This document shows, piece after piece, positions 1-61,816 of a DNA stretch of 61,816 nucleotides. The notes beneath the pieces are model-generated. The model was not told the origin of the DNA. It saw only the letters and a program-made list of their open reading frames with translations, and did not search any database. Both the position numbers and the translations under genes were made by a program. Location of the stretch: the NCBI GenBank assembly GCA_030606805.1, contig JAUWFS010000001.1:1-61816 (forward strand), in the 5' to 3' direction. Positions within the stretch are counted from its first letter, which is position 1. Every line of letters begins with the position of its first letter. The DNA is from Deltaproteobacteria bacterium (lineage in GTDB: Bacteria > Desulfobacterota > Desulfobacteria > Desulfobacterales > ETH-SRB1).

Positions 1-2
1 TG

Positions 3-224
3 AGGATAATATGTGCATGGTGTAAAAAGGTGATATCCGATCCTGGTAACACGACAGAAGAAAGCCATGGGTGTTGTCCAGATTGTGTCAACACACTGCA
101 ACTGGAAGTTGAAAAACTTCAAAAGGAAAGGATAAAGGAAAGGATAATTGCGATTGCGATCATTCTTTCTTTCCAAGGAGGGAGTCATGATTTATCATTT
201 TATCGTTATTTTTACGGATCATAA
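3..224 (+). CDS. 5'-truncated small zinc-ribbon protein (partial at window edge)
   Basis: Frame is open from base 3 with no upstream stop. It has CAWC...HGCCPDC cysteine pairs. The track lists only the GTG-start version 30..224. Confidence 0.4.
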   Translation, partial: RIICAWCKKVISDPGNTTEESHGCCPDCVNTLQLEVEKLQKERIKERIIAIAIILSFQGGSHDLSFYRYFYGS

Positions 225-345
225 TTATCAGGAGGTCTACGCATCAATTAAAAGAGAAGCCGTCATTTTGGCTCAAGCAAGGCAAATCGAAGCAGGGCTG
301 AATTATAACGTGGTGGCTGTGAAAAAAGAAGGCAGACTTGTATGA
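187..345 (+). CDS. hypothetical small protein
   Basis: ATG 187 is preceded by AAGGAGGGAG. Same frame as track ORF 148..345. Confidence 0.55.
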   Translation: MIYHFIVIFTDHNYQEVYASIKREAVILAQARQIEAGLNYNVVAVKKEGRLV

Positions 346-400
346 TCTGTGCAGGAAAAGAACTTTAAATAGTTAGAATGCAATAAAGGAGATATAGTTA

Positions 401-586
401 ATGGAAAAACCGACAGTAAAACTAACAGGAGAGGATGGGAATGCCTTTGTGATACTCGGAAAAGTAAGTAAGGCGTTAAAAAGAGCTGGAATGAAGACAG
501 AGGCAGATGCGTTTTTAAAAGAGGCAGTGGAGGGTGATTATGATCATCTGCTAAGGACAGCCATGAAGTATGTGGATGTTGAGTGA
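401..586 (+). CDS. small protein of unknown function
   Basis: ATG follows an AAGGAGAT SD. 61 aa, with motif TGEDGNAF..LGK..KALK.AG...GDYDHLL. Confidence 0.7.
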   Translation: MEKPTVKLTGEDGNAFVILGKVSKALKRAGMKTEADAFLKEAVEGDYDHLLRTAMKYVDVE

Positions 587-623
587 TTTTAAAAAGGAAA
601 AGGAATTAGATTAGGGAAAAATT

Positions 624-1025
624 ATGAAAAAAGGAGATATCGTTACCATATACAAAGATCCGATTACCCGGAAAAAACCGGAAGATAAAGCAGAACTTCT
701 TAAACTGCTTGAAGCTGCCAGGCATCCAAATGATCTTGACCTGCAAAGGTGGTCTGTAAAGTTTGTCTCAGATGGTTTTGTTGCAGAAAGGTCTATTCTG
801 GAGAAAAAAATAATATGTCCAGAATGTAATGCAGAAATTGATTCATTAAGAAATATTACAACAGGTTCCATGGAGTATCGTGTGACTATCGTAGAAGGGG
901 ATGTTCAGTATGAAACGGAAGAGTTTGAACCTGATGCCAGCGTTAATGAATACTGGTGCCCTGAATGCGAGGCAGTTTTATTTACTGATGAAGCAAAAGC
1001 AATCGATTTTTTGAAAGGAGTATGA
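624..1025 (+). CDS. hypothetical zinc-ribbon protein
   Basis: 133 aa ORF with two CPEC pairs. Confidence 0.7.
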   Translation: MKKGDIVTIYKDPITRKKPEDKAELLKLLEAARHPNDLDLQRWSVKFVSDGFVAERSILEKKIICPECNAEIDSLRNITTGSMEYRVTIVEGDVQYETEEFEPDASVNEYWCPECEAVLFTDEAKAIDFLKGV

Positions 1026-1216
1026 CTATGTCGAAACAAAGTTATATGGGTTTAGAGGAGCGGAGAGGATATCAGTGGCCTGCGTCAGCTTTGACGGGTT
1101 ATGAAATGGCAATTCTGGCTGACTGCAGAAAAAAGACAGGTTTGTCTATTTGTGAATTGGTGAAGCAGGCAGTGATAGAGATAGACAAGATTATTACTAA
1201 TTCGAATATTACTTAG
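1022..1216 (+). CDS. hypothetical protein
   Basis: ATGA overlap with the upstream stop suggests translational coupling. 64 aa. Confidence 0.6.
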   Translation: MTMSKQSYMGLEERRGYQWPASALTGYEMAILADCRKKTGLSICELVKQAVIEIDKIITNSNIT

Positions 1217-1234
1217 AAAGTATGAATAATTTGT

Positions 1235-1849
1235 ATGGATAGACGTAAAGTAAAGAAATTTTGGGGCAGGGTTAAGAAATGCAAAGATGGTTGCTGGGAT
1301 ATTGTAGCAGGCCGACCCCCGAAAAGATATGGTCGGGTAAGGATTGATGGCCAATTGGTTCAAGCTCATAGGTTTGTATGGGAATTAACATATGGACCTA
1401 TTCCAAAAGGAATGAAGGTTTGTCATGACTGTGATAATCCATCATGTGTTAATCCTGAGCACTTATTTCTTGGTACGCAAAAAGATAATATGCAAGATGC
1501 TGTAAGAAAAGGAAGGATGTATCAGCCTAAAGTTAAGTTAACCGGTGCTCAGGTTGTTGAAATCCGAGAAAGGTATGCCATTGGTGGAATTACGCAGCGA
1601 GAACTTGGCGAAGAATTTGGCGTTGATCGACGAACTGTTACTCAAGTAGTAACGGGAGCTAACTGGAAACTTTTTGGTGGCAAACTTAGTACTCAAAACA
1701 GAAGAAAATTGACTGTTGGTCAGGTTGCTGAAATTAGAAAGAAATATCGTGATAGTGGCGTGTTGCAGTGTGAGTTGGCAGAAGAATATGAAATAAGTAG
1801 AAGTGCAATCTCGCTTATAGTCAGGAGAAAACGGTGGAGACAGGTATGA
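1235..1849 (+). CDS. HNH homing endonuclease with two C-terminal HTH repeats
   Basis: HNH motif CHDCDNPSCVNPEHLFLGTQKDNMQD. HTH repeats ITQRELGEEFGV and LQCELAEEYEIS. Confidence 0.9.
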   Translation: MDRRKVKKFWGRVKKCKDGCWDIVAGRPPKRYGRVRIDGQLVQAHRFVWELTYGPIPKGMKVCHDCDNPSCVNPEHLFLGTQKDNMQDAVRKGRMYQPKVKLTGAQVVEIRERYAIGGITQRELGEEFGVDRRTVTQVVTGANWKLFGGKLSTQNRRKLTVGQVAEIRKKYRDSGVLQCELAEEYEISRSAISLIVRRKRWRQV

Positions 1850-1889
1850 TAAGTAGCCGAAAGAACGTAAAAAAACTTATATTTTTTCC

Positions 1890-1919
1890 TTGACAACTAT
1901 TTCTTTTTTTTGCTACAAT
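1890..1919 (+). promoter_or_regulatory. sigma70-like promoter (TTGACA-N18-TGcTACAAT)
   Basis: -35 TTGACA at 1890..1895 and extended -10 TGcTACAAT ending at 1919. It lies in a 106-bp gap with a T-rich upstream tract. Confidence 0.6.
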
Positions 1920-1955
1920 AAATAAAACATAAACCATTTATTATCGGGGTAAGAA

Positions 1956-2165
1956 ATGAAAAAACTATACAAAGTTACAATAGAAATGATGGTACTTACC
2001 GAAGATGAAACTGCGGCAAAATATGCTGCTTCGGCTGCAGATGTAGATGCCTGTGATGTAGAGATTGAAGAAGCAACAGAATGTCTGCCGGGTTGGGAGA
2101 ATGCCTTTCCGTTCGGTTATGATAATGATGATATAACATGTGGGGAGCTGATAAAACTTTTATAA
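1956..2165 (+). CDS. acidic small protein
   Basis: 69 aa and D/E-rich. First gene after the promoter. Confidence 0.65.
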   Translation: MKKLYKVTIEMMVLTEDETAAKYAASAADVDACDVEIEEATECLPGWENAFPFGYDNDDITCGELIKLL

Positions 2166-2187
2166 TCGTTAAAGGAGGAAAGAGGAA

Positions 2188-2415
2188 ATGCCAAGTAATT
2201 TACCACCCGGAGTAACTGAAAGCATGATCCCCGGTAACAGACCAGAAGATCAGGAAGTCGAAATCACAATGATATTTTCTGTAGGAGAAATTGATGCCTT
2301 GAGATCGTATAACGATGCCCAGCACAAAATAGAGATTCCGCATCGTCACGAACTGTGGGACATTGTTTCAAATATGATTGATCAGTTTGATGATGAAGAT
2401 GTTGAGTATGAATAG
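2188..2415 (+). CDS. acidic small protein (N-terminal LPPGVT..IPGNRPED motif)
   Basis: AGGAGGAAAGAGG SD upstream. 75 aa. Confidence 0.65.
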   Translation: MPSNLPPGVTESMIPGNRPEDQEVEITMIFSVGEIDALRSYNDAQHKIEIPHRHELWDIVSNMIDQFDDEDVEYE

Positions 2416-2432
2416 AGAAAGGGGTGTAAAGC

Positions 2433-2618
2433 ATGGCAAGAATTACATATGATTTGGAAATTCCTGATGACGAGCTTCAGAAAATGGATAAAGCTGCATG
2501 TCAGCAGACCGATGGTAATATAACATGGGCTGATGTTGTTGATGATATTTTACAATCGGCAGCTAAGAAGATTTGCTTTGGGGCTAAGTTTGTTTTTGTA
2601 GATTTTCATCAAGAATAA
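2433..2618 (+). CDS. hypothetical small protein
   Basis: 61 aa ORF with a GAAAGGGG SD. Confidence 0.6.
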   Translation: MARITYDLEIPDDELQKMDKAACQQTDGNITWADVVDDILQSAAKKICFGAKFVFVDFHQE

Positions 2619-2634
2619 AAAGGACGGTGAGAAT

Positions 2635-2871
2635 ATGAAAAAAGTTGGAGATTTTATGTTGCTTCCGCCGGCGCCTGATGTTTGCCAGGAATGCGCGGTA
2701 AAACATGTGCCTGAGGAACCGCATGATGCAACATCGTTGTATTATCAATATAGCTTCAAGGCAGAGCATGGAAGATGGCCAAAATGGTCTGATGCTATTG
2801 CTCATTGTTCGGAAGAATTAAAGCAGGCGTGGACCGCTGAATTAAAAAGGCGTGGCTTGTGGAAGGAATGA
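2635..2871 (+). CDS. hypothetical protein
   Basis: 78 aa with a CQEC..H..PH Cys/His pattern. SD is GGACGGTGAG. Confidence 0.65.
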   Translation: MKKVGDFMLLPPAPDVCQECAVKHVPEEPHDATSLYYQYSFKAEHGRWPKWSDAIAHCSEELKQAWTAELKRRGLWKE

Positions 2872-2872
2872 A

Positions 2873-3226
2873 ATGTATAGCATTGAACAAAATCATTGCA
2901 AATGTTTTGTAATAAAAATGGACGGATATCCAGGTTCTGCTGAGCTATCGAGAATAGATAATGAATTTGTGAAATCGTATCTGCAAACAGATGTGGTTGG
3001 TACGTGGTACTATTTCAACAGATTAGTGGTGTACCCAAAGATAAGGAATAAGGGAATGGCAGCTCTACTTATGAAGCAAGTCGTAAGCTGGGCTGATCGA
3101 GAAAAGGTTAATATTTTTAATGAAGTTAATCCCTACGGGGACTTGGATATGGATCAACTTATTAAGTTTTATAGCCGATTTGGATTTGAACAATGTAACG
3201 ATATATTAATCAGGAGGTTTAAATAG
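2873..3226 (+). CDS. small GNAT-family N-acetyltransferase
   Basis: GNAT motif A-like RLVVYPKIRNKGMAALLMKQVV and C-terminal FYSRFGFE. ATG 2873 follows GGAAGGA; the track GTG start at 2852 is less likely. Confidence 0.7.
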   Translation: MYSIEQNHCKCFVIKMDGYPGSAELSRIDNEFVKSYLQTDVVGTWYYFNRLVVYPKIRNKGMAALLMKQVVSWADREKVNIFNEVNPYGDLDMDQLIKFYSRFGFEQCNDILIRRFK

Positions 3227-3291
3227 TGCGTGTCGAAAAAGGGGAAAGGCTGTTAAAATTATAAAAATGAAAGACTTGAAAGAAAAAAGTG

Positions 3292-3849
3292 ATGGCTGAA
3301 AAGATACCTTATATAACAACTGAATCTGGCGGTCTCCGAGCGTGGGTAGATGGTTATGTGTTAACTGAATATGGTAACTCTGTCTGCTGTTTATCCGTTT
3401 TTGGGGCTATTGGAGCTGTCCAGGCTCTTTGTGCAAGCCTTGTTTCTGGTCGGGACGTTCAGTTGTGGGGAAACGGTGAGTTTGGGACGGAGCTGCATAA
3501 GAAATGGGGCAAGGTCAAATATCGCATGATTTCAAAACGATTGCCGTCAAAGATGTTGAGCATGATAGTACTGATAGATGAAGCTGTTTTATCCCATGAT
3601 CAGGATTTTGTCATTATTAGCAGGGAACATAATCCGGTAGATTTGTTGTATAGAAACTTAATTTACAGGTCAGAGTTACCTTTACATAGCGCATGGAAGA
3701 AGTGGCTTTGGGCAACTTTTGAGTGTTTTGAATGGATGACTAAATTACCGAGTTATAGAATGTGTGGGCATGAGATTTCATTTGATGATGATGAACTGGC
3801 CGAGAAAATCAAGGTTGGAATTAGAAGCGGGAGAATTCCTAAAATATGA
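3292..3849 (+). CDS. hypothetical protein
   Basis: 185 aa. Start is ATG 3292, or GTG 3289. Confidence 0.7.
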   Translation: MAEKIPYITTESGGLRAWVDGYVLTEYGNSVCCLSVFGAIGAVQALCASLVSGRDVQLWGNGEFGTELHKKWGKVKYRMISKRLPSKMLSMIVLIDEAVLSHDQDFVIISREHNPVDLLYRNLIYRSELPLHSAWKKWLWATFECFEWMTKLPSYRMCGHEISFDDDELAEKIKVGIRSGRIPKI

Positions 3850-4559
3850 CTGATGAAGAAATATATTTGGAGAAGGCCAAGAAAAGATTTTGGGCGAAGG
3901 TTAAAAAAAGCAAGGATTTCGATGGTTGCTGGGAATGGGACGGATGGAAAAACCAAAGTGGAGTTGGTCAGTTTTTCTATAATGATAAACCTATGCTACC
4001 ATCTAACTTTATTTGGGAGATTTTTTATGGTGTTATACCGAATGAAAATCGTGTAATGCAGCGGTGTGAAAACATGGGCTGCGTTAGACCAAGTCACCTT
4101 TTTCTTAAAGATGTCAGTTTGGAAACACGATTTTGGTCAAAGGTTAAGAAAGGTGATAGGCATGATGATTGTTGGGAATGGATTGCCTATAAAACAAGAC
4201 ATGGCTATGGGCGATTTAATTTTAATGGTATAATAAATTTAGCACATAGGATTGCATGGGAATTAATACATGGATCTATTCCGGTAGGGATGAATGTTTG
4301 TCATGACTGCGATAACCCTGGTTGTGTTAACCCGGAACACTTGTTTCTTGGAACACAACTCGACAATATGCAAGACTGTGTAAGAAAGGGGAGGTTTTGT
4401 TGCAAGCTGAAAGTAGAAGATGTTGTACAAATTAGGAGAAAATATGCGGCAGGAAATATTTCTCAACGAAAACTTGCAGCACAATATAATATTAGCCATC
4501 AGCACGTTTTAGTAATAGTAAAAAGAATGATCTGGAAAAATATAGATATAATAACTTAA
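3846..4559 (+). CDS. tandem-module HNH endonuclease
   Basis: Degenerate N-module (CENMGCVRPSHLFL), then intact HNH (CHDCDNPGCVNPEHLFLGTQLDNMQD), then an HTH (ISQRKLAAQYNIS). Confidence 0.9.
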   Translation: MTDEEIYLEKAKKRFWAKVKKSKDFDGCWEWDGWKNQSGVGQFFYNDKPMLPSNFIWEIFYGVIPNENRVMQRCENMGCVRPSHLFLKDVSLETRFWSKVKKGDRHDDCWEWIAYKTRHGYGRFNFNGIINLAHRIAWELIHGSIPVGMNVCHDCDNPGCVNPEHLFLGTQLDNMQDCVRKGRFCCKLKVEDVVQIRRKYAAGNISQRKLAAQYNISHQHVLVIVKRMIWKNIDIIT

Positions 4560-4594
4560 ATCATAAATCAAAAATAAGAAGGAGGAATAGAATT

Positions 4595-4771
4595 ATGTCA
4601 ATCAAGAAAGTTCTAATGGAAAGGGATGGAATGACCTCTGATGAAGCAGATGCTGATATTGCGGCTGCAAGGACCGATCTTCACGAGCGGCTTGGTAAAG
4701 GTGAAATGCCGTTTGATGTGTGTGAGGAGTGGTTTGGCTTGGAAGGAGATTATCTGGAAGAGCTGATATAA
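4595..4771 (+). CDS. hypothetical small protein (58 aa, below track cutoff)
   Basis: AGGAGGAATAG SD precedes ATG 4595. Translates to MSIKKVLMERDGMTSDEADADI...GLEGDYLEELI. Confidence 0.55.
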   Translation: MSIKKVLMERDGMTSDEADADIAAARTDLHERLGKGEMPFDVCEEWFGLEGDYLEELI

Positions 4772-4788
4772 CGAAGGAGAGAGGTTTT

Positions 4789-4947
4789 ATGAAAACAATT
4801 ACCATTAAACAATGGGATAGCGCCGGTATTGAACAGCGAGATCGATGGTTGTCTGATGAGGATGTCATGTTAGATGAACAAGGGTATAAAATCTTATGTG
4901 ATAGAACTGACAAGCTGAAAAATCCCGAAGAGGATCAAGATAAATAA
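4789..4947 (+). CDS. hypothetical small protein
   Basis: AAGGAGAGAGG SD precedes ATG 4789. In frame with track ORF 4729..4947. Confidence 0.55.
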   Translation: MKTITIKQWDSAGIEQRDRWLSDEDVMLDEQGYKILCDRTDKLKNPEEDQDK

Positions 4948-5666
4948 TGGCACGATTAGAATCAAAGATTAAGCTTGATATGGATGAGTTGTATTTAGAA
5001 AAGGCCAAAAAGCGATTTTGGGCGAAGGTGAACAAAATTGATGATGGCTGTTGGTTATGGACCGGATATACAAGGGAAGGATATGGAAGATTTTCTTTCA
5101 GAAGAAAACTTGTTAATGCTCATTACTTTGCGTGGGAAATTTTACATGGAACACCAGTGCCTTCTGGCACTGCGCATTTGTTGCGTCAATGCGGCAATAA
5201 ATTATGCGTTAATCCTGACCATATGCTATTGTATCAAAAAACTCAATTAGAACGATTTTGGGAAAAAGTTGAAAAGAAAGAAAACGGGTGCTGGGAGTGG
5301 ACTGCTTATAAGATGAGACTTGGTTATGGAATGTTTACATTTGACAAAATATTTCAGCTTGCGCACAGAATTGCATGGAAAATAACCAACGGGCCGATAC
5401 CAGAAGGGTTAGATGTTTTGCATCGTTGCGATAATCCGCCTTGCTGTAATCCAGATCATCTATTTTTAGGTACTCATAAAGACAATATGCAAGACTGTGT
5501 AAGTAAAGGACGTATATATCGCAAATTGGATGTAGAAGATATTTTGCAGATTAGAAAAAGATATGCTGTTGAAAAAATAACACAAAGGCAACTTGGTGAG
5601 GAATACGGAGTATGCCAAGTTCATATCGGAGATATAATAAGGCGTAAGAAGTGGAGGCACATATAG
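4947..5666 (+). CDS. tandem-module HNH endonuclease (paralog of 3846..4559)
   Basis: Shares the LYLEKAKKRFWAKV start. Degenerate module (CGNKLCVNPDHML), then intact HNH (HRCDNPPCCNPDHLFLGTHKDNMQD), then an HTH. Confidence 0.9.
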   Translation: MARLESKIKLDMDELYLEKAKKRFWAKVNKIDDGCWLWTGYTREGYGRFSFRRKLVNAHYFAWEILHGTPVPSGTAHLLRQCGNKLCVNPDHMLLYQKTQLERFWEKVEKKENGCWEWTAYKMRLGYGMFTFDKIFQLAHRIAWKITNGPIPEGLDVLHRCDNPPCCNPDHLFLGTHKDNMQDCVSKGRIYRKLDVEDILQIRKRYAVEKITQRQLGEEYGVCQVHIGDIIRRKKWRHI

Positions 5667-6686
5667 ATGGCGAGATTAGCAAGCGTAGCAAAAGCAGGAT
5701 TTTTCTCCACACCGCCTGAAATAGTAAAAATGATTAGCTCATTTATTCAGGCAGAGGAACCTGTTGGAAGGCTACTGGACCCGTGTAGTGGAACCGGAGA
5801 TGCTCTTGCTCAGATTGCACATGGATTGCACATGAATGTTAAGACTTTCGGAGTAGAATTAGACAAAGAGAGAGCTATGCAATCTAAGTCTGTATTGACC
5901 AAGGTGGTTGATGGAGACCTGTTCAGAGTACGAGCCAAAAAAGGTTCATTTTCATTCGTCCTTTTAAATCCCCCTTACCATCAAGATCCTGGGGAAAATA
6001 AAAGATTCGAGCATACTTTTCTTACATTTTCAACCCCGTATCTTCAGACTGGTGGAATCTTGGTTTATTTAATACCGCAGAAAAGACTTAGCAAACGCAT
6101 AGCTCGTTACATGAGTTCTTGGTATCAGCAGTTTATTGTTTATCGTTTTCCAGGCAGGAGCTATGAAACCTTCGGGCAACTTGTCTTGTTTGCTATCAAA
6201 AAGTCAAAATCGTTCTTGGATGAAACAGCTTATACCAGGCTAACCGCGGTACCGGAAACTGTCCTTAAAGAATTGTATGCTAAAGAAAAACCTGTTTATA
6301 CAATTCCGAAAAACACAGTTGATGACAAAGCCTTTTACTTTCGTAGCTTAGATCTCAATATGAAAGAGCTACAGCAAGAGGTTGATGATCACGGAGCCTG
6401 GGAACAGGTAAAGCAGATGATGTATCCACCTATGGAAGATGTTAAAGGTAAGGTGCTTATGCCTTTAAGAAAGGGACATTTGGCAATTCTCATTGCGTGT
6501 GGTCTTTGTGACGGTATTCTGGAAAGGGACGGAAAACGTCTTTTGATTAAGGGTGTAGCCAAAAAAGAGCAAATCGTTACGGAGGAGCATGATGGCGAAA
6601 CAGTGATAGAAAAGTCAGTAGACGTTATCAAAATCGGCATAAAATGTCTTGACCTTAAGACCGGAGAGTTAATTAACGTAGAATAA
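5667..6686 (+). CDS. SAM-dependent DNA methyltransferase (N6-A type, gamma motif order)
   Basis: Motif I LDPCSGTGDA is followed by motif IV LLNPPY. Confidence 0.8.
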   Translation: MARLASVAKAGFFSTPPEIVKMISSFIQAEEPVGRLLDPCSGTGDALAQIAHGLHMNVKTFGVELDKERAMQSKSVLTKVVDGDLFRVRAKKGSFSFVLLNPPYHQDPGENKRFEHTFLTFSTPYLQTGGILVYLIPQKRLSKRIARYMSSWYQQFIVYRFPGRSYETFGQLVLFAIKKSKSFLDETAYTRLTAVPETVLKELYAKEKPVYTIPKNTVDDKAFYFRSLDLNMKELQQEVDDHGAWEQVKQMMYPPMEDVKGKVLMPLRKGHLAILIACGLCDGILERDGKRLLIKGVAKKEQIVTEEHDGETVIEKSVDVIKIGIKCLDLKTGELINVE

Positions 6687-6703
6687 AGGAGAGATGATAC
6701 GCG

Positions 6704-6976
6704 ATGAAGATCAAAAAAATTAGTGCGGTGCTTATAGAAAGTGGCGGGACGCAAGAGTATATTATATTACCTGAGCGGCGTGAACAGGTGGTTTCACCTA
6801 CTGACTTCAGTTCGAGAAGAAAGATTGTTGCACCTGCCGAAAATGCCATAGGTAAATTTGTAATAGATCGTTTGTTTAAACTTCAAGTTGGCGATAGTGT
6901 AACCGTCAAATGGGGAGATGTTTTCAAAATTGAGGAGGATGAGCCGGAGCCCCGCAGCCCGGACAAGGAGAACTAA
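6704..6976 (+). CDS. hypothetical protein
   Basis: 90 aa ORF. Its stop overlaps the next start. Confidence 0.6.
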   Translation: MKIKKISAVLIESGGTQEYIILPERREQVVSPTDFSSRRKIVAPAENAIGKFVIDRLFKLQVGDSVTVKWGDVFKIEEDEPEPRSPDKEN

Positions 6977-7728
6977 TGAATTTACGGGAGCTACGTGACG
7001 CAGTTGAAACGTCAGACATGGAAAGAGAAGCAAAGGCAGAGATTGATGAGATTTTGACAATATATCGCCAGAGCCATATTGACACATGTTTAATGTGTGG
7101 TAAAGAATCAAAGAAGTCTTTTATGTCAGAAATCAAACTAAATAAAGATGAAAAAATTCTTGAGATCCCGCTTGATTTTTTACCCGATTTCAAAAAAGAT
7201 ATAGAAGGTTCTCTCAGGGAAGTTGCAGGTAAGAGCAAACTAAAGATTAACGGAAGGTCGAAGAGAAATGAAAGGAAAGAAAATATGGATAAAGAAATAA
7301 CCGGTGATGAATTTCACGAAATTCTCAAAAAGATTATTGGAGAAAAAGTTTCAGTTGATGACTTACTATCAATACCGGATGTGTATGAGTGTCTGTGTGA
7401 GGAATACAACAATGAGGTGCTGGAAGTTTGGGAGCAGGGGGTCCAAGACGACGAACATTTGTTTGAGTTTACACTTACGGAGAGGACATCTGGAAAGTGT
7501 TTTTCTATGAATCATCTTATTAAAGCTAAGTCTGATGAAGATGCCCGTCAAAAGGTGAAGAAATTTTGCGAGAATTGGTACGAGGATGATTCAACATACC
7601 GGTTTGATGAGGTGACTCAAGCCCATTGTTTTGATTGTGATTTAGTATGTCTAACTGTTGAGGATTTAAGAGAGACTACGAAGAAAGAATGGTTGAACCA
7701 GATATATGCAACGTCGTTAATCAGTTAG
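6976..7728 (+). CDS. hypothetical protein containing a terminase-large-subunit-like fragment
   Basis: Residues ILEIPLDFLPDFKKDIEGSLREVAGKSKL closely match TerL VLNVPLDFLPDFKRDIEGSLREIAGKSKL (47.27-47.36 kb). Confidence 0.65.
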   Translation: MNLRELRDAVETSDMEREAKAEIDEILTIYRQSHIDTCLMCGKESKKSFMSEIKLNKDEKILEIPLDFLPDFKKDIEGSLREVAGKSKLKINGRSKRNERKENMDKEITGDEFHEILKKIIGEKVSVDDLLSIPDVYECLCEEYNNEVLEVWEQGVQDDEHLFEFTLTERTSGKCFSMNHLIKAKSDEDARQKVKKFCENWYEDDSTYRFDEVTQAHCFDCDLVCLTVEDLRETTKKEWLNQIYATSLIS

Positions 7729-7835
7729 AAAAGGCGCTTTTACAAAGAATCAAGAAAAACAGTATGTTGCATTGTATTATTGATGTGTATCAGCAAAAAG
7801 GCGCTTGTTTATAATTAGATAGGAGAAAAACACAA

Positions 7836-8162
7836 ATGTGGAATACGCCAACAGAAAAAGACTTAGCCAAAATCCCTAACCTATATGAAAGTGAAAATAT
7901 ATCAATGAAGGATAAACTGATACACCTTCACTTCTTTATTATGGGAAGCGATTGGTACATTGCCGAGTATAATGGGAAAGACCTGTTTTGGGGGTTTGTA
8001 ATTTTGAATGAGGATTATGAAATGGCTGAATGGGGTTTTATTTCGTTTGCGGAAATGAAAGAGATTATAGTAGAGCCGGGAATTGAAATTGAGTGCGAAC
8101 TCGGCTGGCAAATCAAAAAAGCCTGCGAGATAGAAAAAATTACAAGAGCTCAGGGATATTGA
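7836..8162 (+). CDS. DUF2958-like protein
   Basis: The pattern IPNLYESE...HLHFF..GSDWYIAEY...FWGFV...EWGFISFAEM matches the DUF2958 family pattern from recall. Confidence 0.65.
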   Translation: MWNTPTEKDLAKIPNLYESENISMKDKLIHLHFFIMGSDWYIAEYNGKDLFWGFVILNEDYEMAEWGFISFAEMKEIIVEPGIEIECELGWQIKKACEIEKITRAQGY

Positions 8163-8180
8163 AAAAAGGAGGTAAGTAGT

Positions 8181-8603
8181 ATGTCGGATACGTGTTATTT
8201 TCAGATAGATATTTTGAAAAAGGATAAAGAAAAAGTTGACGAGATTATGTTTGATCTTGAACCTGGCTCAAGATTGCGGTGGCCCGAAGAAGAGGATAAT
8301 GAAGACGGGACTGTAACGCTTATCGAGCATGAAGCAAGGTATGGTTATCTCGATCAGCGGAATAAGCTGGCAGAGGCCGGCATTGTTTTTCATGGACAGC
8401 ATGGCGCTGGTAGCTGTTATGGTGAATGCATCTTTGCATGTTACGATAAGCGACATGTAGAGGCAAACGCAATCGACTATGGTCCGGTTGCGCTGGTTAA
8501 TTGTAATGGGACTGTTGATATGTCATCTCTGAGAAATGCACAAAATTATTATCAAATCCTTGAATTGGTCAAAAAGTACTTTAAGGAAAAGGGAGCCGTT
8601 TAG
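8181..8603 (+). CDS. hypothetical protein
   Basis: 140 aa with an AAGGAGGTAAG SD. Confidence 0.65.
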   Translation: MSDTCYFQIDILKKDKEKVDEIMFDLEPGSRLRWPEEEDNEDGTVTLIEHEARYGYLDQRNKLAEAGIVFHGQHGAGSCYGECIFACYDKRHVEANAIDYGPVALVNCNGTVDMSSLRNAQNYYQILELVKKYFKEKGAV

Positions 8604-8615
8604 ACGTTATAGTAA

Positions 8616-11600
8616 ATGCAAACAATCAAGCTGACAGAGTTTCTAAAAAAATATCAAAATGAGATAGCGGCGTCGATAATCCGCGATTATCCCCCACTGT
8701 ATCAATTTTCGGCAAGAGATAAGTATGTGTCGGATATAAAGAAGTTACAGAGAAAGCCGTATCTGGCCCAGTTTGACAGTATTAGTGCCTTGGCGGAGCT
8801 ATACTCAAATGAAAATGGTAATTCTGCTATACTTGTTGGTGAGATGGGAGTTGGTAAGACCATTATTGCTATCGGATTGATTTATGTAGCGAAATTTAAA
8901 AAAATACTGATAATGTGCCCGCCGCACCTTGTTAAAAAATGGGAACGAGAGATTAGGCTCACAATCCCGACTGGTTGTGTGGAATGCCACCATTTGAAAA
9001 AATTTACTGATGTTGATCTGACTGTACCCCTGGCAAATGATGACAAGTTCCATTTTTTTATAGTGGGTAGGGAAAGGGCCAAATTGTCGTATCAGTGGAG
9101 GCCGGCATATAACATCAAGCAATACATAGAAACAGAAAATAAAGAGAACGGCGATAGCTCTTCGAGGGTAAAGGTCAAATATATAACCTGCCCTAAATGC
9201 GGGGGTCTTGTCTTGGATGCAGAGGGTATCCCTTTGAGTCCGGATGAGATGAAAAAGAAAAAGATGATCTGTGCCAGATGTGGAGAATTTCTCTGGCAGG
9301 CAAAAGAAACCGGTCCAAGACGATTTGCCATAGCAGAATATATAAAGAGGAAATACAAAGGTTTTTTTGATTTGTTGGTTGTTGATGAATGTTTTCCAGC
9401 AGGGACGAAAGTGAAGACAATTGATGGAGAAAGGAATATAGAACAAATATTGCCAGGCCAGCATGTTTTATCTTATGGTAAGAATGGTTTTGTGTATAAA
9501 CAAGTAACTCGTGTTTTTAAAAGATTGTCGCAAGAAGATTTTACGAAAGTAGAACACGAAGAAGGAATGTTGTTTTCAACTTTAAATCACGAAATTTATA
9601 CCTCGAAAGGTAAAATTGCGGCTGGCCTTCTTAGAAAATCGGATATTATTCAAGTTTTAAGCGAGGAAGGGAGTTATGAGAAAAAGAAGAAAACTGTCGG
9701 AGGAACACAAGCGAAAGATAGGAAAAGCGCAAGAGCTAGCTCAAATCAAAAATCCGGAATTAAGATATGCCACTTCAGCGAGAATGAAGAAAAACAATCC
9801 AACAAAGAATGCGGTTGTTCGACAAAAAATATCGGGTTCTTTAAAAGGAAAGGTCTTTCCAGCCAAAAGAGGTGGCCGTGGAACTGGATTAACAGAACCG
9901 CAAAAATTATTGTCTCAATCGTTGGGTGCAGTATGGGAAACAGAGATAACAGTAAATACGCAAAACGTCCATCATCCTTATCATTATTCTATAGATATTG
10001 CAAACGTATCATTAAAAATAGCTGTAGAATGCGATGGATTTTCGCATTGCCCAATATATGCTCAGGAAAGGGACAAGAGAAAAGATTTAACGCTGCTAAG
10101 ACTCGGATGGATTGTTCTACGATTCAGCAACAAGGAAATTATGGAGAATACAGAAGATGTGGTTCGAAAAATTATAAATTGCGAGGAAAAAAGATCGTCA
10201 GAACTAAAAACGTAAATATTAGACCAATAATAGTTTATAACCTCGAAGTACAAGATACGCACAGATATTTTGCTAACAATGTTTTGGTTGCAAATTGTCA
10301 CGAATATAAAGGAAGGGGGAGCGCACAAGGCTATGCCGCAGGCATTTTGGCTTCGGCCTGCAAGAGATCCCTTGCTATGACCGGAACTTTATTCGGAGGA
10401 TATAGCTCCACCCTATTCCATTTATTATACCGTTTATCATCAACGTTCAAGAAAGATTATGAGTATTCTCAAGTATCAAAATGGATTGATCACTATGGAA
10501 TATGGGAGAGAGTAACTAAGTTTAATGATGATGCTTATGGTGATAATATCCAAAGTAGAGGTCGTAAATATAGGTATGCACCCCGCGAAAAACCAGGAAT
10601 TTCGCCAGTGATCCTGCCAAAGTATCTTTTGGATAAGACTGTTTTTGTCAGACTTAGCGATATCGCTATAGATCTTCCTTCTTTGAGTGAGGAAATTATT
10701 GATGTTCAGATGTCCGAAGAGCAGACTGAAGCATATGATGAACTGTATGGTCAATTAAGAGGGGCCTTGCTTGCAGAATTACAGCGTGGGAATAAGTCCC
10801 TTCTGGCTGTCTATCTGCAAACATTATTAACTTATCCTGATCGGTGCACGGTTGGAGAACAGGTTTATAACAAAGATGAACAATTGATAGCTACTGCGCC
10901 GGCATTAAATAGTGATGTTTTGTATCCAAAAGAGCAGGCGATTGTTGATCTAATTAAAAAAGAAAAGGCTAATGGGAGAAGGGTTCTTGTGTATTGTACG
11001 CACACGAATCGTAGAGATGTTACTGCGCGGTTGCAGGAAAAGATTCAGTCGGACGGAAATGATATAAAATCGGAGATACTAAAAGCGAGTGTACCGGCAG
11101 AAAAGAGAGAAGCATGGATTCAGGAACATGCCGAAGATCTGGATTGTCTGATTACCAACTCGGCTCTTGTGCAGACCGGGCTTGATTTGATAGAATTTCC
11201 GACTGTGGCGTACTGTCAGGCGGGGTACTCGGTCTATACTTTAAGGCAGTCGTCTCGCCGGTCTTGGAGAATCGGTCAGGATAAGCCTGTCAAGATATAC
11301 TATTTCGTTTATGCCGCAACAATGCAGGAACAGGCCTTAAAGCTGTTAGCTTTGAAGATGAAAGCGAGCCTGATTATAGAAGGGGAGTTGGGTGAGGATG
11401 GTCTTGCTACGTACAATGTTGGAGATGACAACCTGTTTTATGAACTTGCCCGGAATATTGCTAATAATGTATCGATTGATGAGAGCCTGGATGTTTTATG
11501 GGGAAATGTACAAGAAAAAGAAAAGAAAAGTGCGGCTGACGATTTGTTAATTGAATCCCTTGATGATTATGAAGACAAGCCGGATCTTAATGGTGCGTTA

Positions 11601-11771
11601 AAAAGGCCGGTAATTGAAATAAAACAAAAATACAATCCTGAAATTTGGGATAAACTGTATAATATGATGTTACAAGATAGAGGAAGAAAGCAGGACTTGA
11701 AACGGAAACGACGAGAAAAAAGAGAAAAGATATTACCCTCTGATCGTCATCAACAGATGGGGTTATTTTAG
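8616..11771 (+). CDS. SNF2/DEAD-like helicase precursor interrupted by an intein
   Basis: Walker A GEMGVGKT. The DExH box is split as LLVVDE|C...N|CHEYKG. C-terminal helicase motifs LVQTGLDL and RQSSRRSWRIGQ. Confidence 0.9.
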   Translation: MQTIKLTEFLKKYQNEIAASIIRDYPPLYQFSARDKYVSDIKKLQRKPYLAQFDSISALAELYSNENGNSAILVGEMGVGKTIIAIGLIYVAKFKKILIMCPPHLVKKWEREIRLTIPTGCVECHHLKKFTDVDLTVPLANDDKFHFFIVGRERAKLSYQWRPAYNIKQYIETENKENGDSSSRVKVKYITCPKCGGLVLDAEGIPLSPDEMKKKKMICARCGEFLWQAKETGPRRFAIAEYIKRKYKGFFDLLVVDECFPAGTKVKTIDGERNIEQILPGQHVLSYGKNGFVYKQVTRVFKRLSQEDFTKVEHEEGMLFSTLNHEIYTSKGKIAAGLLRKSDIIQVLSEEGSYEKKKKTVGGTQAKDRKSARASSNQKSGIKICHFSENEEKQSNKECGCSTKNIGFFKRKGLSSQKRWPWNWINRTAKIIVSIVGCSMGNRDNSKYAKRPSSLSLFYRYCKRIIKNSCRMRWIFALPNICSGKGQEKRFNAAKTRMDCSTIQQQGNYGEYRRCGSKNYKLRGKKIVRTKNVNIRPIIVYNLEVQDTHRYFANNVLVANCHEYKGRGSAQGYAAGILASACKRSLAMTGTLFGGYSSTLFHLLYRLSSTFKKDYEYSQVSKWIDHYGIWERVTKFNDDAYGDNIQSRGRKYRYAPREKPGISPVILPKYLLDKTVFVRLSDIAIDLPSLSEEIIDVQMSEEQTEAYDELYGQLRGALLAELQRGNKSLLAVYLQTLLTYPDRCTVGEQVYNKDEQLIATAPALNSDVLYPKEQAIVDLIKKEKANGRRVLVYCTHTNRRDVTARLQEKIQSDGNDIKSEILKASVPAEKREAWIQEHAEDLDCLITNSALVQTGLDLIEFPTVAYCQAGYSVYTLRQSSRRSWRIGQDKPVKIYYFVYAATMQEQALKLLALKMKASLIIEGELGEDGLATYNVGDDNLFYELARNIANNVSIDESLDVLWGNVQEKEKKSAADDLLIESLDDYEDKPDLNGALKRPVIEIKQKYNPEIWDKLYNMMLQDRGRKQDLKRKRREKREKILPSDRHQQMGLF
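9390..10295 (+). mobile_element. intein (Hint domain) inserted in helicase motif II
   Basis: Cys1 at 9390 (CFPAGTKVKTIDG) and block B TLNHEIYT. The C-terminal VYNLEVQDTHRYFANNVLVAN is followed by a +1 Cys at 10296. Confidence 0.85.
9676..10215 (+). CDS. nested homing endonuclease (NUMOD3 motifs + Vsr/DUF559-like PD-(D/E)xK), +1 frame inside the intein
   Basis: SD-like GAGGAAGGGAG sits just upstream of ATG 9676. Motifs LSEEHKRKIGKA and VRQKISGSLKG, plus core YSIDIA..KIAVECDG..RD..KD..LGWIVLRF. Confidence 0.8.
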   Translation: MRKRRKLSEEHKRKIGKAQELAQIKNPELRYATSARMKKNNPTKNAVVRQKISGSLKGKVFPAKRGGRGTGLTEPQKLLSQSLGAVWETEITVNTQNVHHPYHYSIDIANVSLKIAVECDGFSHCPIYAQERDKRKDLTLLRLGWIVLRFSNKEIMENTEDVVRKIINCEEKRSSELKT

Positions 11772-11780
11772 GATATCGGA

Positions 11781-12122
11781 ATGGATATTGGTAAAACTAT
11801 AAAATATTTACGCAAACAGATTCCGTTGTTTAAGTGTAAAAAAGGATGTACTGATTGTTGTGGACCAGTGCCGTTTTCGCAGTGGGAGTGGGATCAGGTT
11901 GCAAATCAAAAAGCTGCTGTGGATCTCACATGTCCTTATGCTACTAAAGATGGATGCGAAATTTATGAGCAAAGGCCAATTTTGTGCAGGCTGTTCGGGA
12001 CAGTATCTAAGATGAAATGTCCGTATGGATGTGGCCCTAATAAGATGTTGTCTCGGAAAAAAGAAAAGGAAATTATGAGCAAATATATGCAAATTATTGA
12101 TGTAACTGAAGAAATCTTATAA
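11781..12122 (+). CDS. YkgJ-family cysteine-cluster (CxxCxxCC) protein
   Basis: KCKKGCTDCCGP ... CPY..DGCEIYEQRPILCRLFG. Confidence 0.75.
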   Translation: MDIGKTIKYLRKQIPLFKCKKGCTDCCGPVPFSQWEWDQVANQKAAVDLTCPYATKDGCEIYEQRPILCRLFGTVSKMKCPYGCGPNKMLSRKKEKEIMSKYMQIIDVTEEIL

Positions 12123-12128
12123 ATGAAC

Positions 12129-12156
12129 TTGACATTTATTGATTATGTGTTATGTT
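12129..12156 (+). promoter_or_regulatory. sigma70-like promoter
   Basis: TTGACA at 12129..12134, N16, then TGtTATGTT ending at 12156. Intergenic, upstream of 12188. Confidence 0.5.
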
Positions 12157-12187
12157 AAATAGAAAGTGTATAAAGGAGACCATATAA

Positions 12188-12640
12188 ATGAAATCATATT
12201 ATCATTCGTGGGTACTGTCTGAAAGGTTGGCAGCTTTTTATGATAGCAAGGAAGATACGAAATATTTAGATGTTGAGGTAAAGGGATTCAAGCAGAAGTT
12301 AGTTTTAACAGCCAGGCCCAACTCACAATTTATGCCTGCTGCCAGTGGAAGTACATTTCTTCGTTGGGAACAGTCGTCCTATTGGAAATACGATCCCAAG
12401 CGCGTACTTGACCAGCTTAAGACTAAGATAAAGACAATTACGTTTCTTGGAGAAAAGTACCAGTCCTGGAAAAGTTTTATGGATTTTATTTGTAATGCTG
12501 ACATGGATAAAGATGAGGATAAATATCGTTCAACAGTGGATTTTCCGAAGTCGGTGGCAGTAGCCGTGCATCTGAAGGCTGAGGCTGATGGGAAGAAAAT
12601 GAGGGAGGTGCTAATAGATGCGCTGAGAGCGTATTTATAG
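12188..12640 (+). CDS. hypothetical protein with C-terminal RHH-like tail
   Basis: 150 aa with an AAGGAGAC SD. C-terminus is KKMREVLIDALRAYL. Confidence 0.7.
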   Translation: MKSYYHSWVLSERLAAFYDSKEDTKYLDVEVKGFKQKLVLTARPNSQFMPAASGSTFLRWEQSSYWKYDPKRVLDQLKTKIKTITFLGEKYQSWKSFMDFICNADMDKDEDKYRSTVDFPKSVAVAVHLKAEADGKKMREVLIDALRAYL

Positions 12641-12650
12641 AAAAAGTATT

Positions 12651-12935
12651 ATGAAAAGAAAGATAGTTTTAGCTAAATTAGAAATTGCACATGCTCAGAT
12701 CAACATCAGTAAATCTTCTCAAGTGAAAACTCGACAAAGCCTAAAAAGCCTTGGTGAAGCGATATCTCTGTTGCAAAAACCATTCTGTGAATTTAAAGCT
12801 GCAACGGAGAAAGTACGTTTATCAATGATAGAATTGAAATTAAAAAGAATTGCTCAAGCAGGTCAAAGAGGAAAGCTTGCTGGGAGAAATCTAAGGACCA
12901 GGATTAATGCTAAGGGAGGTGAATTAGGTGCGTAG
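12651..12935 (+). CDS. hypothetical coiled-coil protein
   Basis: 94 aa ORF. Confidence 0.6.
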   Translation: MKRKIVLAKLEIAHAQINISKSSQVKTRQSLKSLGEAISLLQKPFCEFKAATEKVRLSMIELKLKRIAQAGQRGKLAGRNLRTRINAKGGELGA

Positions 12936-13107
12936 AAAAAGCAAAATAGTACAGACCTGTTGTGGTGGGATACCTCTTAGAAATGGACGGTGCAGTGTGT
13001 GCGGGGATGTTTTTCCTGAAGATGAAGACTTAAAAGTTCTGTGTTTACCCAGAACGAGAAAAAGGGCTAAGTCTTTTAATGAACCGTTTACCTCCGCAAG
13101 GGTCTGA
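12928..13107 (+). CDS. small Cys-rich protein (59 aa, below track cutoff)
   Basis: GTG 12928 follows a GGGAGGTGA SD. Contains TCCGG...CSVCG. Confidence 0.4.
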   Translation: MRRKSKIVQTCCGGIPLRNGRCSVCGDVFPEDEDLKVLCLPRTRKRAKSFNEPFTSARV

Positions 13108-13146
13108 TAGTACATGATAATATTTACAAATGTCGTTATTTTCTTA

Positions 13147-13175
13147 TTGACAATACTATTTTTTTGATTTATGAT
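13147..13175 (+). promoter_or_regulatory. sigma70-like promoter
   Basis: TTGACA-N17-TATGAT, followed by two AAAACATAA copies. Confidence 0.55.
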
Positions 13176-13217
13176 AAAACATAAAATATAAAACATATAA
13201 AACAAAGGAGATAAATT

Positions 13218-13481
13218 ATGAAACAGGAATTAGTATGTTCCTCATGTCCCAGATGTAAATCCAACAGAACATCTTTGATTCGCGGGAAAGATTATATGAT
13301 TATGGGATGGATTGTAATCGTTGTTGGTTTTTTACTTGCTCTCGTTCCCCCGCTTTGTCTTATCTGTATTCTTGCGGGTATTGGTCTTTTAGTGATATCC
13401 CCATTTATAAAGGATTCATATTTTTGCCAAGATTGCAAGCTCTCTTGGAAGCTAAACGAAGTGCCCTTTTTAAATCGATAA
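13218..13481 (+). CDS. LITAF-like membrane zinc-ribbon protein
   Basis: CSSCPRC, then a ~35-aa hydrophobic hairpin, then CQDC. Confidence 0.6.
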   Translation: MKQELVCSSCPRCKSNRTSLIRGKDYMIMGWIVIVVGFLLALVPPLCLICILAGIGLLVISPFIKDSYFCQDCKLSWKLNEVPFLNR

Positions 13482-13536
13482 TCAAAACAGGAGAAAAAAA
13501 GATGTTTAAAGATATTACTAAAAGGAGGTAAAGAAG

Positions 13537-13950
13537 ATGATTGAAAAAATGTTTGGAAATAGAACAGCGCTTGAACCTGAGTACAAAGATGTAATGGCGG
13601 CCATAGACCTTGGGACCGAACATGTTGCTGAGGATTGGCCCTGGGGTAGAAGGCAACGATGCACGATGAGATTTTTTGTGGAGAAGAAATATCCAAACTC
13701 GAACAAGTTTTTTCAGGGTGAACGGTTTGTAAAACAGTCCACGATGAACGGGCGTACGTACAAGCCCAAGAAGGCGACATATGCCACCAGGGTCAAGATT
13801 ATTGAGCTTAATGGCAAAATTGGGCACGTGGAGTGGCATGCTGGCTCCGGTTCATTCGGTATCAGGCTTGAGGATGGTAACTACCTCAGCAAGACGTTTT
13901 TTGGTTCAGAGGCCAGACATCTTGCCGACATATTTTTTGATGCAATTTGA
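13537..13950 (+). CDS. hypothetical protein
   Basis: 137 aa with an AAAGGAGGTAAAG SD. Confidence 0.7.
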   Translation: MIEKMFGNRTALEPEYKDVMAAIDLGTEHVAEDWPWGRRQRCTMRFFVEKKYPNSNKFFQGERFVKQSTMNGRTYKPKKATYATRVKIIELNGKIGHVEWHAGSGSFGIRLEDGNYLSKTFFGSEARHLADIFFDAI

Positions 13951-14002
13951 TTGCAGATAAGTATGTCAAAACAATATATATTTCTTTTTTGATATTTTTT
14001 CC

Positions 14003-14031
14003 TTGACACAATCATTTATTTAGTTTATGCT
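14003..14031 (+). promoter_or_regulatory. sigma70-like promoter
   Basis: TTTTTTCC-TTGACA-N17-TATGCT with AAAGCATAA downstream. Confidence 0.55.
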
Positions 14032-14075
14032 AATTTTAAAGCATAATATAAATAATTTACCAAGAGAGATATTAA

Positions 14076-14294
14076 ATGTTTCATAATGCACAGATAAAAA
14101 TATTAAGAGATAGCAGAGAGTGGTCACTTGCTGATGTTGTATTTGAATTGGCTAAGCTATCTCATCGTTATACCAGGCAAACGATTTCCAACTGGGAGCT
14201 AGGCGTAACAGAGCCAAAAGCTTCTGATATCGGTTGTTTGGCCGAAGTCTTTGGAGTATCTGTGCAGTCTTTTTTTAAACCAGAAATTGAGTAA
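14076..14294 (+). CDS. XRE-family HTH transcriptional regulator
   Basis: RQTISNWELGVTEPKASDIGCLAEVFGVSVQSFF. Confidence 0.85.
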   Translation: MFHNAQIKILRDSREWSLADVVFELAKLSHRYTRQTISNWELGVTEPKASDIGCLAEVFGVSVQSFFKPEIE

Positions 14295-14488
14295 TGGGAT
14301 TGAGTATGCTGCTAAAAGTTATTGAAGACGGGATAGAAACATCATTCGAAATCGATACGGCCAGAGAGGCCGATGGAAAGCGTTGGGTGCAGATATGGCG
14401 GGCAAGTAAAAGTCTTTTTTCTGCTAAGTCTGTTGATGAGGCCGTAGATGAGATTGAGAAGATGCTGGCGTTAGAAGAACAGGAATAA
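14294..14488 (+). CDS. hypothetical protein
   Basis: 64 aa, coupled to its neighbours by ATG/stop overlaps. Confidence 0.6.
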   Translation: MGLSMLLKVIEDGIETSFEIDTAREADGKRWVQIWRASKSLFSAKSVDEAVDEIEKMLALEEQE

Positions 14489-15618
14489 TGTACAAAAAAA
14501 AACATACGAAGGGAGGTATGATGGAAGCAAAAAGAAAACAAGAAGAAAAGACCCAAGAAACACCAGGCAATGAGAAAAACAGTTTGGTACTCCTTGAAAT
14601 CGAAAAAGCCAAGAAAGCCGGCATGAATATGTTGTTGCCCAGTTCGGTGATTGAAGGTTTGGCCGAGTTCCATAGTCCTGTGATTGATTATGAGCAACTT
14701 TCACCCGAACCGACGGATGGTGATGTATATTTCCATACAGAAAGTGGGAAGTTTGCCCCTACAAAGCAGGGGCTTATGAAACTGGCTTTGTGTGCGGGTA
14801 TCATATGGGACCCGGTACGGCATAGGCGAACTGACAACAGAGGAGACAGGAATTACGTTTCCTTCCAGGCGGTTGCAGGTGTTAGAAAGGCTGATGGGAG
14901 TCTTGTCTGGCTGCCGGCAGAGTATGACATGGATTTTGAGGTAATTGAAGATAAACTCCAAAAACAATACAGGAAGAAGGCGAATGAACAAAAAAGCAAA
15001 ACCGAAGAGCAACGACAAGAATACGTTGATTACTGTGTAAGACGTGATCTTTTGTATAAACGGGAGCATAAGGTTAAGCTGTGCGAAACTGGGGCAATGA
15101 ATCGGGTTATAAGAATGCTTCTTGTTGGGTTAAAGGCAGGATATTCGAAGGCGGAGTTGAAGAAACCTTTTGTGGTGGCAAGAATAGTTTTTAAACCTGA
15201 CTATTCAGATCCGCAAATTCGTGACTTGATGATTCGGAGAGGCATTGACTCAATGACGTCTATCTATGGTGGAGAGAGCGCCGGAGAGATACATGGGGAA
15301 CCCCTCGCTTCTGATTTTTCTGATATTACACCCCTCGCTTCTGATGTTTCCAAGATGAGGCAAGAAAAACCAAAGAGCCCTCCCCAAGAAAATGATGAGC
15401 CGGAAGATAAAACGGGAGATGGTAACATAACAAATGCCGAAGCTGACTTTATGGCTTCTGATGACTCGTCTCAAATTAGCACGCTTAAAGCCCTGGCAAA
15501 AAGAAAAGATTATGACCTGAAACAATTAAAAAGGCCCCTTGATAAATTCACGGAAGCTGAGCGTAAAGGCTTTTTTGATAAGTTGATGGGAATGCCTGAT
15601 AGTGATATACCATTTTAA
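14488..15618 (+). CDS. recombination/replication-associated protein (possible annealing protein) with SSB-like C-terminal tip
   Basis: 376 aa, upstream of the SbcCD-like genes, ending ...MPDSDIPF. Alternative start at 14518/14521 behind GGGAGG. Function is uncertain. Confidence 0.75.
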   Translation: MYKKKHTKGGMMEAKRKQEEKTQETPGNEKNSLVLLEIEKAKKAGMNMLLPSSVIEGLAEFHSPVIDYEQLSPEPTDGDVYFHTESGKFAPTKQGLMKLALCAGIIWDPVRHRRTDNRGDRNYVSFQAVAGVRKADGSLVWLPAEYDMDFEVIEDKLQKQYRKKANEQKSKTEEQRQEYVDYCVRRDLLYKREHKVKLCETGAMNRVIRMLLVGLKAGYSKAELKKPFVVARIVFKPDYSDPQIRDLMIRRGIDSMTSIYGGESAGEIHGEPLASDFSDITPLASDVSKMRQEKPKSPPQENDEPEDKTGDGNITNAEADFMASDDSSQISTLKALAKRKDYDLKQLKRPLDKFTEAERKGFFDKLMGMPDSDIPF

Positions 15619-15772
15619 TAATATTTTCGCCAGCCCGAGGCGGAATAGCCTGGTAGTTTGGCCGCTATCAGGCGAGGGAATATCGGGCTACTCCTGACCC
15701 TGTACTTGGGCAGAGGGGGATAATACTCTGCCCACCCCCCCCTCCACACAACAGTAAAGAAAGGATGGACTG
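15619..15772 (+). other. GC-rich non-coding island with hairpins and a poly-C tract
   Basis: No ORF, and composition visibly differs from the flanks. Contains hairpin GGGCAGAG-N10-CTCTGCCC followed by ACCCCCCCCTCC. Confidence 0.4.
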
Positions 15773-15883
15773 ATGGGAATAAAGAAGATGGGCCTTTTGG
15801 GGTTACTTGGATTGTCGGTAATTTTGGTTGTTTTTACGATCTATGGCGTAATTCGATTTATAGAAAGGATGGGATGGTTATGA
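15773..15883 (+). CDS. small membrane peptide (36 aa)
   Basis: MGIKKMGLLGLLGLSVILVVFTIYGVIRF..., preceded by AAAGGATGG. Below the track cutoff. Confidence 0.4.
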   Translation: MGIKKMGLLGLLGLSVILVVFTIYGVIRFIERMGWL

Positions 15884-16029
15884 GTCTAAATAATATAACT
15901 ATAGGTACTGATGTAAGACGTTGCCCATATTGCGGGGAAGTGCTTTCTTTCAGAGATAGTAAAAGTTTTTGCAGGAAGTGTGAAAGAGAAATGCATAAAG
16001 TTGCTGTGGATTACGGGAAAAAATTATGA
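15880..16029 (+). CDS. small zinc-ribbon protein (49 aa)
   Basis: ATGA overlaps at both ends. Contains CPYCG...CRKC. Confidence 0.45.
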   Translation: MSLNNITIGTDVRRCPYCGEVLSFRDSKSFCRKCEREMHKVAVDYGKKL

Positions 16030-16667
16030 TTGCCGTTGGATATCCAGAAAAGGTGGAAAATCTGTTTTGGGCTAAAGTAGATAAATGCGGAGAGGACGAA
16101 TGTTGGGAGTGGCAAAAAGCTCGACATCCAAAGGGCTATGGACAGTTTAGCTTTAACGGAACGACTAATAGAGCGCATCGTGTTGCCTGGATATTAGTTT
16201 ATGGCCCAATTCCAAAGGGACTTTATGTTTGCCACCGGTGCGATAATCCACCATGTTGTAATCCAAAGCATTTGTTTTTGGGAACTCAGAAAGACAATAT
16301 GGAGGATTGTGCCAGAAAGGAAAGAAAAAAGCAGAAACTTTCTCAGAAAGATATTGTAGAGATAAGACGAAAATATACTGTAGATAAAATATTACAGGTT
16401 CAATTGGCTAAACAGTTTGGCATTAGCAACAGGACGATATCGCAAATAGTTGCTGGTGATAGATGGGCTTGGGTTGAATATCTTCCAAGTGGTGGTAAAT
16501 ATAAACCTCGTACAAAATTGTCTGATAAAGATGTTTTGGCGATTAGAAGGCGATATTCAAAAGGTAATATAACGAGCAAAAAACTGAGTGACATCTATCA
16601 TGTAAATCAAAGTACTATTTCGAGAATAACATCAATGCAAAGGAGAAAAGGGGTACGATGTGATTAA
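16026..16667 (+). CDS. HNH homing endonuclease with two HTH repeats
   Basis: CHRCDNPPCCNPKHLFLGTQKDNMED. Confidence 0.9.
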   Translation: MIAVGYPEKVENLFWAKVDKCGEDECWEWQKARHPKGYGQFSFNGTTNRAHRVAWILVYGPIPKGLYVCHRCDNPPCCNPKHLFLGTQKDNMEDCARKERKKQKLSQKDIVEIRRKYTVDKILQVQLAKQFGISNRTISQIVAGDRWAWVEYLPSGGKYKPRTKLSDKDVLAIRRRYSKGNITSKKLSDIYHVNQSTISRITSMQRRKGVRCD

Positions 16668-17847
16668 GGTAATACATACAGCCGACTGGCACTGTCGGGA
16701 TAATGACCTGGATGAAGTCCGCAAATGCTTAAACTTTCTTGTTCAAACTGTACGAAATGAGATGCCGGACATGATGATGATGTCTGGAGATGTATTTGAT
16801 TCACGATATGTAAAACTGGACAGCAAGTCTGCTAAACTGGTTTTCGAGATTATTCAAGAAATTGCCAACTTGGTCCCTGTAGCGATCGTTGCAGGAACTC
16901 CTTTCCACGATGGAATGACTGTTGAGGCCCTAAGATACATTAAAGCAAAATATCCTGTCTGGGTATCAACGGTACCACAACAAGTATATTTGACGCCGAA
17001 CGGGAAGTTTACAACTACTCCGCCATATCCGCCAGAACTTGTGATTTCTTTAGTTCCCCCGCCTACCAAGCAATATTTTCAGTCCATGTCAGATATTGAT
17101 TCTACGAATCAAGAGATTTCTGCTGCTATGACTGCGATGTTTGCAGGATTTGGTGCAAGGGCTGCTGAATTTAACTGTCCACATATTTTGGCTGGTCATT
17201 TAAGTATCGGGGGAGCTTTTGTGTCAGATACTCAGCAATTAATTGGTGTAGACATAGAAGTGTCTACGGACCAGTTAGGATTAGCAAATGCCGTTGTAAA
17301 TATGCTGGGTCATATACACTTTGCTCAGCAAATCGGAGATAAGACCTTCTATGCTGGTGATTTGTACCGAATGGATACCGGGGAAACGGAAGACAAAGGT
17401 TTTTGGCTTCATGAACTGTCTTCAAGCGGATTGCAAAATTCAACCTTTATTAAAACACCTACCCGCAAACTTTATAAGCTCAAGTACGATTTCACAGACT
17501 CTCAGAGTGATTTTCAAATACCCTTCACACACGAAATGCTTGATAGCATTAAGGATGCAATTGTTACGATAGAGCTGAAGGTGTTTGAAGATGAAGTATC
17601 GAAGATCGACCAGCAAAACCTTGAGTTGAATTTGGCTGAAGCGAAGGAGTATGGAGATCCTAAGATCATCCGAGTTCCGCGAACAAATATAAGAAGCGAA
17701 AGATTATTGAAGTTGCGAACCTTGCGGGAAAAAATAATTGAGCAAGCACGGTTAAGAGGTGAGGAGGTACCGGAAAGTATATTGTTAAAGGCTGACAACC
17801 TGGGATCAATGACTGCTGATGAAGTTGTAGCGATGGTTGCAAAATAA
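16660..17847 (+). CDS. SbcD/Mre11-like metallophosphoesterase nuclease
   Basis: HTADWH, SGDVFD, and LAGH/LGHIH motifs. GTG start. Confidence 0.8.
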   Translation: MIKVIHTADWHCRDNDLDEVRKCLNFLVQTVRNEMPDMMMMSGDVFDSRYVKLDSKSAKLVFEIIQEIANLVPVAIVAGTPFHDGMTVEALRYIKAKYPVWVSTVPQQVYLTPNGKFTTTPPYPPELVISLVPPPTKQYFQSMSDIDSTNQEISAAMTAMFAGFGARAAEFNCPHILAGHLSIGGAFVSDTQQLIGVDIEVSTDQLGLANAVVNMLGHIHFAQQIGDKTFYAGDLYRMDTGETEDKGFWLHELSSSGLQNSTFIKTPTRKLYKLKYDFTDSQSDFQIPFTHEMLDSIKDAIVTIELKVFEDEVSKIDQQNLELNLAEAKEYGDPKIIRVPRTNIRSERLLKLRTLREKIIEQARLRGEEVPESILLKADNLGSMTADEVVAMVAK

Positions 17848-17856
17848 TTATACTAC

Positions 17857-17885
17857 TTGACATTTCCATATCAATAAGTTATTGT
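17857..17885 (+). promoter_or_regulatory. sigma70-like promoter
   Basis: TTGACA-N17-TATTGT in the 71-bp gap before 17919. Confidence 0.45.
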
Positions 17886-17918
17886 TATTATTATATAAAA
17901 TCAATAAGGGAGCAAAAG

Positions 17919-20213
17919 GTGAAACTGGATAAACTAAAACTGCGAGGCTTTCGTGGAGTTAAGGTTGGTTTAGGTTTAGATGAGATTGAACTCGACTTGT
18001 CCGGGCTTTCTGGTTTAGTGGCTTTAGCAGGGGATAATGGCATGGGAAAGACAACGGTTCTGGAAAACATGCAGCCGTTTAGAATAATGCCTTCAAGAAA
18101 CTCTTCATTGTACCGGCAGACATATTTGCGAGATTCATATAAAGAATTAAGCTTCTGGTTTGAAGGCGTACATTACAAAACATTGATCAAAATCGATGCG
18201 CAAGCAGAAAAAAGTGAAGGCTATATTTGGAAAGATCACAAAAAGAAGTCCGAAGTGGACGGTAAAGTATCTAATTACGATCCATATCTTATAGACCTGT
18301 TAGGATCTTCCAACCTCTTTTTCAACAGTATTTTTTCCGCTCAAAATTCAAAGAAAATATCAGATCTTACTACTGGTAAGCTACAAGGACTGTTTTCTGA
18401 ATTTCTCCGGTTGTATGAGTTGGTTTCGCATGAAAATACGTCGAAACAGTGTATCACTGTCCTTGGAACGATAGTAACAAGAATTGATAGGGGTTCGGAC
18501 GGTCTTAAAATTAAAATGGTAGATAGAGCAGAGACGGAACGTGAACTGTCCGAAATGATAGAAAAAGGAAATGTGTATTCGAAAAAGCGGATTGAGCTTG
18601 TAGAGAAAATCATGAAGGCTGAGACAAGCTGTGAATTGGTCAAAGAGGCCATTGCGAAGAGTTTGGTCAAAAAAGGGAGGTTGAAAGATCTTGAACAAAA
18701 TGTAACCCGCTTAACGCAGGAGCAGAATAGGGAGCAAGAGTCGGTGGAAAGTGAATTGTCCAGACTCAGACCAATACTGCGCGGAATAATTGATGATTTA
18801 GCGGAATGCGAAACGTTGTCTAAAGACAGGGACGAGATAATGGATGCCTGCAAGAAGGAAGTAGAAATTTTAGAACGAATCCCTGCTGTTGAAAAAGAAT
18901 TGGATCAGAGACAAGAATGTATAGACAAAAATAAGATTGAGATCGATACATTAAATTCAAAAATTGATGAGCAAAGGAGGATTATTGATGCCGGAAAGAA
19001 AGATCCGGAAGTTGCAAGACTCAAAGCGGAAATCCGGGGAAAGCATGAGAAAACCACTGATCTTGAGAAAAGAGACCCTGCATGTGAAAGTGAAATTTGT
19101 TCCTTTATTATCGGAGCAATTGAAGCGAAGAAAGAGTTGCCCGTATTGGAGAAAGATCTGTCCCGACGGCACGATGTTAATTTGGAAAGAGATCAAAAAG
19201 CTACGATGGAGCTTGGGGCTTTAAGTAAGCAGTTACAGGTTATATTGAAGGAACAAAAGGACGAGCTAAAAAAACATAAAGCACTGAAAGAAAAGAAAAA
19301 GAGTTTTGATGATGACTTAAAATATGTAAGGTTCCTCTCGGCAAAAAAGCCACAAATTGAAGTAGCGGCGGTTCGAAAAAATGATTTGGAAAAAAGAAAA
19401 AATGAGGTTACTTCGGAGGGTATTCGGCATAGAGACAACCGCGACAAAGCAATTGCCAGGATTGAGGACGAGATCAAGAAACTGAACACAGAAATAGATA
19501 ATCTGAAAAGTACGATAGATAGTAGCCTGGATGAAAAGAAAGCTGAGTTTGAACAACAAATAGACAAGTTCCAGCTTGTACTTGATGATATTGATAAACA
19601 GATACCAGATACCAGAGAAAAAATAGCTGTACTGAGACAGTCTGTTATAGAAAAAATAGCCGCGGAGAAAGATCTTGCTGTGCAAAATGAGGAACGTGCC
19701 AAGCTACTGCAGGAGCAAAGTGAATGGATATATTTAAGAAATGCTTGTTCAAAAGATGGATTAAGACAATTAGAATTTGATAGTGTGGCGCCGCTGATCA
19801 GTAGCTATGCAAATGAGCTTTTGGACATGAGTTTTAAATCAAACGATCTTGTCAAATTTAGGACTCAAGATGAAGAGGGTCGTGAAGATATTAAGATTAT
19901 TATTTTGAGGGACGAGGAAGTGTTGCTTGATGATCTCTGCGGCGGTGAAGAGGTTTGGATATTAAAAGCACTTAGACTGGCGATGACGCTGATTTCGAGA
20001 GAAAAGTCGGGAAAACGATATGAATCAATATTTTGCGATGAAGAGGATGGAGCTTTAAGCGTGCAAAATGCTAAAAGATTTATTTATCTGTATAAATCGT
20101 TAATGGAGATTGGGGATATAGACACCTGCTTTTACATATCTCATAAACCAGAGGCAGTAGCATTGGCGAATCATGTCCTTAGTTTTGGAGATGGAGGAAT
20201 AACGATTAATTAA
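17919..20213 (+). CDS. SbcC/Rad50-like ATPase
   Basis: N-terminal LRGFRG...GDNGMGKTT, a long coiled-coil, CGGEE signature and a CDEEDG Walker B. Confidence 0.85.
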   Translation: MKLDKLKLRGFRGVKVGLGLDEIELDLSGLSGLVALAGDNGMGKTTVLENMQPFRIMPSRNSSLYRQTYLRDSYKELSFWFEGVHYKTLIKIDAQAEKSEGYIWKDHKKKSEVDGKVSNYDPYLIDLLGSSNLFFNSIFSAQNSKKISDLTTGKLQGLFSEFLRLYELVSHENTSKQCITVLGTIVTRIDRGSDGLKIKMVDRAETERELSEMIEKGNVYSKKRIELVEKIMKAETSCELVKEAIAKSLVKKGRLKDLEQNVTRLTQEQNREQESVESELSRLRPILRGIIDDLAECETLSKDRDEIMDACKKEVEILERIPAVEKELDQRQECIDKNKIEIDTLNSKIDEQRRIIDAGKKDPEVARLKAEIRGKHEKTTDLEKRDPACESEICSFIIGAIEAKKELPVLEKDLSRRHDVNLERDQKATMELGALSKQLQVILKEQKDELKKHKALKEKKKSFDDDLKYVRFLSAKKPQIEVAAVRKNDLEKRKNEVTSEGIRHRDNRDKAIARIEDEIKKLNTEIDNLKSTIDSSLDEKKAEFEQQIDKFQLVLDDIDKQIPDTREKIAVLRQSVIEKIAAEKDLAVQNEERAKLLQEQSEWIYLRNACSKDGLRQLEFDSVAPLISSYANELLDMSFKSNDLVKFRTQDEEGREDIKIIILRDEEVLLDDLCGGEEVWILKALRLAMTLISREKSGKRYESIFCDEEDGALSVQNAKRFIYLYKSLMEIGDIDTCFYISHKPEAVALANHVLSFGDGGITIN

Positions 20214-20216
20214 AAG

Positions 20217-20246
20217 AAATAGACGGTGATATAGCCGTCTATTTTT
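20217..20246 (+). terminator. rho-independent terminator
   Basis: 10-bp stem AAATAGACGG / CCGTCTATTT with an 8-nt loop and a T-run. Confidence 0.7.
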
Positions 20247-20263
20247 ATGTTAGAGGTACAGAA

Positions 20264-20497
20264 ATGATAGATATTGAAGGCCCTTATCCTGCATCGCAAA
20301 TACCGCCGATAGAGTCAGATGGATGTTCAGCCGAGATTTTGGTTGAAAGCCATGCTGGATTTTATGTTGGATATTATTTCGATGGCGATTGGTATGATGC
20401 AATGAATGGAAATAAATTGTGGGAACAGTTTTCGCCATTGAGGTGGTTCTGTCTTCCACCCCGCGGTGCGAAACCTCTAACCAGCCGTTGCACTTGA
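20264..20497 (+). CDS. hypothetical protein
   Basis: 77 aa ORF with a GC-rich 3' end. Confidence 0.5.
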   Translation: MIDIEGPYPASQIPPIESDGCSAEILVESHAGFYVGYYFDGDWYDAMNGNKLWEQFSPLRWFCLPPRGAKPLTSRCT

Positions 20498-20550
20498 GCG
20501 CAAAAAGCCGCGCCAAGTGAACTTAATCGTTAGCCGAAAGGATAAATATT

Positions 20551-20859
20551 ATGCAAGATTGGATAGATGTCGAAATGGACAAAAAAGATATCATGATTGT
20601 AGATTGTGGATATGTGACTGAAAAGAATGCTCGGAATCGAGCAGATGAGATTTTTGCCCAGGGCGTAGGGAAAAAGAATTTAAGATGGGGACCTTCGACT
20701 GGAGATCCTCTGATACATATACATATTCCAAAATCGAAAACAAAAAAAGTTTTAGCTGCTTTGCCAATCAGTAATGAAAAAACATGGTTTGGCGCAACTC
20801 ATAGTTATTTATCGGCTAACAAATCACTGCACGGGACGGCGAAGCAATGCCGTCCGTGA
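20551..20859 (+). CDS. hypothetical protein
   Basis: 102 aa ORF with an AAAGG SD. Confidence 0.55.
   Translation: MQDWIDVEMDKKDIMIVDCGYVTEKNARNRADEIFAQGVGKKNLRWGPSTGDPLIHIHIPKSKTKKVLAALPISNEKTWFGATHSYLSANKSLHGTAKQCRP
20829..20858 (+). terminator. possible hairpin/terminator overlapping the stop codon
   Basis: GCACGGGACGGC-N8-GCCGTCCGTG with one bulge. The T-run is about 15 nt downstream, so this is a weak call. Confidence 0.3.
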
Positions 20860-20892
20860 GTTCAGACGTTATATTTTTTGAAGGAATTAAGA

Positions 20893-21057
20893 ATGAAGAT
20901 TAACAAAAATACAAAATGGGGCAAAGCAAAAAGGCGTAGAAGACGTATCGAAGGTTTTTTGATTTATCAAATATGCTCTTTTTTTGCTTTATTTGCACCG
21001 GAAGCTGTTGATTATGCTTTATTAAAGGAATTGCGGAAACAATTTGACGAAACATAA
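20893..21057 (+). CDS. small basic protein (54 aa)
   Basis: AAGGAAT SD precedes the ATG. Preferred over antisense track ORF 20900..21094 on strand consistency. Confidence 0.4.
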   Translation: MKINKNTKWGKAKRRRRRIEGFLIYQICSFFALFAPEAVDYALLKELRKQFDET

Positions 21058-21082
21058 GCGGCATCGTTAGGAGGTTTATGAA

Positions 21083-21493
21083 ATGATACATCAATTTGAA
21101 ATATCATGTAAAAAGTGTGGGGCACGTGGATTTTACGATCCAGAAAATAATGGAGTAATTAAAATTTACTTTGAAAAAGGCTCACGATCAATAATGGATA
21201 GAGTTATTATTGGTTGTTCTAAATGTGGCGGCACGCAAGAATCGGCAATTTGCTGGCCGCTTGCACAAATCTATTCTAAAATGAAAAGTTACACAAGAAG
21301 CAAGATTATACAGGCAGAGCCAATGGATGAATGCTCGTTTTTGAGAGAAGTTAAAGGGCAAAATGTTGAAAATTGTGAAACACAACCAGGATATAAGATG
21401 GTTGATCCTGATGGATATACATCGTGGTTGTCACAGGGAGATTTTGAGATCACTTATCGTGAAATTACGGATAGCGAAAAAGAGTTAATTTAA
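21083..21493 (+). CDS. hypothetical zinc-ribbon protein
   Basis: CKKCG...CSKCG with a TAGGAGG SD. Confidence 0.65.
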   Translation: MIHQFEISCKKCGARGFYDPENNGVIKIYFEKGSRSIMDRVIIGCSKCGGTQESAICWPLAQIYSKMKSYTRSKIIQAEPMDECSFLREVKGQNVENCETQPGYKMVDPDGYTSWLSQGDFEITYREITDSEKELI

Positions 21494-21499
21494 TCTATT

Positions 21500-21826
21500 T
21501 TGAGCATCGGTGATGACAGACATTGGGAGGTTGTTTTGAACGAAATCAAAGTAAGCGCAGTATGTTATGTTACAGAAAAAGAACTATTCCACAGGTCCAA
21601 AGAGGATATTTTAAAAGACACGACAGGATATTTAGCAAGGATATTAGCTTGTCATATCCTTAATAAAACTGGCGTTTTTGAGACAGAGAAAGTAAAAGGT
21701 GGTCTTCGAATTATGGCTGAATGTTATGTATTGACGCCTAATGATTTTTCCGAACTTGTTGAAAAAATACAACGAGATTTACAACATTTTGGTCCTCCCG
21801 CAACGATTGGCGGGGTTTCCTCTTAA
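21500..21826 (+). CDS. hypothetical protein
   Basis: 108 aa with a non-ATG start in the track. Start is uncertain. Confidence 0.5.
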   Translation: MSIGDDRHWEVVLNEIKVSAVCYVTEKELFHRSKEDILKDTTGYLARILACHILNKTGVFETEKVKGGLRIMAECYVLTPNDFSELVEKIQRDLQHFGPPATIGGVSS

Positions 21827-21873
21827 TCACCTATGTTAAAAACGTAACATCTTGAATTCATTGCACTTTATCA

Positions 21874-21901
21874 TTGACAATAACTAATATTCTGCTATAA
21901 T
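21874..21901 (+). promoter_or_regulatory. near-consensus sigma70 promoter
   Basis: TTGACA-N16-TGcTATAAT upstream of ssb. Confidence 0.7.
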
Positions 21902-21944
21902 GGTTAATTAATTAATCCAGTAATAAATAGGAGATAAAAATAAA

Positions 21945-22352
21945 ATGTCCTTAAATCTCGTAACTTTAATTGGCTATACTGGTCGAGACCCTGAAATCAG
22001 ATATACCCCAAATGGAACTGCCGTAGCGAATTTCCCTCTGGCAACATCGGAAAAATGGACCGGTAAAGATGGAGAGAAAAAGGAAAGTACTGATTGGCAT
22101 CGGATAGTTTGTTTCCAGAAGACAGCCGAAATTGTCGGTGAGTATGTAAAAAAAGGCCAACAAATCTGTGTTACTGGTAAAATAAAAACCAGACAATGGG
22201 AAGACAAGGAAGATGTTAAAAGATGGACAACAGAAATTATTGCTAATCGTGTAGTTTTTCTTGGAAAGAAGCAAGATAGCGGTGAGCATCCTGCATTCGA
22301 AAAACCGCCGGAAAATCAAGAAGTAAAGTACGATGATGATATTCCGTTCTAA
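21945..22352 (+). CDS. ssb: single-stranded DNA-binding protein
   Basis: OB-fold N-terminus (LIGYTGRDPEIRYTPNGTAVANFPLA..TDWHRIV) and acidic tip DDDIPF. Confidence 0.95.
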   Translation: MSLNLVTLIGYTGRDPEIRYTPNGTAVANFPLATSEKWTGKDGEKKESTDWHRIVCFQKTAEIVGEYVKKGQQICVTGKIKTRQWEDKEDVKRWTTEIIANRVVFLGKKQDSGEHPAFEKPPENQEVKYDDDIPF

Positions 22353-22376
22353 ATCGAGGTGGAGGGATAGGGGGTT

Positions 22377-23291
22377 ATGATTGGCGGTTATATAAAATTT
22401 CTACGAGCAGGGGCCTACGGCGATAAAGTAATGGCATTAAAAAATGATGGTTCTCGATGGAGATGGTGGATGCTTGTTGTAAATGCAGACCGGACGGTTT
22501 TCCCTGGTTTGATAAGTGAAGGTGGCTTGCGTCCATACACAGAATTAGACATTATCAATATGAATTACAAGTCTACTGAGCATAAGACCCTGCCTGATAA
22601 GGTGATTGCCTGGGAGAAGGATAAGAAAGCGTATCTTGCTGTTGGATTGCTGAAAAGTACTAAGGCTCTAAATGAGGAATTTTTATGGAACACAAACTGG
22701 CATATATATCAAGATAAGTTTTCGCCTAAAAAGAAAAGTTGTAGTGAACGGTTTTTCAAGTCTTGGATGGATCTGGACGAGAAGGACAGGCTGGTATTTT
22801 TGTATTTGATTTATCAGTTCAGGCCGGCAGGAATTATAGAGATTTTTGAGAACACAGTTCTGGAAAAAAAAGTCCCTAAGCTAATAGAAAAAAAGGATTC
22901 TAAATTTGCGCTTCTTGGAAGTGGGAGCAATGGATTAAAAATTGTGAGCAAAGGTTTTGAGCAGATTACAGAAGTTGTTGGAGAGATGTTGAGCGCTACG
23001 AGTAAGAAAAAGCCGAATTCGGATGTTAAAGAAGCGATTGACAAATTTAGAGCAGCTTATCAGAAAAGACACGGAGTGGAGTATTTGGTGAGTTGGGCTA
23101 AAGACGGAGCCGTTATGACAAGGTTGCTGGAAATACATTCACTTGATGAAGTAAGCGATTTAATTAATCGTTTTATGTATGATGATGATGAATTTATTGA
23201 AAAGACAGGGCGAACAATAGGAATATTTTCAACCCAAGTCAATAAGCTGGCCGGTAAAAGAGGAGGTAAGATTGACTACGACCGATATTGA
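22377..23291 (+). CDS. putative replisome organizer / replication initiator
   Basis: The N-terminus (YIKF...W.WWMLVVNA...GLI...LRPYT) resembles the phage replisome-organizer N-domain. It sits between ssb and the DnaC-like loader. Confidence 0.5.
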   Translation: MIGGYIKFLRAGAYGDKVMALKNDGSRWRWWMLVVNADRTVFPGLISEGGLRPYTELDIINMNYKSTEHKTLPDKVIAWEKDKKAYLAVGLLKSTKALNEEFLWNTNWHIYQDKFSPKKKSCSERFFKSWMDLDEKDRLVFLYLIYQFRPAGIIEIFENTVLEKKVPKLIEKKDSKFALLGSGSNGLKIVSKGFEQITEVVGEMLSATSKKKPNSDVKEAIDKFRAAYQKRHGVEYLVSWAKDGAVMTRLLEIHSLDEVSDLINRFMYDDDEFIEKTGRTIGIFSTQVNKLAGKRGGKIDYDRY

Positions 23292-23967
23292 TTCGTTATT
23301 TGAATATGACCCGAATTGTGAGAAATGTAGAGATGGATGGATAGAAGTGCCTTCCGGCAGATGTTTTAAAAAAGCTTGGGTACGATGTGAGTGCTATTTC
23401 AGAAAAATGAGAGAACGAAAAGTTAAAAGAATTTCAGAAACCTATCCAATGCCGGCAAGATTAAAACAGAAGTTCTTTAAGAATTTTGTTGCTGAGACCG
23501 AAACCCAGGCGCGCGCGTTAAAAAAGATGAGCAATGGCGTTCAGTGTTATTTGTTCGGACCGTATGGTACGGGTAAAACGCATCTTTTAGCAGCAGCCGT
23601 AAATATGAAATTGAACCAAACAATTACTGCGATGTTTGTGTCAGCCCCTTGGTTATTTGAGGAGCTTCGGAGAGATATTTTTCGAAATAATGATACAGAA
23701 CATAAAATAATTGATGATGCATGTAGTGTTGAGTATTTAGCAATCGATGATCTTGGAAAAGAGAAGCCAACTCCTATGGTCGAGGAAAAACTTTATATGA
23801 TTGTAGACCGGCGATTAAATAAAGAGTTACTGACTTCGTTTTCATCAAATCTTCCCTTGGATGACCAGGGAAACAGGATTGATGGGGCAATAAAGTCCAG
23901 AATCCATGAAATGTGCGAGGTGCTTTGTGTTAAAGGAAAAGATTACAGGTGTGCAGATAAAAGATGA
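23272..23967 (+). CDS. DnaC/IstB-like AAA+ helicase loader
   Basis: Walker A GPYGTGKTHL and Walker B LAIDDLG. TTG start follows AGAGGAGGT. Confidence 0.85.
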   Translation: MTTTDIDSLFEYDPNCEKCRDGWIEVPSGRCFKKAWVRCECYFRKMRERKVKRISETYPMPARLKQKFFKNFVAETETQARALKKMSNGVQCYLFGPYGTGKTHLLAAAVNMKLNQTITAMFVSAPWLFEELRRDIFRNNDTEHKIIDDACSVEYLAIDDLGKEKPTPMVEEKLYMIVDRRLNKELLTSFSSNLPLDDQGNRIDGAIKSRIHEMCEVLCVKGKDYRCADKR

Positions 23968-24295
23968 TATAGCTTTGTGTGTTAGATGTGGCAATAAATG
24001 CCGAACTGCAAAATCTCAAAATCCAGAGGCACGTCCTTTTAAATGGGCTTTCCATGGGTTGTGTGCTGATTGTGCTGTCACTCAATTTTTGCTAAGCGTG
24101 GAAATTTTACGGCTGGTGATAGAAAAATGTGGGATAGATATTTTATTGAACCCTCTGATTCAGAATCAGTTCGTAAAGATAATGTGCGCAGGAAAATCGG
24201 AGATGTTACCAGACGAGATTAATTGGAGGCGTGTAACTTTTAACTGGAGTAAACCGTTCCCCAAAGGATATGAACCTGAGAGGACAGCGGTGTAA
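23906..24295 (+). CDS. hypothetical Cys-rich protein (start uncertain)
   Basis: Contains CVRCGNKC...CADC. The 5' end overlaps the loader gene, so the true start may be near 23949. Confidence 0.5.
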   Translation: MKCARCFVLKEKITGVQIKDDIALCVRCGNKCRTAKSQNPEARPFKWAFHGLCADCAVTQFLLSVEILRLVIEKCGIDILLNPLIQNQFVKIMCAGKSEMLPDEINWRRVTFNWSKPFPKGYEPERTAV

Positions 24296-24317
24296 CATGT
24301 GAGAGGAGTAATATAAA

Positions 24318-24521
24318 ATGCAAGCAATTGGAAATGACGGAATGGGGAGAATGCCAGAGCCTTATGACCATGAAAAACTCGTGGAGCATTTAGAGCAACC
24401 GGAAGTGCAGGAAGTCAGGGTTTTTAAGCTGAGAGAGGGTATGGCGCTGGATATTGGCGGGAAGCCTTACAAAGTTTCCAGGGTGCGTTCAAACGGAAAG
24501 GTAACTCTTAAGCCAAAATAG
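24318..24521 (+). CDS. hypothetical protein
   Basis: 67 aa with a GAGAGGAG SD. Confidence 0.6.
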   Translation: MQAIGNDGMGRMPEPYDHEKLVEHLEQPEVQEVRVFKLREGMALDIGGKPYKVSRVRSNGKVTLKPK

Positions 24522-24538
24522 AAAGTAGGTGATATTTA

Positions 24539-25336
24539 ATGCAGAGAACAAAGATCGAATATCTAACTCACTCATGGTCACCAATTGCCATGCGTTGTAC
24601 ACCTGTTTCAGAAGGTTGTAAAAATTGTTGGCATTTGGCCTTGGCCAACCGGCTGGAAAAAAACCCGATGATTCCAGAGGATAGACAGGAAGCTTATGCC
24701 GGCGGGAGGCCAGTTTTGATTGAAAGAGAACTTCGGGCTCCATCAAAACTGAAAAAGCCTGCTATTATTGGTGTGGAATTTATGGGGGATCTGTTTCATG
24801 AGGATGTGCCGTTTGAATATATAAAGAAAGTTTGGGATATTGCTTCCAAATGCCAACAACATATTTTTCTTTTTCTCACAAAGAGACCGGAAAGAATGTT
24901 GGAATTTACAAAATGGATGGCTGGTGCAGATGATATAAGCATAGCTCATTGGCCCCGGAGTTGCTGGCTTGGTATAACAGCAGAAAATCAGCAACTATAT
25001 GATGAACGATGGGAAATTTTAGTACGGATTCCGGCAACGGCTCGGTTCGTAAGTATTGAACCGATGTTGTCCAAAATTGATTTAAAATTATATGATTACG
25101 CTGTAAGTTGCGGTAGTCATTCTGTCAGAAAATATTTTCTCCGGTGGGTAATATGTGGAGCTGAAAGTGGCCCGAAGCGGCGCCGTACCAAAATTGAATG
25201 GATCAGAAATTTAAAAGACCAGTGTGTTAATGCCCATGCCCCATTTTTTCTGAAACAGATGGAGATTAACGGCAAGGTTGTAACAATGCCTGAATTAGAC
25301 GGAGTTATTTATAATCAAATGCCGGATATGAAATAA
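24539..25336 (+). CDS. phage Gp37/Gp68 family (DUF5131) protein
   Basis: IEYLTHSWSPI..C..VSEGCKNCW, MGDLFHE, FLFLTKRPERM, ICGAESGP, and PFFLKQM. Confidence 0.8.
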   Translation: MQRTKIEYLTHSWSPIAMRCTPVSEGCKNCWHLALANRLEKNPMIPEDRQEAYAGGRPVLIERELRAPSKLKKPAIIGVEFMGDLFHEDVPFEYIKKVWDIASKCQQHIFLFLTKRPERMLEFTKWMAGADDISIAHWPRSCWLGITAENQQLYDERWEILVRIPATARFVSIEPMLSKIDLKLYDYAVSCGSHSVRKYFLRWVICGAESGPKRRRTKIEWIRNLKDQCVNAHAPFFLKQMEINGKVVTMPELDGVIYNQMPDMK

Positions 25337-25384
25337 AAGGTAGATGATATCAGAAAATTTTGGACAGAGGGAAAAAACGCAATA

Positions 25385-26260
25385 TTGAGAAGAGAATATC
25401 CGATTTATGGCAAAATGCATTGTATTAAATTATTTGGTTTATCGGACGGAGCAATTAGAACACAGGCATGGAAATTAGGGCTTAGACTTGATAGGACAAC
25501 AATTTTTTATAAGCAAGGGCAAGAAAATGCCCGAATTGCAAGAACAGGGATAAAAAAACCCAAGCAATCAAAGTGGATGAAGAAGAATTGTCGATATGTC
25601 CGATCCTTTATTTCACCAGAAGGCAAAGCAGAAAGTTTGAAGGCTATGCAGGATGCAGTAAAAGCAGAGCATCCACGGGGCTATCTTAATCATAAGCATG
25701 GTCCAGAGACATTAAGAAAGCTTTCGAAAGCTAGTAAAAGAGGTTGGGCAAATATGACAAAAGAAAAATTAATTATTCGGACAATCAGAAATAATATTAC
25801 AAAGTTAAAAAATGGAACATGGACAAATCCAAAAAATATGAGCAATCCATATTCTCGAACAAAATCAGGGAAACGAATTGACCTTGATGGACAGTTTTTT
25901 AGAAGTGCAACCGAGGCTAATTATGCTCGATTTTTGAATCTTTTTAAGATCAATTGGGAATATGAATTCCGGACGTTTGAGTTCCATGATATTATTCGTG
26001 GGATAAGATTTTATACCCCGGATTTTTATCTGCCAGACGAGGATGTATGGATAGAGGTCAAAGGATGGATGGATGATAAATCTGTTACCAGATTGAAAAG
26101 ATTTAAGAAATATTATCCAAAAGAATTCAACAGGTTAACAATTGTGACGGAAAGTCAAAAAACAAGACGCAAATCGGCAGAAATAGGGATTATTAATATT
26201 GAACCTTTTGAAGAAATTAGAAAGAAGTTTTCACTGATTATTCCAGACTGGGAAAGATAA
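25385..26260 (+). CDS. putative homing endonuclease (NUMOD3-like motifs + PD-(D/E)xK core)
   Basis: HKHGPETLRKLSKASKRG, and a C-terminal YTPDFYLPDEDVWIEVKG. TTG start. Confidence 0.6.
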   Translation: MRREYPIYGKMHCIKLFGLSDGAIRTQAWKLGLRLDRTTIFYKQGQENARIARTGIKKPKQSKWMKKNCRYVRSFISPEGKAESLKAMQDAVKAEHPRGYLNHKHGPETLRKLSKASKRGWANMTKEKLIIRTIRNNITKLKNGTWTNPKNMSNPYSRTKSGKRIDLDGQFFRSATEANYARFLNLFKINWEYEFRTFEFHDIIRGIRFYTPDFYLPDEDVWIEVKGWMDDKSVTRLKRFKKYYPKEFNRLTIVTESQKTRRKSAEIGIINIEPFEEIRKKFSLIIPDWER

Positions 26261-26276
26261 AAGAAAGGAACTTGAG

Positions 26277-26384
26277 ATGACCGAAATCGAAGAAAAATCC
26301 GACTATGAAGTTTCTGAAGAATATTTGGAGTACGAATTTGGATACGAACCGGAAGAGAGTAACGGAGGAATCTATAATGACTAA
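26277..26384 (+). CDS. acidic peptide (35 aa)
   Basis: ATG 26277. Overlaps the next start. Below the track cutoff. Confidence 0.3.
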   Translation: MTEIEEKSDYEVSEEYLEYEFGYEPEESNGGIYND

Positions 26385-27159
26385 GGTTGAAGTAACTTAC
26401 AACAAAGATAAATTAAATCCGGTTGTGGATGCAGAAAAAGAAAACAGCCAAACGCTTTGGTGTCCTAAAAAAGAGTGTTATATTCACAGAAAAATTTGTA
26501 ATGCATGTCCAGATAATGCTTCATGCCATGAATATGCAAAGTTTTCCGGGAAGCTTTCCGAAGAGAATCGGCGTAAACGGGCAGTAGCCCTTGATCAGGA
26601 AATAGAGTCATTGAAGACTTCTATCTTCGATAGCTATTATGTTCTTGGAGAAATGCTAAGAGAAATTAGAGAGGGTATCTATTATAAAGAGTTAGGTTAT
26701 CAGTCTTTGGACGAATACGCCGAAAAAAGGCATGGCTTTCGCTACAGAAAGGCAGCTTACCTTATAGCGATAGTGGAAAACTGTGAAGCTGCAGACTTAA
26801 CGAAAGAGGATGTGCGTGGAATTGAATGGTCAAAGATGAAAGAACTTCCGGAGCTTACCGAAGAAAACAGGGCTGAATGGCTTAAGAAGGCTACTGAGAT
26901 GAGTGTCGAAGATTTAAAAAATGAAGTGAAAAAGAGTAAGGGAGAGGAGTCTAAAGAGAAAAAGATTTTCATGAGTTTTTCATTTGATGTTTCGCAGAAA
27001 GAAATTGTTGATCGGGCACTTGACCTGGCAGCAAAACTGACTGGAAGTGATGTCCGGTCTTATCACCTGCAGGTTTTGGCTGAGGAATTTATTTCTACAT
27101 ACGGTACTATGGACGAGGCATCTATATCGCGGTTTAACGATATGTATGGAGATGAATAA
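26377..27159 (+). CDS. putative DNA-binding protein (ParB/KorB-type HTH-like)
   Basis: ATG 26377 follows ACGGAGGAA. Contains YYKELGYQSLDEYAEKRHGFRYRKAAYLI. Confidence 0.6.
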   Translation: MTKVEVTYNKDKLNPVVDAEKENSQTLWCPKKECYIHRKICNACPDNASCHEYAKFSGKLSEENRRKRAVALDQEIESLKTSIFDSYYVLGEMLREIREGIYYKELGYQSLDEYAEKRHGFRYRKAAYLIAIVENCEAADLTKEDVRGIEWSKMKELPELTEENRAEWLKKATEMSVEDLKNEVKKSKGEESKEKKIFMSFSFDVSQKEIVDRALDLAAKLTGSDVRSYHLQVLAEEFISTYGTMDEASISRFNDMYGDE

Positions 27160-27332
27160 TGGCGAAGAGAATAAACATATTGGCTAAGTATAGATTAAAG
27201 AAAGTGGTTGCCGAGTTGAAGGAGATCCAGAAAGATTCCAAATTAAATAAAATTGATAGTTGGAATCTGGCACAGGCTACCGAAATGATCGAACAGATTT
27301 TGGAAGGGTCTGAAAAAGAAAGCAAGGTGTAG
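27159..27332 (+). CDS. small helical protein (57 aa)
   Basis: The ATG overlaps the upstream TAA. Below the track cutoff. Confidence 0.45.
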   Translation: MAKRINILAKYRLKKVVAELKEIQKDSKLNKIDSWNLAQATEMIEQILEGSEKESKV

Positions 27333-27336
27333 TAAA

Positions 27337-27582
27337 ATGATTAGGCCACACCCAAAACTTGGTACTGTTAAGCTTACTGGTATTGATTATATTAAGTTCC
27401 AGCGGAAAATATTTGAGCGCGATAACTGGACATGTCAAAATCCTAATTGCAAGTCTCGGAAGAATCTGAGCGTGCATCATCGTATCAAGCGTAGTAAGCT
27501 GAGGCTTGATACGCATGAGAATTGTATAACAATCTGAATTTTTTGCCACGAGCTTGTCGAGGCTGGCAAGTTAGACATATAG
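27337..27582 (+). pseudogene. small HNH endonuclease interrupted by in-frame TGA at a conserved Cys position
   Basis: CQNPNC...LSVHH...HENCITI-TGA-IFCHELVEAG. The stop sits where the first Cys of CxxCH is expected. Confidence 0.6.
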
Positions 27583-27598
27583 CAAGAGGAGATTGACA

Positions 27599-27688
27599 AT
27601 GGCAACCAGACAAACAAACCAACCGCGAAAAAAGAATAAGGCAAAAACAACTCGCTTAAGCAGAAAAAAGAACAGGAGAAAGAAATGA
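27599..27688 (+). CDS. highly basic peptide (29 aa)
   Basis: AAGAGGAG SD upstream. Translates to MATRQTNQPRKKNKAKTTRLSRKKNRRKK. ATGA overlap with the MTase start. Confidence 0.3.
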   Translation: MATRQTNQPRKKNKAKTTRLSRKKNRRKK

Positions 27689-28353
27689 TAAAGCCATATT
27701 TTGAGACGGAAAATGGAAAGCTTTATCATGGGGATAACTTAAATATAATGCCAGAATTAAAATCCGTTAATTTGGTTTATACAGATCCACCCTATAATGT
27801 TGGAAAAGGCTATGGCCCCGGGTTCGACAATTTATCTGATAAAGAATACTTAAATCGGATGTATGATGTTTTTGAATTGTGCCTTAAACTATCTGACAAG
27901 ATAATTTGCCATGTTCCCAAAAAATACTTGGAAGATTATTTAATTTTACTGCCTAAAGGAAATCTAATTATTTTAAGACGTGGCGCCCGAGGAGCTTTGG
28001 CATTTCCTTTTCATTGGTCAGACCAATTTGATATTTTATGGTCCTATGGACATCCCAAAAAGGCACCATCAAATCTATGGACCGGAATTAGACTATCAGG
28101 AGAAGGATGGTTTTTCCGAGAGGATAGATTCGGGCATAGAGGATATACTCCGCAACCTATAGCAATTAAAGCTATTGATGTTATGACAGACAAAAATGAC
28201 ACAATTTTGGATTGCTTTAGCGGTACTGGCACTACCCTTTTGGCATGTGAACGGTTTAATCGAAAATGGATCGGAATTGAGTATGAAGAAAGAAATTGCG
28301 AGATAAGTGCTAATCGCATAACCTGTGAGATACAACAAACTAAAATGTTTTAA
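27685..28353 (+). CDS. DNA methyltransferase (N4/N6, beta motif order)
   Basis: Motif IV TDPPYN is N-terminal and motif I FSGTGTT is C-terminal. Confidence 0.9.
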   Translation: MIKPYFETENGKLYHGDNLNIMPELKSVNLVYTDPPYNVGKGYGPGFDNLSDKEYLNRMYDVFELCLKLSDKIICHVPKKYLEDYLILLPKGNLIILRRGARGALAFPFHWSDQFDILWSYGHPKKAPSNLWTGIRLSGEGWFFREDRFGHRGYTPQPIAIKAIDVMTDKNDTILDCFSGTGTTLLACERFNRKWIGIEYEERNCEISANRITCEIQQTKMF

Positions 28354-28401
28354 GAAAAATAAAGTTGCTGCAATTCGATTGCAGTCGGAGAAAAAAGCAA
28401 G

Positions 28402-28818
28402 ATGAAGCTTGCTATTATTTTTGTAATATTTGCAGGATTGATATTAGGGAATAGTACATCTCTAAGCAATGCAATTTATCATCATTCTTCGATCTATATT
28501 CCTGTTACGATAACTGCTTATACTCCCAGGCCACAGGAGTGTGACGGAACGCCATATACCACAGCATTTATGACGAAGGTACGGGAGGGTATTGTAGGGC
28601 TTTCCAGAGATTTGGAAGGTGACTTTAATTTTAAACGTGGCGATGAAATAACTTTATATGGTTTTGGCACTTTTGTTTTTGAAGACCGAATGAATAAAAG
28701 ATGGAAAAGGCGGGTTGATATTTTTATGTTCTCGTTAGAAAGAGCACGGTGCTTTGGAAAGAAAAACTCCTTTATTATAATAAACGCGAACAAAGAATCA
28801 TTAAAAATTAAAGCTTAA
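28402..28818 (+). CDS. secreted 3D-domain (MltA/RlpA-like) protein
   Basis: N-terminal signal-like MKLAIIFVIFAGLILG, then ITAYTP..ECDGTPYTTA...VDIFM. Confidence 0.7.
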   Translation: MKLAIIFVIFAGLILGNSTSLSNAIYHHSSIYIPVTITAYTPRPQECDGTPYTTAFMTKVREGIVGLSRDLEGDFNFKRGDEITLYGFGTFVFEDRMNKRWKRRVDIFMFSLERARCFGKKNSFIIINANKESLKIKA

Positions 28819-28840
28819 AACATTTCTTACAAGATTAGTA

Positions 28841-29026
28841 ATGCTTGAAATAAAGATTTGCTACGATAAAAAAGAAGATATGATCAAAATCAGTGGTTCG
28901 CCTCAACATCAGATCTTGTGTTACGTAATGCTTCAACGAGCAAAGGATGAGATTAGAAATTTGATAAGAGATAGGAAAAGTGGATGTGGTTACATGGAAA
29001 AAAATATAAATGAAAATAATCCTTGA
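28841..29026 (+). CDS. hypothetical protein
   Basis: 61 aa ORF. Confidence 0.5.
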   Translation: MLEIKICYDKKEDMIKISGSPQHQILCYVMLQRAKDEIRNLIRDRKSGCGYMEKNINENNP

Positions 29027-29051
29027 CAATTAACCTACAAGGTGGTACTTT
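29023..29051 (+). promoter_or_regulatory. sigma70-like promoter (possibly near-leaderless)
   Basis: TTGACA-N17-TACTTT, ending 6 nt before ATG 29058. Confidence 0.4.
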
Positions 29052-29057
29052 ATAAAC

Positions 29058-29243
29058 ATGCAGATTAAAATTAAAAAACAATTGAAATGTAAACGATGTG
29101 GATACGAATGGAATCCTCGCAAAGAAGAAGTCAGGATATGTCCGAATTGCAAAAGCGCTTACTGGGATAAAGATAAGAGGAAAAAAATGAAGGAGGTAAT
29201 ATTAGGCGGTGAAGAAACTAAATCTCATAGGAAAACGCTTTAG
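29058..29243 (+). CDS. zinc-ribbon protein
   Basis: CKRCGYEW...CPNCKS. Confidence 0.6.
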   Translation: MQIKIKKQLKCKRCGYEWNPRKEEVRICPNCKSAYWDKDKRKKMKEVILGGEETKSHRKTL

Positions 29244-29919
29244 ACGATTGGTTGTAATAAAAGAGATTTCTCTTAGAGATAAACATGGAAGTGTGCTTTG
29301 GGAATGTCTATGCGATTGTGGAAATACGGCAATAGTCAGCCGAGGAAATCTTCGCTGTGGTGATACCAAAAGCTGTGGATGCTACGGAGAAGAAACCAGA
29401 GCGAAATCGTTTACAAAGCATGGATGTAGCTCTAACCCGATTTATCAAGTTTGGACGCGGATGATACAGCGATGCTATAATCTAAAACATAAGAGTTACA
29501 AAAATTATGGCGGACGCGGCATTACGATTTGTCTTGAATGGAAAGATAACCCGAAAAAATTTATTGTATGGGCTGAAATAAATGGCTGGCGAAAAACCTT
29601 GGATATTGATCGATTTGATAACGATAAAGGTTATTGTCCTGATAATTGTAGATTTGTGACAAGATCAGAGAGTAATTTAAATACTCGTTTGTTACGAGCA
29701 AATAATACTACTGGATTTAGAGGTGTTTATTGGCATAAAGCAAAGAAAAAATATATGGCCGGATCACAGTTAGATGGTAAGCAATACTATCTCGGTTTGT
29801 TTATAAGTGCTGTTGAAGCAGCTAAGGCCCGAGACAAATTTATTATAGAGAGAGGCTTGCATGCACCTTTAAATTTTCCAGATCAGAAACAAGCCAAAGA
29901 TTTGTTGAAAGGAAGATAG
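29209..29919 (+). CDS. AP2-domain / HNH-like homing-endonuclease family protein (paralog 1)
   Basis: LIGKRFRRLVV, CDCG...SCGC, YGGRGI, DIDRFDNDKGYCPDNCRF, and AP2-like FRGVYWHK..Y.A. GTG start. Confidence 0.75.
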   Translation: MKKLNLIGKRFRRLVVIKEISLRDKHGSVLWECLCDCGNTAIVSRGNLRCGDTKSCGCYGEETRAKSFTKHGCSSNPIYQVWTRMIQRCYNLKHKSYKNYGGRGITICLEWKDNPKKFIVWAEINGWRKTLDIDRFDNDKGYCPDNCRFVTRSESNLNTRLLRANNTTGFRGVYWHKAKKKYMAGSQLDGKQYYLGLFISAVEAAKARDKFIIERGLHAPLNFPDQKQAKDLLKGR

Positions 29920-29925
29920 ATAGGA

Positions 29926-30117
29926 ATGCATAAATTATATATTAAATATGACGATTTTCTAAAAGCCTGTCCTAACTCTTGGGCCGTGGGTATTGATGGG
30001 AAAACGCATTTTTTTCCTTTTACATTTTGCGAATTGGATGAACAGTCCAAAGTTATTTTGTGTCCGGAATGGTTAATTGTGGAAAAGGGTTTGGAGGGTT
30101 ATATTTCTGTTGAATAA
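29926..30117 (+). CDS. hypothetical protein
   Basis: 63 aa ORF. Confidence 0.55.
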   Translation: MHKLYIKYDDFLKACPNSWAVGIDGKTHFFPFTFCELDEQSKVILCPEWLIVEKGLEGYISVE

Positions 30118-30194
30118 TAGAAACCAATAGAGAAGACAGAACTTTCCGGCGATGAAAATAATTTGTAACTATCCAAAATAATGAATAAAAATAC

Positions 30195-30223
30195 TTGACA
30201 AATACTTCCTTATGTGTTAGGTT
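30195..30223 (+). promoter_or_regulatory. sigma70-like promoter
   Basis: TTGACA-N17-TAGGTT (preceded by TGt), with AAAACATAA downstream. Confidence 0.5.
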
Positions 30224-30262
30224 TTATTTAAAACATAATACATAAAAGGGAGAATAAATAAA

Positions 30263-31159
30263 ATGGTACAAAAAGCATTATTTGGGATGAACAAGGAAGA
30301 GCTTAAAAAGGTGAAAGAAGCCGAAAAAAGGGAGGCTCAAAAAGCGTCAACTGCTGAAAAGTATCGAGAGTTAGGATATGATCAGAAAGATGTGATGAGT
30401 GCTCTCATTAAAGAAATGCGCCTCGGCAACTTGGAAGGCTCGATGTATTGGGCGCGGATTATGGAAGAAGCCGGAGATGCTTGGAATTTGTGTCGCCGGC
30501 TTCTTATTTTTGCATTTGAAGATGGATTTGGGGAAAAGATCCAAATTTATAGCGTGAGTTGCTGGCAGGCATGGGCATCTATTAAAGATGAAAATATCTG
30601 GTTTGCTTGGGTTGAAAGACTTTGCAAGGCCACTAAATTTTGGGAGGTGCCCGAAGGAGAGGAAAGAGAAACAGCCTACGACAAGGCAGACAAAGAGTTA
30701 AAAGCAGGGAAACGAAGACCAATTCCAGATTATGCAAAAGACTGCCACTGTAAAGCCGGGTATGAAATGAAAGCCGAGAAGGGCTATATGGATAACAGAT
30801 TTTCCGGTGATGGATATGGAAGATGGCAGATGATCAGGATGTATAAGAAACTCGGTAAGCTTGATCCAGACGATAAGGAATCCCTTAAGGCTGTGCAAAG
30901 CTATGGAAAAAGGAGTCAGTGGAAACCGAGAATTATGGAAAATCCCAAAGGAAATTATTTAGTAGAATCCCAGACAGGAGATGGTAATTTCTATGAAGTC
31001 CAGGCAGATTTGAGTAGTTGCCAGTGTCCTCATTATACGCAACGTCTCGTGGGGACAGGAAAAAAGTGTAAGCATATACAGCAATTGGAAGCGTATCTGA
31101 AAAAAAAGGGAATTGAAATCAAGAAACCTCAAAAAGTACTTAGTGATATTCCGTTTTAA
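30263..31159 (+). CDS. RarA/MgsA C-terminal-like domain + SWIM zinc finger protein with SSB-like tip
   Basis: SALIKEMRLGNLEGSMYWARIMEEAGD..CRRLLIFAFED, then CQCPHYTQRLVGTGKKCKH. Ends SDIPF. Confidence 0.75.
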   Translation: MVQKALFGMNKEELKKVKEAEKREAQKASTAEKYRELGYDQKDVMSALIKEMRLGNLEGSMYWARIMEEAGDAWNLCRRLLIFAFEDGFGEKIQIYSVSCWQAWASIKDENIWFAWVERLCKATKFWEVPEGEERETAYDKADKELKAGKRRPIPDYAKDCHCKAGYEMKAEKGYMDNRFSGDGYGRWQMIRMYKKLGKLDPDDKESLKAVQSYGKRSQWKPRIMENPKGNYLVESQTGDGNFYEVQADLSSCQCPHYTQRLVGTGKKCKHIQQLEAYLKKKGIEIKKPQKVLSDIPF

Positions 31160-31166
31160 GGAGTTT

Positions 31167-31739
31167 ATGCAAATTATTAACATTGCCGACTTAAAAGATC
31201 CAAATGACCCACAGGGGAGATCGTACCGTGAGATTAATATTACAAAACAACATTCTATCCCTATTGGAGCTTTGGTTGAAATTAAAACCGGTGAAAGGCT
31301 ATTTGTCACAAAACACACACGGGATTGTGATCAAACTCCACTCTATTCACTTGGAGTGAAAGGTTCTGACTGTTGGAGCTGGAATCATGGATATCCTGAA
31401 TCAAGGTTGAAACAGATAACTAATGAAGTCGATGTGCGAAATCCGTGTCCAATTTGTGATGATACGGGAAGGAAGAAGGTTTATTATGATTATGGGGCAC
31501 CGTGTAATTGCCCTTTGTGCACAACCCCTCAAGGTGATAAGGTAGAAATCGTGAAGGATCTAACTGAATTCGAAGAAGAGATTTGCAAAATATTTAGTAA
31601 ATATCGTCATTACGAAAGAGGCGAAATTGTTTTAGCATACAAACGATTGCGGTCTTTTGATAAGGTTTTGTTTGCTTTGCAAATGACGTCAATTTTTAAT
31701 ATCTCATTGCTGGAAGCAACGGAGTTTTTTGTTGTATGA
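31167..31739 (+). CDS. hypothetical protein
   Basis: ATG 31167 follows a TAAGGAG SD. Contains CPICDD...CNCPLC. Confidence 0.65.
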   Translation: MQIINIADLKDPNDPQGRSYREINITKQHSIPIGALVEIKTGERLFVTKHTRDCDQTPLYSLGVKGSDCWSWNHGYPESRLKQITNEVDVRNPCPICDDTGRKKVYYDYGAPCNCPLCTTPQGDKVEIVKDLTEFEEEICKIFSKYRHYERGEIVLAYKRLRSFDKVLFALQMTSIFNISLLEATEFFVV

Positions 31740-31769
31740 GTTTAAATGAAATTAAGGAGGTGAGTCCAA

Positions 31770-31904
31770 ATGCCTAAAGGAGATGGAACAGGCCCCCCAA
31801 AAGGTGCAACTGGACCTAAAAATGGTAGGGGAAGAGGGAAAGGCCAAGCAACCGGTGCTGGTGTAGGTCGCAAAAAAGGTGGAAAGAAAGGAGCTTGTAA
31901 ATAA
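31770..31904 (+). CDS. DUF5320-like Gly-rich basic peptide (44 aa)
   Basis: AAGGAGGTGAG SD upstream. Translates to MPKGDGTGPPKGATGP...GACK. The track shows only the antisense shadow 31742..31924. Confidence 0.55.
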   Translation: MPKGDGTGPPKGATGPKNGRGRGKGQATGAGVGRKKGGKKGACK

Positions 31905-31918
31905 TTAAAGTAACTGGA

Positions 31919-32515
31919 ATGCAATTAATCAAAAAATTTGGCACAAGAAAAGGAAAAAAGGATTATATATCATCCTGGGGTTTGTTTTTGTGTCCTTATT
32001 GTAAAAAAGAAGTGGAAAGACAACTTTCTGCTGGAAGAATAGCTCAATCATGCGGATGCATGCGGGCAAAATTGATTGCAAAAGACCACATAAGACATGG
32101 TAAATCAAATACTCTTCTTTACGGGGTGCGAAAGGGGATGATTAATAGATGTTATAATTCTAATGATCACTCTTTTAAGTATTATGGCGGGCGTGGCATT
32201 AAAATATGTGAAGAGTGGAGAAATGATCACAAGTTATTTGAAATTTGGGCATTGAAAAATGGATACAAAAAAGGACTCCAAATTGATCGGAAGAATAATA
32301 ATGGAGACTATGAACCTGGAAATTGTAAGTTTTCAACGTCTACGGAAAACAACAGAAATAAACGAAATACAATAATGAATCAAGAAAGTGTAGAGAAATT
32401 AAGACAAATAAGACAAAAAACCAATTATAGTCAAAAGCAAATTGCAAAAATGTTCGGGATTTCTACCAGTCTTGTTAGGGATATTGTCAATGGTAAGCTA
32501 TGGCAAATTAAATAA
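31919..32515 (+). CDS. HNH-like homing-endonuclease family protein (paralog 2, HTH tail instead of AP2)
   Basis: Core YGGRGIKICEEW...QIDRKNNNGDYEPGNCKF is shared with 29209 and 35526. Confidence 0.7.
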   Translation: MQLIKKFGTRKGKKDYISSWGLFLCPYCKKEVERQLSAGRIAQSCGCMRAKLIAKDHIRHGKSNTLLYGVRKGMINRCYNSNDHSFKYYGGRGIKICEEWRNDHKLFEIWALKNGYKKGLQIDRKNNNGDYEPGNCKFSTSTENNRNKRNTIMNQESVEKLRQIRQKTNYSQKQIAKMFGISTSLVRDIVNGKLWQIK

Positions 32516-32566
32516 ACATCGAAGTAGTTGCCAGATTGAAATGGAACAAAGAGGATCAGATTTATT

Positions 32567-33811
32567 ATGAAAGTAGCATTGGTGGGGAATGACGGCCGGG
32601 TTAATGCCTTGTGTTGGCATTGCCAAAAGTATGGCCACTCAGTCTATGTTTTTAAGTCTCCAGAAAAACTACTCAAGCCGGGCGAGAATTACGATTTGAT
32701 TGTATTGGTTCATGTTGAAGATAGTGCAAACGGATTGCAGCAACAGTTGGTAGATATATTCGGCCCGGGAAAAGTTTTTGCTTGCAGTAAAGATGCTGTG
32801 CGATTTGAAACTGACAAGGTTTATGGTATTGATGTTGCTAAGGAACACGGCCTTGCTGTTCCACAGACGATTGTTATTGGACCATATTGGCCTGACGAGC
32901 CAGACATGTTCAATGTACTGAAGCTGATCCACAGTAAGATTCCAGAAAACCGATATGTAATCAAGAAATCTGGCCTGGCTTGTGGTCAAGGGGTTAAGAT
33001 TGTTAAGGGCACTGACGAATTGAGACTTTTTTTGGATAAGTGGACGAAAGTGAGTAGTGATAGCGTGCTCGTTCAGGAGTATAAAGAAGGTATTGAAATA
33101 TCAGGCCGTGTTTTGTGTCAGCAGGGTAAGATAATTCCGCTATGGATGACGATGGAACATAAGCGTGTTCATAATGATGACAGAGGAGCGTTCTGTGCCG
33201 AAATGGGCACTGTAATCTTGGCAGGTAGTCGCCAACCGATCATGGCCGAGATCCGAAAGCTTGAGCCCTGGCTGCATAAAGTCAATTACACCGGAATGCT
33301 TGATATCAATTTTATAATGGATGCGGAAGGCAAGTTTTGGTTTGTAGAACCTACCTGCCGATGGGGAGACCCGGAGACCGAAATTGCACTTCCTATGCTT
33401 GATTGTGATTTTGCAGAAATAGCTCTGAAAGCGTGTAGGGGTGAGGTATCAGAAGACGATATTGTTTTTGCTCATAAGGCCGCTGTGGGGGTTGTAATAG
33501 CTGGCGGGGGATATCCGTATCCGGGTTGTTGCTTGCAGGGTGTTCCTATTGAGCTACCGACTGATGAGTATCCTCTTGTGTTTCAGATGGGGACGGAAAA
33601 GAAAGATGGAAAGCTCGTTACTAAGGGTGGCCGGCATTTGGTAGTGGTGGCAATTGGTGAATCTGTAGAACTGGCGACGAGGCAGGTGTACGAGATGGTT
33701 CGATCTAATTATTGGTTTCTTGATGCCTGGTACCGGACAGATATTGGGGCAAAATGGCCGGATCAACGGTTTTCTTTATTTCAGTTGAGCCCGCAACCCT
33801 TCTCAGCTTAA
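32567..33811 (+). CDS. purD: phosphoribosylamine-glycine ligase-like ATP-grasp enzyme (divergent PurD)
   Basis: Collinear with PurD: MKVALVGNDGRVNAL, EHKR, CRWGDPE, GVVIAGGGYP, LVTKGGRHLVVVA, and RTDIG. The GPNTGGMG loop is replaced by GAFCAEMG. Confidence 0.8.
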   Translation: MKVALVGNDGRVNALCWHCQKYGHSVYVFKSPEKLLKPGENYDLIVLVHVEDSANGLQQQLVDIFGPGKVFACSKDAVRFETDKVYGIDVAKEHGLAVPQTIVIGPYWPDEPDMFNVLKLIHSKIPENRYVIKKSGLACGQGVKIVKGTDELRLFLDKWTKVSSDSVLVQEYKEGIEISGRVLCQQGKIIPLWMTMEHKRVHNDDRGAFCAEMGTVILAGSRQPIMAEIRKLEPWLHKVNYTGMLDINFIMDAEGKFWFVEPTCRWGDPETEIALPMLDCDFAEIALKACRGEVSEDDIVFAHKAAVGVVIAGGGYPYPGCCLQGVPIELPTDEYPLVFQMGTEKKDGKLVTKGGRHLVVVAIGESVELATRQVYEMVRSNYWFLDAWYRTDIGAKWPDQRFSLFQLSPQPFSA

Positions 33812-33822
33812 AGGGATAAAAT

Positions 33823-34026
33823 ATGGCTTATGAAGCACAGCAAAGAGCAATAGCCGCGTTGCGAAGTACACGGAAATATATACAGCAGGCGCATGATAAA
33901 GCCGAGGCAAAGCACGATAATCATGGCGAGTATTATATGGATGATGGGCAATATGAAATCATGAAAACGGCAGATGTGCTTTTGAAAGAAATAGACATTA
34001 TTGTATCCGATTTTGAGAGCGTCTAA
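33823..34026 (+). CDS. hypothetical protein
   Basis: 67 aa ORF. Confidence 0.55.
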   Translation: MAYEAQQRAIAALRSTRKYIQQAHDKAEAKHDNHGEYYMDDGQYEIMKTADVLLKEIDIIVSDFESV

Positions 34027-34030
34027 CTCA

Positions 34031-34375
34031 ATGCAAAAAAATATAAATAAAGGTGTTATGTCCTTACATAGATTTATTCCAGACAGTAAAATTCCTTTAT
34101 CACTCAAAGAACCGCTTGTTTTTGGTGATCGAAGGCAGATAGAGGCTTTGCGTGATTTGGAAGAAGATATAAATTTAATGGAAACAGAATCGGCCAAAAT
34201 TGCTGATGAAAAATTAAAATATTTTGATGTCACTATCGAATATGGCGGGACTGAGGAGATGAGAATTTTAGCTGTTGATAAAGAGGATGCGAAAGATCAG
34301 GCCAAACAAGAAGCGAGTATTGAGAATGCTGACATAGAAGTAGATTTTGTGTCAGTGAGAGAGGTTAAAAAATGA
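34031..34375 (+). CDS. hypothetical acidic protein
   Basis: ATG 34031. An alternative start at 34058 follows AAAGGTG. Confidence 0.55.
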   Translation: MQKNINKGVMSLHRFIPDSKIPLSLKEPLVFGDRRQIEALRDLEEDINLMETESAKIADEKLKYFDVTIEYGGTEEMRILAVDKEDAKDQAKQEASIENADIEVDFVSVREVKK

Positions 34376-34563
34376 TAACGAACCAGTCATATTGGGACTG
34401 CGAGTGTGAGAAGAATTATATTCATCCCAAAACTCATGCGATGTGTCCTTATTGTGGCGCCTGGGCTGATGACCAACCAGATTCGATTGCTGAAGAAGTA
34501 GGAGAGATGTTGAAAGCGCTGGAAGCGCAATTTGCCGTTCCTCGTAAATACTTGTCAAGGTAA
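34372..34563 (+). CDS. small zinc-binding protein
   Basis: CEC...CPYCG. Confidence 0.55.
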   Translation: MITNQSYWDCECEKNYIHPKTHAMCPYCGAWADDQPDSIAEEVGEMLKALEAQFAVPRKYLSR

Positions 34564-34570
34564 TGATTCA

Positions 34571-34912
34571 ATGAACCCGATAATTTTGCCGCCTTCTTGG
34601 AAGCAAATATCATCACCGCTTCCATTTCAAAAATGTTTTAGGAAATTCAACGGTCTTATTGTCCTTGTAGGTCAATTTGACCATGAAGGAGACAGATGGT
34701 TACATGTTTCCTGCTCTCATAAAAATAAACTTCCAAAATGGAAAGAGCTCCGGGAGGTTAAAGATATTTTTGTTGGAAAAGATAAACAAGCTATCCAGAT
34801 TTTTCCTCCGGAATCACAGTATGTAAACATTATGAAGTTCTGTCTTCATTTGTGGTGTAACCTGAGTAGGGATATTGTTCCTGATTTTACGAGAGTAATT
34901 GGGATGATCTGA
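34571..34912 (+). CDS. hypothetical protein
   Basis: ATG 34571, in frame with track ORF 34532. Contains WLHVSCSHKNKLPKW. Confidence 0.6.
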   Translation: MNPIILPPSWKQISSPLPFQKCFRKFNGLIVLVGQFDHEGDRWLHVSCSHKNKLPKWKELREVKDIFVGKDKQAIQIFPPESQYVNIMKFCLHLWCNLSRDIVPDFTRVIGMI

Positions 34913-34922
34913 AAGGCATAAT

Positions 34923-34938
34923 ATGCCGCGAAATATGT
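34923..34938 (+). repeat. 16-bp direct repeat copy 1 (ATGCCGCGAAATATGT)
   Basis: Identical to 35168..35183, which is the start of the ASCH-like gene. Confidence 0.9.
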
Positions 34939-34953
34939 GACCAGAAAAGAATA

Positions 34954-35130
34954 ATGAATACAGACTGGAATGAAATCATTACTTTTTGGAATGGAGTTTA
35001 TGGTACAAAGTTCAAGACAATAGGAGCTGTGCTTAGAGCCGGGGTGAAAAAATTCCATACTATTAAGAAATTGGCTTTGAAACTGGATATTAACAGGGAA
35101 ACGTTAAGGCGTAAGATGAGACGGAAATAA
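34954..35130 (+). CDS. small HTH-like protein (58 aa), truncated paralog of 36172..36549
   Basis: Shares the DW....YGT..KT N-terminus with 36172..36549. Lies between the 16-bp direct repeats. Confidence 0.5.
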   Translation: MNTDWNEIITFWNGVYGTKFKTIGAVLRAGVKKFHTIKKLALKLDINRETLRRKMRRK

Positions 35131-35167
35131 AATAAAATTAATACACAGAATCACTTGAGGTTTTTCG

Positions 35168-35183
35168 ATGCCGCGAAATATGT
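35168..35183 (+). repeat. 16-bp direct repeat copy 2
   Basis: Identical to 34923..34938. Confidence 0.9.
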
Positions 35184-35509
35184 CCTTCATGATTACCAAA
35201 GAACAGGTCAGAAATCGTACCAAAACAGTGACAAGACGTCTTGGATGGGCTTTTTTAAAACCTGATGATATTGTTAATGCTGTTGAACAAGGAATGGGGC
35301 TGAAGAAAGGCGAAAAAGTTAAACGAATTTGTCAGATTTGGATTAAATCAACACGATGGGAACCACTTTATAGAATTACGAAAGAAGAATGTGTCAAAGA
35401 AGGTTTCTTAAAAATGTCTCCTGATAGTTTTATAGAAATGTTTTGTAAGCTTAATAAAACAAAACGAGATCGTCTTATAAATAGAATAGAATTTAAGTAC
35501 ATAGATTAA
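35168..35509 (+). CDS. ASCH-domain-like protein
   Basis: ITKEQVRNRTKTVTRRLGW..LKPDD. Confidence 0.65.
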   Translation: MPRNMSFMITKEQVRNRTKTVTRRLGWAFLKPDDIVNAVEQGMGLKKGEKVKRICQIWIKSTRWEPLYRITKEECVKEGFLKMSPDSFIEMFCKLNKTKRDRLINRIEFKYID

Positions 35510-35525
35510 AAAGTTAAAAAACAAT

Positions 35526-36179
35526 ATGAAAAAGATCGATTTAACTGAGAAAAGATTTGGTAGATTAACGGTAATTGAACAAGCAGGAAGCGATAAATGG
35601 GGATTTGCTCTTTGGATGTGCAAATGTGATTGCGGCGTCATAATTATTGTTAATGGGGGAAGCCTGAGAAGTGGATGTACAAAATCTTGTGGGTGTCTTC
35701 AAAGAGAAATAGCAAAGAAAAGATTAACTACACATGGACTTAGTAGCTCTCGAATATATAAAATATGGGCAAGTATGATACAGCGTTGCATAGATATTAA
35801 TTATGAAGATTATCATTATTACGGCGGACGCGGAATAACAGTCTGTAAACGATGGAAATTTTTCGAAAATTTCCTTGCTGATATGGGTGAGTGCCCAAAT
35901 GATTTTACATTAGAAAGGGTTGATAATGAAAAAGGTTATTTTTTAAAGAATTGTAAATGGGCAACGCATACTGAACAGAATCGTAATCAAAGAGTTCAGA
36001 AAAGAAATAAAACAGGTATTACAGGTGTATTTTGGTCTTCAGACAGAAATAAATTTCGATCTTATATTGGAGTAGGCGGAAGATTAATTCATCTTGGCTC
36101 TTTTAAAGAATTAAATAATGCAATCCTTGCCAGACAAGATGCCGAAATGAAGTATTGGAGAAAAAATAATTATGATTGA
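35526..36179 (+). CDS. AP2-domain / HNH-like homing-endonuclease family protein (paralog 3)
   Basis: LTEKRFGRLTV, CDCG...SCGC, YGGRGITVC, and ITGVFWS..KFRSYI. Confidence 0.75.
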   Translation: MKKIDLTEKRFGRLTVIEQAGSDKWGFALWMCKCDCGVIIIVNGGSLRSGCTKSCGCLQREIAKKRLTTHGLSSSRIYKIWASMIQRCIDINYEDYHYYGGRGITVCKRWKFFENFLADMGECPNDFTLERVDNEKGYFLKNCKWATHTEQNRNQRVQKRNKTGITGVFWSSDRNKFRSYIGVGGRLIHLGSFKELNNAILARQDAEMKYWRKNNYD

Positions 36180-36549
36180 TTGGACAGGTTTAATGCAAGG
36201 ATATAATCGGCGATATGGTACAAGTCATAAAACAGAAAAAGAGTTCCTTGCAGAAGCATACACAAGATTTAACCGTTCAGTTACTGAAATGTCCAGACGA
36301 AAAAATTTGTATGTGTGTATCCCTACGCTATGTACAAAAATGAAGAGTTTGGATGTTCCTTATCTTGGTAAAGGCCACCGTTACCCAGGCCCGAAGGTAA
36401 GGGCGATTCTTGCTTTGAAGACCGAGAATATGACCCGGAAACAGATAGCAAAGGTAACAGGAATTGGATTATCCTATTGTTGGATTTTGCTGAATAAACT
36501 GAAATTACCTTGGAAAAGGATACCACCAGGGCGGAGAACAGGAAGTTAA
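36172..36549 (+). CDS. HTH DNA-binding protein
   Basis: 125 aa. Contains MTRKQIAKVTGIGLSYCWILL. Confidence 0.6.
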   Translation: MIDWTGLMQGYNRRYGTSHKTEKEFLAEAYTRFNRSVTEMSRRKNLYVCIPTLCTKMKSLDVPYLGKGHRYPGPKVRAILALKTENMTRKQIAKVTGIGLSYCWILLNKLKLPWKRIPPGRRTGS

Positions 36550-36555
36550 TTACAC

Positions 36556-37248
36556 ATGAAAAATTGGATGAAGAAAATTTTGATAATTAGTCCGCACAGC
36601 GACGACGAAACATTGTCCCTGGGCGGGACAATTTGTAATATCAAGGCTAAAGGTGGCCAAGTACGGGTTGTGGTAGCTGTGGCCGGAGACATTGTTTTTT
36701 GGCACAATGGTCGCGTAGAGGTACCGGCAGAGCAGAGAGTTGAGGAATTGCAAGCGGCCATGGAATGTTTAGGTGTCGATAGCTGGAGAATTGTCTTTAA
36801 GGAGCGAAATTTGGAATCAAGACTGGATACTATTCCTATACGGGAACTGGTCTATGAGTTTGATAAAGAAATCGAGATCTATCGTCCTGATACTTTATTT
36901 TTTCCACGAAAGTCATACCACCAGGATCACACGGTTGTTCAAAAAGCTGCAGTTGCAGCATGTAGGCCGAATTCAGATAAGTTTATGCCTTCACGAGTGA
37001 TTGAGTATGAATATCCAGGTAGCACCTGGAATGAGTCGAGCGAGGAGATTTGGGCAAATTTTTTTATCCGGATTTCGGGTAAAGTGCTTGAACGTAAGAT
37101 CGAGGCCTTTCAAAAACACTTTTCCCAGCAGAGGAAAAAGGAACATCTTTTTAGCATGGAGACGATCCGACTATGGGCAAAAATGAGGGGTAGAGAAGTA
37201 GGCGCCGAATATGCGGAAGCATTTAGGATTTGGAGGTGGATAGAATGA
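36556..37248 (+). CDS. PIG-L/LmbE-family deacetylase
   Basis: ILIISPHSDDETLSLGGT and HQDH. Confidence 0.8.
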   Translation: MKNWMKKILIISPHSDDETLSLGGTICNIKAKGGQVRVVVAVAGDIVFWHNGRVEVPAEQRVEELQAAMECLGVDSWRIVFKERNLESRLDTIPIRELVYEFDKEIEIYRPDTLFFPRKSYHQDHTVVQKAAVAACRPNSDKFMPSRVIEYEYPGSTWNESSEEIWANFFIRISGKVLERKIEAFQKHFSQQRKKEHLFSMETIRLWAKMRGREVGAEYAEAFRIWRWIE

Positions 37249-37931
37249 GAGTATCGATTTACCAGCCTGCGTATTTTCCAACACTCCACTATTTCAACAG
37301 AATTTTGGATTCGGACATATTTGTATTACTTGATACGGCTCAATTCACAAGAAGCGTAAGATATACAAATACGATGAAGATCAAAGGTAAATGTGGTCTT
37401 GTCAATATGACTGTTCCGATTGTCCATACGGGCAGACGTGAAATGTTTGTAAATCTTCTGGCTGATGATAACCAGCGATGGAGACAAAAACATTATGAAG
37501 CTTTGCGACATGCTTACGGAAAAACAGATGGATGGAGAATGTGTGGCAATTCCTTGCACTCTTTTTACGAAAATGAAGAGAGCCGTTTCAGTAGACTTTG
37601 TGAGCTTGCTGTAGATTGGGTCTTAAATGTTATAAAAAGTTGTAAAGTTGTAACTGTTCGTGCAAGTTCTTTGGGGGTTGATGGAAACGGTTCTCAATGG
37701 ATGCTTGATATTTGTAAGGAGCTGGATGCTACTGAATATCTGTGTGGTAAATCAGCATATGATAACTATTTGGATAAAGAGGCATTCAGGAAGGCCGGGA
37801 TCAAAATTGTAGTCCAGAACTGGACATGCCCGGAGTATCCGCAAATCAAAGTACCTTTTTCTTCTAACTTATCTATTCTTGATTTGGTTATGAACGTACA
37901 TGAAAGAAACAGGAGGGCTTTGTTAATATGA
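37245..37931 (+). CDS. WbqC-like family protein
   Basis: MRVSIYQPAYFPTLHYFNRI...LLDTAQF. ATG 37245 follows GGAGGTGGA and overlaps the upstream stop. Confidence 0.7.
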   Translation: MRVSIYQPAYFPTLHYFNRILDSDIFVLLDTAQFTRSVRYTNTMKIKGKCGLVNMTVPIVHTGRREMFVNLLADDNQRWRQKHYEALRHAYGKTDGWRMCGNSLHSFYENEESRFSRLCELAVDWVLNVIKSCKVVTVRASSLGVDGNGSQWMLDICKELDATEYLCGKSAYDNYLDKEAFRKAGIKIVVQNWTCPEYPQIKVPFSSNLSILDLVMNVHERNRRALLI

Positions 37932-38392
37932 AAGGTATAGATATGCTATTTAATTGTGGGAATTGCTTTCGATGTTGCTGTCATTTTACAAAAGATACGA
38001 TGGGACCGTTTATCCGAACAGACGAAATATATCAGATAGGGTCTCAGAATGTTCATAAGGTCAAGTTTTCTGGAATTGATGAACCAATGACAGTTATGAA
38101 AAGAAAGGATAACCGTTGCATGGCTTGGTCATATGAAGAGCACTGCACAATTTATTCAGTAAGGCCAGTGGATTGCCTGTTATATCCTTTCATGGTCAAA
38201 GATGGGAATATGATTATTCATCTTACATGCCCAGATGCAGTAAGAATATTGCAATTGATAGATGCTGGAAATGCTAAAGCAGAACGATTTTACTTAAACG
38301 CTAAAGATATTATCATGAGGGCTTCTGAAAAGTATTTAAGATACCTTGAGTATCAGACCAAAAATTTTCAGTTTTATTGTGTAGTAAAATGA
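37928..38392 (+). CDS. YkgJ-family cysteine-cluster protein
   Basis: CGNCFRCCC ... C.IYSVRPVDCLLYPF. Confidence 0.7.
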   Translation: MKGIDMLFNCGNCFRCCCHFTKDTMGPFIRTDEIYQIGSQNVHKVKFSGIDEPMTVMKRKDNRCMAWSYEEHCTIYSVRPVDCLLYPFMVKDGNMIIHLTCPDAVRILQLIDAGNAKAERFYLNAKDIIMRASEKYLRYLEYQTKNFQFYCVVK

Positions 38393-38404
38393 AAGGACAT
38401 AAAA

Positions 38405-39466
38405 ATGTATCAAAATCAAGATGAATGGACAGAACTAAGCGAATTCCTAAAAGAAGTCTATTTCAGCGAAAGATGGTCTTATTACGGCGGTGGAAAGTTT
38501 CATACCAGATTTGAAAATCTGGCGAGTGCAAAACTGTTTGAAGGACAAAAACAAGTGCTATTGGTTGCCAATGGAACTGTGGCTCTTGAGTTAGCAATCC
38601 GAGCAGCGTTTCATAACACTGCTTATCATATTAAACTTGGTATTCCGGTATTGACAGTCCCAATGGTGAAGTGGGCAGTGGAAAGGTCTGGCTGTGTTGA
38701 CGAAATTCGGTATTTGGATGTAGATCCAAAAACATTTTGTATTCGTGAGATTCCAAGTGATATTGACGGAGTGGTTTGGGTTCATACAGGTGGATTGATG
38801 TCAGCAAAAACAGAACGTATGTTTAATAGATGTCGTAAGGATAATATAACGATAATTGAAGATATTTCACATGCATACGGTTCATCATACAACGGGAGAA
38901 GAGCGGGAACGGGTGGTCATTTTGTTGCTGGTTCTTTCTTTGGGACAAAGGTGCTTACGTGTGGTGAAGGAGGTTTTGTTGGGACACACTCAAAGGTCTG
39001 TTACGATTTTATGAAAGTGATGAGAAACCAAGGAAAAAATGATGATTTTGAGCAGATAATGGAAGGCTATAATTATAGGGTCAATGAGTTCACCGCGGCC
39101 ATAGCATTTGCGAGGCTGAAAAGACTTGAAAAAGAACTTGCTTTGAGAGGGATAATTGCAGAAAAATACGACATGGCACTTCGTGAAATAGATATTCGAA
39201 GTGTTGAAAAAGAACTTGGTTGTATGACCGGTTTCTATAAATACATAGTTAGGACAAAACATGCTCACAAACTGGACGAGCGGATGGAAAATGAAGGTCT
39301 GTCGTTTACAGACTGGGTTCATGATAAACTTTTAGCACAGGGGAATTACCCCGGAGCTGAAGAGGTAGCAGATGGTCATGTGTGTTTACAACTGATTCAA
39401 GACTCAACCGAAAGAGACAAATATATCAATACGTTCAAAAGATTATGGAAGGAGATAAACAGATGA
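38405..39466 (+). CDS. DegT/DnrJ/EryC1/StrS-family PLP sugar aminotransferase
   Basis: NGTVALELAIRA, EDISHAYGS, SFFGTKVLTCGEGG, and NYRVNEFTAAI. Confidence 0.9.
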   Translation: MYQNQDEWTELSEFLKEVYFSERWSYYGGGKFHTRFENLASAKLFEGQKQVLLVANGTVALELAIRAAFHNTAYHIKLGIPVLTVPMVKWAVERSGCVDEIRYLDVDPKTFCIREIPSDIDGVVWVHTGGLMSAKTERMFNRCRKDNITIIEDISHAYGSSYNGRRAGTGGHFVAGSFFGTKVLTCGEGGFVGTHSKVCYDFMKVMRNQGKNDDFEQIMEGYNYRVNEFTAAIAFARLKRLEKELALRGIIAEKYDMALREIDIRSVEKELGCMTGFYKYIVRTKHAHKLDERMENEGLSFTDWVHDKLLAQGNYPGAEEVADGHVCLQLIQDSTERDKYINTFKRLWKEINR

Positions 39467-40386
39467 AGTGCCTTGTAACCGGAGGAAGTGGGTTTGTTGG
39501 CCGGCATCTCGTAAAGGAGCTTTTGGATAGAGGAGATGAAGTTTGGAACTGTGATGTTCGTTTGCCTAAAGAACATTGGAAGGGTGAGACATATCTTCAT
39601 AATAACAAAAGCGATCTTAAACAGATGTTGGAAAGTAATTTTATGAAAGGTGTTGACGAGGTCTATGATATGGGGGCAATCGTAGGCACTGGAGGTTTTG
39701 AAGCTGGCGCTGCTATGGCCTCACTTAGTGTTAATGCTGGTGGCACTCTTGGTCTTTTATGGGTTGCTGATAATTCAAAGGTTAAAAGATTTTACTATCC
39801 TGCTGTGCCGGATGATTTTGCCAATATTTACACGGTAACGAAAAAGGCTGGCGAAATGTTTTGTAAAATATTTGAAAGCAAATCCGGCATGGAAATTAAG
39901 TTGCTGAGATGGGGAAATATCTATGGCCCAGGCCAGGCTTTAATTCCCAGGAGGCTCGTTCCTTATACCATTATGAATTTGCTCGCCGGGAAACCTGTGC
40001 AGATCTTTGGCAAGGGGTTGCAAAAGGTTGAAATGATACATGTTAAGGATGTGGCCCGTATCACGGTTGAATTTATGCGTAACGGACCTTCAAAGACGAT
40101 GTATGATGTGGACTGTCAGGCATTTATATCGGTGCGCGATTTAGCATATTTAATGTGGTGCTTGGCGAAATCAGAATCGTTGGTTGATTATGTGCCCATG
40201 AGAGATGGTGAGGAGGAAATTGTAGATGAAGAGCCCAGTGGCGATGTTTGGTTATCATCAGATATGCCAGAACTTTTTGAACAAATACCCCTTGAAAGAG
40301 GTTTGCGTGAAACAATCGAATGGTACAAAGAGCGCCCCTTCTTGCTAAAAGAGGGTTTAGAATATTACGAAAAGTCGGAGAAATAG
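39463..40386 (+). CDS. NAD-dependent epimerase/dehydratase (SDR)
   Basis: MKCLVTGGSGFVGRHL and the YTVTK catalytic dyad. ATGA overlap with the upstream gene. Confidence 0.9.
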   Translation: MKCLVTGGSGFVGRHLVKELLDRGDEVWNCDVRLPKEHWKGETYLHNNKSDLKQMLESNFMKGVDEVYDMGAIVGTGGFEAGAAMASLSVNAGGTLGLLWVADNSKVKRFYYPAVPDDFANIYTVTKKAGEMFCKIFESKSGMEIKLLRWGNIYGPGQALIPRRLVPYTIMNLLAGKPVQIFGKGLQKVEMIHVKDVARITVEFMRNGPSKTMYDVDCQAFISVRDLAYLMWCLAKSESLVDYVPMRDGEEEIVDEEPSGDVWLSSDMPELFEQIPLERGLRETIEWYKERPFLLKEGLEYYEKSEK

Positions 40387-40390
40387 ATTA

Positions 40391-41866
40391 ATGCGCATAG
40401 CCATGATTCCAAATCCCGGAGTAGGTATATTGAAAAGCGATAGTGATTATATAGCGGTCGAGAATATTATTAACTATTGCGGGCAGTTTCATGACGATAT
40501 GTTTTTTTATGTAGTACTTTCCGGGAGCTATGAAGGTCAAGTTGGAGATGGAGATCTTCCGAGAACTAAGTTTGTGTGGTTGGATAAAGAGGCGGATTTC
40601 ATGTTTCGACATGCATGTATAGATTCGGATTTTGCCAAGTATTTCTATGTCCGTGGAGGAAAATATTTAATAGATTGTATATACAGCACAAGACTTTTTG
40701 AAGGGGTTCATATAAGCCAGTTGCTTACTGATTACCGAACATCACACTATGTACCGGTAGTTCTTGCAACGATTGCTCCATGGGAATACGGAACATTCAG
40801 CGAGGGTAGAAAAAGACCAAAAATACAATATGATTGTGCTACTGCAATGTCATTTGCCCTTTGCAATCCGATTTTTTATGGCCGGCGTGATTATCTTAAT
40901 AGTCAACAATATGTACGGCAATGCCTTTCCCCTTATTTTCAGAGAATGTTTGAAAAAACCTGCATGTATACCGATATTGCCCTTACGATTCCCGAAATGG
41001 ACGAAATTATCAAATCAACCCAAAAGTACAAAAAGTTCACCCTGTATTACGGAACCCGGTTTGCAACCGTAAAACAGGTAGATAAGGTAATGAAGGTCTA
41101 TGAGCAACTGTATAGTTCCGGAATGGACGTAGATATCGTTTTTACCACACAGACTGGTTGGCGACAGATTGCAAAAAGAAAGTACGTCCAGGATACGCTC
41201 AAAAGCGGATCGATTAGATATCTGATAACCAGTTATGACAAGTTTAGATATATGCGGGAAGCAGCCAGGGGGCACGTATTTATGGCAGCGTCCCTGGATG
41301 AAAATTTGTCCAGTTTTATCTTTGAACAAATTTATCTTGGTCTTATAGGCGTTTTGCCGAACCGGCCATGGGTCCTTGAAAGCCTACCTAAAGAATATCC
41401 TTTCCTTTGGAACAATCTGTCTGAGGCATATGGAATGATTAAGTGGATTTACGAAAATTATGAGCAGGCTAAGGCCAAGATAAATCCGTATCGTAAGATG
41501 ATTAATGAAAAATATGATTTGCCGAACATGATGCAGGACCTGGTGAATCATATTAGAAAGGTGGCACAAATTGGGATTGAAAGAAATAGAGAGATGACCG
41601 GTACCCAGAGCAGGAGCAGGATATGGAAAGAGGTACAAAATTTTGTAATTAGTGAGTACGACGAAGATGCAATCCGATTGCAGAGTTTTCTGAAGATGAT
41701 TGATAAAAGATTTACTGGATTTAAGACAGCACTATTGGAGAAGCCAGGAGGACCGTCACGGACTGTACCGACCAAGATATTGTTTAAGAACATGCTTGAG
41801 AAGATGGGTTATGAGGATAATTGCCAGGAAGCGGAACCGGTATTTGAAAGGAGGCGTAAGGAATAA
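40391..41866 (+). CDS. large protein, possible GT-B glycosyltransferase
   Basis: MRIAMI Rossmann-like start and an E-x7-E-like DENLSSFIFEQIYLGLIGVLP. This is a weak, motif-only call. Confidence 0.45.
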   Translation: MRIAMIPNPGVGILKSDSDYIAVENIINYCGQFHDDMFFYVVLSGSYEGQVGDGDLPRTKFVWLDKEADFMFRHACIDSDFAKYFYVRGGKYLIDCIYSTRLFEGVHISQLLTDYRTSHYVPVVLATIAPWEYGTFSEGRKRPKIQYDCATAMSFALCNPIFYGRRDYLNSQQYVRQCLSPYFQRMFEKTCMYTDIALTIPEMDEIIKSTQKYKKFTLYYGTRFATVKQVDKVMKVYEQLYSSGMDVDIVFTTQTGWRQIAKRKYVQDTLKSGSIRYLITSYDKFRYMREAARGHVFMAASLDENLSSFIFEQIYLGLIGVLPNRPWVLESLPKEYPFLWNNLSEAYGMIKWIYENYEQAKAKINPYRKMINEKYDLPNMMQDLVNHIRKVAQIGIERNREMTGTQSRSRIWKEVQNFVISEYDEDAIRLQSFLKMIDKRFTGFKTALLEKPGGPSRTVPTKILFKNMLEKMGYEDNCQEAEPVFERRRKE

Positions 41867-42120
41867 TGACAGAAGCAGAAATACAGCAAAAAACAGAAAA
41901 AGCTATGCAGGAAATAGGCAGTGCAATTGCTAAATGTTTGCAAGATTTAGCAGGTCATAAGATGGGATTTGCTCTTATCGTTTTTGAATTTAATAAGCCA
42001 GGAGTTAGTAATTACATATCTAATGCTGAACGGACGACGATGATCAAAGGACTACAAGAAACGGTGAAAAAACTCAAGTTAAATCAAGATATACCACCGA
42101 GTATCGGCTCGGTTCAATAG
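41866..42120 (+). CDS. hypothetical protein
   Basis: 84 aa with an ATGA overlap. Confidence 0.6.
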   Translation: MTEAEIQQKTEKAMQEIGSAIAKCLQDLAGHKMGFALIVFEFNKPGVSNYISNAERTTMIKGLQETVKKLKLNQDIPPSIGSVQ

Positions 42121-42131
42121 ATAGGTGACTC

Positions 42132-42326
42132 ATGAAAGTAAAGATAGAAATGATTGCAGGCGTTGAAGGTAATAGTATTTGTATAAATAATTATCGAGTT
42201 ACAGGGCCAAAAGCATGGGGCGGTGGAAGGATTATCAAATCGTGGGATGCAGAATCTGATGATATTGCAGAATCAATCCGTCACCTAACACCTGATCGGA
42301 AAGTATGGGATGTGAAAATGTTATGA
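42132..42326 (+). CDS. hypothetical protein
   Basis: 64 aa ORF. Confidence 0.55.
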   Translation: MKVKIEMIAGVEGNSICINNYRVTGPKAWGGGRIIKSWDAESDDIAESIRHLTPDRKVWDVKML

Positions 42327-42514
42327 TTTTTTGTGATGAATGCCAAAATTTTCCCTCTCCAAATCATCCGATATGGAAAACACGAAGACTCGGGAAAAGG
42401 CAATGTCTGTTAAAAATGCCAATGTTATTTAAAATGCCTAAATCACCGAATGATGAAGATTGGGGTTTTTATAAGAATGAATGCCATGGCTTTATAGAAA
42501 AGGCAGAGTCGTAA
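42305..42514 (+). CDS. hypothetical Cys-rich protein
   Basis: 69 aa. Contains CDEC. Confidence 0.5.
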   Translation: MGCENVMIFCDECQNFPSPNHPIWKTRRLGKRQCLLKMPMLFKMPKSPNDEDWGFYKNECHGFIEKAES

Positions 42515-42529
42515 AAAGGTGGTGATATT

Positions 42530-42727
42530 ATGGACAAAATTGAAGAAGTGAAGGCCTTGTCTGATTTTTTATCTGGAGTTTCCATTGCTACTCAGATGTT
42601 TGGTAATTCCGGCGGAGCCGAGAAGTTTAAGAAAGCATCTGAATGGTTACGTGTCCTATCCTACAATATTTGTGGACAGGGATATATTTGTCGTGGCGGT
42701 GCAAATTGCACTTCAGATCATAAATAA
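42530..42727 (+). CDS. hypothetical protein
   Basis: 65 aa with an AAAGGTGGTGA SD. Confidence 0.5.
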   Translation: MDKIEEVKALSDFLSGVSIATQMFGNSGGAEKFKKASEWLRVLSYNICGQGYICRGGANCTSDHK

Positions 42728-42781
42728 AAGGGTCGTCAGATGTACAATGAAAATGGAAACTAAAAAGGAAGGGCATGAAAG

Positions 42782-43027
42782 ATGTTGGTATTCCAACCGC
42801 CAGTAGAATATAAATATATTTATTTTATAAAAGTTGAGGATAAACCGAAAACATCTGTATGGCATTGCCGGAATCAAAAAAGCAACGGATTATTAGGGGT
42901 AGTTAAATGGTATGGACCTTGGCGCCAGTACTGCTTTCTTCCTGAACCTAATACTATATTTAACACCGGTTGTTTTGAAAATATTAATCATTTTATTAAA
43001 CAGCTTACTGATGAGAGAAAGCCGTAA
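42782..43027 (+). CDS. hypothetical protein
   Basis: 81 aa with an AAGGAAGGG SD. Confidence 0.5.
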   Translation: MLVFQPPVEYKYIYFIKVEDKPKTSVWHCRNQKSNGLLGVVKWYGPWRQYCFLPEPNTIFNTGCFENINHFIKQLTDERKP

Positions 43028-43147
43028 ATATGGGAATAGGATCGCATCAAAGTACACACATGAAAACTGATGAATGGCTTACACCACCCGAAGCAGGGAA
43101 AATTCAACAAACCTTATTTAATAAATCTGTTATGGAGAAAGAATAGA

Positions 43148-43894
43148 ATGACAACAAAAAAACAGGATGAAGTTTTCGTCCGGCCCGTGGTTATGCTTGA
43201 CGTAGATCTTCTTGACAACGCAGATTATAATCCCCAGGAGCAGCTTAAAATCACATTTAATGAACTGGTTAAGAAAATTCGGAGAAATGGTTTCTGCGGA
43301 ACAGTGAAAGTTGCCCCGAACCTGAAAAAGAAAGGGCGCTTTCTTATTGTTGCCGGCAATCATGCCGTAGATGCAGCCAGATTGATTGAGTTAAAGAAAG
43401 TTCCTTGCAATGTATTTGAGGATTGGGATGAGGACAGGCAGAAAGCAGAAAATGTCAGTGACAATATAGTTAGAGGAAAATTCAATCCCGAAAAACTGGC
43501 CAAAGTTTATGATGACCTGGCGAAAAAGTATGGGGATGAACTTACCCAGCAAATGATGAGTCTTGAGGTTGATAATACCATTGTCAGTCAGATAATGAAA
43601 CAGATCCGGCGAGAGGTACCTCCTGAGATGCAAAAACAACTGGACAATGCCAAAGGTGAGATCAAGACAGTTGACCAGCTTTCGGCGATCCTTAACGAGA
43701 TGTTCACCAAGTATGGAGATGACCTGCAGTATGGATTTATGGTCTTTGAATTTGGTGGCAAATCTCATTACTGGATCAAGATGAACAATAAGCTCAAGAA
43801 AAAGATGCAGGGATTCACCGATGAATGCCGCGAAACAGGCGGGCAATTATCGGAGCGACTTTATGCTGCCATGGGATGTGATGAAGAAACTTGA
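43148..43894 (+). CDS. ParB N-terminal-domain (nuclease-like) protein
   Basis: ATG 43148. Contains LDNADYNPQ, VKKIRRNGF, and FLIVAGNHAVDAARL. Confidence 0.7.
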   Translation: MTTKKQDEVFVRPVVMLDVDLLDNADYNPQEQLKITFNELVKKIRRNGFCGTVKVAPNLKKKGRFLIVAGNHAVDAARLIELKKVPCNVFEDWDEDRQKAENVSDNIVRGKFNPEKLAKVYDDLAKKYGDELTQQMMSLEVDNTIVSQIMKQIRREVPPEMQKQLDNAKGEIKTVDQLSAILNEMFTKYGDDLQYGFMVFEFGGKSHYWIKMNNKLKKKMQGFTDECRETGGQLSERLYAAMGCDEET

Positions 43895-43999
43895 TTAGGA
43901 AAGAGGATGATAGAGACTTTTGAAAATGCCTATCGCGAAATAACTGATTCTGAAAAGATATTAATCTTACGTAGCATGGAATGAAGGAACTGACCCGAA

Positions 44000-44278
44000 A
44001 TGAAGAAACAGATTATTTGTAATAAATGTAAGTCTGAACTCAGAAAATTGTTTCCAACTGATACTCCGTATCCTGGTGAACATGTAAAGTTTGTTGCCGG
44101 CAAAGCAAGAAGAGAATTCATGTGTGATCATTGCGACTGTATTATAAACGCTACAGATAATTGTTTTGCTTTTTCTATTTGGGCTGATTATGGCGGTATT
44201 CCATATCATGAATGGGAGCCTGGATATTTGGTTATTACAGCTTCGAAGGCAAAGTCTCCCGCCCATGGAGCAAGTTAA
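44000..44278 (+). CDS. zinc-ribbon protein
   Basis: CNKC...CDHCDC. Confidence 0.55.
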   Translation: MKKQIICNKCKSELRKLFPTDTPYPGEHVKFVAGKARREFMCDHCDCIINATDNCFAFSIWADYGGIPYHEWEPGYLVITASKAKSPAHGAS

Positions 44279-44357
44279 TGTTAGCTTGTTATATCAATCA
44301 GTTACAGAGGAGCCGAAAATAGTAGTTTTGCAACCCTGTTCGGAAAGGAAAAGCGAA

Positions 44358-44555
44358 ATGCATACACAAACCATGAATGATAGTGATGGCGAATTTTCAG
44401 AATGGGAAATTTGCCAAGACCTAGAATGCAGGCAATGCAGAAGCCGGAATGTAAAATATAGAAAGTGGGATTCATCTTGTGGTGGCTATACTGATTGTAA
44501 TTATTGTTGTCAGGATTGCGGATATTCTTGGTGGGTCGATGGGCCAGACGCATAA
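44358..44555 (+). CDS. Cys-rich small protein
   Basis: ATG 44358. Contains CRQC...CCQDCG. The longer track ORF 44166 overlaps the upstream gene. Confidence 0.5.
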   Translation: MHTQTMNDSDGEFSEWEICQDLECRQCRSRNVKYRKWDSSCGGYTDCNYCCQDCGYSWWVDGPDA

Positions 44556-44569
44556 GAGGAGGACTGAAA

Positions 44570-44954
44570 GTGGATAAGCCAAAAATAGTTGTTTTGTGTG
44601 GTTCATCAAAATTTGTTGATATAATGGCTGTGTGCGCATGGCTGATTGAGCGCGATGAACAGGCGATGACGATGGGGCTCCACTTATTGCCCTCAATGGT
44701 ACTGTAAAGATCTTGTAAGCGATCATTTGGCAGAGGCTGAAGGGGTCGCTAACGAGATGGACCAGCTTCATCTTCGAAAGATTGACAGAGCTGATGAGAT
44801 TTTTGTGGTAAACTTCGAAGATTATATTGGATTTAGTACCAGAAATGAAATTCTATATGCCCGGTCCAAGGATAAACGGCTTCGGTGGTATTCTCATGAT
44901 CCAATCGGGAAAGCGGTACAAAATCTTTTACACTCGGAAAAGTTGAAAAGATGA
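44570..44954 (+). pseudogene. frameshifted gene (CGSxKF Rossmann-like, nucleoside deoxyribosyltransferase-like family, tentative)
   Basis: N-half KIVVLCGSSKFVD runs in frame 2 to 44707. C-half DQLHLRKIDRADEIFVVN..IGFSTRNEILYA is in frame 0, open from 44670. The shift lies near TTGCCCTCAA, about 44687-44696. Confidence 0.55.
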
Positions 44955-45259
44955 ATTGCAAACATTGTCATGACCGTGAAATTGTTATTAAAAGCAGAAA
45001 ACTGTGTAAAAAATGTTATGACTATTTACGCAGGCAAAACCGCGTAGAAGAGTATCCCAAGTCAGATTTATTCCGCAAACGGCTGAATGACAAATATAGT
45101 GGAATGATAACTAAACTGAGACTTTGTCCGCATAATCCAAACTGCAATTTAAGCAAGATAGGCCGAGAGTATAAAATTTCAAGGGAAAGGGTAAGGCAGA
45201 TATTTAACAAACTTTTTAATAAAAAATACAGCCTATGTTTGAGTACGAAAATACAATAA
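44951..45259 (+). CDS. zinc-finger + sigma-70 region-4-like HTH protein (candidate late regulator)
   Basis: CKHCHD..CKKCYDYLRR, then LSKIGREYKISRERVRQIFNK. Confidence 0.6.
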   Translation: MNCKHCHDREIVIKSRKLCKKCYDYLRRQNRVEEYPKSDLFRKRLNDKYSGMITKLRLCPHNPNCNLSKIGREYKISRERVRQIFNKLFNKKYSLCLSTKIQ

Positions 45260-45440
45260 GAATCCAATGAAGACGGAGCAACCTTTGTGCCTCGGTGTAC
45301 AAAATGTGGACGTTTTGTTAAGGCTGACGAGACAATCATGAGTAGCGATGAATGTGGATTAAAAGATCAGCCTAACGCTGCATGCTCAAAACAAATATGA
45401 TTTTTGAAGGTTTTATGTAATTATTGACGTGGTGAACCAA

Positions 45441-45480
45441 AGGTGAAAACATGCGAAAAGAGGTGAAAACATGCGAAAAA
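45441..45480 (+). repeat. tandem 20-bp repeat (AGGTGAAAACATGCGAAAAR x2)
   Basis: Units 45441..45460 and 45461..45480 match at 19 of 20 positions. They are flanked by inverted GGTGAAC (45431) / GTTCACC (45487). Confidence 0.9.
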
Positions 45481-45548
45481 CAAAAAGTTCACCTTTTGAT
45501 AAAATGATAAAGATAAAAAAAGGCGGTAATATCTGTAAGTTATAGGCT

Positions 45549-46250
45549 ATGTCGAAAAAGGTGAAAGTGAAATCAAAAGGTAAGGTTAATGGTGCTAAGC
45601 GGAGTTGGCGGCATCGTCAGGCATGGCAGAAATTGCCTCGTTATCCTTTATGGGCTGCTATTTATGCCCGGCTGGGTGCAGGGGAAGCATGTTATTCTTT
45701 GGCGAGATGGTGGAAATCTAAAGGCGAGATGAAGCACCTGGCTGTAAAGACCCTGGCAAAATATCTTGGTCTTTATAGACTACACGAGATTCCGGCAGAT
45801 GACAAAAAAGCATTAACCCACGTTGATACTCATTATATCAATACCTTAGTTCAAGGGTATGCTAATGAAATCGAGGTATTTGAAGAGCTCGCTGTGCTTA
45901 TAAATTTGCATAAAAGACGGTTAGGAGTTGTCATAGAAAAAGAGGAACAGCTCAAATTTCCAATTGAAATGACCAATAAAATAGCAGAGCAACTCCATAA
46001 TTTACTTAAAGACTATTTTGAATTTCAGGTAAAAACCGGCAGGCTTCCCCAGGTCCCGCAGAAATTTGACCATTCGTTTTCAATGGGTGGTAGGGACAAT
46101 GATGACAATGGAGTGGTAAAGACTGAGAGGGATGAACTGCAAAGGAAACGAAAAATTGCCGAAGTATCCCTTCTTCTAACAAAGCTTGCATCGCAAGGCG
46201 CATCAAAGGCTATTCCCAAAGAGTTGCCCGAAGGAAAAGACTATGCTTGA
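45549..46250 (+). CDS. candidate terminase small subunit
   Basis: Immediately upstream of TerL and overlapping it. Basic N-terminus. The call is positional only. Confidence 0.45.
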   Translation: MSKKVKVKSKGKVNGAKRSWRHRQAWQKLPRYPLWAAIYARLGAGEACYSLARWWKSKGEMKHLAVKTLAKYLGLYRLHEIPADDKKALTHVDTHYINTLVQGYANEIEVFEELAVLINLHKRRLGVVIEKEEQLKFPIEMTNKIAEQLHNLLKDYFEFQVKTGRLPQVPQKFDHSFSMGGRDNDDNGVVKTERDELQRKRKIAEVSLLLTKLASQGASKAIPKELPEGKDYA

Positions 46251-48129
46251 TTCGCCTGATCTTGATTTTTTGACACAAACCCTGGGTCTCCCGAATGAGG
46301 GTGTGCAAAACTTTATTGATCAAGTTGCTTCTATGACTCAAGGAGAAATTGCCGAGTTTATGGCAATTGCCGGAGAGTTAAGCCAAAATGGTGAGAGTGA
46401 GAAACTTAACCAGATTGTCGGGGATGTATATGACGAGATTCCTGTAGATACTGAGCATTTTTTTTCAAATAGAAATTATTTAGGTAGGGCCGGAGCAGAT
46501 CTGTATCCAAAATTAATGGATGATCTCATTCGACTTTTTGAAGGTAATTATACAGAGGCAGTGCTTTCTGGAGCTATCGGCTGGGGGAAAAGTTATCTTA
46601 CTCAATTAATTATCTGTCGAATTTTGTATGAGGTTAGTTGTTTAAAAAATCCGCAATGGGCATATGGACTGGCAGAAAATTCTACATTATTCTTTCCTAA
46701 CATATCGATTACCGAAACACAGGCCAAAAGGGTGATTTTTGGTGGTATTAAAGAGGCTCTCCGCGTCTCTCCCTACTTTCGAGAACAGTTTCCCTTCGAG
46801 ATGTATTCTGCAGAAATGAAATTCCCTAAAAACATATTGCTTGCTGCTATTGCTATGTCCGGTGCCCTTGGTATGGATGTTTTTTCTGCGGCCATGGACG
46901 AAACAAATTTTATGGAGGTTGTAGAGTCTTCAAGACAGGCAAGGGGAATGCGATACGACCAGGCCGAGGTAATTTATGCATCCCTTGCCCGGAGAATGAA
47001 GTCACGGTTTTTGAAAAAAGGCAAGCTTCCTGGTATGTTAGTTATGATATCATCTGTTCATTATTCAAGCGATTTCACGGATAGAAAAAAACAGGAGGCT
47101 AAAGAAAATCCGATGATATTTGTTCTTGACTATCCCCTTTGGGAGCCGAAGCCACCTGGAACTTATATGGATAAGAAATTTTGGGTGGGCATGGGCACTA
47201 AAAACCAAGCCCCGAAGGTAATAGAGGATGAAGCCGAAGCCGAAGCCGAACGTGGTAAGAAAATAGAAGTTCTGAATGTTCCGTTAGATTTTTTACCTGA
47301 CTTCAAGCGGGACATCGAAGGGTCTCTCAGGGAGATAGCAGGTAAAAGCAAGCTTCTAATTAATAGATTTATTACTCAGACAGAAAAGATTTTTCAACTG
47401 GCAGATGTTGAACGGAAACATCCGTTTACACTTAATGAAACGACCCTAATTGATAGTGGAAGATTTATCCGAGAATTCCTTGCGCAGCAGGTAACAGGCT
47501 TAAACGATAAACTGATATGGCAACCTCTTGTTAATCCAAAGATTAAGAGATTTTGTCATATTGATTTAGCCAAAACTGGTGATGCTGCGGGTTTTTGTGT
47601 AGGCCATCCATACGGTGAAGTTCAGGTTATGAGACGCAACGAAGAGAATATAATGTATACAGAAATTATGCCAATTGTTTGGATTGATGTTATGCTCAGA
47701 ATTATTCCCCCGCAGGGCGGTGAGATCAATTTTGGAAATATTAGAAGTTTGATATACGAATTGCAGCTAATGGGATTCCTTTTTGAAAAAGTTACCTTGG
47801 ATTCGTACCAAAGTTCGGATACAATCCAAATTTTAGATGGCAGAGGAATAGAGGCAGAGGAACTTTCAATTGATAAGTCGATGGACCCGTATAATGAGGT
47901 AAAAACTGCTTTGTATGAAGATAGATTGATGATGTATTGGCACGATATTGCCCTGGAGGAGTTAAAACATCTCATAGTGACCCGGAGCGGGAGTCAGATT
48001 AAGGTAGACCATATGCCTGATAAGAGTAAGGATGTGGCCGATTGTGTGGCAGGAGTAGTTTATAATTGTGTCCAGTTGATGCGAGGTCCCAAACCTTTTG
48101 TACCGTCGGGTGATGAGTATTGGAAATAA
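46243..48129 (+). CDS. terL: terminase large subunit
   Basis: Walker A GAIGWGKSY and Walker B AAMDETNF, with a nuclease half carrying HIDLAKTGDAAG. ATG 46243 overlaps the upstream stop. Confidence 0.9.
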   Translation: MLDSPDLDFLTQTLGLPNEGVQNFIDQVASMTQGEIAEFMAIAGELSQNGESEKLNQIVGDVYDEIPVDTEHFFSNRNYLGRAGADLYPKLMDDLIRLFEGNYTEAVLSGAIGWGKSYLTQLIICRILYEVSCLKNPQWAYGLAENSTLFFPNISITETQAKRVIFGGIKEALRVSPYFREQFPFEMYSAEMKFPKNILLAAIAMSGALGMDVFSAAMDETNFMEVVESSRQARGMRYDQAEVIYASLARRMKSRFLKKGKLPGMLVMISSVHYSSDFTDRKKQEAKENPMIFVLDYPLWEPKPPGTYMDKKFWVGMGTKNQAPKVIEDEAEAEAERGKKIEVLNVPLDFLPDFKRDIEGSLREIAGKSKLLINRFITQTEKIFQLADVERKHPFTLNETTLIDSGRFIREFLAQQVTGLNDKLIWQPLVNPKIKRFCHIDLAKTGDAAGFCVGHPYGEVQVMRRNEENIMYTEIMPIVWIDVMLRIIPPQGGEINFGNIRSLIYELQLMGFLFEKVTLDSYQSSDTIQILDGRGIEAEELSIDKSMDPYNEVKTALYEDRLMMYWHDIALEELKHLIVTRSGSQIKVDHMPDKSKDVADCVAGVVYNCVQLMRGPKPFVPSGDEYWK

Positions 48130-48151
48130 AAAAATCAGAGGAGGTATAGTT

Positions 48152-48442
48152 ATGGCACAAGAAGCAGCGATTGTAGCAGAAGAACGGAAATGGGCAGCCG
48201 AAAGTGATGTTAGAACATTAACTGAGGCGGAAGCAATCAAGAAAACACCATCTCGGCTTAAGGCAGCGAAAACAGCGGCTGTACGAATGGTAAGAGAAGA
48301 GCAGGAGAAAATGAATGCGATGAATAAGATTGCCAGTACTTCATCAAAAGAAGTTAAAACGAAGAAACCTGCGCCGAAAGAAAAAAGCAAATCCAAGCCG
48401 ATGTCAAGTAAAATTGATCCTGCCGCGATGGTAAGGATGTAG
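48152..48442 (+). CDS. hypothetical Lys/Ala-rich protein
   Basis: ATG 48152 follows AGAGGAGGT. Confidence 0.6.
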   Translation: MAQEAAIVAEERKWAAESDVRTLTEAEAIKKTPSRLKAAKTAAVRMVREEQEKMNAMNKIASTSSKEVKTKKPAPKEKSKSKPMSSKIDPAAMVRM

Positions 48443-48491
48443 AACACAGGAAGAGTAACATTCTTGATTTAACATTTTTAACTTTTACCGG

Positions 48492-48534
48492 AAAAAACCT
48501 AAAGCATTTCAATAAGATGCTTTAGGTTTTTTTT
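48492..48534 (+). terminator. rho-independent terminator
   Basis: Stem CCTAAAGCAT / ATGCTTTAGG, extended by A/T pairs, with a 9-nt loop followed by T8. Confidence 0.8.
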
Positions 48535-48536
48535 GC

Positions 48537-48564
48537 TTGACATGATACCTATAAGCTGTAATAT
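48537..48564 (+). promoter_or_regulatory. sigma70-like promoter driving the HNH gene
   Basis: TTGACA-N16-TAATAT, directly after the terminator. Confidence 0.55.
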
Positions 48565-48604
48565 TCGGCGAAATTATTTTGCGGATTTTTTTAATAATCA
48601 ATAA

Positions 48605-49312
48605 ATGACAAGATTAGGATTAAAATATAAAGAATGTCTGCATTGTGGGCAGAAGATTGAAATAAAAATAAGGAGAGATTTAATAAGAAAAAAATTTTGT
48701 TGCCGGAGTTGTGCGGGAAAATATCATTCAGAAAAAAAATCTATATTTGATTGGAACAATAAAGAAGCATCGGAAAAATTAAAAAAAGCACTAAGAAAGC
48801 CGCACAGAATTACAAAAGCATTGCTGAAAGCTGCTAAAGAAAGAGGATTAAAAAAAAGAGGAAAAAAAATAAATAGTGATCTTATTGTTTGTCAGCATTG
48901 TGGCAAAGAATTTTTTATATCACATTGTCGGAATAATGGAAAGATTAGCAAATGGGGACAGAAGCAAATAAGTCAATATTGTAGCAATAAATGTAGACAG
49001 CTTGCTTCTCGTAAACCAGATAAATTAAAAATTGATAAAACTCGATTAAAAGAGTGGCGGCTGAAAATATTTGAACGAGATAGTTATATTTGTCAGAAAT
49101 GTGGATGTAAAAGAAAAAGATTGTTACAGGCGCATCATAAAAAATCTAAAGAGAGATATCCAGAGATAGCTTATGATATTGATAATGGAGAAACTCTTTG
49201 TATTTATTGTCATATGAAAGAACATCCAAAATTAAAAAATTTCATATTGTCATCTTTAAAACTTAAATTGGAGCAACCATATGCCTCGGAAATTCCGGGA
49301 ATGTGTCCGTAA
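48605..49312 (+). CDS. HNH endonuclease (packaging-module associated)
   Basis: CQKCGC....QAHHKKSKERYPE...NGETLCIYCHMKEH, plus N-terminal Cys4 repeats. Confidence 0.85.
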   Translation: MTRLGLKYKECLHCGQKIEIKIRRDLIRKKFCCRSCAGKYHSEKKSIFDWNNKEASEKLKKALRKPHRITKALLKAAKERGLKKRGKKINSDLIVCQHCGKEFFISHCRNNGKISKWGQKQISQYCSNKCRQLASRKPDKLKIDKTRLKEWRLKIFERDSYICQKCGCKRKRLLQAHHKKSKERYPEIAYDIDNGETLCIYCHMKEHPKLKNFILSSLKLKLEQPYASEIPGMCP

Positions 49313-49823
49313 AGGAGGCCGCGTACGAACAAAGACATGGGATAGCAAATATATGCATATTTGTTATATCGATGGTAAATCCTACGCAGGGGAAGTGCAT
49401 ACCAAAAAGAAGAAAAAGAAAAAGAAAAAAAAGATGAAAGCAAAAAACATATACAAACCAGTGAACATCAAAACTGTTTTTTCTGGTTTAGGCACTTTCA
49501 CTGATAATAAGAAAGTCTGGAGAATAACCTCTTTAATTCATCACGTAAAAGAACAAAATCTTGAAGTTTTTGATTTACCATTATGCGGCATAAATTTAGC
49601 AACTACTGTTTGGAGCTCTGGTGATTTAAAGATTATAGACTTTGCTAAACACTGGAAGCGCGCTGATGAAGTTAGTTTAGATGATCCTATAATTTTGGAT
49701 GAAGATGGATTTATCATGGACGGTTGGCATAGAGTGGCAAAGGCTTTGTTTTTAGGGTTGTCTACTATCAAGGCAGTAAGATTTGATGTAACTCCTGACT
49801 GTGATTATGTACGAACCGGATAG
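49281..49823 (+). CDS. fusion-like ORF: small basic N-domain, K10 tract, ParB/Srx-like C-domain
   Basis: MPRKFRECVRKGG...KKKKKKKKKK-MKAKN..., then ILDEDGFIMDGWHRVAKAL. An internal ATG at 49432 is a possible separate start. Confidence 0.55.
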   Translation: MPRKFRECVRKGGRVRTKTWDSKYMHICYIDGKSYAGEVHTKKKKKKKKKKMKAKNIYKPVNIKTVFSGLGTFTDNKKVWRITSLIHHVKEQNLEVFDLPLCGINLATTVWSSGDLKIIDFAKHWKRADEVSLDDPIILDEDGFIMDGWHRVAKALFLGLSTIKAVRFDVTPDCDYVRTG

Positions 49824-49854
49824 TATAATATATTATAAAAAAGGTTATTAGCCC

Positions 49855-51270
49855 ATGGCCTATTTTACGATAAAAACAGCGAATGATTTGTTATCCCTCC
49901 ACCCCGATGCAGCAGCATATCAAAACGATTGGCAGAAATATCAAGCTGTAGTAGAAGGATTTAGTGCGCTTGTTGATCTGAAAATCTTTAAACAACATTC
50001 CCGTGAATCAAACAAAAATTTTCTGCGAAGGTTAAGCGAAGGTTATGGCCCTAATTATTCAGAGGCAATAATCAACATTTTTGATTACTATATGTTGCAG
50101 TCTGAGATATCCCGCAAATTTGGGAAACTCGCAAAGTTTGAGCTGTGGGAAATATTTCAAAAGGATTCAGATTATTACAGAACTGATTATAATATCTTTT
50201 TAAATCAGGCACGAAAAAAGGCATCAATATTTGGGCATATGGGAATTATGGTAGATATGCCTATCGTCAAGACTGATACTCAAAAAGAATCAATCGAAAG
50301 AAAAGTATATCCATATCTTTCTTTGTATAGTCCCCTGGATATTTTAGATTGGATTATAGAACGAGATTATTTAGGGAGACCTGAGTTGGTTGCTTTGAAG
50401 CTAAAAGAGTGGGATGGCGTATACAAAGTATGGGAAAAAGATTCGTGGCGTTCTTACATAATAGGAAAAAAAGGGAAAGCCCAACTACTGGAGACCGGGA
50501 AAAATAGATTAGGAGAGATTCCTTTTGTCTGGCTTTTTAATGCAGACAAAACTCATTATATAGGTGAATCGGATCTGAAGAATATTGCCAATATAGATGT
50601 ATCGATGTACAATAATTGTATGCAAATCGAGGAGATTATTGATTTAGCGGCATTTCCGATGATGCGTAAACCCATGAAGCGCCAAGGCGAGGAGGGTAAA
50701 GAAGATAGAGTAGGACCGTCTGCTGTTCAAGAATTTGATCCATCACAAGGAGAAGCTGGTAAACCTGATTGGATGCGAGCTGAAGTAAGCGAACCAATTA
50801 AGGCTATATTAGACACGATTGTATGGAAGATTGCTCAGATATATCGCAATGCGACTTTATCAGAAGCAACTACCGAGCGGACAAGTGCAGAATCTGGTTA
50901 TGCTTTATCTATCCGTAGAGATCTTTTAAATGCAGCGCTCGTAGCAAAAGCAAAATACTTAGCCGAGGCAGAAGAACGAATCGTTTATTTTTGGTGTAAA
51001 TGGATGGGCAAAGAGGACTGGGCAAAAGATATTAAAATCGAAAGGCCAAAACGATTTTCTGTAGAACAATTGAAACTTGATCTTGAAAATGCAATTTTAG
51101 GTAAATCTGTAATTCATTCTGAAACATTCAGCAAAGAACTACAGAAAAAGCTAACCAGAGAGATGATGGGTACTGGGCTTGACGACAAGACATATGATGA
51201 GATTGACGAAGAAATAGATTCCTTCTCTCCTTTGAAAGTGCCAGAGATTGGAGAAGGTGGTGAAGAATGA
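49855..51270 (+). CDS. portal protein (positional call)
   Basis: 471 aa, between the terminase block and the MuF-like head gene. No motif-level proof. Confidence 0.6.
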   Translation: MAYFTIKTANDLLSLHPDAAAYQNDWQKYQAVVEGFSALVDLKIFKQHSRESNKNFLRRLSEGYGPNYSEAIINIFDYYMLQSEISRKFGKLAKFELWEIFQKDSDYYRTDYNIFLNQARKKASIFGHMGIMVDMPIVKTDTQKESIERKVYPYLSLYSPLDILDWIIERDYLGRPELVALKLKEWDGVYKVWEKDSWRSYIIGKKGKAQLLETGKNRLGEIPFVWLFNADKTHYIGESDLKNIANIDVSMYNNCMQIEEIIDLAAFPMMRKPMKRQGEEGKEDRVGPSAVQEFDPSQGEAGKPDWMRAEVSEPIKAILDTIVWKIAQIYRNATLSEATTERTSAESGYALSIRRDLLNAALVAKAKYLAEAEERIVYFWCKWMGKEDWAKDIKIERPKRFSVEQLKLDLENAILGKSVIHSETFSKELQKKLTREMMGTGLDDKTYDEIDEEIDSFSPLKVPEIGEGGEE

Positions 51271-51395
51271 GATGGTTATGTTTTTTAGGTTTGCATAAAT
51301 GGAAAATGACAACTGTTATGAAACAAAGAATCACCCATGGATTTATATCTTTATACAGATTCAAATTTACTGCCAGCCTCAGAGGCTCTCAGTAA
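51267..51395 (+). CDS. small Cys/His peptide (42 aa)
   Basis: ATGA overlap with the portal stop. Translates to MRWLCFLGLHKWKM... Confidence 0.3.
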   Translation: MRWLCFLGLHKWKMTTVMKQRITHGFISLYRFKFTASLRGSQ

Positions 51396-51557
51396 GTTTA
51401 CGTTGAAATTTCAAACCCTTAACTTACCCTATTAAAAAACAATGTTTTTTAGATTTTACTCTATTTTTTTATATACTTAAGCATCACTAAAAATGCCGTT
51501 TTTCAGAAAAATCGAGGCTTACAGAGGCTCTAAGTAAGCCAAAAGATAAAGCAACAA

Positions 51558-52940
51558 ATGACTATTATCGGAAATATTGAATCTGGCGCCGCAAATACTA
51601 AAGAGGCTCTTGATGCTTTATTTAATAAATATAAAAAGCGGCTGGATCGAACGTTGAGAGCTACAGAGAATAAAATTGTGGATTTGACAACCCGGATCTC
51701 ACTTGATTCAAAAGGAATGTTGAAAGGCCCTAAATGGACGTTGGCTCAGGCCGCCAGAATACAAGGACAATTAGAAGGAATATTTGATGAAAAGTATGGA
51801 TTGGCTGCGCGTCAATTTGCGAGAGATATAAGCGGGGTTACTGATGTTGTAAAACAAGCGTACAATGCAGTGGATTTGCCTATTCAATTTAGTAAAGTTG
51901 ATACCAGGATGCTTAAAACTTTGCAGGAACAAACTTTAGCCGGGCTTATGGCTTTCAGTGCATTAACCCAAGAAAAGGTAGCGCAATCCATACAAGATGC
52001 TATTATCGCCGGTAAACCTTTCAGGCAACTGACAAATGAAATCCGTAATCATATAACAGGATTGAAGGATATAGCAGGCCGCCCGCTTACACAATATGCT
52101 GAGGTATATGCACAAGATGGACTTATGACTGCTTATCGTAGACTCAGTGTCCAGAAAGCTAAGGAGATTAAGATAAACTATTATGTATGGATGGGTAATG
52201 TAGTGGCCGGATCACGGCCTATGTGTGCTCGAAATGCAGGGCGGACTTTTTCAGAGCAGGAATTGCAGGAACTGGATTTATATTCCTGGCAGGGTAAATC
52301 GTGTAGTGTTTTTGTTTGCTGTGGCGGGTTCAGTTGCCGGCATCATTTGATGCCTATTTCTGATAGGTATTTTAATGAAATGAAGGGTAAGCCGGTAGAT
52401 GTTCCAAATTGGTTTACAGAAAATAATAAAACAATGCCTGTTGTACGCAAGAAAATTATTAATCCGAAAACTTTTAAAAAAGACATGAAAGCTATTGGAT
52501 TAAAACCAATAGAACCAAAAGCATTAGGAGATATTATAGGGCGTGGTGGTCCAGATGTTGGGAAACCATTAGATCTTTATATTGGTTCTGCCCAAAAGTC
52601 TGTTTCATTAGAAATAAAAAGTGGAAAAACAGAGTTTTGGTTTACCTCTAATAAACAAGTTGCGCAGAATTACGGACCGAATGTTCATATGGCACAAGTT
52701 AGGATGAAAAATCCAAAAATCTTACGCGATGTGATTCATGATGATGAATTAGCAGGGTGGGCAAAAGCAGCGAGATTATCTGGGCATGATGGGCTGATTG
52801 CACAGCGAGTTCGAGATGGTAAAGTTGAACATATCACTGCGGTTATTTTTAATCCAAAGCAAATTGTTATCAAAATACCAAAAGTATTAAAGCCAAAGCT
52901 TATGTCTTCAGCACAAAGGCTTTCAAAATGTATTATTTAG
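51558..52940 (+). CDS. head morphogenesis protein (Mu F / SPP1 gp7-like) with C-terminal extension
   Basis: YVWMGNVVAGSRPMCARNAGR...GGFSCRHHLMPI matches the MuF-type pattern. About 170 extra C-terminal residues. Confidence 0.65.
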   Translation: MTIIGNIESGAANTKEALDALFNKYKKRLDRTLRATENKIVDLTTRISLDSKGMLKGPKWTLAQAARIQGQLEGIFDEKYGLAARQFARDISGVTDVVKQAYNAVDLPIQFSKVDTRMLKTLQEQTLAGLMAFSALTQEKVAQSIQDAIIAGKPFRQLTNEIRNHITGLKDIAGRPLTQYAEVYAQDGLMTAYRRLSVQKAKEIKINYYVWMGNVVAGSRPMCARNAGRTFSEQELQELDLYSWQGKSCSVFVCCGGFSCRHHLMPISDRYFNEMKGKPVDVPNWFTENNKTMPVVRKKIINPKTFKKDMKAIGLKPIEPKALGDIIGRGGPDVGKPLDLYIGSAQKSVSLEIKSGKTEFWFTSNKQVAQNYGPNVHMAQVRMKNPKILRDVIHDDELAGWAKAARLSGHDGLIAQRVRDGKVEHITAVIFNPKQIVIKIPKVLKPKLMSSAQRLSKCII

Positions 52941-52952
52941 TATTTGAAAAAT

Positions 52953-53801
52953 ATGACTTCTGAATGTATAGATTATTCTCGCCGGCCAGATGGAACCTGG
53001 ACCTTTAAAGGAAAGGATGTTTCACCAGATATTCGCAAAAGGCTGGATGCGATGCATATTCCACCCGCGTGGCGAAATGTAGTTATTTCTGCTGATTCGT
53101 CGGCGAAAGTTCAGGCTATTGGATTGGATGCTGCGGGTCGCTGGCAATACCGATATTCTGCTGGGCATGTGGAAGAAGCAACTCGCCGAAAGTTTGATCG
53201 TGTAAAGTTATTTAGTCAAGATTTAGCAATGATCCGGAAAAATGTACTCAATGGGATAAGAACCAATGACACAAAAGCTATGTTATTGCGGATGGAAGAA
53301 AAAACTGCAATAAGAATGGGCTCACTGGCTGATGTTAAAGCAAAAGAGAAGGCGTATGGATTAACGACTTTGCAAGGTAAGCATGTACGAATCGAAGGAA
53401 ACAAAATTAAATTAGATTTTATTGCTAAAAAAGGAATTCCGGTACACTACGAGTTTACGGATGACACACTGAGTGCCTGGCTGAAAGAAAGAAAAAGTAA
53501 ATTGTCTTCTATAAAAGACAGAATGTTTCCGGATGTGTCTCCTAAGAAGCTGAATGGCTATCTAAAAGAAACTGCTGGAGGCAAGTCTTACACAATTAAA
53601 GATTTTCGGACTTATCACGGTACAAGGATTGCTTTTGAAGAATTGATGCGGTATGCAGGGAAGGTGTTATCTATAAAGGAAAAGAAAAAAATAATCAAAG
53701 AAGTTTGCGAGAAGGTTAGCCGGTTTCTTCACAATACACCGGCAACGGCCAAAAGTGCATATATTGATCCAATGGTTTGGGAAATTATAGGTGGAATATG
53801 A
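52953..53801 (+). CDS. type IB DNA topoisomerase
   Basis: IPPAWRNV, AAGRWQYRY, YGLTTL, KDFRTYHGT, and HNTPATAKSAYIDP (active-site Tyr context). Start is ATG 52953, or TTG 52944. Confidence 0.85.
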   Translation: MTSECIDYSRRPDGTWTFKGKDVSPDIRKRLDAMHIPPAWRNVVISADSSAKVQAIGLDAAGRWQYRYSAGHVEEATRRKFDRVKLFSQDLAMIRKNVLNGIRTNDTKAMLLRMEEKTAIRMGSLADVKAKEKAYGLTTLQGKHVRIEGNKIKLDFIAKKGIPVHYEFTDDTLSAWLKERKSKLSSIKDRMFPDVSPKKLNGYLKETAGGKSYTIKDFRTYHGTRIAFEELMRYAGKVLSIKEKKKIIKEVCEKVSRFLHNTPATAKSAYIDPMVWEIIGGI

Positions 53802-53938
53802 TGACAGAAAGAGAAAAAGAACAGGAATTTAATGGATGGTTAGAATCTATTGAGTTTGTGGATAGAAGCAATATTCCATTGCCTACTGTTTTGACTGAAG
53901 ATACTTCAGATGATCCGGAAGGTGATAGGGGAGAGTGA
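53801..53938 (+). CDS. acidic peptide (45 aa)
   Basis: The ATG overlaps the topoisomerase stop. Below the track cutoff. Confidence 0.4.
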   Translation: MTEREKEQEFNGWLESIEFVDRSNIPLPTVLTEDTSDDPEGDRGE

Positions 53939-53944
53939 ATTGAC

Positions 53945-54154
53945 ATGGATTTTGATACAAGAAAATTTATGACAAATAGGACTGATTTTTCTCAATGGCT
54001 GATTGATTTTGCTGAAGACAGAATGGTGGCATGTCAAAAAATTGGTGAGAAACGAGCTTCAAGACATGGTGATAAATCATGGCAATGGAGGATGACTATC
54101 GTGCAAGAAATTTTTTGGAGCAAAGTTGGCTATTTTTCTTTGGTAAAACTGTAG
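53945..54154 (+). CDS. hypothetical protein
   Basis: 69 aa ORF. Confidence 0.5.
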   Translation: MDFDTRKFMTNRTDFSQWLIDFAEDRMVACQKIGEKRASRHGDKSWQWRMTIVQEIFWSKVGYFSLVKL

Positions 54155-54176
54155 ATAAAACTGAAAAATTATTATA

Positions 54177-54545
54177 ATGATCACTGACGAAAATAATATC
54201 CCATTGCCTTTCGAATGTACTCAAGATATGAAAGATTACCTTGATTTAATTGATGAGCAATATCTGCGATGTAAACAAGCAAGAATATCCAGACTTAGTG
54301 TTGAATGGGGAATTTGGTCACGTAAAATGAATCTTGAGCTAAGATTCAAAATTAAGGCAGATAATGATCGAAGTGTCGGTTATCGTTATATTTTTAAGTA
54401 CTGGACTATCAAATCTCAATTATTGGAACTTTATTACAGGTCCAAAATTTTAGATTTGGGTAAAAAGAAAAAACTTGCTAAAATGGCAAAAATGTTGAAA
54501 GAAACAATTTTATCTGGTGAAGATGAATTAAGAGATGAAAAATAA
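54177..54545 (+). CDS. hypothetical protein
   Basis: 122 aa ORF. Confidence 0.55.
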   Translation: MITDENNIPLPFECTQDMKDYLDLIDEQYLRCKQARISRLSVEWGIWSRKMNLELRFKIKADNDRSVGYRYIFKYWTIKSQLLELYYRSKILDLGKKKKLAKMAKMLKETILSGEDELRDEK

Positions 54546-54577
54546 TAAAACCGGAAGGTTTCTACATTTGGATAAAA

Positions 54578-54633
54578 CCGTAAGCCAGAAAGCTGAATTA
54601 TAAATTAATTAAACCGCGGTTGGAAGACCGTGA
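54578..54633 (+). promoter_or_regulatory. conserved leader element copy A (upstream of scaffold gene)
   Basis: CCGTAAGCCAGAAAGCTGA...CGCGGT-TGGAAG-ACCGTG hairpin. Matches copy B. Confidence 0.5.
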
Positions 54634-54644
54634 AGGAGGAAATC

Positions 54645-55463
54645 ATGGCGTGGAAAGTTATAGAAGGAAAAGAGGGACAGGCAAAAGCAACAGAAGTAGG
54701 AGAAAACGGACATCCCTTGTGGATACCGGAGGAAGAGGGTGCTGATACGACACCTGTTGAGGTGGATTGGGCGTCAGCTTTGCTGACGATTTCTCGGTTG
54801 AATGGTGAAAACAAAGAGCGAAGGGAAAAGGGGGAATTACTTACCACTCAGCTTACGGAAGCAACTGATAAGCTCAAAGGATTTGGAGAACTTGATCCCA
54901 AGGCTGCGCAGGAAGCTATTACAAAGCTGGCGAGCATAGATCAAGGCGACCTATTGACTGCTGATAAAGTGGAATCTTTTAAGGCATCAATTCTACAAGC
55001 AGCACAGGCCGAAAGTGCTAATCTTGTTAAAGGTTATGACGAGAAAATTGGAGGTCTTGAAAACACTGTTGTGGAAAAAGATAACCAAATCTATAAATTG
55101 GTCGTGTCCAATGCATTTGCCAATTCACCGTATGTTAAAAAGCTGCAGGTTCCTGTGGACATGGTTGAATCCTTTTTTGCGCATTATTTTAAGGTTGAAG
55201 AAGGTCTGCCTGTTGGTCATATGAATGGCAATAAGATCAATTCGCGAAAGAATCCAGGCAATACTGCTATTTTCGATGAGGCGATTGAAATTATTGTTGA
55301 ACAGTATCCGGATAAAGATCGATTGTTTCCCGGTGCTGGTGGTGGTTCAGGTGGCCAAGGTGGTTCAGGTCAAGGCATGTTGGGAGCGGACCAAATTAAA
55401 GGTATGTCTTTGGCTGAATATGAAAAGGCTAAAGGTGAAGGCCGCATTCCCAGCGTGAAGTGA
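54645..55463 (+). CDS. scaffolding protein (positional/compositional)
   Basis: ATG 54645 follows GAAGGAGGA. Helical and acidic, with a Gly-rich tail GAGGGSGGQGGSGQG. Directly upstream of the MCP gene. Confidence 0.6.
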   Translation: MAWKVIEGKEGQAKATEVGENGHPLWIPEEEGADTTPVEVDWASALLTISRLNGENKERREKGELLTTQLTEATDKLKGFGELDPKAAQEAITKLASIDQGDLLTADKVESFKASILQAAQAESANLVKGYDEKIGGLENTVVEKDNQIYKLVVSNAFANSPYVKKLQVPVDMVESFFAHYFKVEEGLPVGHMNGNKINSRKNPGNTAIFDEAIEIIVEQYPDKDRLFPGAGGGSGGQGGSGQGMLGADQIKGMSLAEYEKAKGEGRIPSVK

Positions 55464-55496
55464 GAGAATAAAGACTGGAAAGTCTATTGATAAGAG

Positions 55497-55550
55497 CCGT
55501 AAGCCAGAAGGCTGAGTTTAATAAATTTAACCATGATTGGAAGATCATGA
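55497..55550 (+). promoter_or_regulatory. conserved leader element copy B (upstream of major capsid gene)
   Basis: CCGTAAGCCAGAAGGCTGA...CATGAT-TGGAAG-ATCATG hairpin. Confidence 0.5.
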
Positions 55551-55603
55551 GAGTATTGGAATGATTTTATTAATATGATTTTCTATGAAAGGAGAAATTT
55601 ATT

Positions 55604-56752
55604 ATGGCTTATACAATTAATGATTTAGCCGCAGTAGCGCCTATATTACTGCGGGAAGGGATAGTGGCATTAAGAGAAAATGCGATTATGATTAGGCAGT
55701 GTCAGTTTGATGTCTCTGAGGAAGCTTCCAAAAAAGGAGCAACCATCGATGTAGAACTTCCTAATACAATTCCGGCACAGGAGGTGAATGTTGCCTCAGC
55801 AAATCCTGCTACTCCTCTTGCTCCAACGGTTGTTTCTATCAAGTTGGATCACTGGTGGGAAGCTAAGTTCTCTATGAGTGATAAGGATTTGACTGAGGTG
55901 GAAAGTGGAATTCTACCGATGTCTGCTTCAGAGGCTATCAAATCCCTGGCAAACAAAGTCGATATTTCTGCACTTGGTTTGCATGTAGATATCTACGGAC
56001 AACACGGTGTTGCCGGTACCACTCCGGATGCAGTGGCCGATATTACAGGCAGTCGAAAAGTATTGAATGCGCAGTTGGCTTCGTTAGGTGATCGAACCCT
56101 GTTACTTGACGTAGAAGCAGAAGCCAAATTCCTTGGTTTAAGTGCCTTCCATAATTTTGACAAGGTCGGAGACACGAAAGCTCTGGAAGATGGTTCCCTG
56201 GGTCGCAAGTTTGGGTTTGATATCCATATGGATCAGAATATGTTGGTTCATACCAAAGGGACGTTGGCTGTAAGCCAGGATGATATTGCCGCTAAGGCGA
56301 TCTATGCTATCGGTATCAAAGAAGTGGTATTGGATCGTTCTGCAGATGCGGGAACTTTGACCGGCACTCTGGTAAAAGGGGATCTGATCAAGTTTGCCGG
56401 AAGCGCTGCGTCCCATGTTATTACTGAATTGGCTACTGCCGCAGCAAATGAAATTACGGCCAAGTTTGAGCCGGGCCTGAAAGTGGCTACGGAAGATGGA
56501 ACTGTTGTAACGCTTACGGACACCCATACTGTCAATTTGGGATTCCAACGCCAGGCATTTTGCTTTGTGTCTCGGCCTTTGGTAGTGGCGGATGGGTTAG
56601 GCTCAATTATTGAGGCTATTGTTGATCCGATTTCCGGGCTGACTTTACGGATAGAAATCAGCCGTAATAACAAGCAAATTGAATGGGCATATGATATCCT
56701 GTGGGGTGTTAAGACCATCCGTCGTGAATTGGCCATGCGGCTTTTAGGATAA
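55604..56752 (+). CDS. major capsid protein
   Basis: 382 aa with an AAAGGAGAA SD. It follows the scaffold gene and is followed by a strong hairpin. Confidence 0.75.
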   Translation: MAYTINDLAAVAPILLREGIVALRENAIMIRQCQFDVSEEASKKGATIDVELPNTIPAQEVNVASANPATPLAPTVVSIKLDHWWEAKFSMSDKDLTEVESGILPMSASEAIKSLANKVDISALGLHVDIYGQHGVAGTTPDAVADITGSRKVLNAQLASLGDRTLLLDVEAEAKFLGLSAFHNFDKVGDTKALEDGSLGRKFGFDIHMDQNMLVHTKGTLAVSQDDIAAKAIYAIGIKEVVLDRSADAGTLTGTLVKGDLIKFAGSAASHVITELATAAANEITAKFEPGLKVATEDGTVVTLTDTHTVNLGFQRQAFCFVSRPLVVADGLGSIIEAIVDPISGLTLRIEISRNNKQIEWAYDILWGVKTIRRELAMRLLG

Positions 56753-56776
56753 TGCGGTCAGGCATGCAAAAGCGGA

Positions 56777-56815
56777 TTTTAACGCAGTGGAGCAATCAAA
56801 TCCACTGCGTTAAAA
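56777..56815 (+). terminator. 15-bp perfect hairpin after the capsid gene (terminator/attenuator)
   Basis: TTTTAACGCAGTGGA-N9-TCCACTGCGTTAAAA with no clear U-tract. Confidence 0.55.
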
Positions 56816-56833
56816 CCGAAAGGAGATTTTATC

Positions 56834-57235
56834 ATGACTGAGGAAGTTGTGAAGTTAATTAAGGGAGATACACCTGTTACCTGTGATCCTGAGAGAGCAC
56901 AATATTATATTGATAAAGGATTCCGGATTGTTGGAGAGGAACTCCCGGTAGAGGAAGAACTTCCGGTAGAGGAACTTCCGGTACAGGGGCCAAGACAGGA
57001 TGGTGAGGAGGCAGAGCCGTTGCATGAGACTTTAGCAAAAGCGGAACTACCGGGAACCATAGATAGACAAGAGTGTATTACAATAGCTGTTCAGCGTATC
57101 CTTGACCGTAATAATCCTGATGAACTTACCGGTGGCGGATTGCCCCGAATTGAAATAATTGCAGAAGAAGCCGGTGTTGTCGCTGTTACGGCCCCAGAAA
57201 GAGCAGCCGCTATGGAATCTATAACGAACGGGTAG
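56834..57235 (+). CDS. hypothetical head-associated protein with (EELPV) repeats
   Basis: Tandem coding repeat at 56936..56983. Confidence 0.55.
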   Translation: MTEEVVKLIKGDTPVTCDPERAQYYIDKGFRIVGEELPVEEELPVEELPVQGPRQDGEEAEPLHETLAKAELPGTIDRQECITIAVQRILDRNNPDELTGGGLPRIEIIAEEAGVVAVTAPERAAAMESITNG

Positions 57236-57246
57236 AGGATAAAAAA

Positions 57247-57690
57247 ATGGCCTATACATCGGATGTTGATTTAGTCAAAAAGAGGGCTAATATACTTGAT
57301 CTTGGTATCAGTTCGTTTGACGATCAACATGAAGAAGCAGGGCGGATCATTGATCGAGATTTGGTAATTTGGTATGATGCTGAAGCACGGCTACGTGGCC
57401 GTGATCCACAGGCTATTCCTTTTGAACAAAAAGATCTTTTAGAACAGAACAAAGAGGTAGAGCCTGCAGCGCTATTTCTGGCCCTATCCTTCGCCTATGA
57501 CAAATTGGCTAAAGATTTACCTGCTAAAACGGACGGTATGGCGGCGCAGAGAGAACATTATAGAAAAGAATTTGAACGTGAATGGAATGCTGCCAAACTT
57601 ATTGGATTCACTTATGATTGGGATAAATCCGGCGAGGTAGATGTTGATGAGCAGCCACAAGTTGCTTACCGGACTTTGATGCGAGAATGA
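57247..57690 (+). CDS. putative head-tail connector protein
   Basis: Positional call. 147 aa. Confidence 0.45.
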   Translation: MAYTSDVDLVKKRANILDLGISSFDDQHEEAGRIIDRDLVIWYDAEARLRGRDPQAIPFEQKDLLEQNKEVEPAALFLALSFAYDKLAKDLPAKTDGMAAQREHYRKEFEREWNAAKLIGFTYDWDKSGEVDVDEQPQVAYRTLMRE

Positions 57691-58160
57691 TTGATTTAAA
57701 CATTGATAGTAAAATTATTGATAAGTTAGAAAAGGATATCGTTGCTTTTGGTCAAGAGTTGGATCTGAGCAAGATGATGGGAGAGGTAGCGGTTGATCAA
57801 TTAGCTCGTATAAAAACCAGAACGCTTAAAGGCGTTGATTTTGAAGAAGTTCCATTTGAAGCGTACAGTAAATCTTATGCTGCTTTTAGAGCAAAGAAAG
57901 GGCGACCGATAGATAAGGTAGATCTGTTCTTTAGAGGGCATATGTTAGGAGCTATGGATTGGGAGACAATAGACGATGGTGTTAGATTGTTTTTCAATGA
58001 TGCTCAACAGGCTGCTAAAGCCCATGGTCATCATCATGGTTATAAACCCCGTAATTTGCCTGCCAGACCATTCTTTGAAGTTTCAGATCAAGATGCTATA
58101 GAAATTAGAGAACAACTGGCAGATGCAGTGGAAGAAATACGTAATACGTTTTTTCGGTAA
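57687..58160 (+). CDS. putative virion morphogenesis / head-tail joining protein
   Basis: ATGA overlap with the upstream gene. The FEAYSKSYAAFRAKKGRP..VDLFFRGHML pattern resembles the tail-completion family. Confidence 0.45.
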   Translation: MIDLNIDSKIIDKLEKDIVAFGQELDLSKMMGEVAVDQLARIKTRTLKGVDFEEVPFEAYSKSYAAFRAKKGRPIDKVDLFFRGHMLGAMDWETIDDGVRLFFNDAQQAAKAHGHHHGYKPRNLPARPFFEVSDQDAIEIREQLADAVEEIRNTFFR

Positions 58161-58166
58161 TAAAAA

Positions 58167-58622
58167 ATGATTGATAATAACAGAGAACATATTTTACTTA
58201 GATTGATTGAACGGATTTCGTCGATGTCGGTTATTGCAAAGGTTCAAAGGCGCCGGCCCTCTTCCGAAGAATTCGAACAATTATCTGATCATCAGTTTCC
58301 GTTTGTTGCAATAGAGGCTATGGGGCCTCAGCCTACAGGATTAAAACAAGAGGCTCGGAAAGGATTTAGTAAAGTAATTGTGCATCATTTTTCGATGACG
58401 GTAGATTTTTACGTTTATGCTAAATGGGTTGAAAATCAAGACAGTGAATTTGGCAATTTGTATGATGATATTTATCGAGCGATTTATACTGAATTTTTGT
58501 TAATGAATTTGGCAGACGGAATAACTACTGAACCAGTACCAGTTCCTTCAATTGTTATGGAGCCTTATTATTTATTTAGAATACGCAGCAAAATTGCATA
58601 TCGCACGCAAGGCGGAATTTAA
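58167..58622 (+). CDS. putative tail completion/neck protein
   Basis: Positional call. 151 aa. Confidence 0.4.
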   Translation: MIDNNREHILLRLIERISSMSVIAKVQRRRPSSEEFEQLSDHQFPFVAIEAMGPQPTGLKQEARKGFSKVIVHHFSMTVDFYVYAKWVENQDSEFGNLYDDIYRAIYTEFLLMNLADGITTEPVPVPSIVMEPYYLFRIRSKIAYRTQGGI

Positions 58623-58640
58623 AATTAAAGGAGGTTTGTT

Positions 58641-59669
58641 ATGTCACTAAAAGGCACAGCACAGGGGAAAGATATCATAATCCCAAAGGGAGTTGTAATT
58701 TGTTATCCAATAGCGAGTGGGGTTGTGGATGTGGATGGTGGTGTAGATCTCGGTTATTGCCAGGAAGCTGAACTGGGAATAACAGAAACTACTCGCCAGG
58801 TATATTCGGCAAGAGATGCTTCAATGGCAATGGCAGTGGATAAAGTGGTCAAAACTGAGTATTCGCTTCCGTTACAGCTTATGTCCATATCGCCTGATAA
58901 TCTGGCTTTGATCTTCCGCGGAGTAAAATCAACGCTGGTACAAATTGCGGGACATTATGACGATGCTGCTGCTCTTGCTGTGGCGGCCCCGGCAGCTTTG
59001 GATCGGGCACAAAAGCTGGGCAAGCGAGCAGTTACTGTAAAGGCTATTCCCTATGATGGTGGATCAGCAGCTTTTAATGTGGGAGCTCAATTATCAACCG
59101 GTGCTTCTACGGCAGAAATTGTTTGGGTCGAAGGGACAGTTGCGGCAGGAATGATATATGTCGTTGATCTTTCGGGAAATGATTTTGTTGATGATGCTGT
59201 TTTGATAGACGATGACGGAGTCGCTCCCGGAGCGGCGGTGCAAAATGGAGCAGTTGTTGTCAAGAAGGACATTGTGTTGACAGACACCGGCGCCGCAAAA
59301 CGATATGTCCTGGATACTGACTATGGCTTGGATGAAAAATCCGGGACTGTATTTTACCTTGACAGTGGTGATATTGTTGCCGACGAAGTTTTGGAAGCAT
59401 ATTTCGATTATGCTTCTCTAACTGAAATTGTCATCTTATCGGGTGCGACTGGGATAGAGGAATATCAAGTGGAAGTCCTACCGTTTGCCGAAGAGACCGA
59501 AAATCGGTATGAGTATACTTTCTGGCGATGCTCAATCAAACTGGATACAACCATTAAATTAATCACGGTGGCTGAAGAGGAAACAATCATCAATGTAACA
59601 TTGACACCGTTGACAGATGGACCTGGTGCTTCGTCTGATTATCCGGTGTTCCGCCAGATTCTTGTGTAA
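58641..59669 (+). CDS. putative major tail (tube) protein
   Basis: 342 aa with an AAAGGAGG SD. Immediately upstream of the chaperone pair and the tape measure gene. Confidence 0.5.
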   Translation: MSLKGTAQGKDIIIPKGVVICYPIASGVVDVDGGVDLGYCQEAELGITETTRQVYSARDASMAMAVDKVVKTEYSLPLQLMSISPDNLALIFRGVKSTLVQIAGHYDDAAALAVAAPAALDRAQKLGKRAVTVKAIPYDGGSAAFNVGAQLSTGASTAEIVWVEGTVAAGMIYVVDLSGNDFVDDAVLIDDDGVAPGAAVQNGAVVVKKDIVLTDTGAAKRYVLDTDYGLDEKSGTVFYLDSGDIVADEVLEAYFDYASLTEIVILSGATGIEEYQVEVLPFAEETENRYEYTFWRCSIKLDTTIKLITVAEEETIINVTLTPLTDGPGASSDYPVFRQILV

Positions 59670-59681
59670 AGGAGGAAGGCG

Positions 59682-60092
59682 ATGTCACGTCGAGTCAATG
59701 AATTTACGATTGAGACAGATGATGGTGATCTGGCTGTAATAGTGTATGAAGTCCGGCCCCGAGATTTGTATACAAAGTTACAACAATGTGTACATAAAGA
59801 GTTGTCCTCAACAGAATATCAAGAGTTACTTAATATCTGTTGCAATCTTACAACTGGACAGTTGGCCGGACTTTATCCTTCAGAAATGGAAGTTGTTATT
59901 CAGCATTTCAAAGAGGTCAACGCCTCTTTTTTAGCACCATGGCCGACCCTAAAGGCTTTGATCGAAAAAGTCGGTTTGACAGAATGGGTGGTAAAGGTGA
60001 TAGAACAATCAGGCGTAAAGGAAGTTTTGGCGATAGCGCTGGTGAAAGATTGGAAAAAGCTTGCGAAAAGCTCATTAGAAAAGGACACTTAA
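59682..60092 (+). CDS. tail assembly chaperone (G-like)
   Basis: Position matches, and an overlapping -1 frame ORF extends past its stop. Confidence 0.6.
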   Translation: MSRRVNEFTIETDDGDLAVIVYEVRPRDLYTKLQQCVHKELSSTEYQELLNICCNLTTGQLAGLYPSEMEVVIQHFKEVNASFLAPWPTLKALIEKVGLTEWVVKVIEQSGVKEVLAIALVKDWKKLAKSSLEKDT

Positions 60093-60211
60093 ATGTTTGG
60101 GATTATGGTTGGTCCTTTTTTGAAGCTGCCTTAAAATATACAAAAGAAGCCGAAAAAAAAGAGCATGAATTAAGAGTAAAACTTCACGGTTACAAACTTA
60201 AAGGCGGCTGA
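59682..60211 (+). CDS. tail assembly chaperone -1 frameshift product (GT-like)
   Basis: The -1 frame is open from 59840 to 60211. Candidate slip sites are G_AAA_AAG (60053..60059) and T_TTT_TTA (59927..59933). Confidence 0.4.
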
Positions 60212-60250
60212 AGATCTTTGTAGTTGATATAGTAGTAGAGGTCCTTGGAT

Positions 60251-61816
60251 ATGGAATCTATCGATATCATAATCAAAGCCTTCAATCGGGCAAAGACTAC
60301 ATTAAATGAAGTTAGCCGTGATTTGAAAGGTGTTGGACAAGAAGCCCGGAAGCTCGATAAAGATACTTCCAAACAGGCCGTAAGTGGATTACGTAAGTGG
60401 CGTAGTGAATTAGAAAAAACCAAAAAAAGTGTTAAATCTCTCCGCGATGCTTCCCAAAGCATTGTAGATGTTTCGAAGAAGCTTCTCATGGCAGGTGCTG
60501 CTATGGGGGCCGCCGTTTTTTTTCCTATAAAACAAGCTGGTGAATTTGAATCCGCGATGGCTAAAGTTAAAGCCATTATGACAGATGTATCAGAAGAAAC
60601 ATTTGAACGGATGAAGGCACAGGCACGTTCGTTAGGAGAAACCACTCAATATACAGCAACTCAATCTGCCGAAGCATTCACGTTTTTGGCCATGGCCGGC
60701 TTAAATGCCATTGAGGCTATGGAGGCCCTGCCAGGTACATTGCAGTTAGCAGCAGCAGGTGGTCTCGAACTGGCCGTTGCCGCAGATTTGGCTACAAACG
60801 TACTTGCGGGCTTAGGATTTGAGGTAGCACAATTAGGCCGTGTAAATGATGTTCTCGCTCGTGCTGCTTCCAGGGCTAATACCTCTGTAATGGAACTGGG
60901 CGAGGCAATGAAAATTGCTGGTCCCGCGGCCAAAGGTTCTAAGGAAGAATTTGAGGCGGTTGTTGCCGTGCTGGGCGGTATGGCGGATGCTGGTATTAAA
61001 GGCGGTGAAGCTGGAAATGCTGTAAAACGAATGTTAATCCTTCTTCAGAATCCAACCGCAAAAGCTCGTAGCGAACTGGAAAAGCTGAATGTTCCTCTCA
61101 CAGACAGTGAAGGCAAGTTCCGGGGTCTTATTCCTATTTTGCAGGATTTGGGTGAGGCACAGATGGATTTGTCATCCTCTGCAAAAATATTTGGATTATA
61201 CACTGGTGCAGCGGCGATAGCTGCAGCAGGTTCAGCCAAGAAAATGGGTGTGCTTACAGAAGAACTTCGGAATGCCAAGGGCGCTGCCGAAGAAATGGCA
61301 AAGGTTATGCTTGATACGATGCCCGGTGCCTTGACTTTGTTAAGATCTGCAATTGAAGGATTGATGTTATCTGTTGCGGGACCTTTGATGGGTATTTTCA
61401 AGGATATCTTGATAGCCGTAGCAAATACAGTGAGCATGGTAACTGCTTTGGTGAAAGCAACAAGTCCGATTGCTCCTATGTTGTTAGGAATTGTTACTGT
61501 CGCAGGAGCCTTAGTTCTTGCATTAGGTGGATTAGGAATCGTAGTTGGTGGACTCATATATGGTTTTGCTCAGTGGAAAATTGTAACAGCGATGATTGGG
61601 CCAACCTTGGCATTAATTCAAGGTACAGTCATTGCAAACATTGTAACGATGCTACGATTACATGGAGTTGTGGGAATATTAAAGATCGCCTTTCTGGCTC
61701 TTTTACGAGTATTAATAGCCCATCCTCTCATAGCTTTGGGGACAGCTATAAGTGTTCTTTATTTGTATATAAAACAATTGGTGCCAGAGTGGAAAAGATT
61801 GAATGAAGAGGCGGAA
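60251..61816 (+). CDS. tail tape measure protein (3'-truncated at window end)
   Basis: The frame is open for 522 codons to the window edge. Contains TMP core FESAMAKVKAIM...TQYTATQSAEAFTFLAMAGL...LAAAG and C-terminal hydrophobic segments. It is absent from the track because it has no stop. Confidence 0.9.
   Translation, partial: MESIDIIIKAFNRAKTTLNEVSRDLKGVGQEARKLDKDTSKQAVSGLRKWRSELEKTKKSVKSLRDASQSIVDVSKKLLMAGAAMGAAVFFPIKQAGEFESAMAKVKAIMTDVSEETFERMKAQARSLGETTQYTATQSAEAFTFLAMAGLNAIEAMEALPGTLQLAAAGGLELAVAADLATNVLAGLGFEVAQLGRVNDVLARAASRANTSVMELGEAMKIAGPAAKGSKEEFEAVVAVLGGMADAGIKGGEAGNAVKRMLILLQNPTAKARSELEKLNVPLTDSEGKFRGLIPILQDLGEAQMDLSSSAKIFGLYTGAAAIAAAGSAKKMGVLTEELRNAKGAAEEMAKVMLDTMPGALTLLRSAIEGLMLSVAGPLMGIFKDILIAVANTVSMVTALVKATSPIAPMLLGIVTVAGALVLALGGLGIVVGGLIYGFAQWKIVTAMIGPTLALIQGTVIANIVTMLRLHGVVGILKIAFLALLRVLIAHPLIALGTAISVLYLYIKQLVPEWKRLNEEAE

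Follow-up and report, generated by a model that had tools for sequence, protein, structure and literature searches.

A conserved RNA hairpin cassette precedes the scaffold and major capsid genes in an uncultivated phage clade

Two leaders in the window, by which we mean the whole stretch of 61,816 nucleotides of DNA that was analysed, carry the same structured element, one copy upstream of the scaffolding protein gene and the other upstream of the major capsid protein gene. To judge from sequence comparison, the element is a real conserved RNA signal, structured in the RNA of the coding strand, and it probably sets the output of the two most abundant head proteins. Most likely it acts on the scaffold and capsid messages by processing or stabilising them. 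We tentatively regard it not as a DNA site but as a cis-acting, post-transcriptional RNA cassette within a late polycistronic message, and this cassette would act through a cut or a new 5' end together with stabilisation. Tailed phages need hundreds of scaffold and coat subunits per dozen portal subunits, all from one late transcript, and how the ratio of scaffold and coat to portal is set is known for a few model phages only. Here an RNA signal of about 90 nt, backed by covariation, marks the genes for scaffold and capsid, and no others, in a single clade of uncultivated phages.

Organization of the two leaders

The two copies are located at 54578-54633 (copy A, scaffold leader) and 55497-55550 (copy B, capsid leader); all features described here are on the plus strand. 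Their letters match those quoted in an earlier sequence-only reading of this DNA, which had correctly noted that both copies end in a TGGAAG-loop hairpin with different, compensating stems. Its count of two copies stands, but the element is larger than it had noted, two further hairpins, H1 and H2, also being part of it. Each copy starts with H1, continues with H2, which is embedded in a conserved 19-mer, and with an AU-rich linker in which AAYUU is invariant, and ends with a third hairpin, H3. The 19-mer, CCGTAAGCCAGAARGCTGA, common to both leaders, is present twice in the 61.8-kb window, and no occurrence is expected from 100 shuffled windows, even with three mismatches permitted. Every hairpin of both leaders has the loop pattern Y-RGAA-R, and four of the five plus-strand GGAA-loop hairpins of at least 5 bp in the whole window fall inside the two leaders.

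In the scaffold leader, H1 (54548-54561, AAACC-GGAA-GGTTT) was detected by a hairpin scan (fold -4.2 kcal/mol, z -2.3), and its counterparts in relatives have RGAA loops on other stems. The conserved box with H2 (54578-54599) consists of YYGUA, the stem AGC/GCU around CAGAAA, and GAAUU, the core pairs of H2 covarying over 18 copies. The AU-rich single-stranded linker (54599-54614) is variable in length and sequence in the alignments, except for AAYUU and the final C. H3 (54615-54632, CGCGGUU-GGAA-GACCGUG; -9.9 kcal/mol) is 91% paired, with two-sided changes at four pairs in the covariation count. Directly 3' of H3 are the Shine-Dalgarno sequence AAGGAGG (54633-54639) and the ATG at 54645 (together 54633-54647), the start of the gene at 54645-55463, which encodes a scaffolding protein (DUF6651, PF20356, E 1.4e-20; phrog_206, head scaffolding protein).

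The capsid leader is built from the same parts: H1 (55472-55485, AGACU-GGAA-AGUCU; -5.2 kcal/mol, z -4.1), the conserved box with H2 (55497-55518, AGCC-AGAA-GGCU with flanks GUA/GAG; -5.3 kcal/mol), the AU-rich linker (55518-55531, UUUAAUAAAUUUAAC, in which the alignments place AAYUU) and H3 (55532-55549, CAUGAUU-GGAA-GAUCAUG; -6.9 kcal/mol). In both copies, H3 is a 7-bp stem on a GGAA tetraloop once the inner U-G pair is included. An AU-rich tail (55556-55606) follows, with the Shine-Dalgarno sequence GAAAGGAGA at 55587-55595 and the ATG at 55604. The tail has a fourth, unstructured motif, UUGGAAU (55556-55562), and the capsid-leader tails of relatives have UGGAAA, CGGAAA or AAGAAC at the equivalent position. 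The gene behind copy B (55604-56752) encodes a major capsid protein of the P22 coat type (PF11651, E 3.2e-25). Directly 3' of this gene is a long hairpin without a U tract (56773-56818; fold -30 kcal/mol, z -4.8), and six relatives have a long hairpin, likewise lacking a U tract, at the same place. A stabilised capsid message may have its 3' boundary here. A stem-loop is also annotated 3' of the coat gene in the P22 record.

The two leaders differ in how H3 is placed relative to the ribosome-binding site. H3 adjoins AAGGAGG (1 nt) in seven of the nine scaffold leaders, those of the window and six relatives, the exceptions being L150, with 2 nt between them, and L152, with a weaker ribosome-binding sequence. 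The scaffold leaders thus have the arrangement of a 5' stabiliser, a stable hairpin directly 5' of a strong ribosome-binding site. In the capsid leaders the distance from H3 is 45-60 nt, which is not the spacing of such stabilisers, and close spacing (1-2 nt in the scaffold leaders) is therefore not a feature that both leaders share.

Selection for structure in the coding-strand RNA

The sequence-only reading had claimed a selected RNA or DNA structure, and this holds for the RNA of the coding strand, as indicated by covarying stems, many G-U pairs and the finding of the same hairpins by RNAalifold. Across the 18 aligned copies, 90% of the stem cells are paired, compared with 26-45% in control alignments slid out of register, and two-sided changes are seen at 9 of 14 pairs. 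RNAalifold independently predicted the same two helices, with 8 of 10 pairs compensatory. G-U pairs make up 46 of the 251 paired cells (18%); these would be A-C on the opposite strand, indicating a structure that functions in plus-strand RNA only.

The leader core is 62-84% identical, compared with 33-53% for the fourfold-degenerate sites of the capsid gene, which are saturated. All 50 GC-containing hairpins in the 18 leaders have either GGAA (28) or AGAA (22) loops, and close relatives may have G in one and A in the other at the first loop position of a given hairpin. RGAA is retained in the loops although no stem position is spared from turnover, and invariance extends to the flanks YYGU, GAA and AAYUU and to the UG at the end of H3. 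Loops fixed at Y-RGAA-R on stems that are free to vary suggest that a sequence-specific partner reads the loops, and a specific reader of this kind should be open to pull-down.

Distribution of the element

A covariance model of the element, searched against the window with filters off, gave exactly two copies (83.1 and 69.7 bits), the next best match having 12.4 bits. Such a search of related phages had been proposed by the sequence-only reading, for which absence from them would count against the element; it proved to be present. Two copies per contig were found in L143, L145, L147, L148, L151, L152 and L154, and the copies in relatives are always located 5' of the scaffold (DUF6651) and major capsid genes; one truncated contig has the capsid-gene copy. 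In L150 the only cassette is the one before the scaffold gene, and the capsid gene starts 26 nt after the scaffold gene, suggesting that one cassette is able to serve a two-gene message. In L147, L148, L151, L152 and L154, an intrinsic terminator directly precedes the scaffold cassette, and H1 and H2 keep their fold directly 3' of the terminator. H2 of L152 starts in the U tract of the terminator and retains its fold and AGAA loop with a wholly different stem.

In loci of 17-21 kb the model gave no match before the genes for terminase, portal or tail, and it gave none in 133 loci of distant capsid relatives. The element was not found in 100 host-related genomes or in the rest of the host bin, indicating that it belongs to the phage. 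Strings before the MuF-like gene (51533) and the TerS gene (45535), which the sequence-only reading had related to the element, do exist but form no hairpin and give no model match even at E values of up to 10 with filters off, and they were rejected as copies. An exact search with a 17-mer in IMG/VR gave five matches, also rejected as copies; they are chance matches, since their contexts are unrelated and mostly coding and no hairpin follows downstream. With the capsid protein alone as query, IMG/VR gave no close relative; the relatives from an alignment-based scan of IMG/VR, JGI metagenomes and GTDB genomes were at most 48% identical and none had the element, and no similar DNA was found in the phage record collection. 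Rfam 15 gave no match at the gathering score over the whole window and, at E values of up to 10 over 54400-55750, only chance-level matches to unrelated families. The Rfam phage leader motifs GP20-a (RF02991) and GP20-b (RF03003) resemble the element as structured leaders of structural genes that were found by comparative analysis, but no Rfam 15 family matches it. With the covariance model, head modules in metagenomic phages are easier to annotate, and the element itself is a compact candidate expression cassette.

A proposed processing or stabilising cassette

The sequence-only reading had offered four functions, of which the two at the RNA level (processing and translational control) are favoured, while the two at the DNA level (promoter and activator site) fit poorly. 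The first of these, with stabilisation, is the one that we put forward, if tentatively. The cassette, placed only before the two head proteins needed most, would raise and co-ordinate their output after transcription. The loops of its two or three short hairpins would be read by a sequence-specific partner, and the AAYUU linker that separates H2 from H3 would be the place where the message is cut or acquires a new 5' end in some other way. What follows, the scaffold or capsid segment, would then start with H3 as a protective 5' hairpin beside a strong ribosome-binding site, the 3' end of the upstream segment would be capped by H1 and H2, and the stable segment would be closed by the long hairpin 3' of the capsid gene. 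The bin that represents the putative host encodes two RNase G genes and RNase Y, in favour of processing.

Known modules of this type include B. subtilis cggR-gapA (RNase Y), the aprE and ermC 5' stabilisers and the SP82 RNase III sites. The element resembles them in having an AU-rich single strand between hairpins in an operon, in the unequal output that it would give from one transcript and in a downstream product that would begin with a hairpin beside the ribosome-binding site. The known modules, however, have no invariant loop common to all hairpins, and the cleavage in the element is one that we infer.

Several observations count against the processing cassette. A passive stabiliser would need no invariant loops, and we know of no endonuclease that reads RGAA loops. 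The distance of H3 from the ribosome-binding site differs between scaffold and capsid leaders, and the terminator directly 5' of the scaffold cassette in five relatives equally fits a promoter there. The linker AAYUU only partly matches the cleavage preference of RNase E, which is RN/WUU. The consensus of RNase Y is weak (10.1101/2023.03.12.532304).

Possible translational control by a loop-reading protein

Translational control, the other function at the RNA level, is possible but more doubtful. An RNA-binding regulator would throttle or activate the translation of scaffold and coat together, its binding at H3 occluding or opening the adjacent ribosome-binding site. The phage could encode this regulator itself, possibly as free scaffold or coat protein acting autogenously, or the host could supply it, for example as CsrA. 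Invariant loops on free stems are the pattern of protein-read operators, such as boxB and the coat-protein operators of RNA phages, and H3 touches the Shine-Dalgarno sequence in the scaffold leaders. Against such an operator, the ribosome-binding site of the capsid leaders is as far as 45-60 nt from H3, and L150 expresses its capsid gene without a cassette of its own. Nor does any candidate RNA-binding gene co-occur with the element: a small gene of this type was sought upstream of the scaffold gene and none was found, the genes there differing between sublineages. An RGG-rich ORF of 44 aa and a basic protein of 50 aa are found in some carriers only, and the conserved basic protein is missing from L152.

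CsrA is encoded in the bin of the putative host (PF02599, 73.9 bits, contig C235), and GGA is present in most loops. The leaders and sponges of CsrA/RsmA (hag, glgC and hcnA; CsrB and RsmZ) resemble the element in having several GGA-loop hairpins and GGA in the Shine-Dalgarno sequence. CsrA, however, requires GGA, which is invariant in its leaders, whereas the element has 28 GGAA and 22 AGAA loops (the latter 44% of the 50) with free exchange of G and A; what is conserved is GAA rather than GGA, and the element is not in host genomes. In the targets of ANTAR proteins (EutV, AmiR and NasR), one reader protein recognizes two tandem small hairpins with identical hexaloops and a variable linker, an arrangement similar to that of the element. 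ANTAR loops, however, begin with A and have G in fourth place, unlike the Y-R-G-A-A-R loops of the element, and the second ANTAR hairpin competes with a terminator, whereas that of the element adjoins a ribosome-binding site or an AU-rich tail.

For an autogenous loop there is a possible precedent in P22, the scaffolding protein of which, as Casjens and co-workers reportedly found in 1985, regulates its own synthesis post-transcriptionally. We checked P22 as a model for scaffold autoregulation through leaders and rejected it. Leaders of this kind are absent before its genes 8 and 5, which also argues against the operator: in the P22 record, gene 8 starts 13 nt after the portal gene and gene 5 overlaps the stop of gene 8.

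Support for the operator comes from distant relatives, in which the leaders have hairpin sets with a shared loop of their own, specific to the lineage: GAGA three times in L012, UGA/AGA in L153, GAG in L017 and GGU in L015, L016 and L085. Such lineage-specific loops suggest a co-evolving reader. The fuller proposal, that the RGAA hairpins are operators for a phage RNA-binding protein, possibly free scaffold or coat, that would couple synthesis of both head proteins to the progress of capsid assembly, with lineage-specific pairs of loop and reader, we consider rather improbable. If the operator reading is true, the element would be the tailed-phage counterpart of the coat-protein operators of RNA phages and would provide a defined RNA target for the P22-type scaffold autoregulation described genetically. 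The sets in distant relatives also raise the possibility that loop-coded leaders before virion genes are a general, uncatalogued layer of late-gene control.

Less likely readings: promoter, passive hairpins and antitermination

It is unlikely that the cassette is a late promoter, with the box and linker as DNA signals for host polymerase and a phage factor. The candidate factor would be the phage zinc-ribbon protein encoded at 44951-45259, directly before the TerS gene, which has a Sigma70_r4-like helix-turn-helix (23.3 bits, below the cut-off of 24.1); transcription starting at H3 would give a 5'-terminal hairpin, as at T7 phi9 and phi10. T7 phi9 and phi10 precede the scaffold and capsid genes, and the cassette likewise precedes the two most highly expressed genes. 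The likeness extends to the repetition of the signal before exactly these two genes, to a hairpin followed by a strong ribosome-binding site as in the gene 10 leader, and to a strong hairpin after the capsid gene (in T7, T-phi after gene 10). The T7 signal, however, is a fixed 23-bp duplex, whereas the conserved parts of the element are covarying RNA hairpins in which no promoter consensus could be located; invariance is confined to the loops and a few bases beside them, and there is no fixed double-stranded consensus of about 20 bp.

The terminator directly 5' of the cassette in the five relatives named above gives the classical layout of terminator then promoter, and the linker often has a TAAATT or TAATTT hexamer 3-5 nt before H3. 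Against a promoter, transcription from H3 would leave H1 and H2 upstream of its start, and yet both covary as RNA with G-U pairs; both also stay folded directly 3' of the terminator in relatives, and in L152 an entirely different stem still forms H2 with its AGAA loop. No -10 register is common to the copies, since a hexamer with A in second and T in sixth place does not fit all of them in one alignment (TTAATTAAAC, found in four leaders, fails), and no -35-like element is located at 16-18 nt. A consensus scan detected no sigma-70-type promoter in either leader. It also showed that the scarcity of promoters in the late region, remarked on in the sequence-only reading, is uninformative, with 42 sigma-70-like sites compared with 46 by chance. 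As the stems differ between the copies of one phage, a single DNA-binding protein could not read both. A search of the large ORFs of the contig, which is cut at its 3' end, revealed no phage RNA polymerase; the largest ORFs include an SbcC-like protein (phrog_77) and candidates for the large terminase and the portal, both without a Pfam match.

Passive hairpins without a specific reader, acting as GNRA-type insulators or exonuclease brakes and sharing a loop as a relic of duplication, are very improbable. GGAA is a GNRA tetraloop, and hairpins before ribosome-binding sites are common message stabilisers (ompA, aprE and T7 gene 10). AGAA, however, which accounts for 22 of 50 loops, is not GNRA, RGAA is kept although the stems turn over and synonymous sites are saturated, and the invariance of YYGU, GAA, AAYUU and the terminal UG of H3 is likewise at odds with passive hairpins.

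We give very little credence to a site of processive antitermination (nut- or put-like), at which the hairpins would load a factor onto polymerase, or act on it directly, so that it passes downstream terminators in the head and tail operon. Lambda nutL consists of boxA, AAAAAUUAA, followed by boxB with a GAAGA loop. The element recalls it in a short hairpin with a conserved, purine-rich GNRA-like loop on a variable stem after an AU-rich spacer, in its cis action on phage message and in having one copy per controlled unit. In contrast to nut, with its GAAGA or GAAAA pentaloop, the element has the Y-RGAA-R loop and two or three hairpins per site, the loops being GGAA or AGAA tetraloops closed by C-G, U-G or U-A, or CAGAAA hexaloops. 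Neither leader nor any of the 18 aligned copies contains a boxA (CGCUCUUA or GCUCUUUA), and no N-like protein was identified. Nut sites lie between promoter and terminators, whereas the element precedes late head genes and, in five relatives, is directly downstream of a terminator. The post-capsid hairpin has no U tract, downstream terminators are not above chance, and two copies 900 nt apart are hard to justify as a loading site.

Minor features of the leaders

Two further features were considered and rejected. In copy B, the 3' arm of H3 could instead pair with the downstream AUAUGAUUUUCU (-36.5 kcal/mol, z -4.7), but this pairing is not adopted, since its conservation does not extend to the L143 group. 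H3 ends in GUG or AUG, and this triplet was rejected as an upstream start codon: its frame is that of the scaffold gene in three leaders but not in others, and the short frames in capsid leaders are not conserved.

The base of H2 in the scaffold leader is a GUA/GAA internal loop. In a bulged-G internal loop (sarcin-ricin or loop E type), a 5'-strand GUA faces a 3'-strand GAA. Letters that may form such a loop, GUA/GAA or GUA/GAG/GAU, are present at the base of H2 in 12 of the 18 copies, and the scaffold leaders of the L143 group have the regular pairs GUUC/GAAC in their place.

Structure of the leader element

Contig C222 (61,816 bases, 39% G+C), which makes up the whole window, comes from a metagenome bin of 3.1 Mb and has all its genes on the plus strand. 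The late region includes the TerS candidate of the sequence-only reading (45549-46250; an unannotated ORF), which matches neither Pfam nor PHROG, a putative large terminase (647-aa ORF) and a putative portal (471-aa ORF), both without Pfam match, an HNH endonuclease, a MuF-like protein, a type IB topoisomerase, a scaffolding protein (54645-55463; DUF6651, PHROG head scaffolding) and a P22-type major capsid protein (55604-56752; PF11651). The element occupies two non-coding stretches, one upstream of the scaffold gene (copy A) and the other upstream of the capsid gene (copy B).

On re-reading, the sequences reported earlier for both copies matched exactly, and the terminal hairpin proposed there (H3) was borne out, with the same TGGAAG loop on different stems; when the inner U-G pair is counted, H3 is a 7-bp stem with a GGAA tetraloop in each copy. 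The element is, however, larger than was proposed. Each leader opens with another GGAA-loop hairpin, H1 (54548-54561 in copy A and 55472-55485 in copy B, plus strand), again with different stems, followed by H2 (AGCC-AGAA-GGCU in copy B) within a conserved 19-mer, which occurs twice in the window, still only twice with three mismatches allowed, and is expected zero times in shuffled sequence. The two leaders account for four of the window's five plus-strand hairpins with a GGAA loop and a stem of at least 5 bp.

Between H2 and H3 runs an AU-rich linker, variable apart from an invariant AAYUU. Around H2, GU on the 5' side and GA on the 3' side are invariant, together forming a GUA/GAA internal loop, which we take to resemble the bulged-G motif; scaffold leaders of the L143 group of relatives carry regular pairs instead. 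In H3 the first C and the last UG are invariant. The end of H3 lies 1 nt from AAGGAGG in 7 of 9 scaffold leaders, the others showing a 2-nt gap (L150) or a weaker ribosome-binding sequence (L152). In capsid leaders H3 is followed by an AU-rich tail of 45-60 nt with a fourth, unstructured RGAA motif, and then by the ribosome-binding site. The whole leader of copy B folds at -36.5 kcal/mol (z -4.7). Within it (55541-55584), the 3' arm of H3 (GGAAGAUCAUGA) can alternatively pair with AUAUGAUUUUCU just upstream of the ribosome-binding site, a pairing present in L147 and L148 and absent from the L143 group.

Distribution and covariation

No close cultured phage or IMG/VR contig was found, and a protein search gave capsid homologues with identities grading from 98% to 40%. 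After retrieval of the DNA around twelve of them, the same architecture was detected in every contig examined with capsid identity of at least 62%: two copies each in seven contigs (L143, L145, L147, L148, L151, L152 and L154), a single copy before the scaffold gene in L150, with the capsid gene 26 nt further on, and the capsid copy in the truncated contig L169. Three loci at 55-60% capsid identity (L153, L155 and L156) were without the element.

A covariance model spanning H2, the linker and H3 was built from 16 copies, an alignment representing about six independent lineages (effective number 5.7). Searching related phages with such a model, as the sequence-only reading had proposed, detected the element there, with two matches per contig. 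Against the window with filters off, the model gave exactly two matches (83.1 and 69.7 bits; next best 12.4 bits). It gave no further match in the rest of the related loci (17-21 kb, terminase to tail genes), and none in 133 loci of distant capsid relatives or in 100 genomes related to the host bin. No Rfam family reached its gathering score, and the hits at E<=10 included none of relevance. The related strings noted earlier before the MuF-like and TerS genes do exist, but none of them folds into a hairpin or is matched by the model, ruling them out as further copies.

In an alignment of 18 copies, 90% of cells were paired and 9 of 14 pairs showed changes on both sides, compared with only 26-45% paired cells when partners were slid by 1-3 columns as a control. 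RNAalifold, unprompted, returned the same two helices, with compensatory changes in 8 of 10 pairs. G-U pairs fill 46 of the 251 paired cells, which limits the structure to RNA of the coding strand. Identity to relatives was 62-84% in the leader core, compared with 33-53% at fourfold-degenerate sites of the capsid gene, indicating that the leader is under purifying selection.

The stems of the relatives differ lineage by lineage, while the loops are always GGAA or AGAA. All 50 GC-containing hairpins in the 18 leaders carry RGAA loops (28 GGAA and 22 AGAA), flanked always by a pyrimidine on the 5' side and a purine on the 3' side (C-G, U-G or U-A pairs, or unpaired C/A). The first loop position exchanges G and A at the same hairpin between close relatives, as at H1 of L147 and L148. 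The invariance of the loops while everything else changes indicates that something reads them.

Proposed mode of action

Judged from its sequence, the element is a cis-acting RNA and not a DNA site, because the stems differ, the G-U pairs restrict the structure to one strand, and no promoter consensus can be placed in one common register across the copies. Beyond the conserved structure and the reading of its loops, the following is what we infer. The cassette is located only upstream of the genes for the two proteins that are needed in most copies, and L150 shows that a single cassette can serve the pair, so that a role in message processing and stabilisation is favoured, albeit tentatively. 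A new 5' end would be formed within the AAYUU linker, H3 would cap the 5' end of the downstream segment, H1 and H2 would cap the 3' end of the upstream segment, and a hairpin after the capsid gene would set the 3' boundary.

A translational operator bound by a phage or host protein is possible but rather doubtful. Among the genes of the host bin, to which the phage is putatively assigned, are those for CsrA, RNase Y and two RNase G-type enzymes. As reader of the loops CsrA is a poor fit, since it needs GGA. Of the four options raised by the sequence-only reading, RNA processing and translational control agree with action at the RNA level, while late promoter and activator site fit poorly, given the absence of a common promoter register and the differing stems, from which no single DNA-binding protein could read both copies of one genome; a promoter cassette is improbable. 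Passive hairpins with no reader are more improbable still: of the two loops only GGAA is a GNRA tetraloop, so that thermodynamic stability alone leaves the loop constraint unexplained. In five relatives a textbook intrinsic terminator lies directly upstream of H1 or H2 of the scaffold leader (confirmed by scan in L152), and the hairpins beyond it retain fold and loop on unrelated stems, indicating that read-through RNA matters in those phages. Nut-like antitermination is the explanation to which we give least credence.

Distant members of the capsid family carry, at the same position ahead of the scaffold or capsid gene, their own sets of two or three hairpins, and the loop is shared within each set: three GAGA loops precede the scaffold gene in L012 (about 3300-3435), with UGA/AGA in L153 (9104-9206), GAG in L017 (3370-3500), and GGU upstream of the capsid gene in L015, L016 and L085. 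The last hairpin of the set adjoins the ribosome-binding site in L085 and L153 too.

Neighbouring signals

At the end of the capsid gene (within 56752-56818), a small hairpin, AUGC-GGUCAG-GCAU, overlaps the stop codon and is conserved in seven relatives. Behind it stands a long one of about 18 bp (-30 kcal/mol, z -4.8), which has no U tract and has a counterpart at the same place in six relatives. They may serve the capsid message as a 3' stabiliser or an RNase III site. In the P22 record a comparable stem-loop is annotated downstream of the coat gene, and the record mentions the same in HK97 and lambda.

Upstream of the scaffold leader, relatives carry an extra module of TATAAT-rich sequence, a conserved GAACGC-RGAA (or GAGA) box and a strong intrinsic terminator (L147 8831-8940, L148 1990-2095, L151 1290-1400, L152 8940-9010 and L154 3800-3880), in a layout like that of pR'-tR'. 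The window is without this module, and a 122-aa ORF adjoins H1.

No phage RNA polymerase was found among the large ORFs of the window, the contig being cut at its 3' end. Directly upstream of the TerS candidate, a 102-aa ORF (44951-45259) encodes an N-terminal zinc ribbon and a Sigma70_r4-like helix-turn-helix (23.3 bits, below the cut-off of 24.1), in the position where Gram-positive phages carry their late activators (RinA/ArpU family). Between this ORF and the TerS gene (45430-45480), GGTGAAAACATGCGAAAA occurs twice in tandem; the ORF product is a candidate late activator, with the repeat as its candidate site. A promoter-like TTTAGA-18-TATACT (51448-51477), in the 287-nt gap upstream of the MuF-like gene, may act as an internal late promoter ahead of both cassettes.

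Three further observations concern coding regions. The first 49 residues (MPRKFRECVRKGGRVRTKT...) of a 180-aa ORF (49281-49823) end in a lysine run, and in L143, L145 and L147 their counterpart precedes the portal gene as a 50-aa gene of its own, suggesting either a fusion or a miscalled start. A 44-aa arginine/glycine-rich ORF (31770-31904; MPKGDGTGPPKGATGPKNGRGRGKG...), without Pfam match, could bind nucleic acid; its conserved counterparts in L143 and L145, directly downstream of the large terminase gene, are about 50% identical to it. Genes of IS605 OrfB/TnpB type are inserted on the opposite strand in the tail modules of L143 (17659-18789) and L147 (14995-16104).
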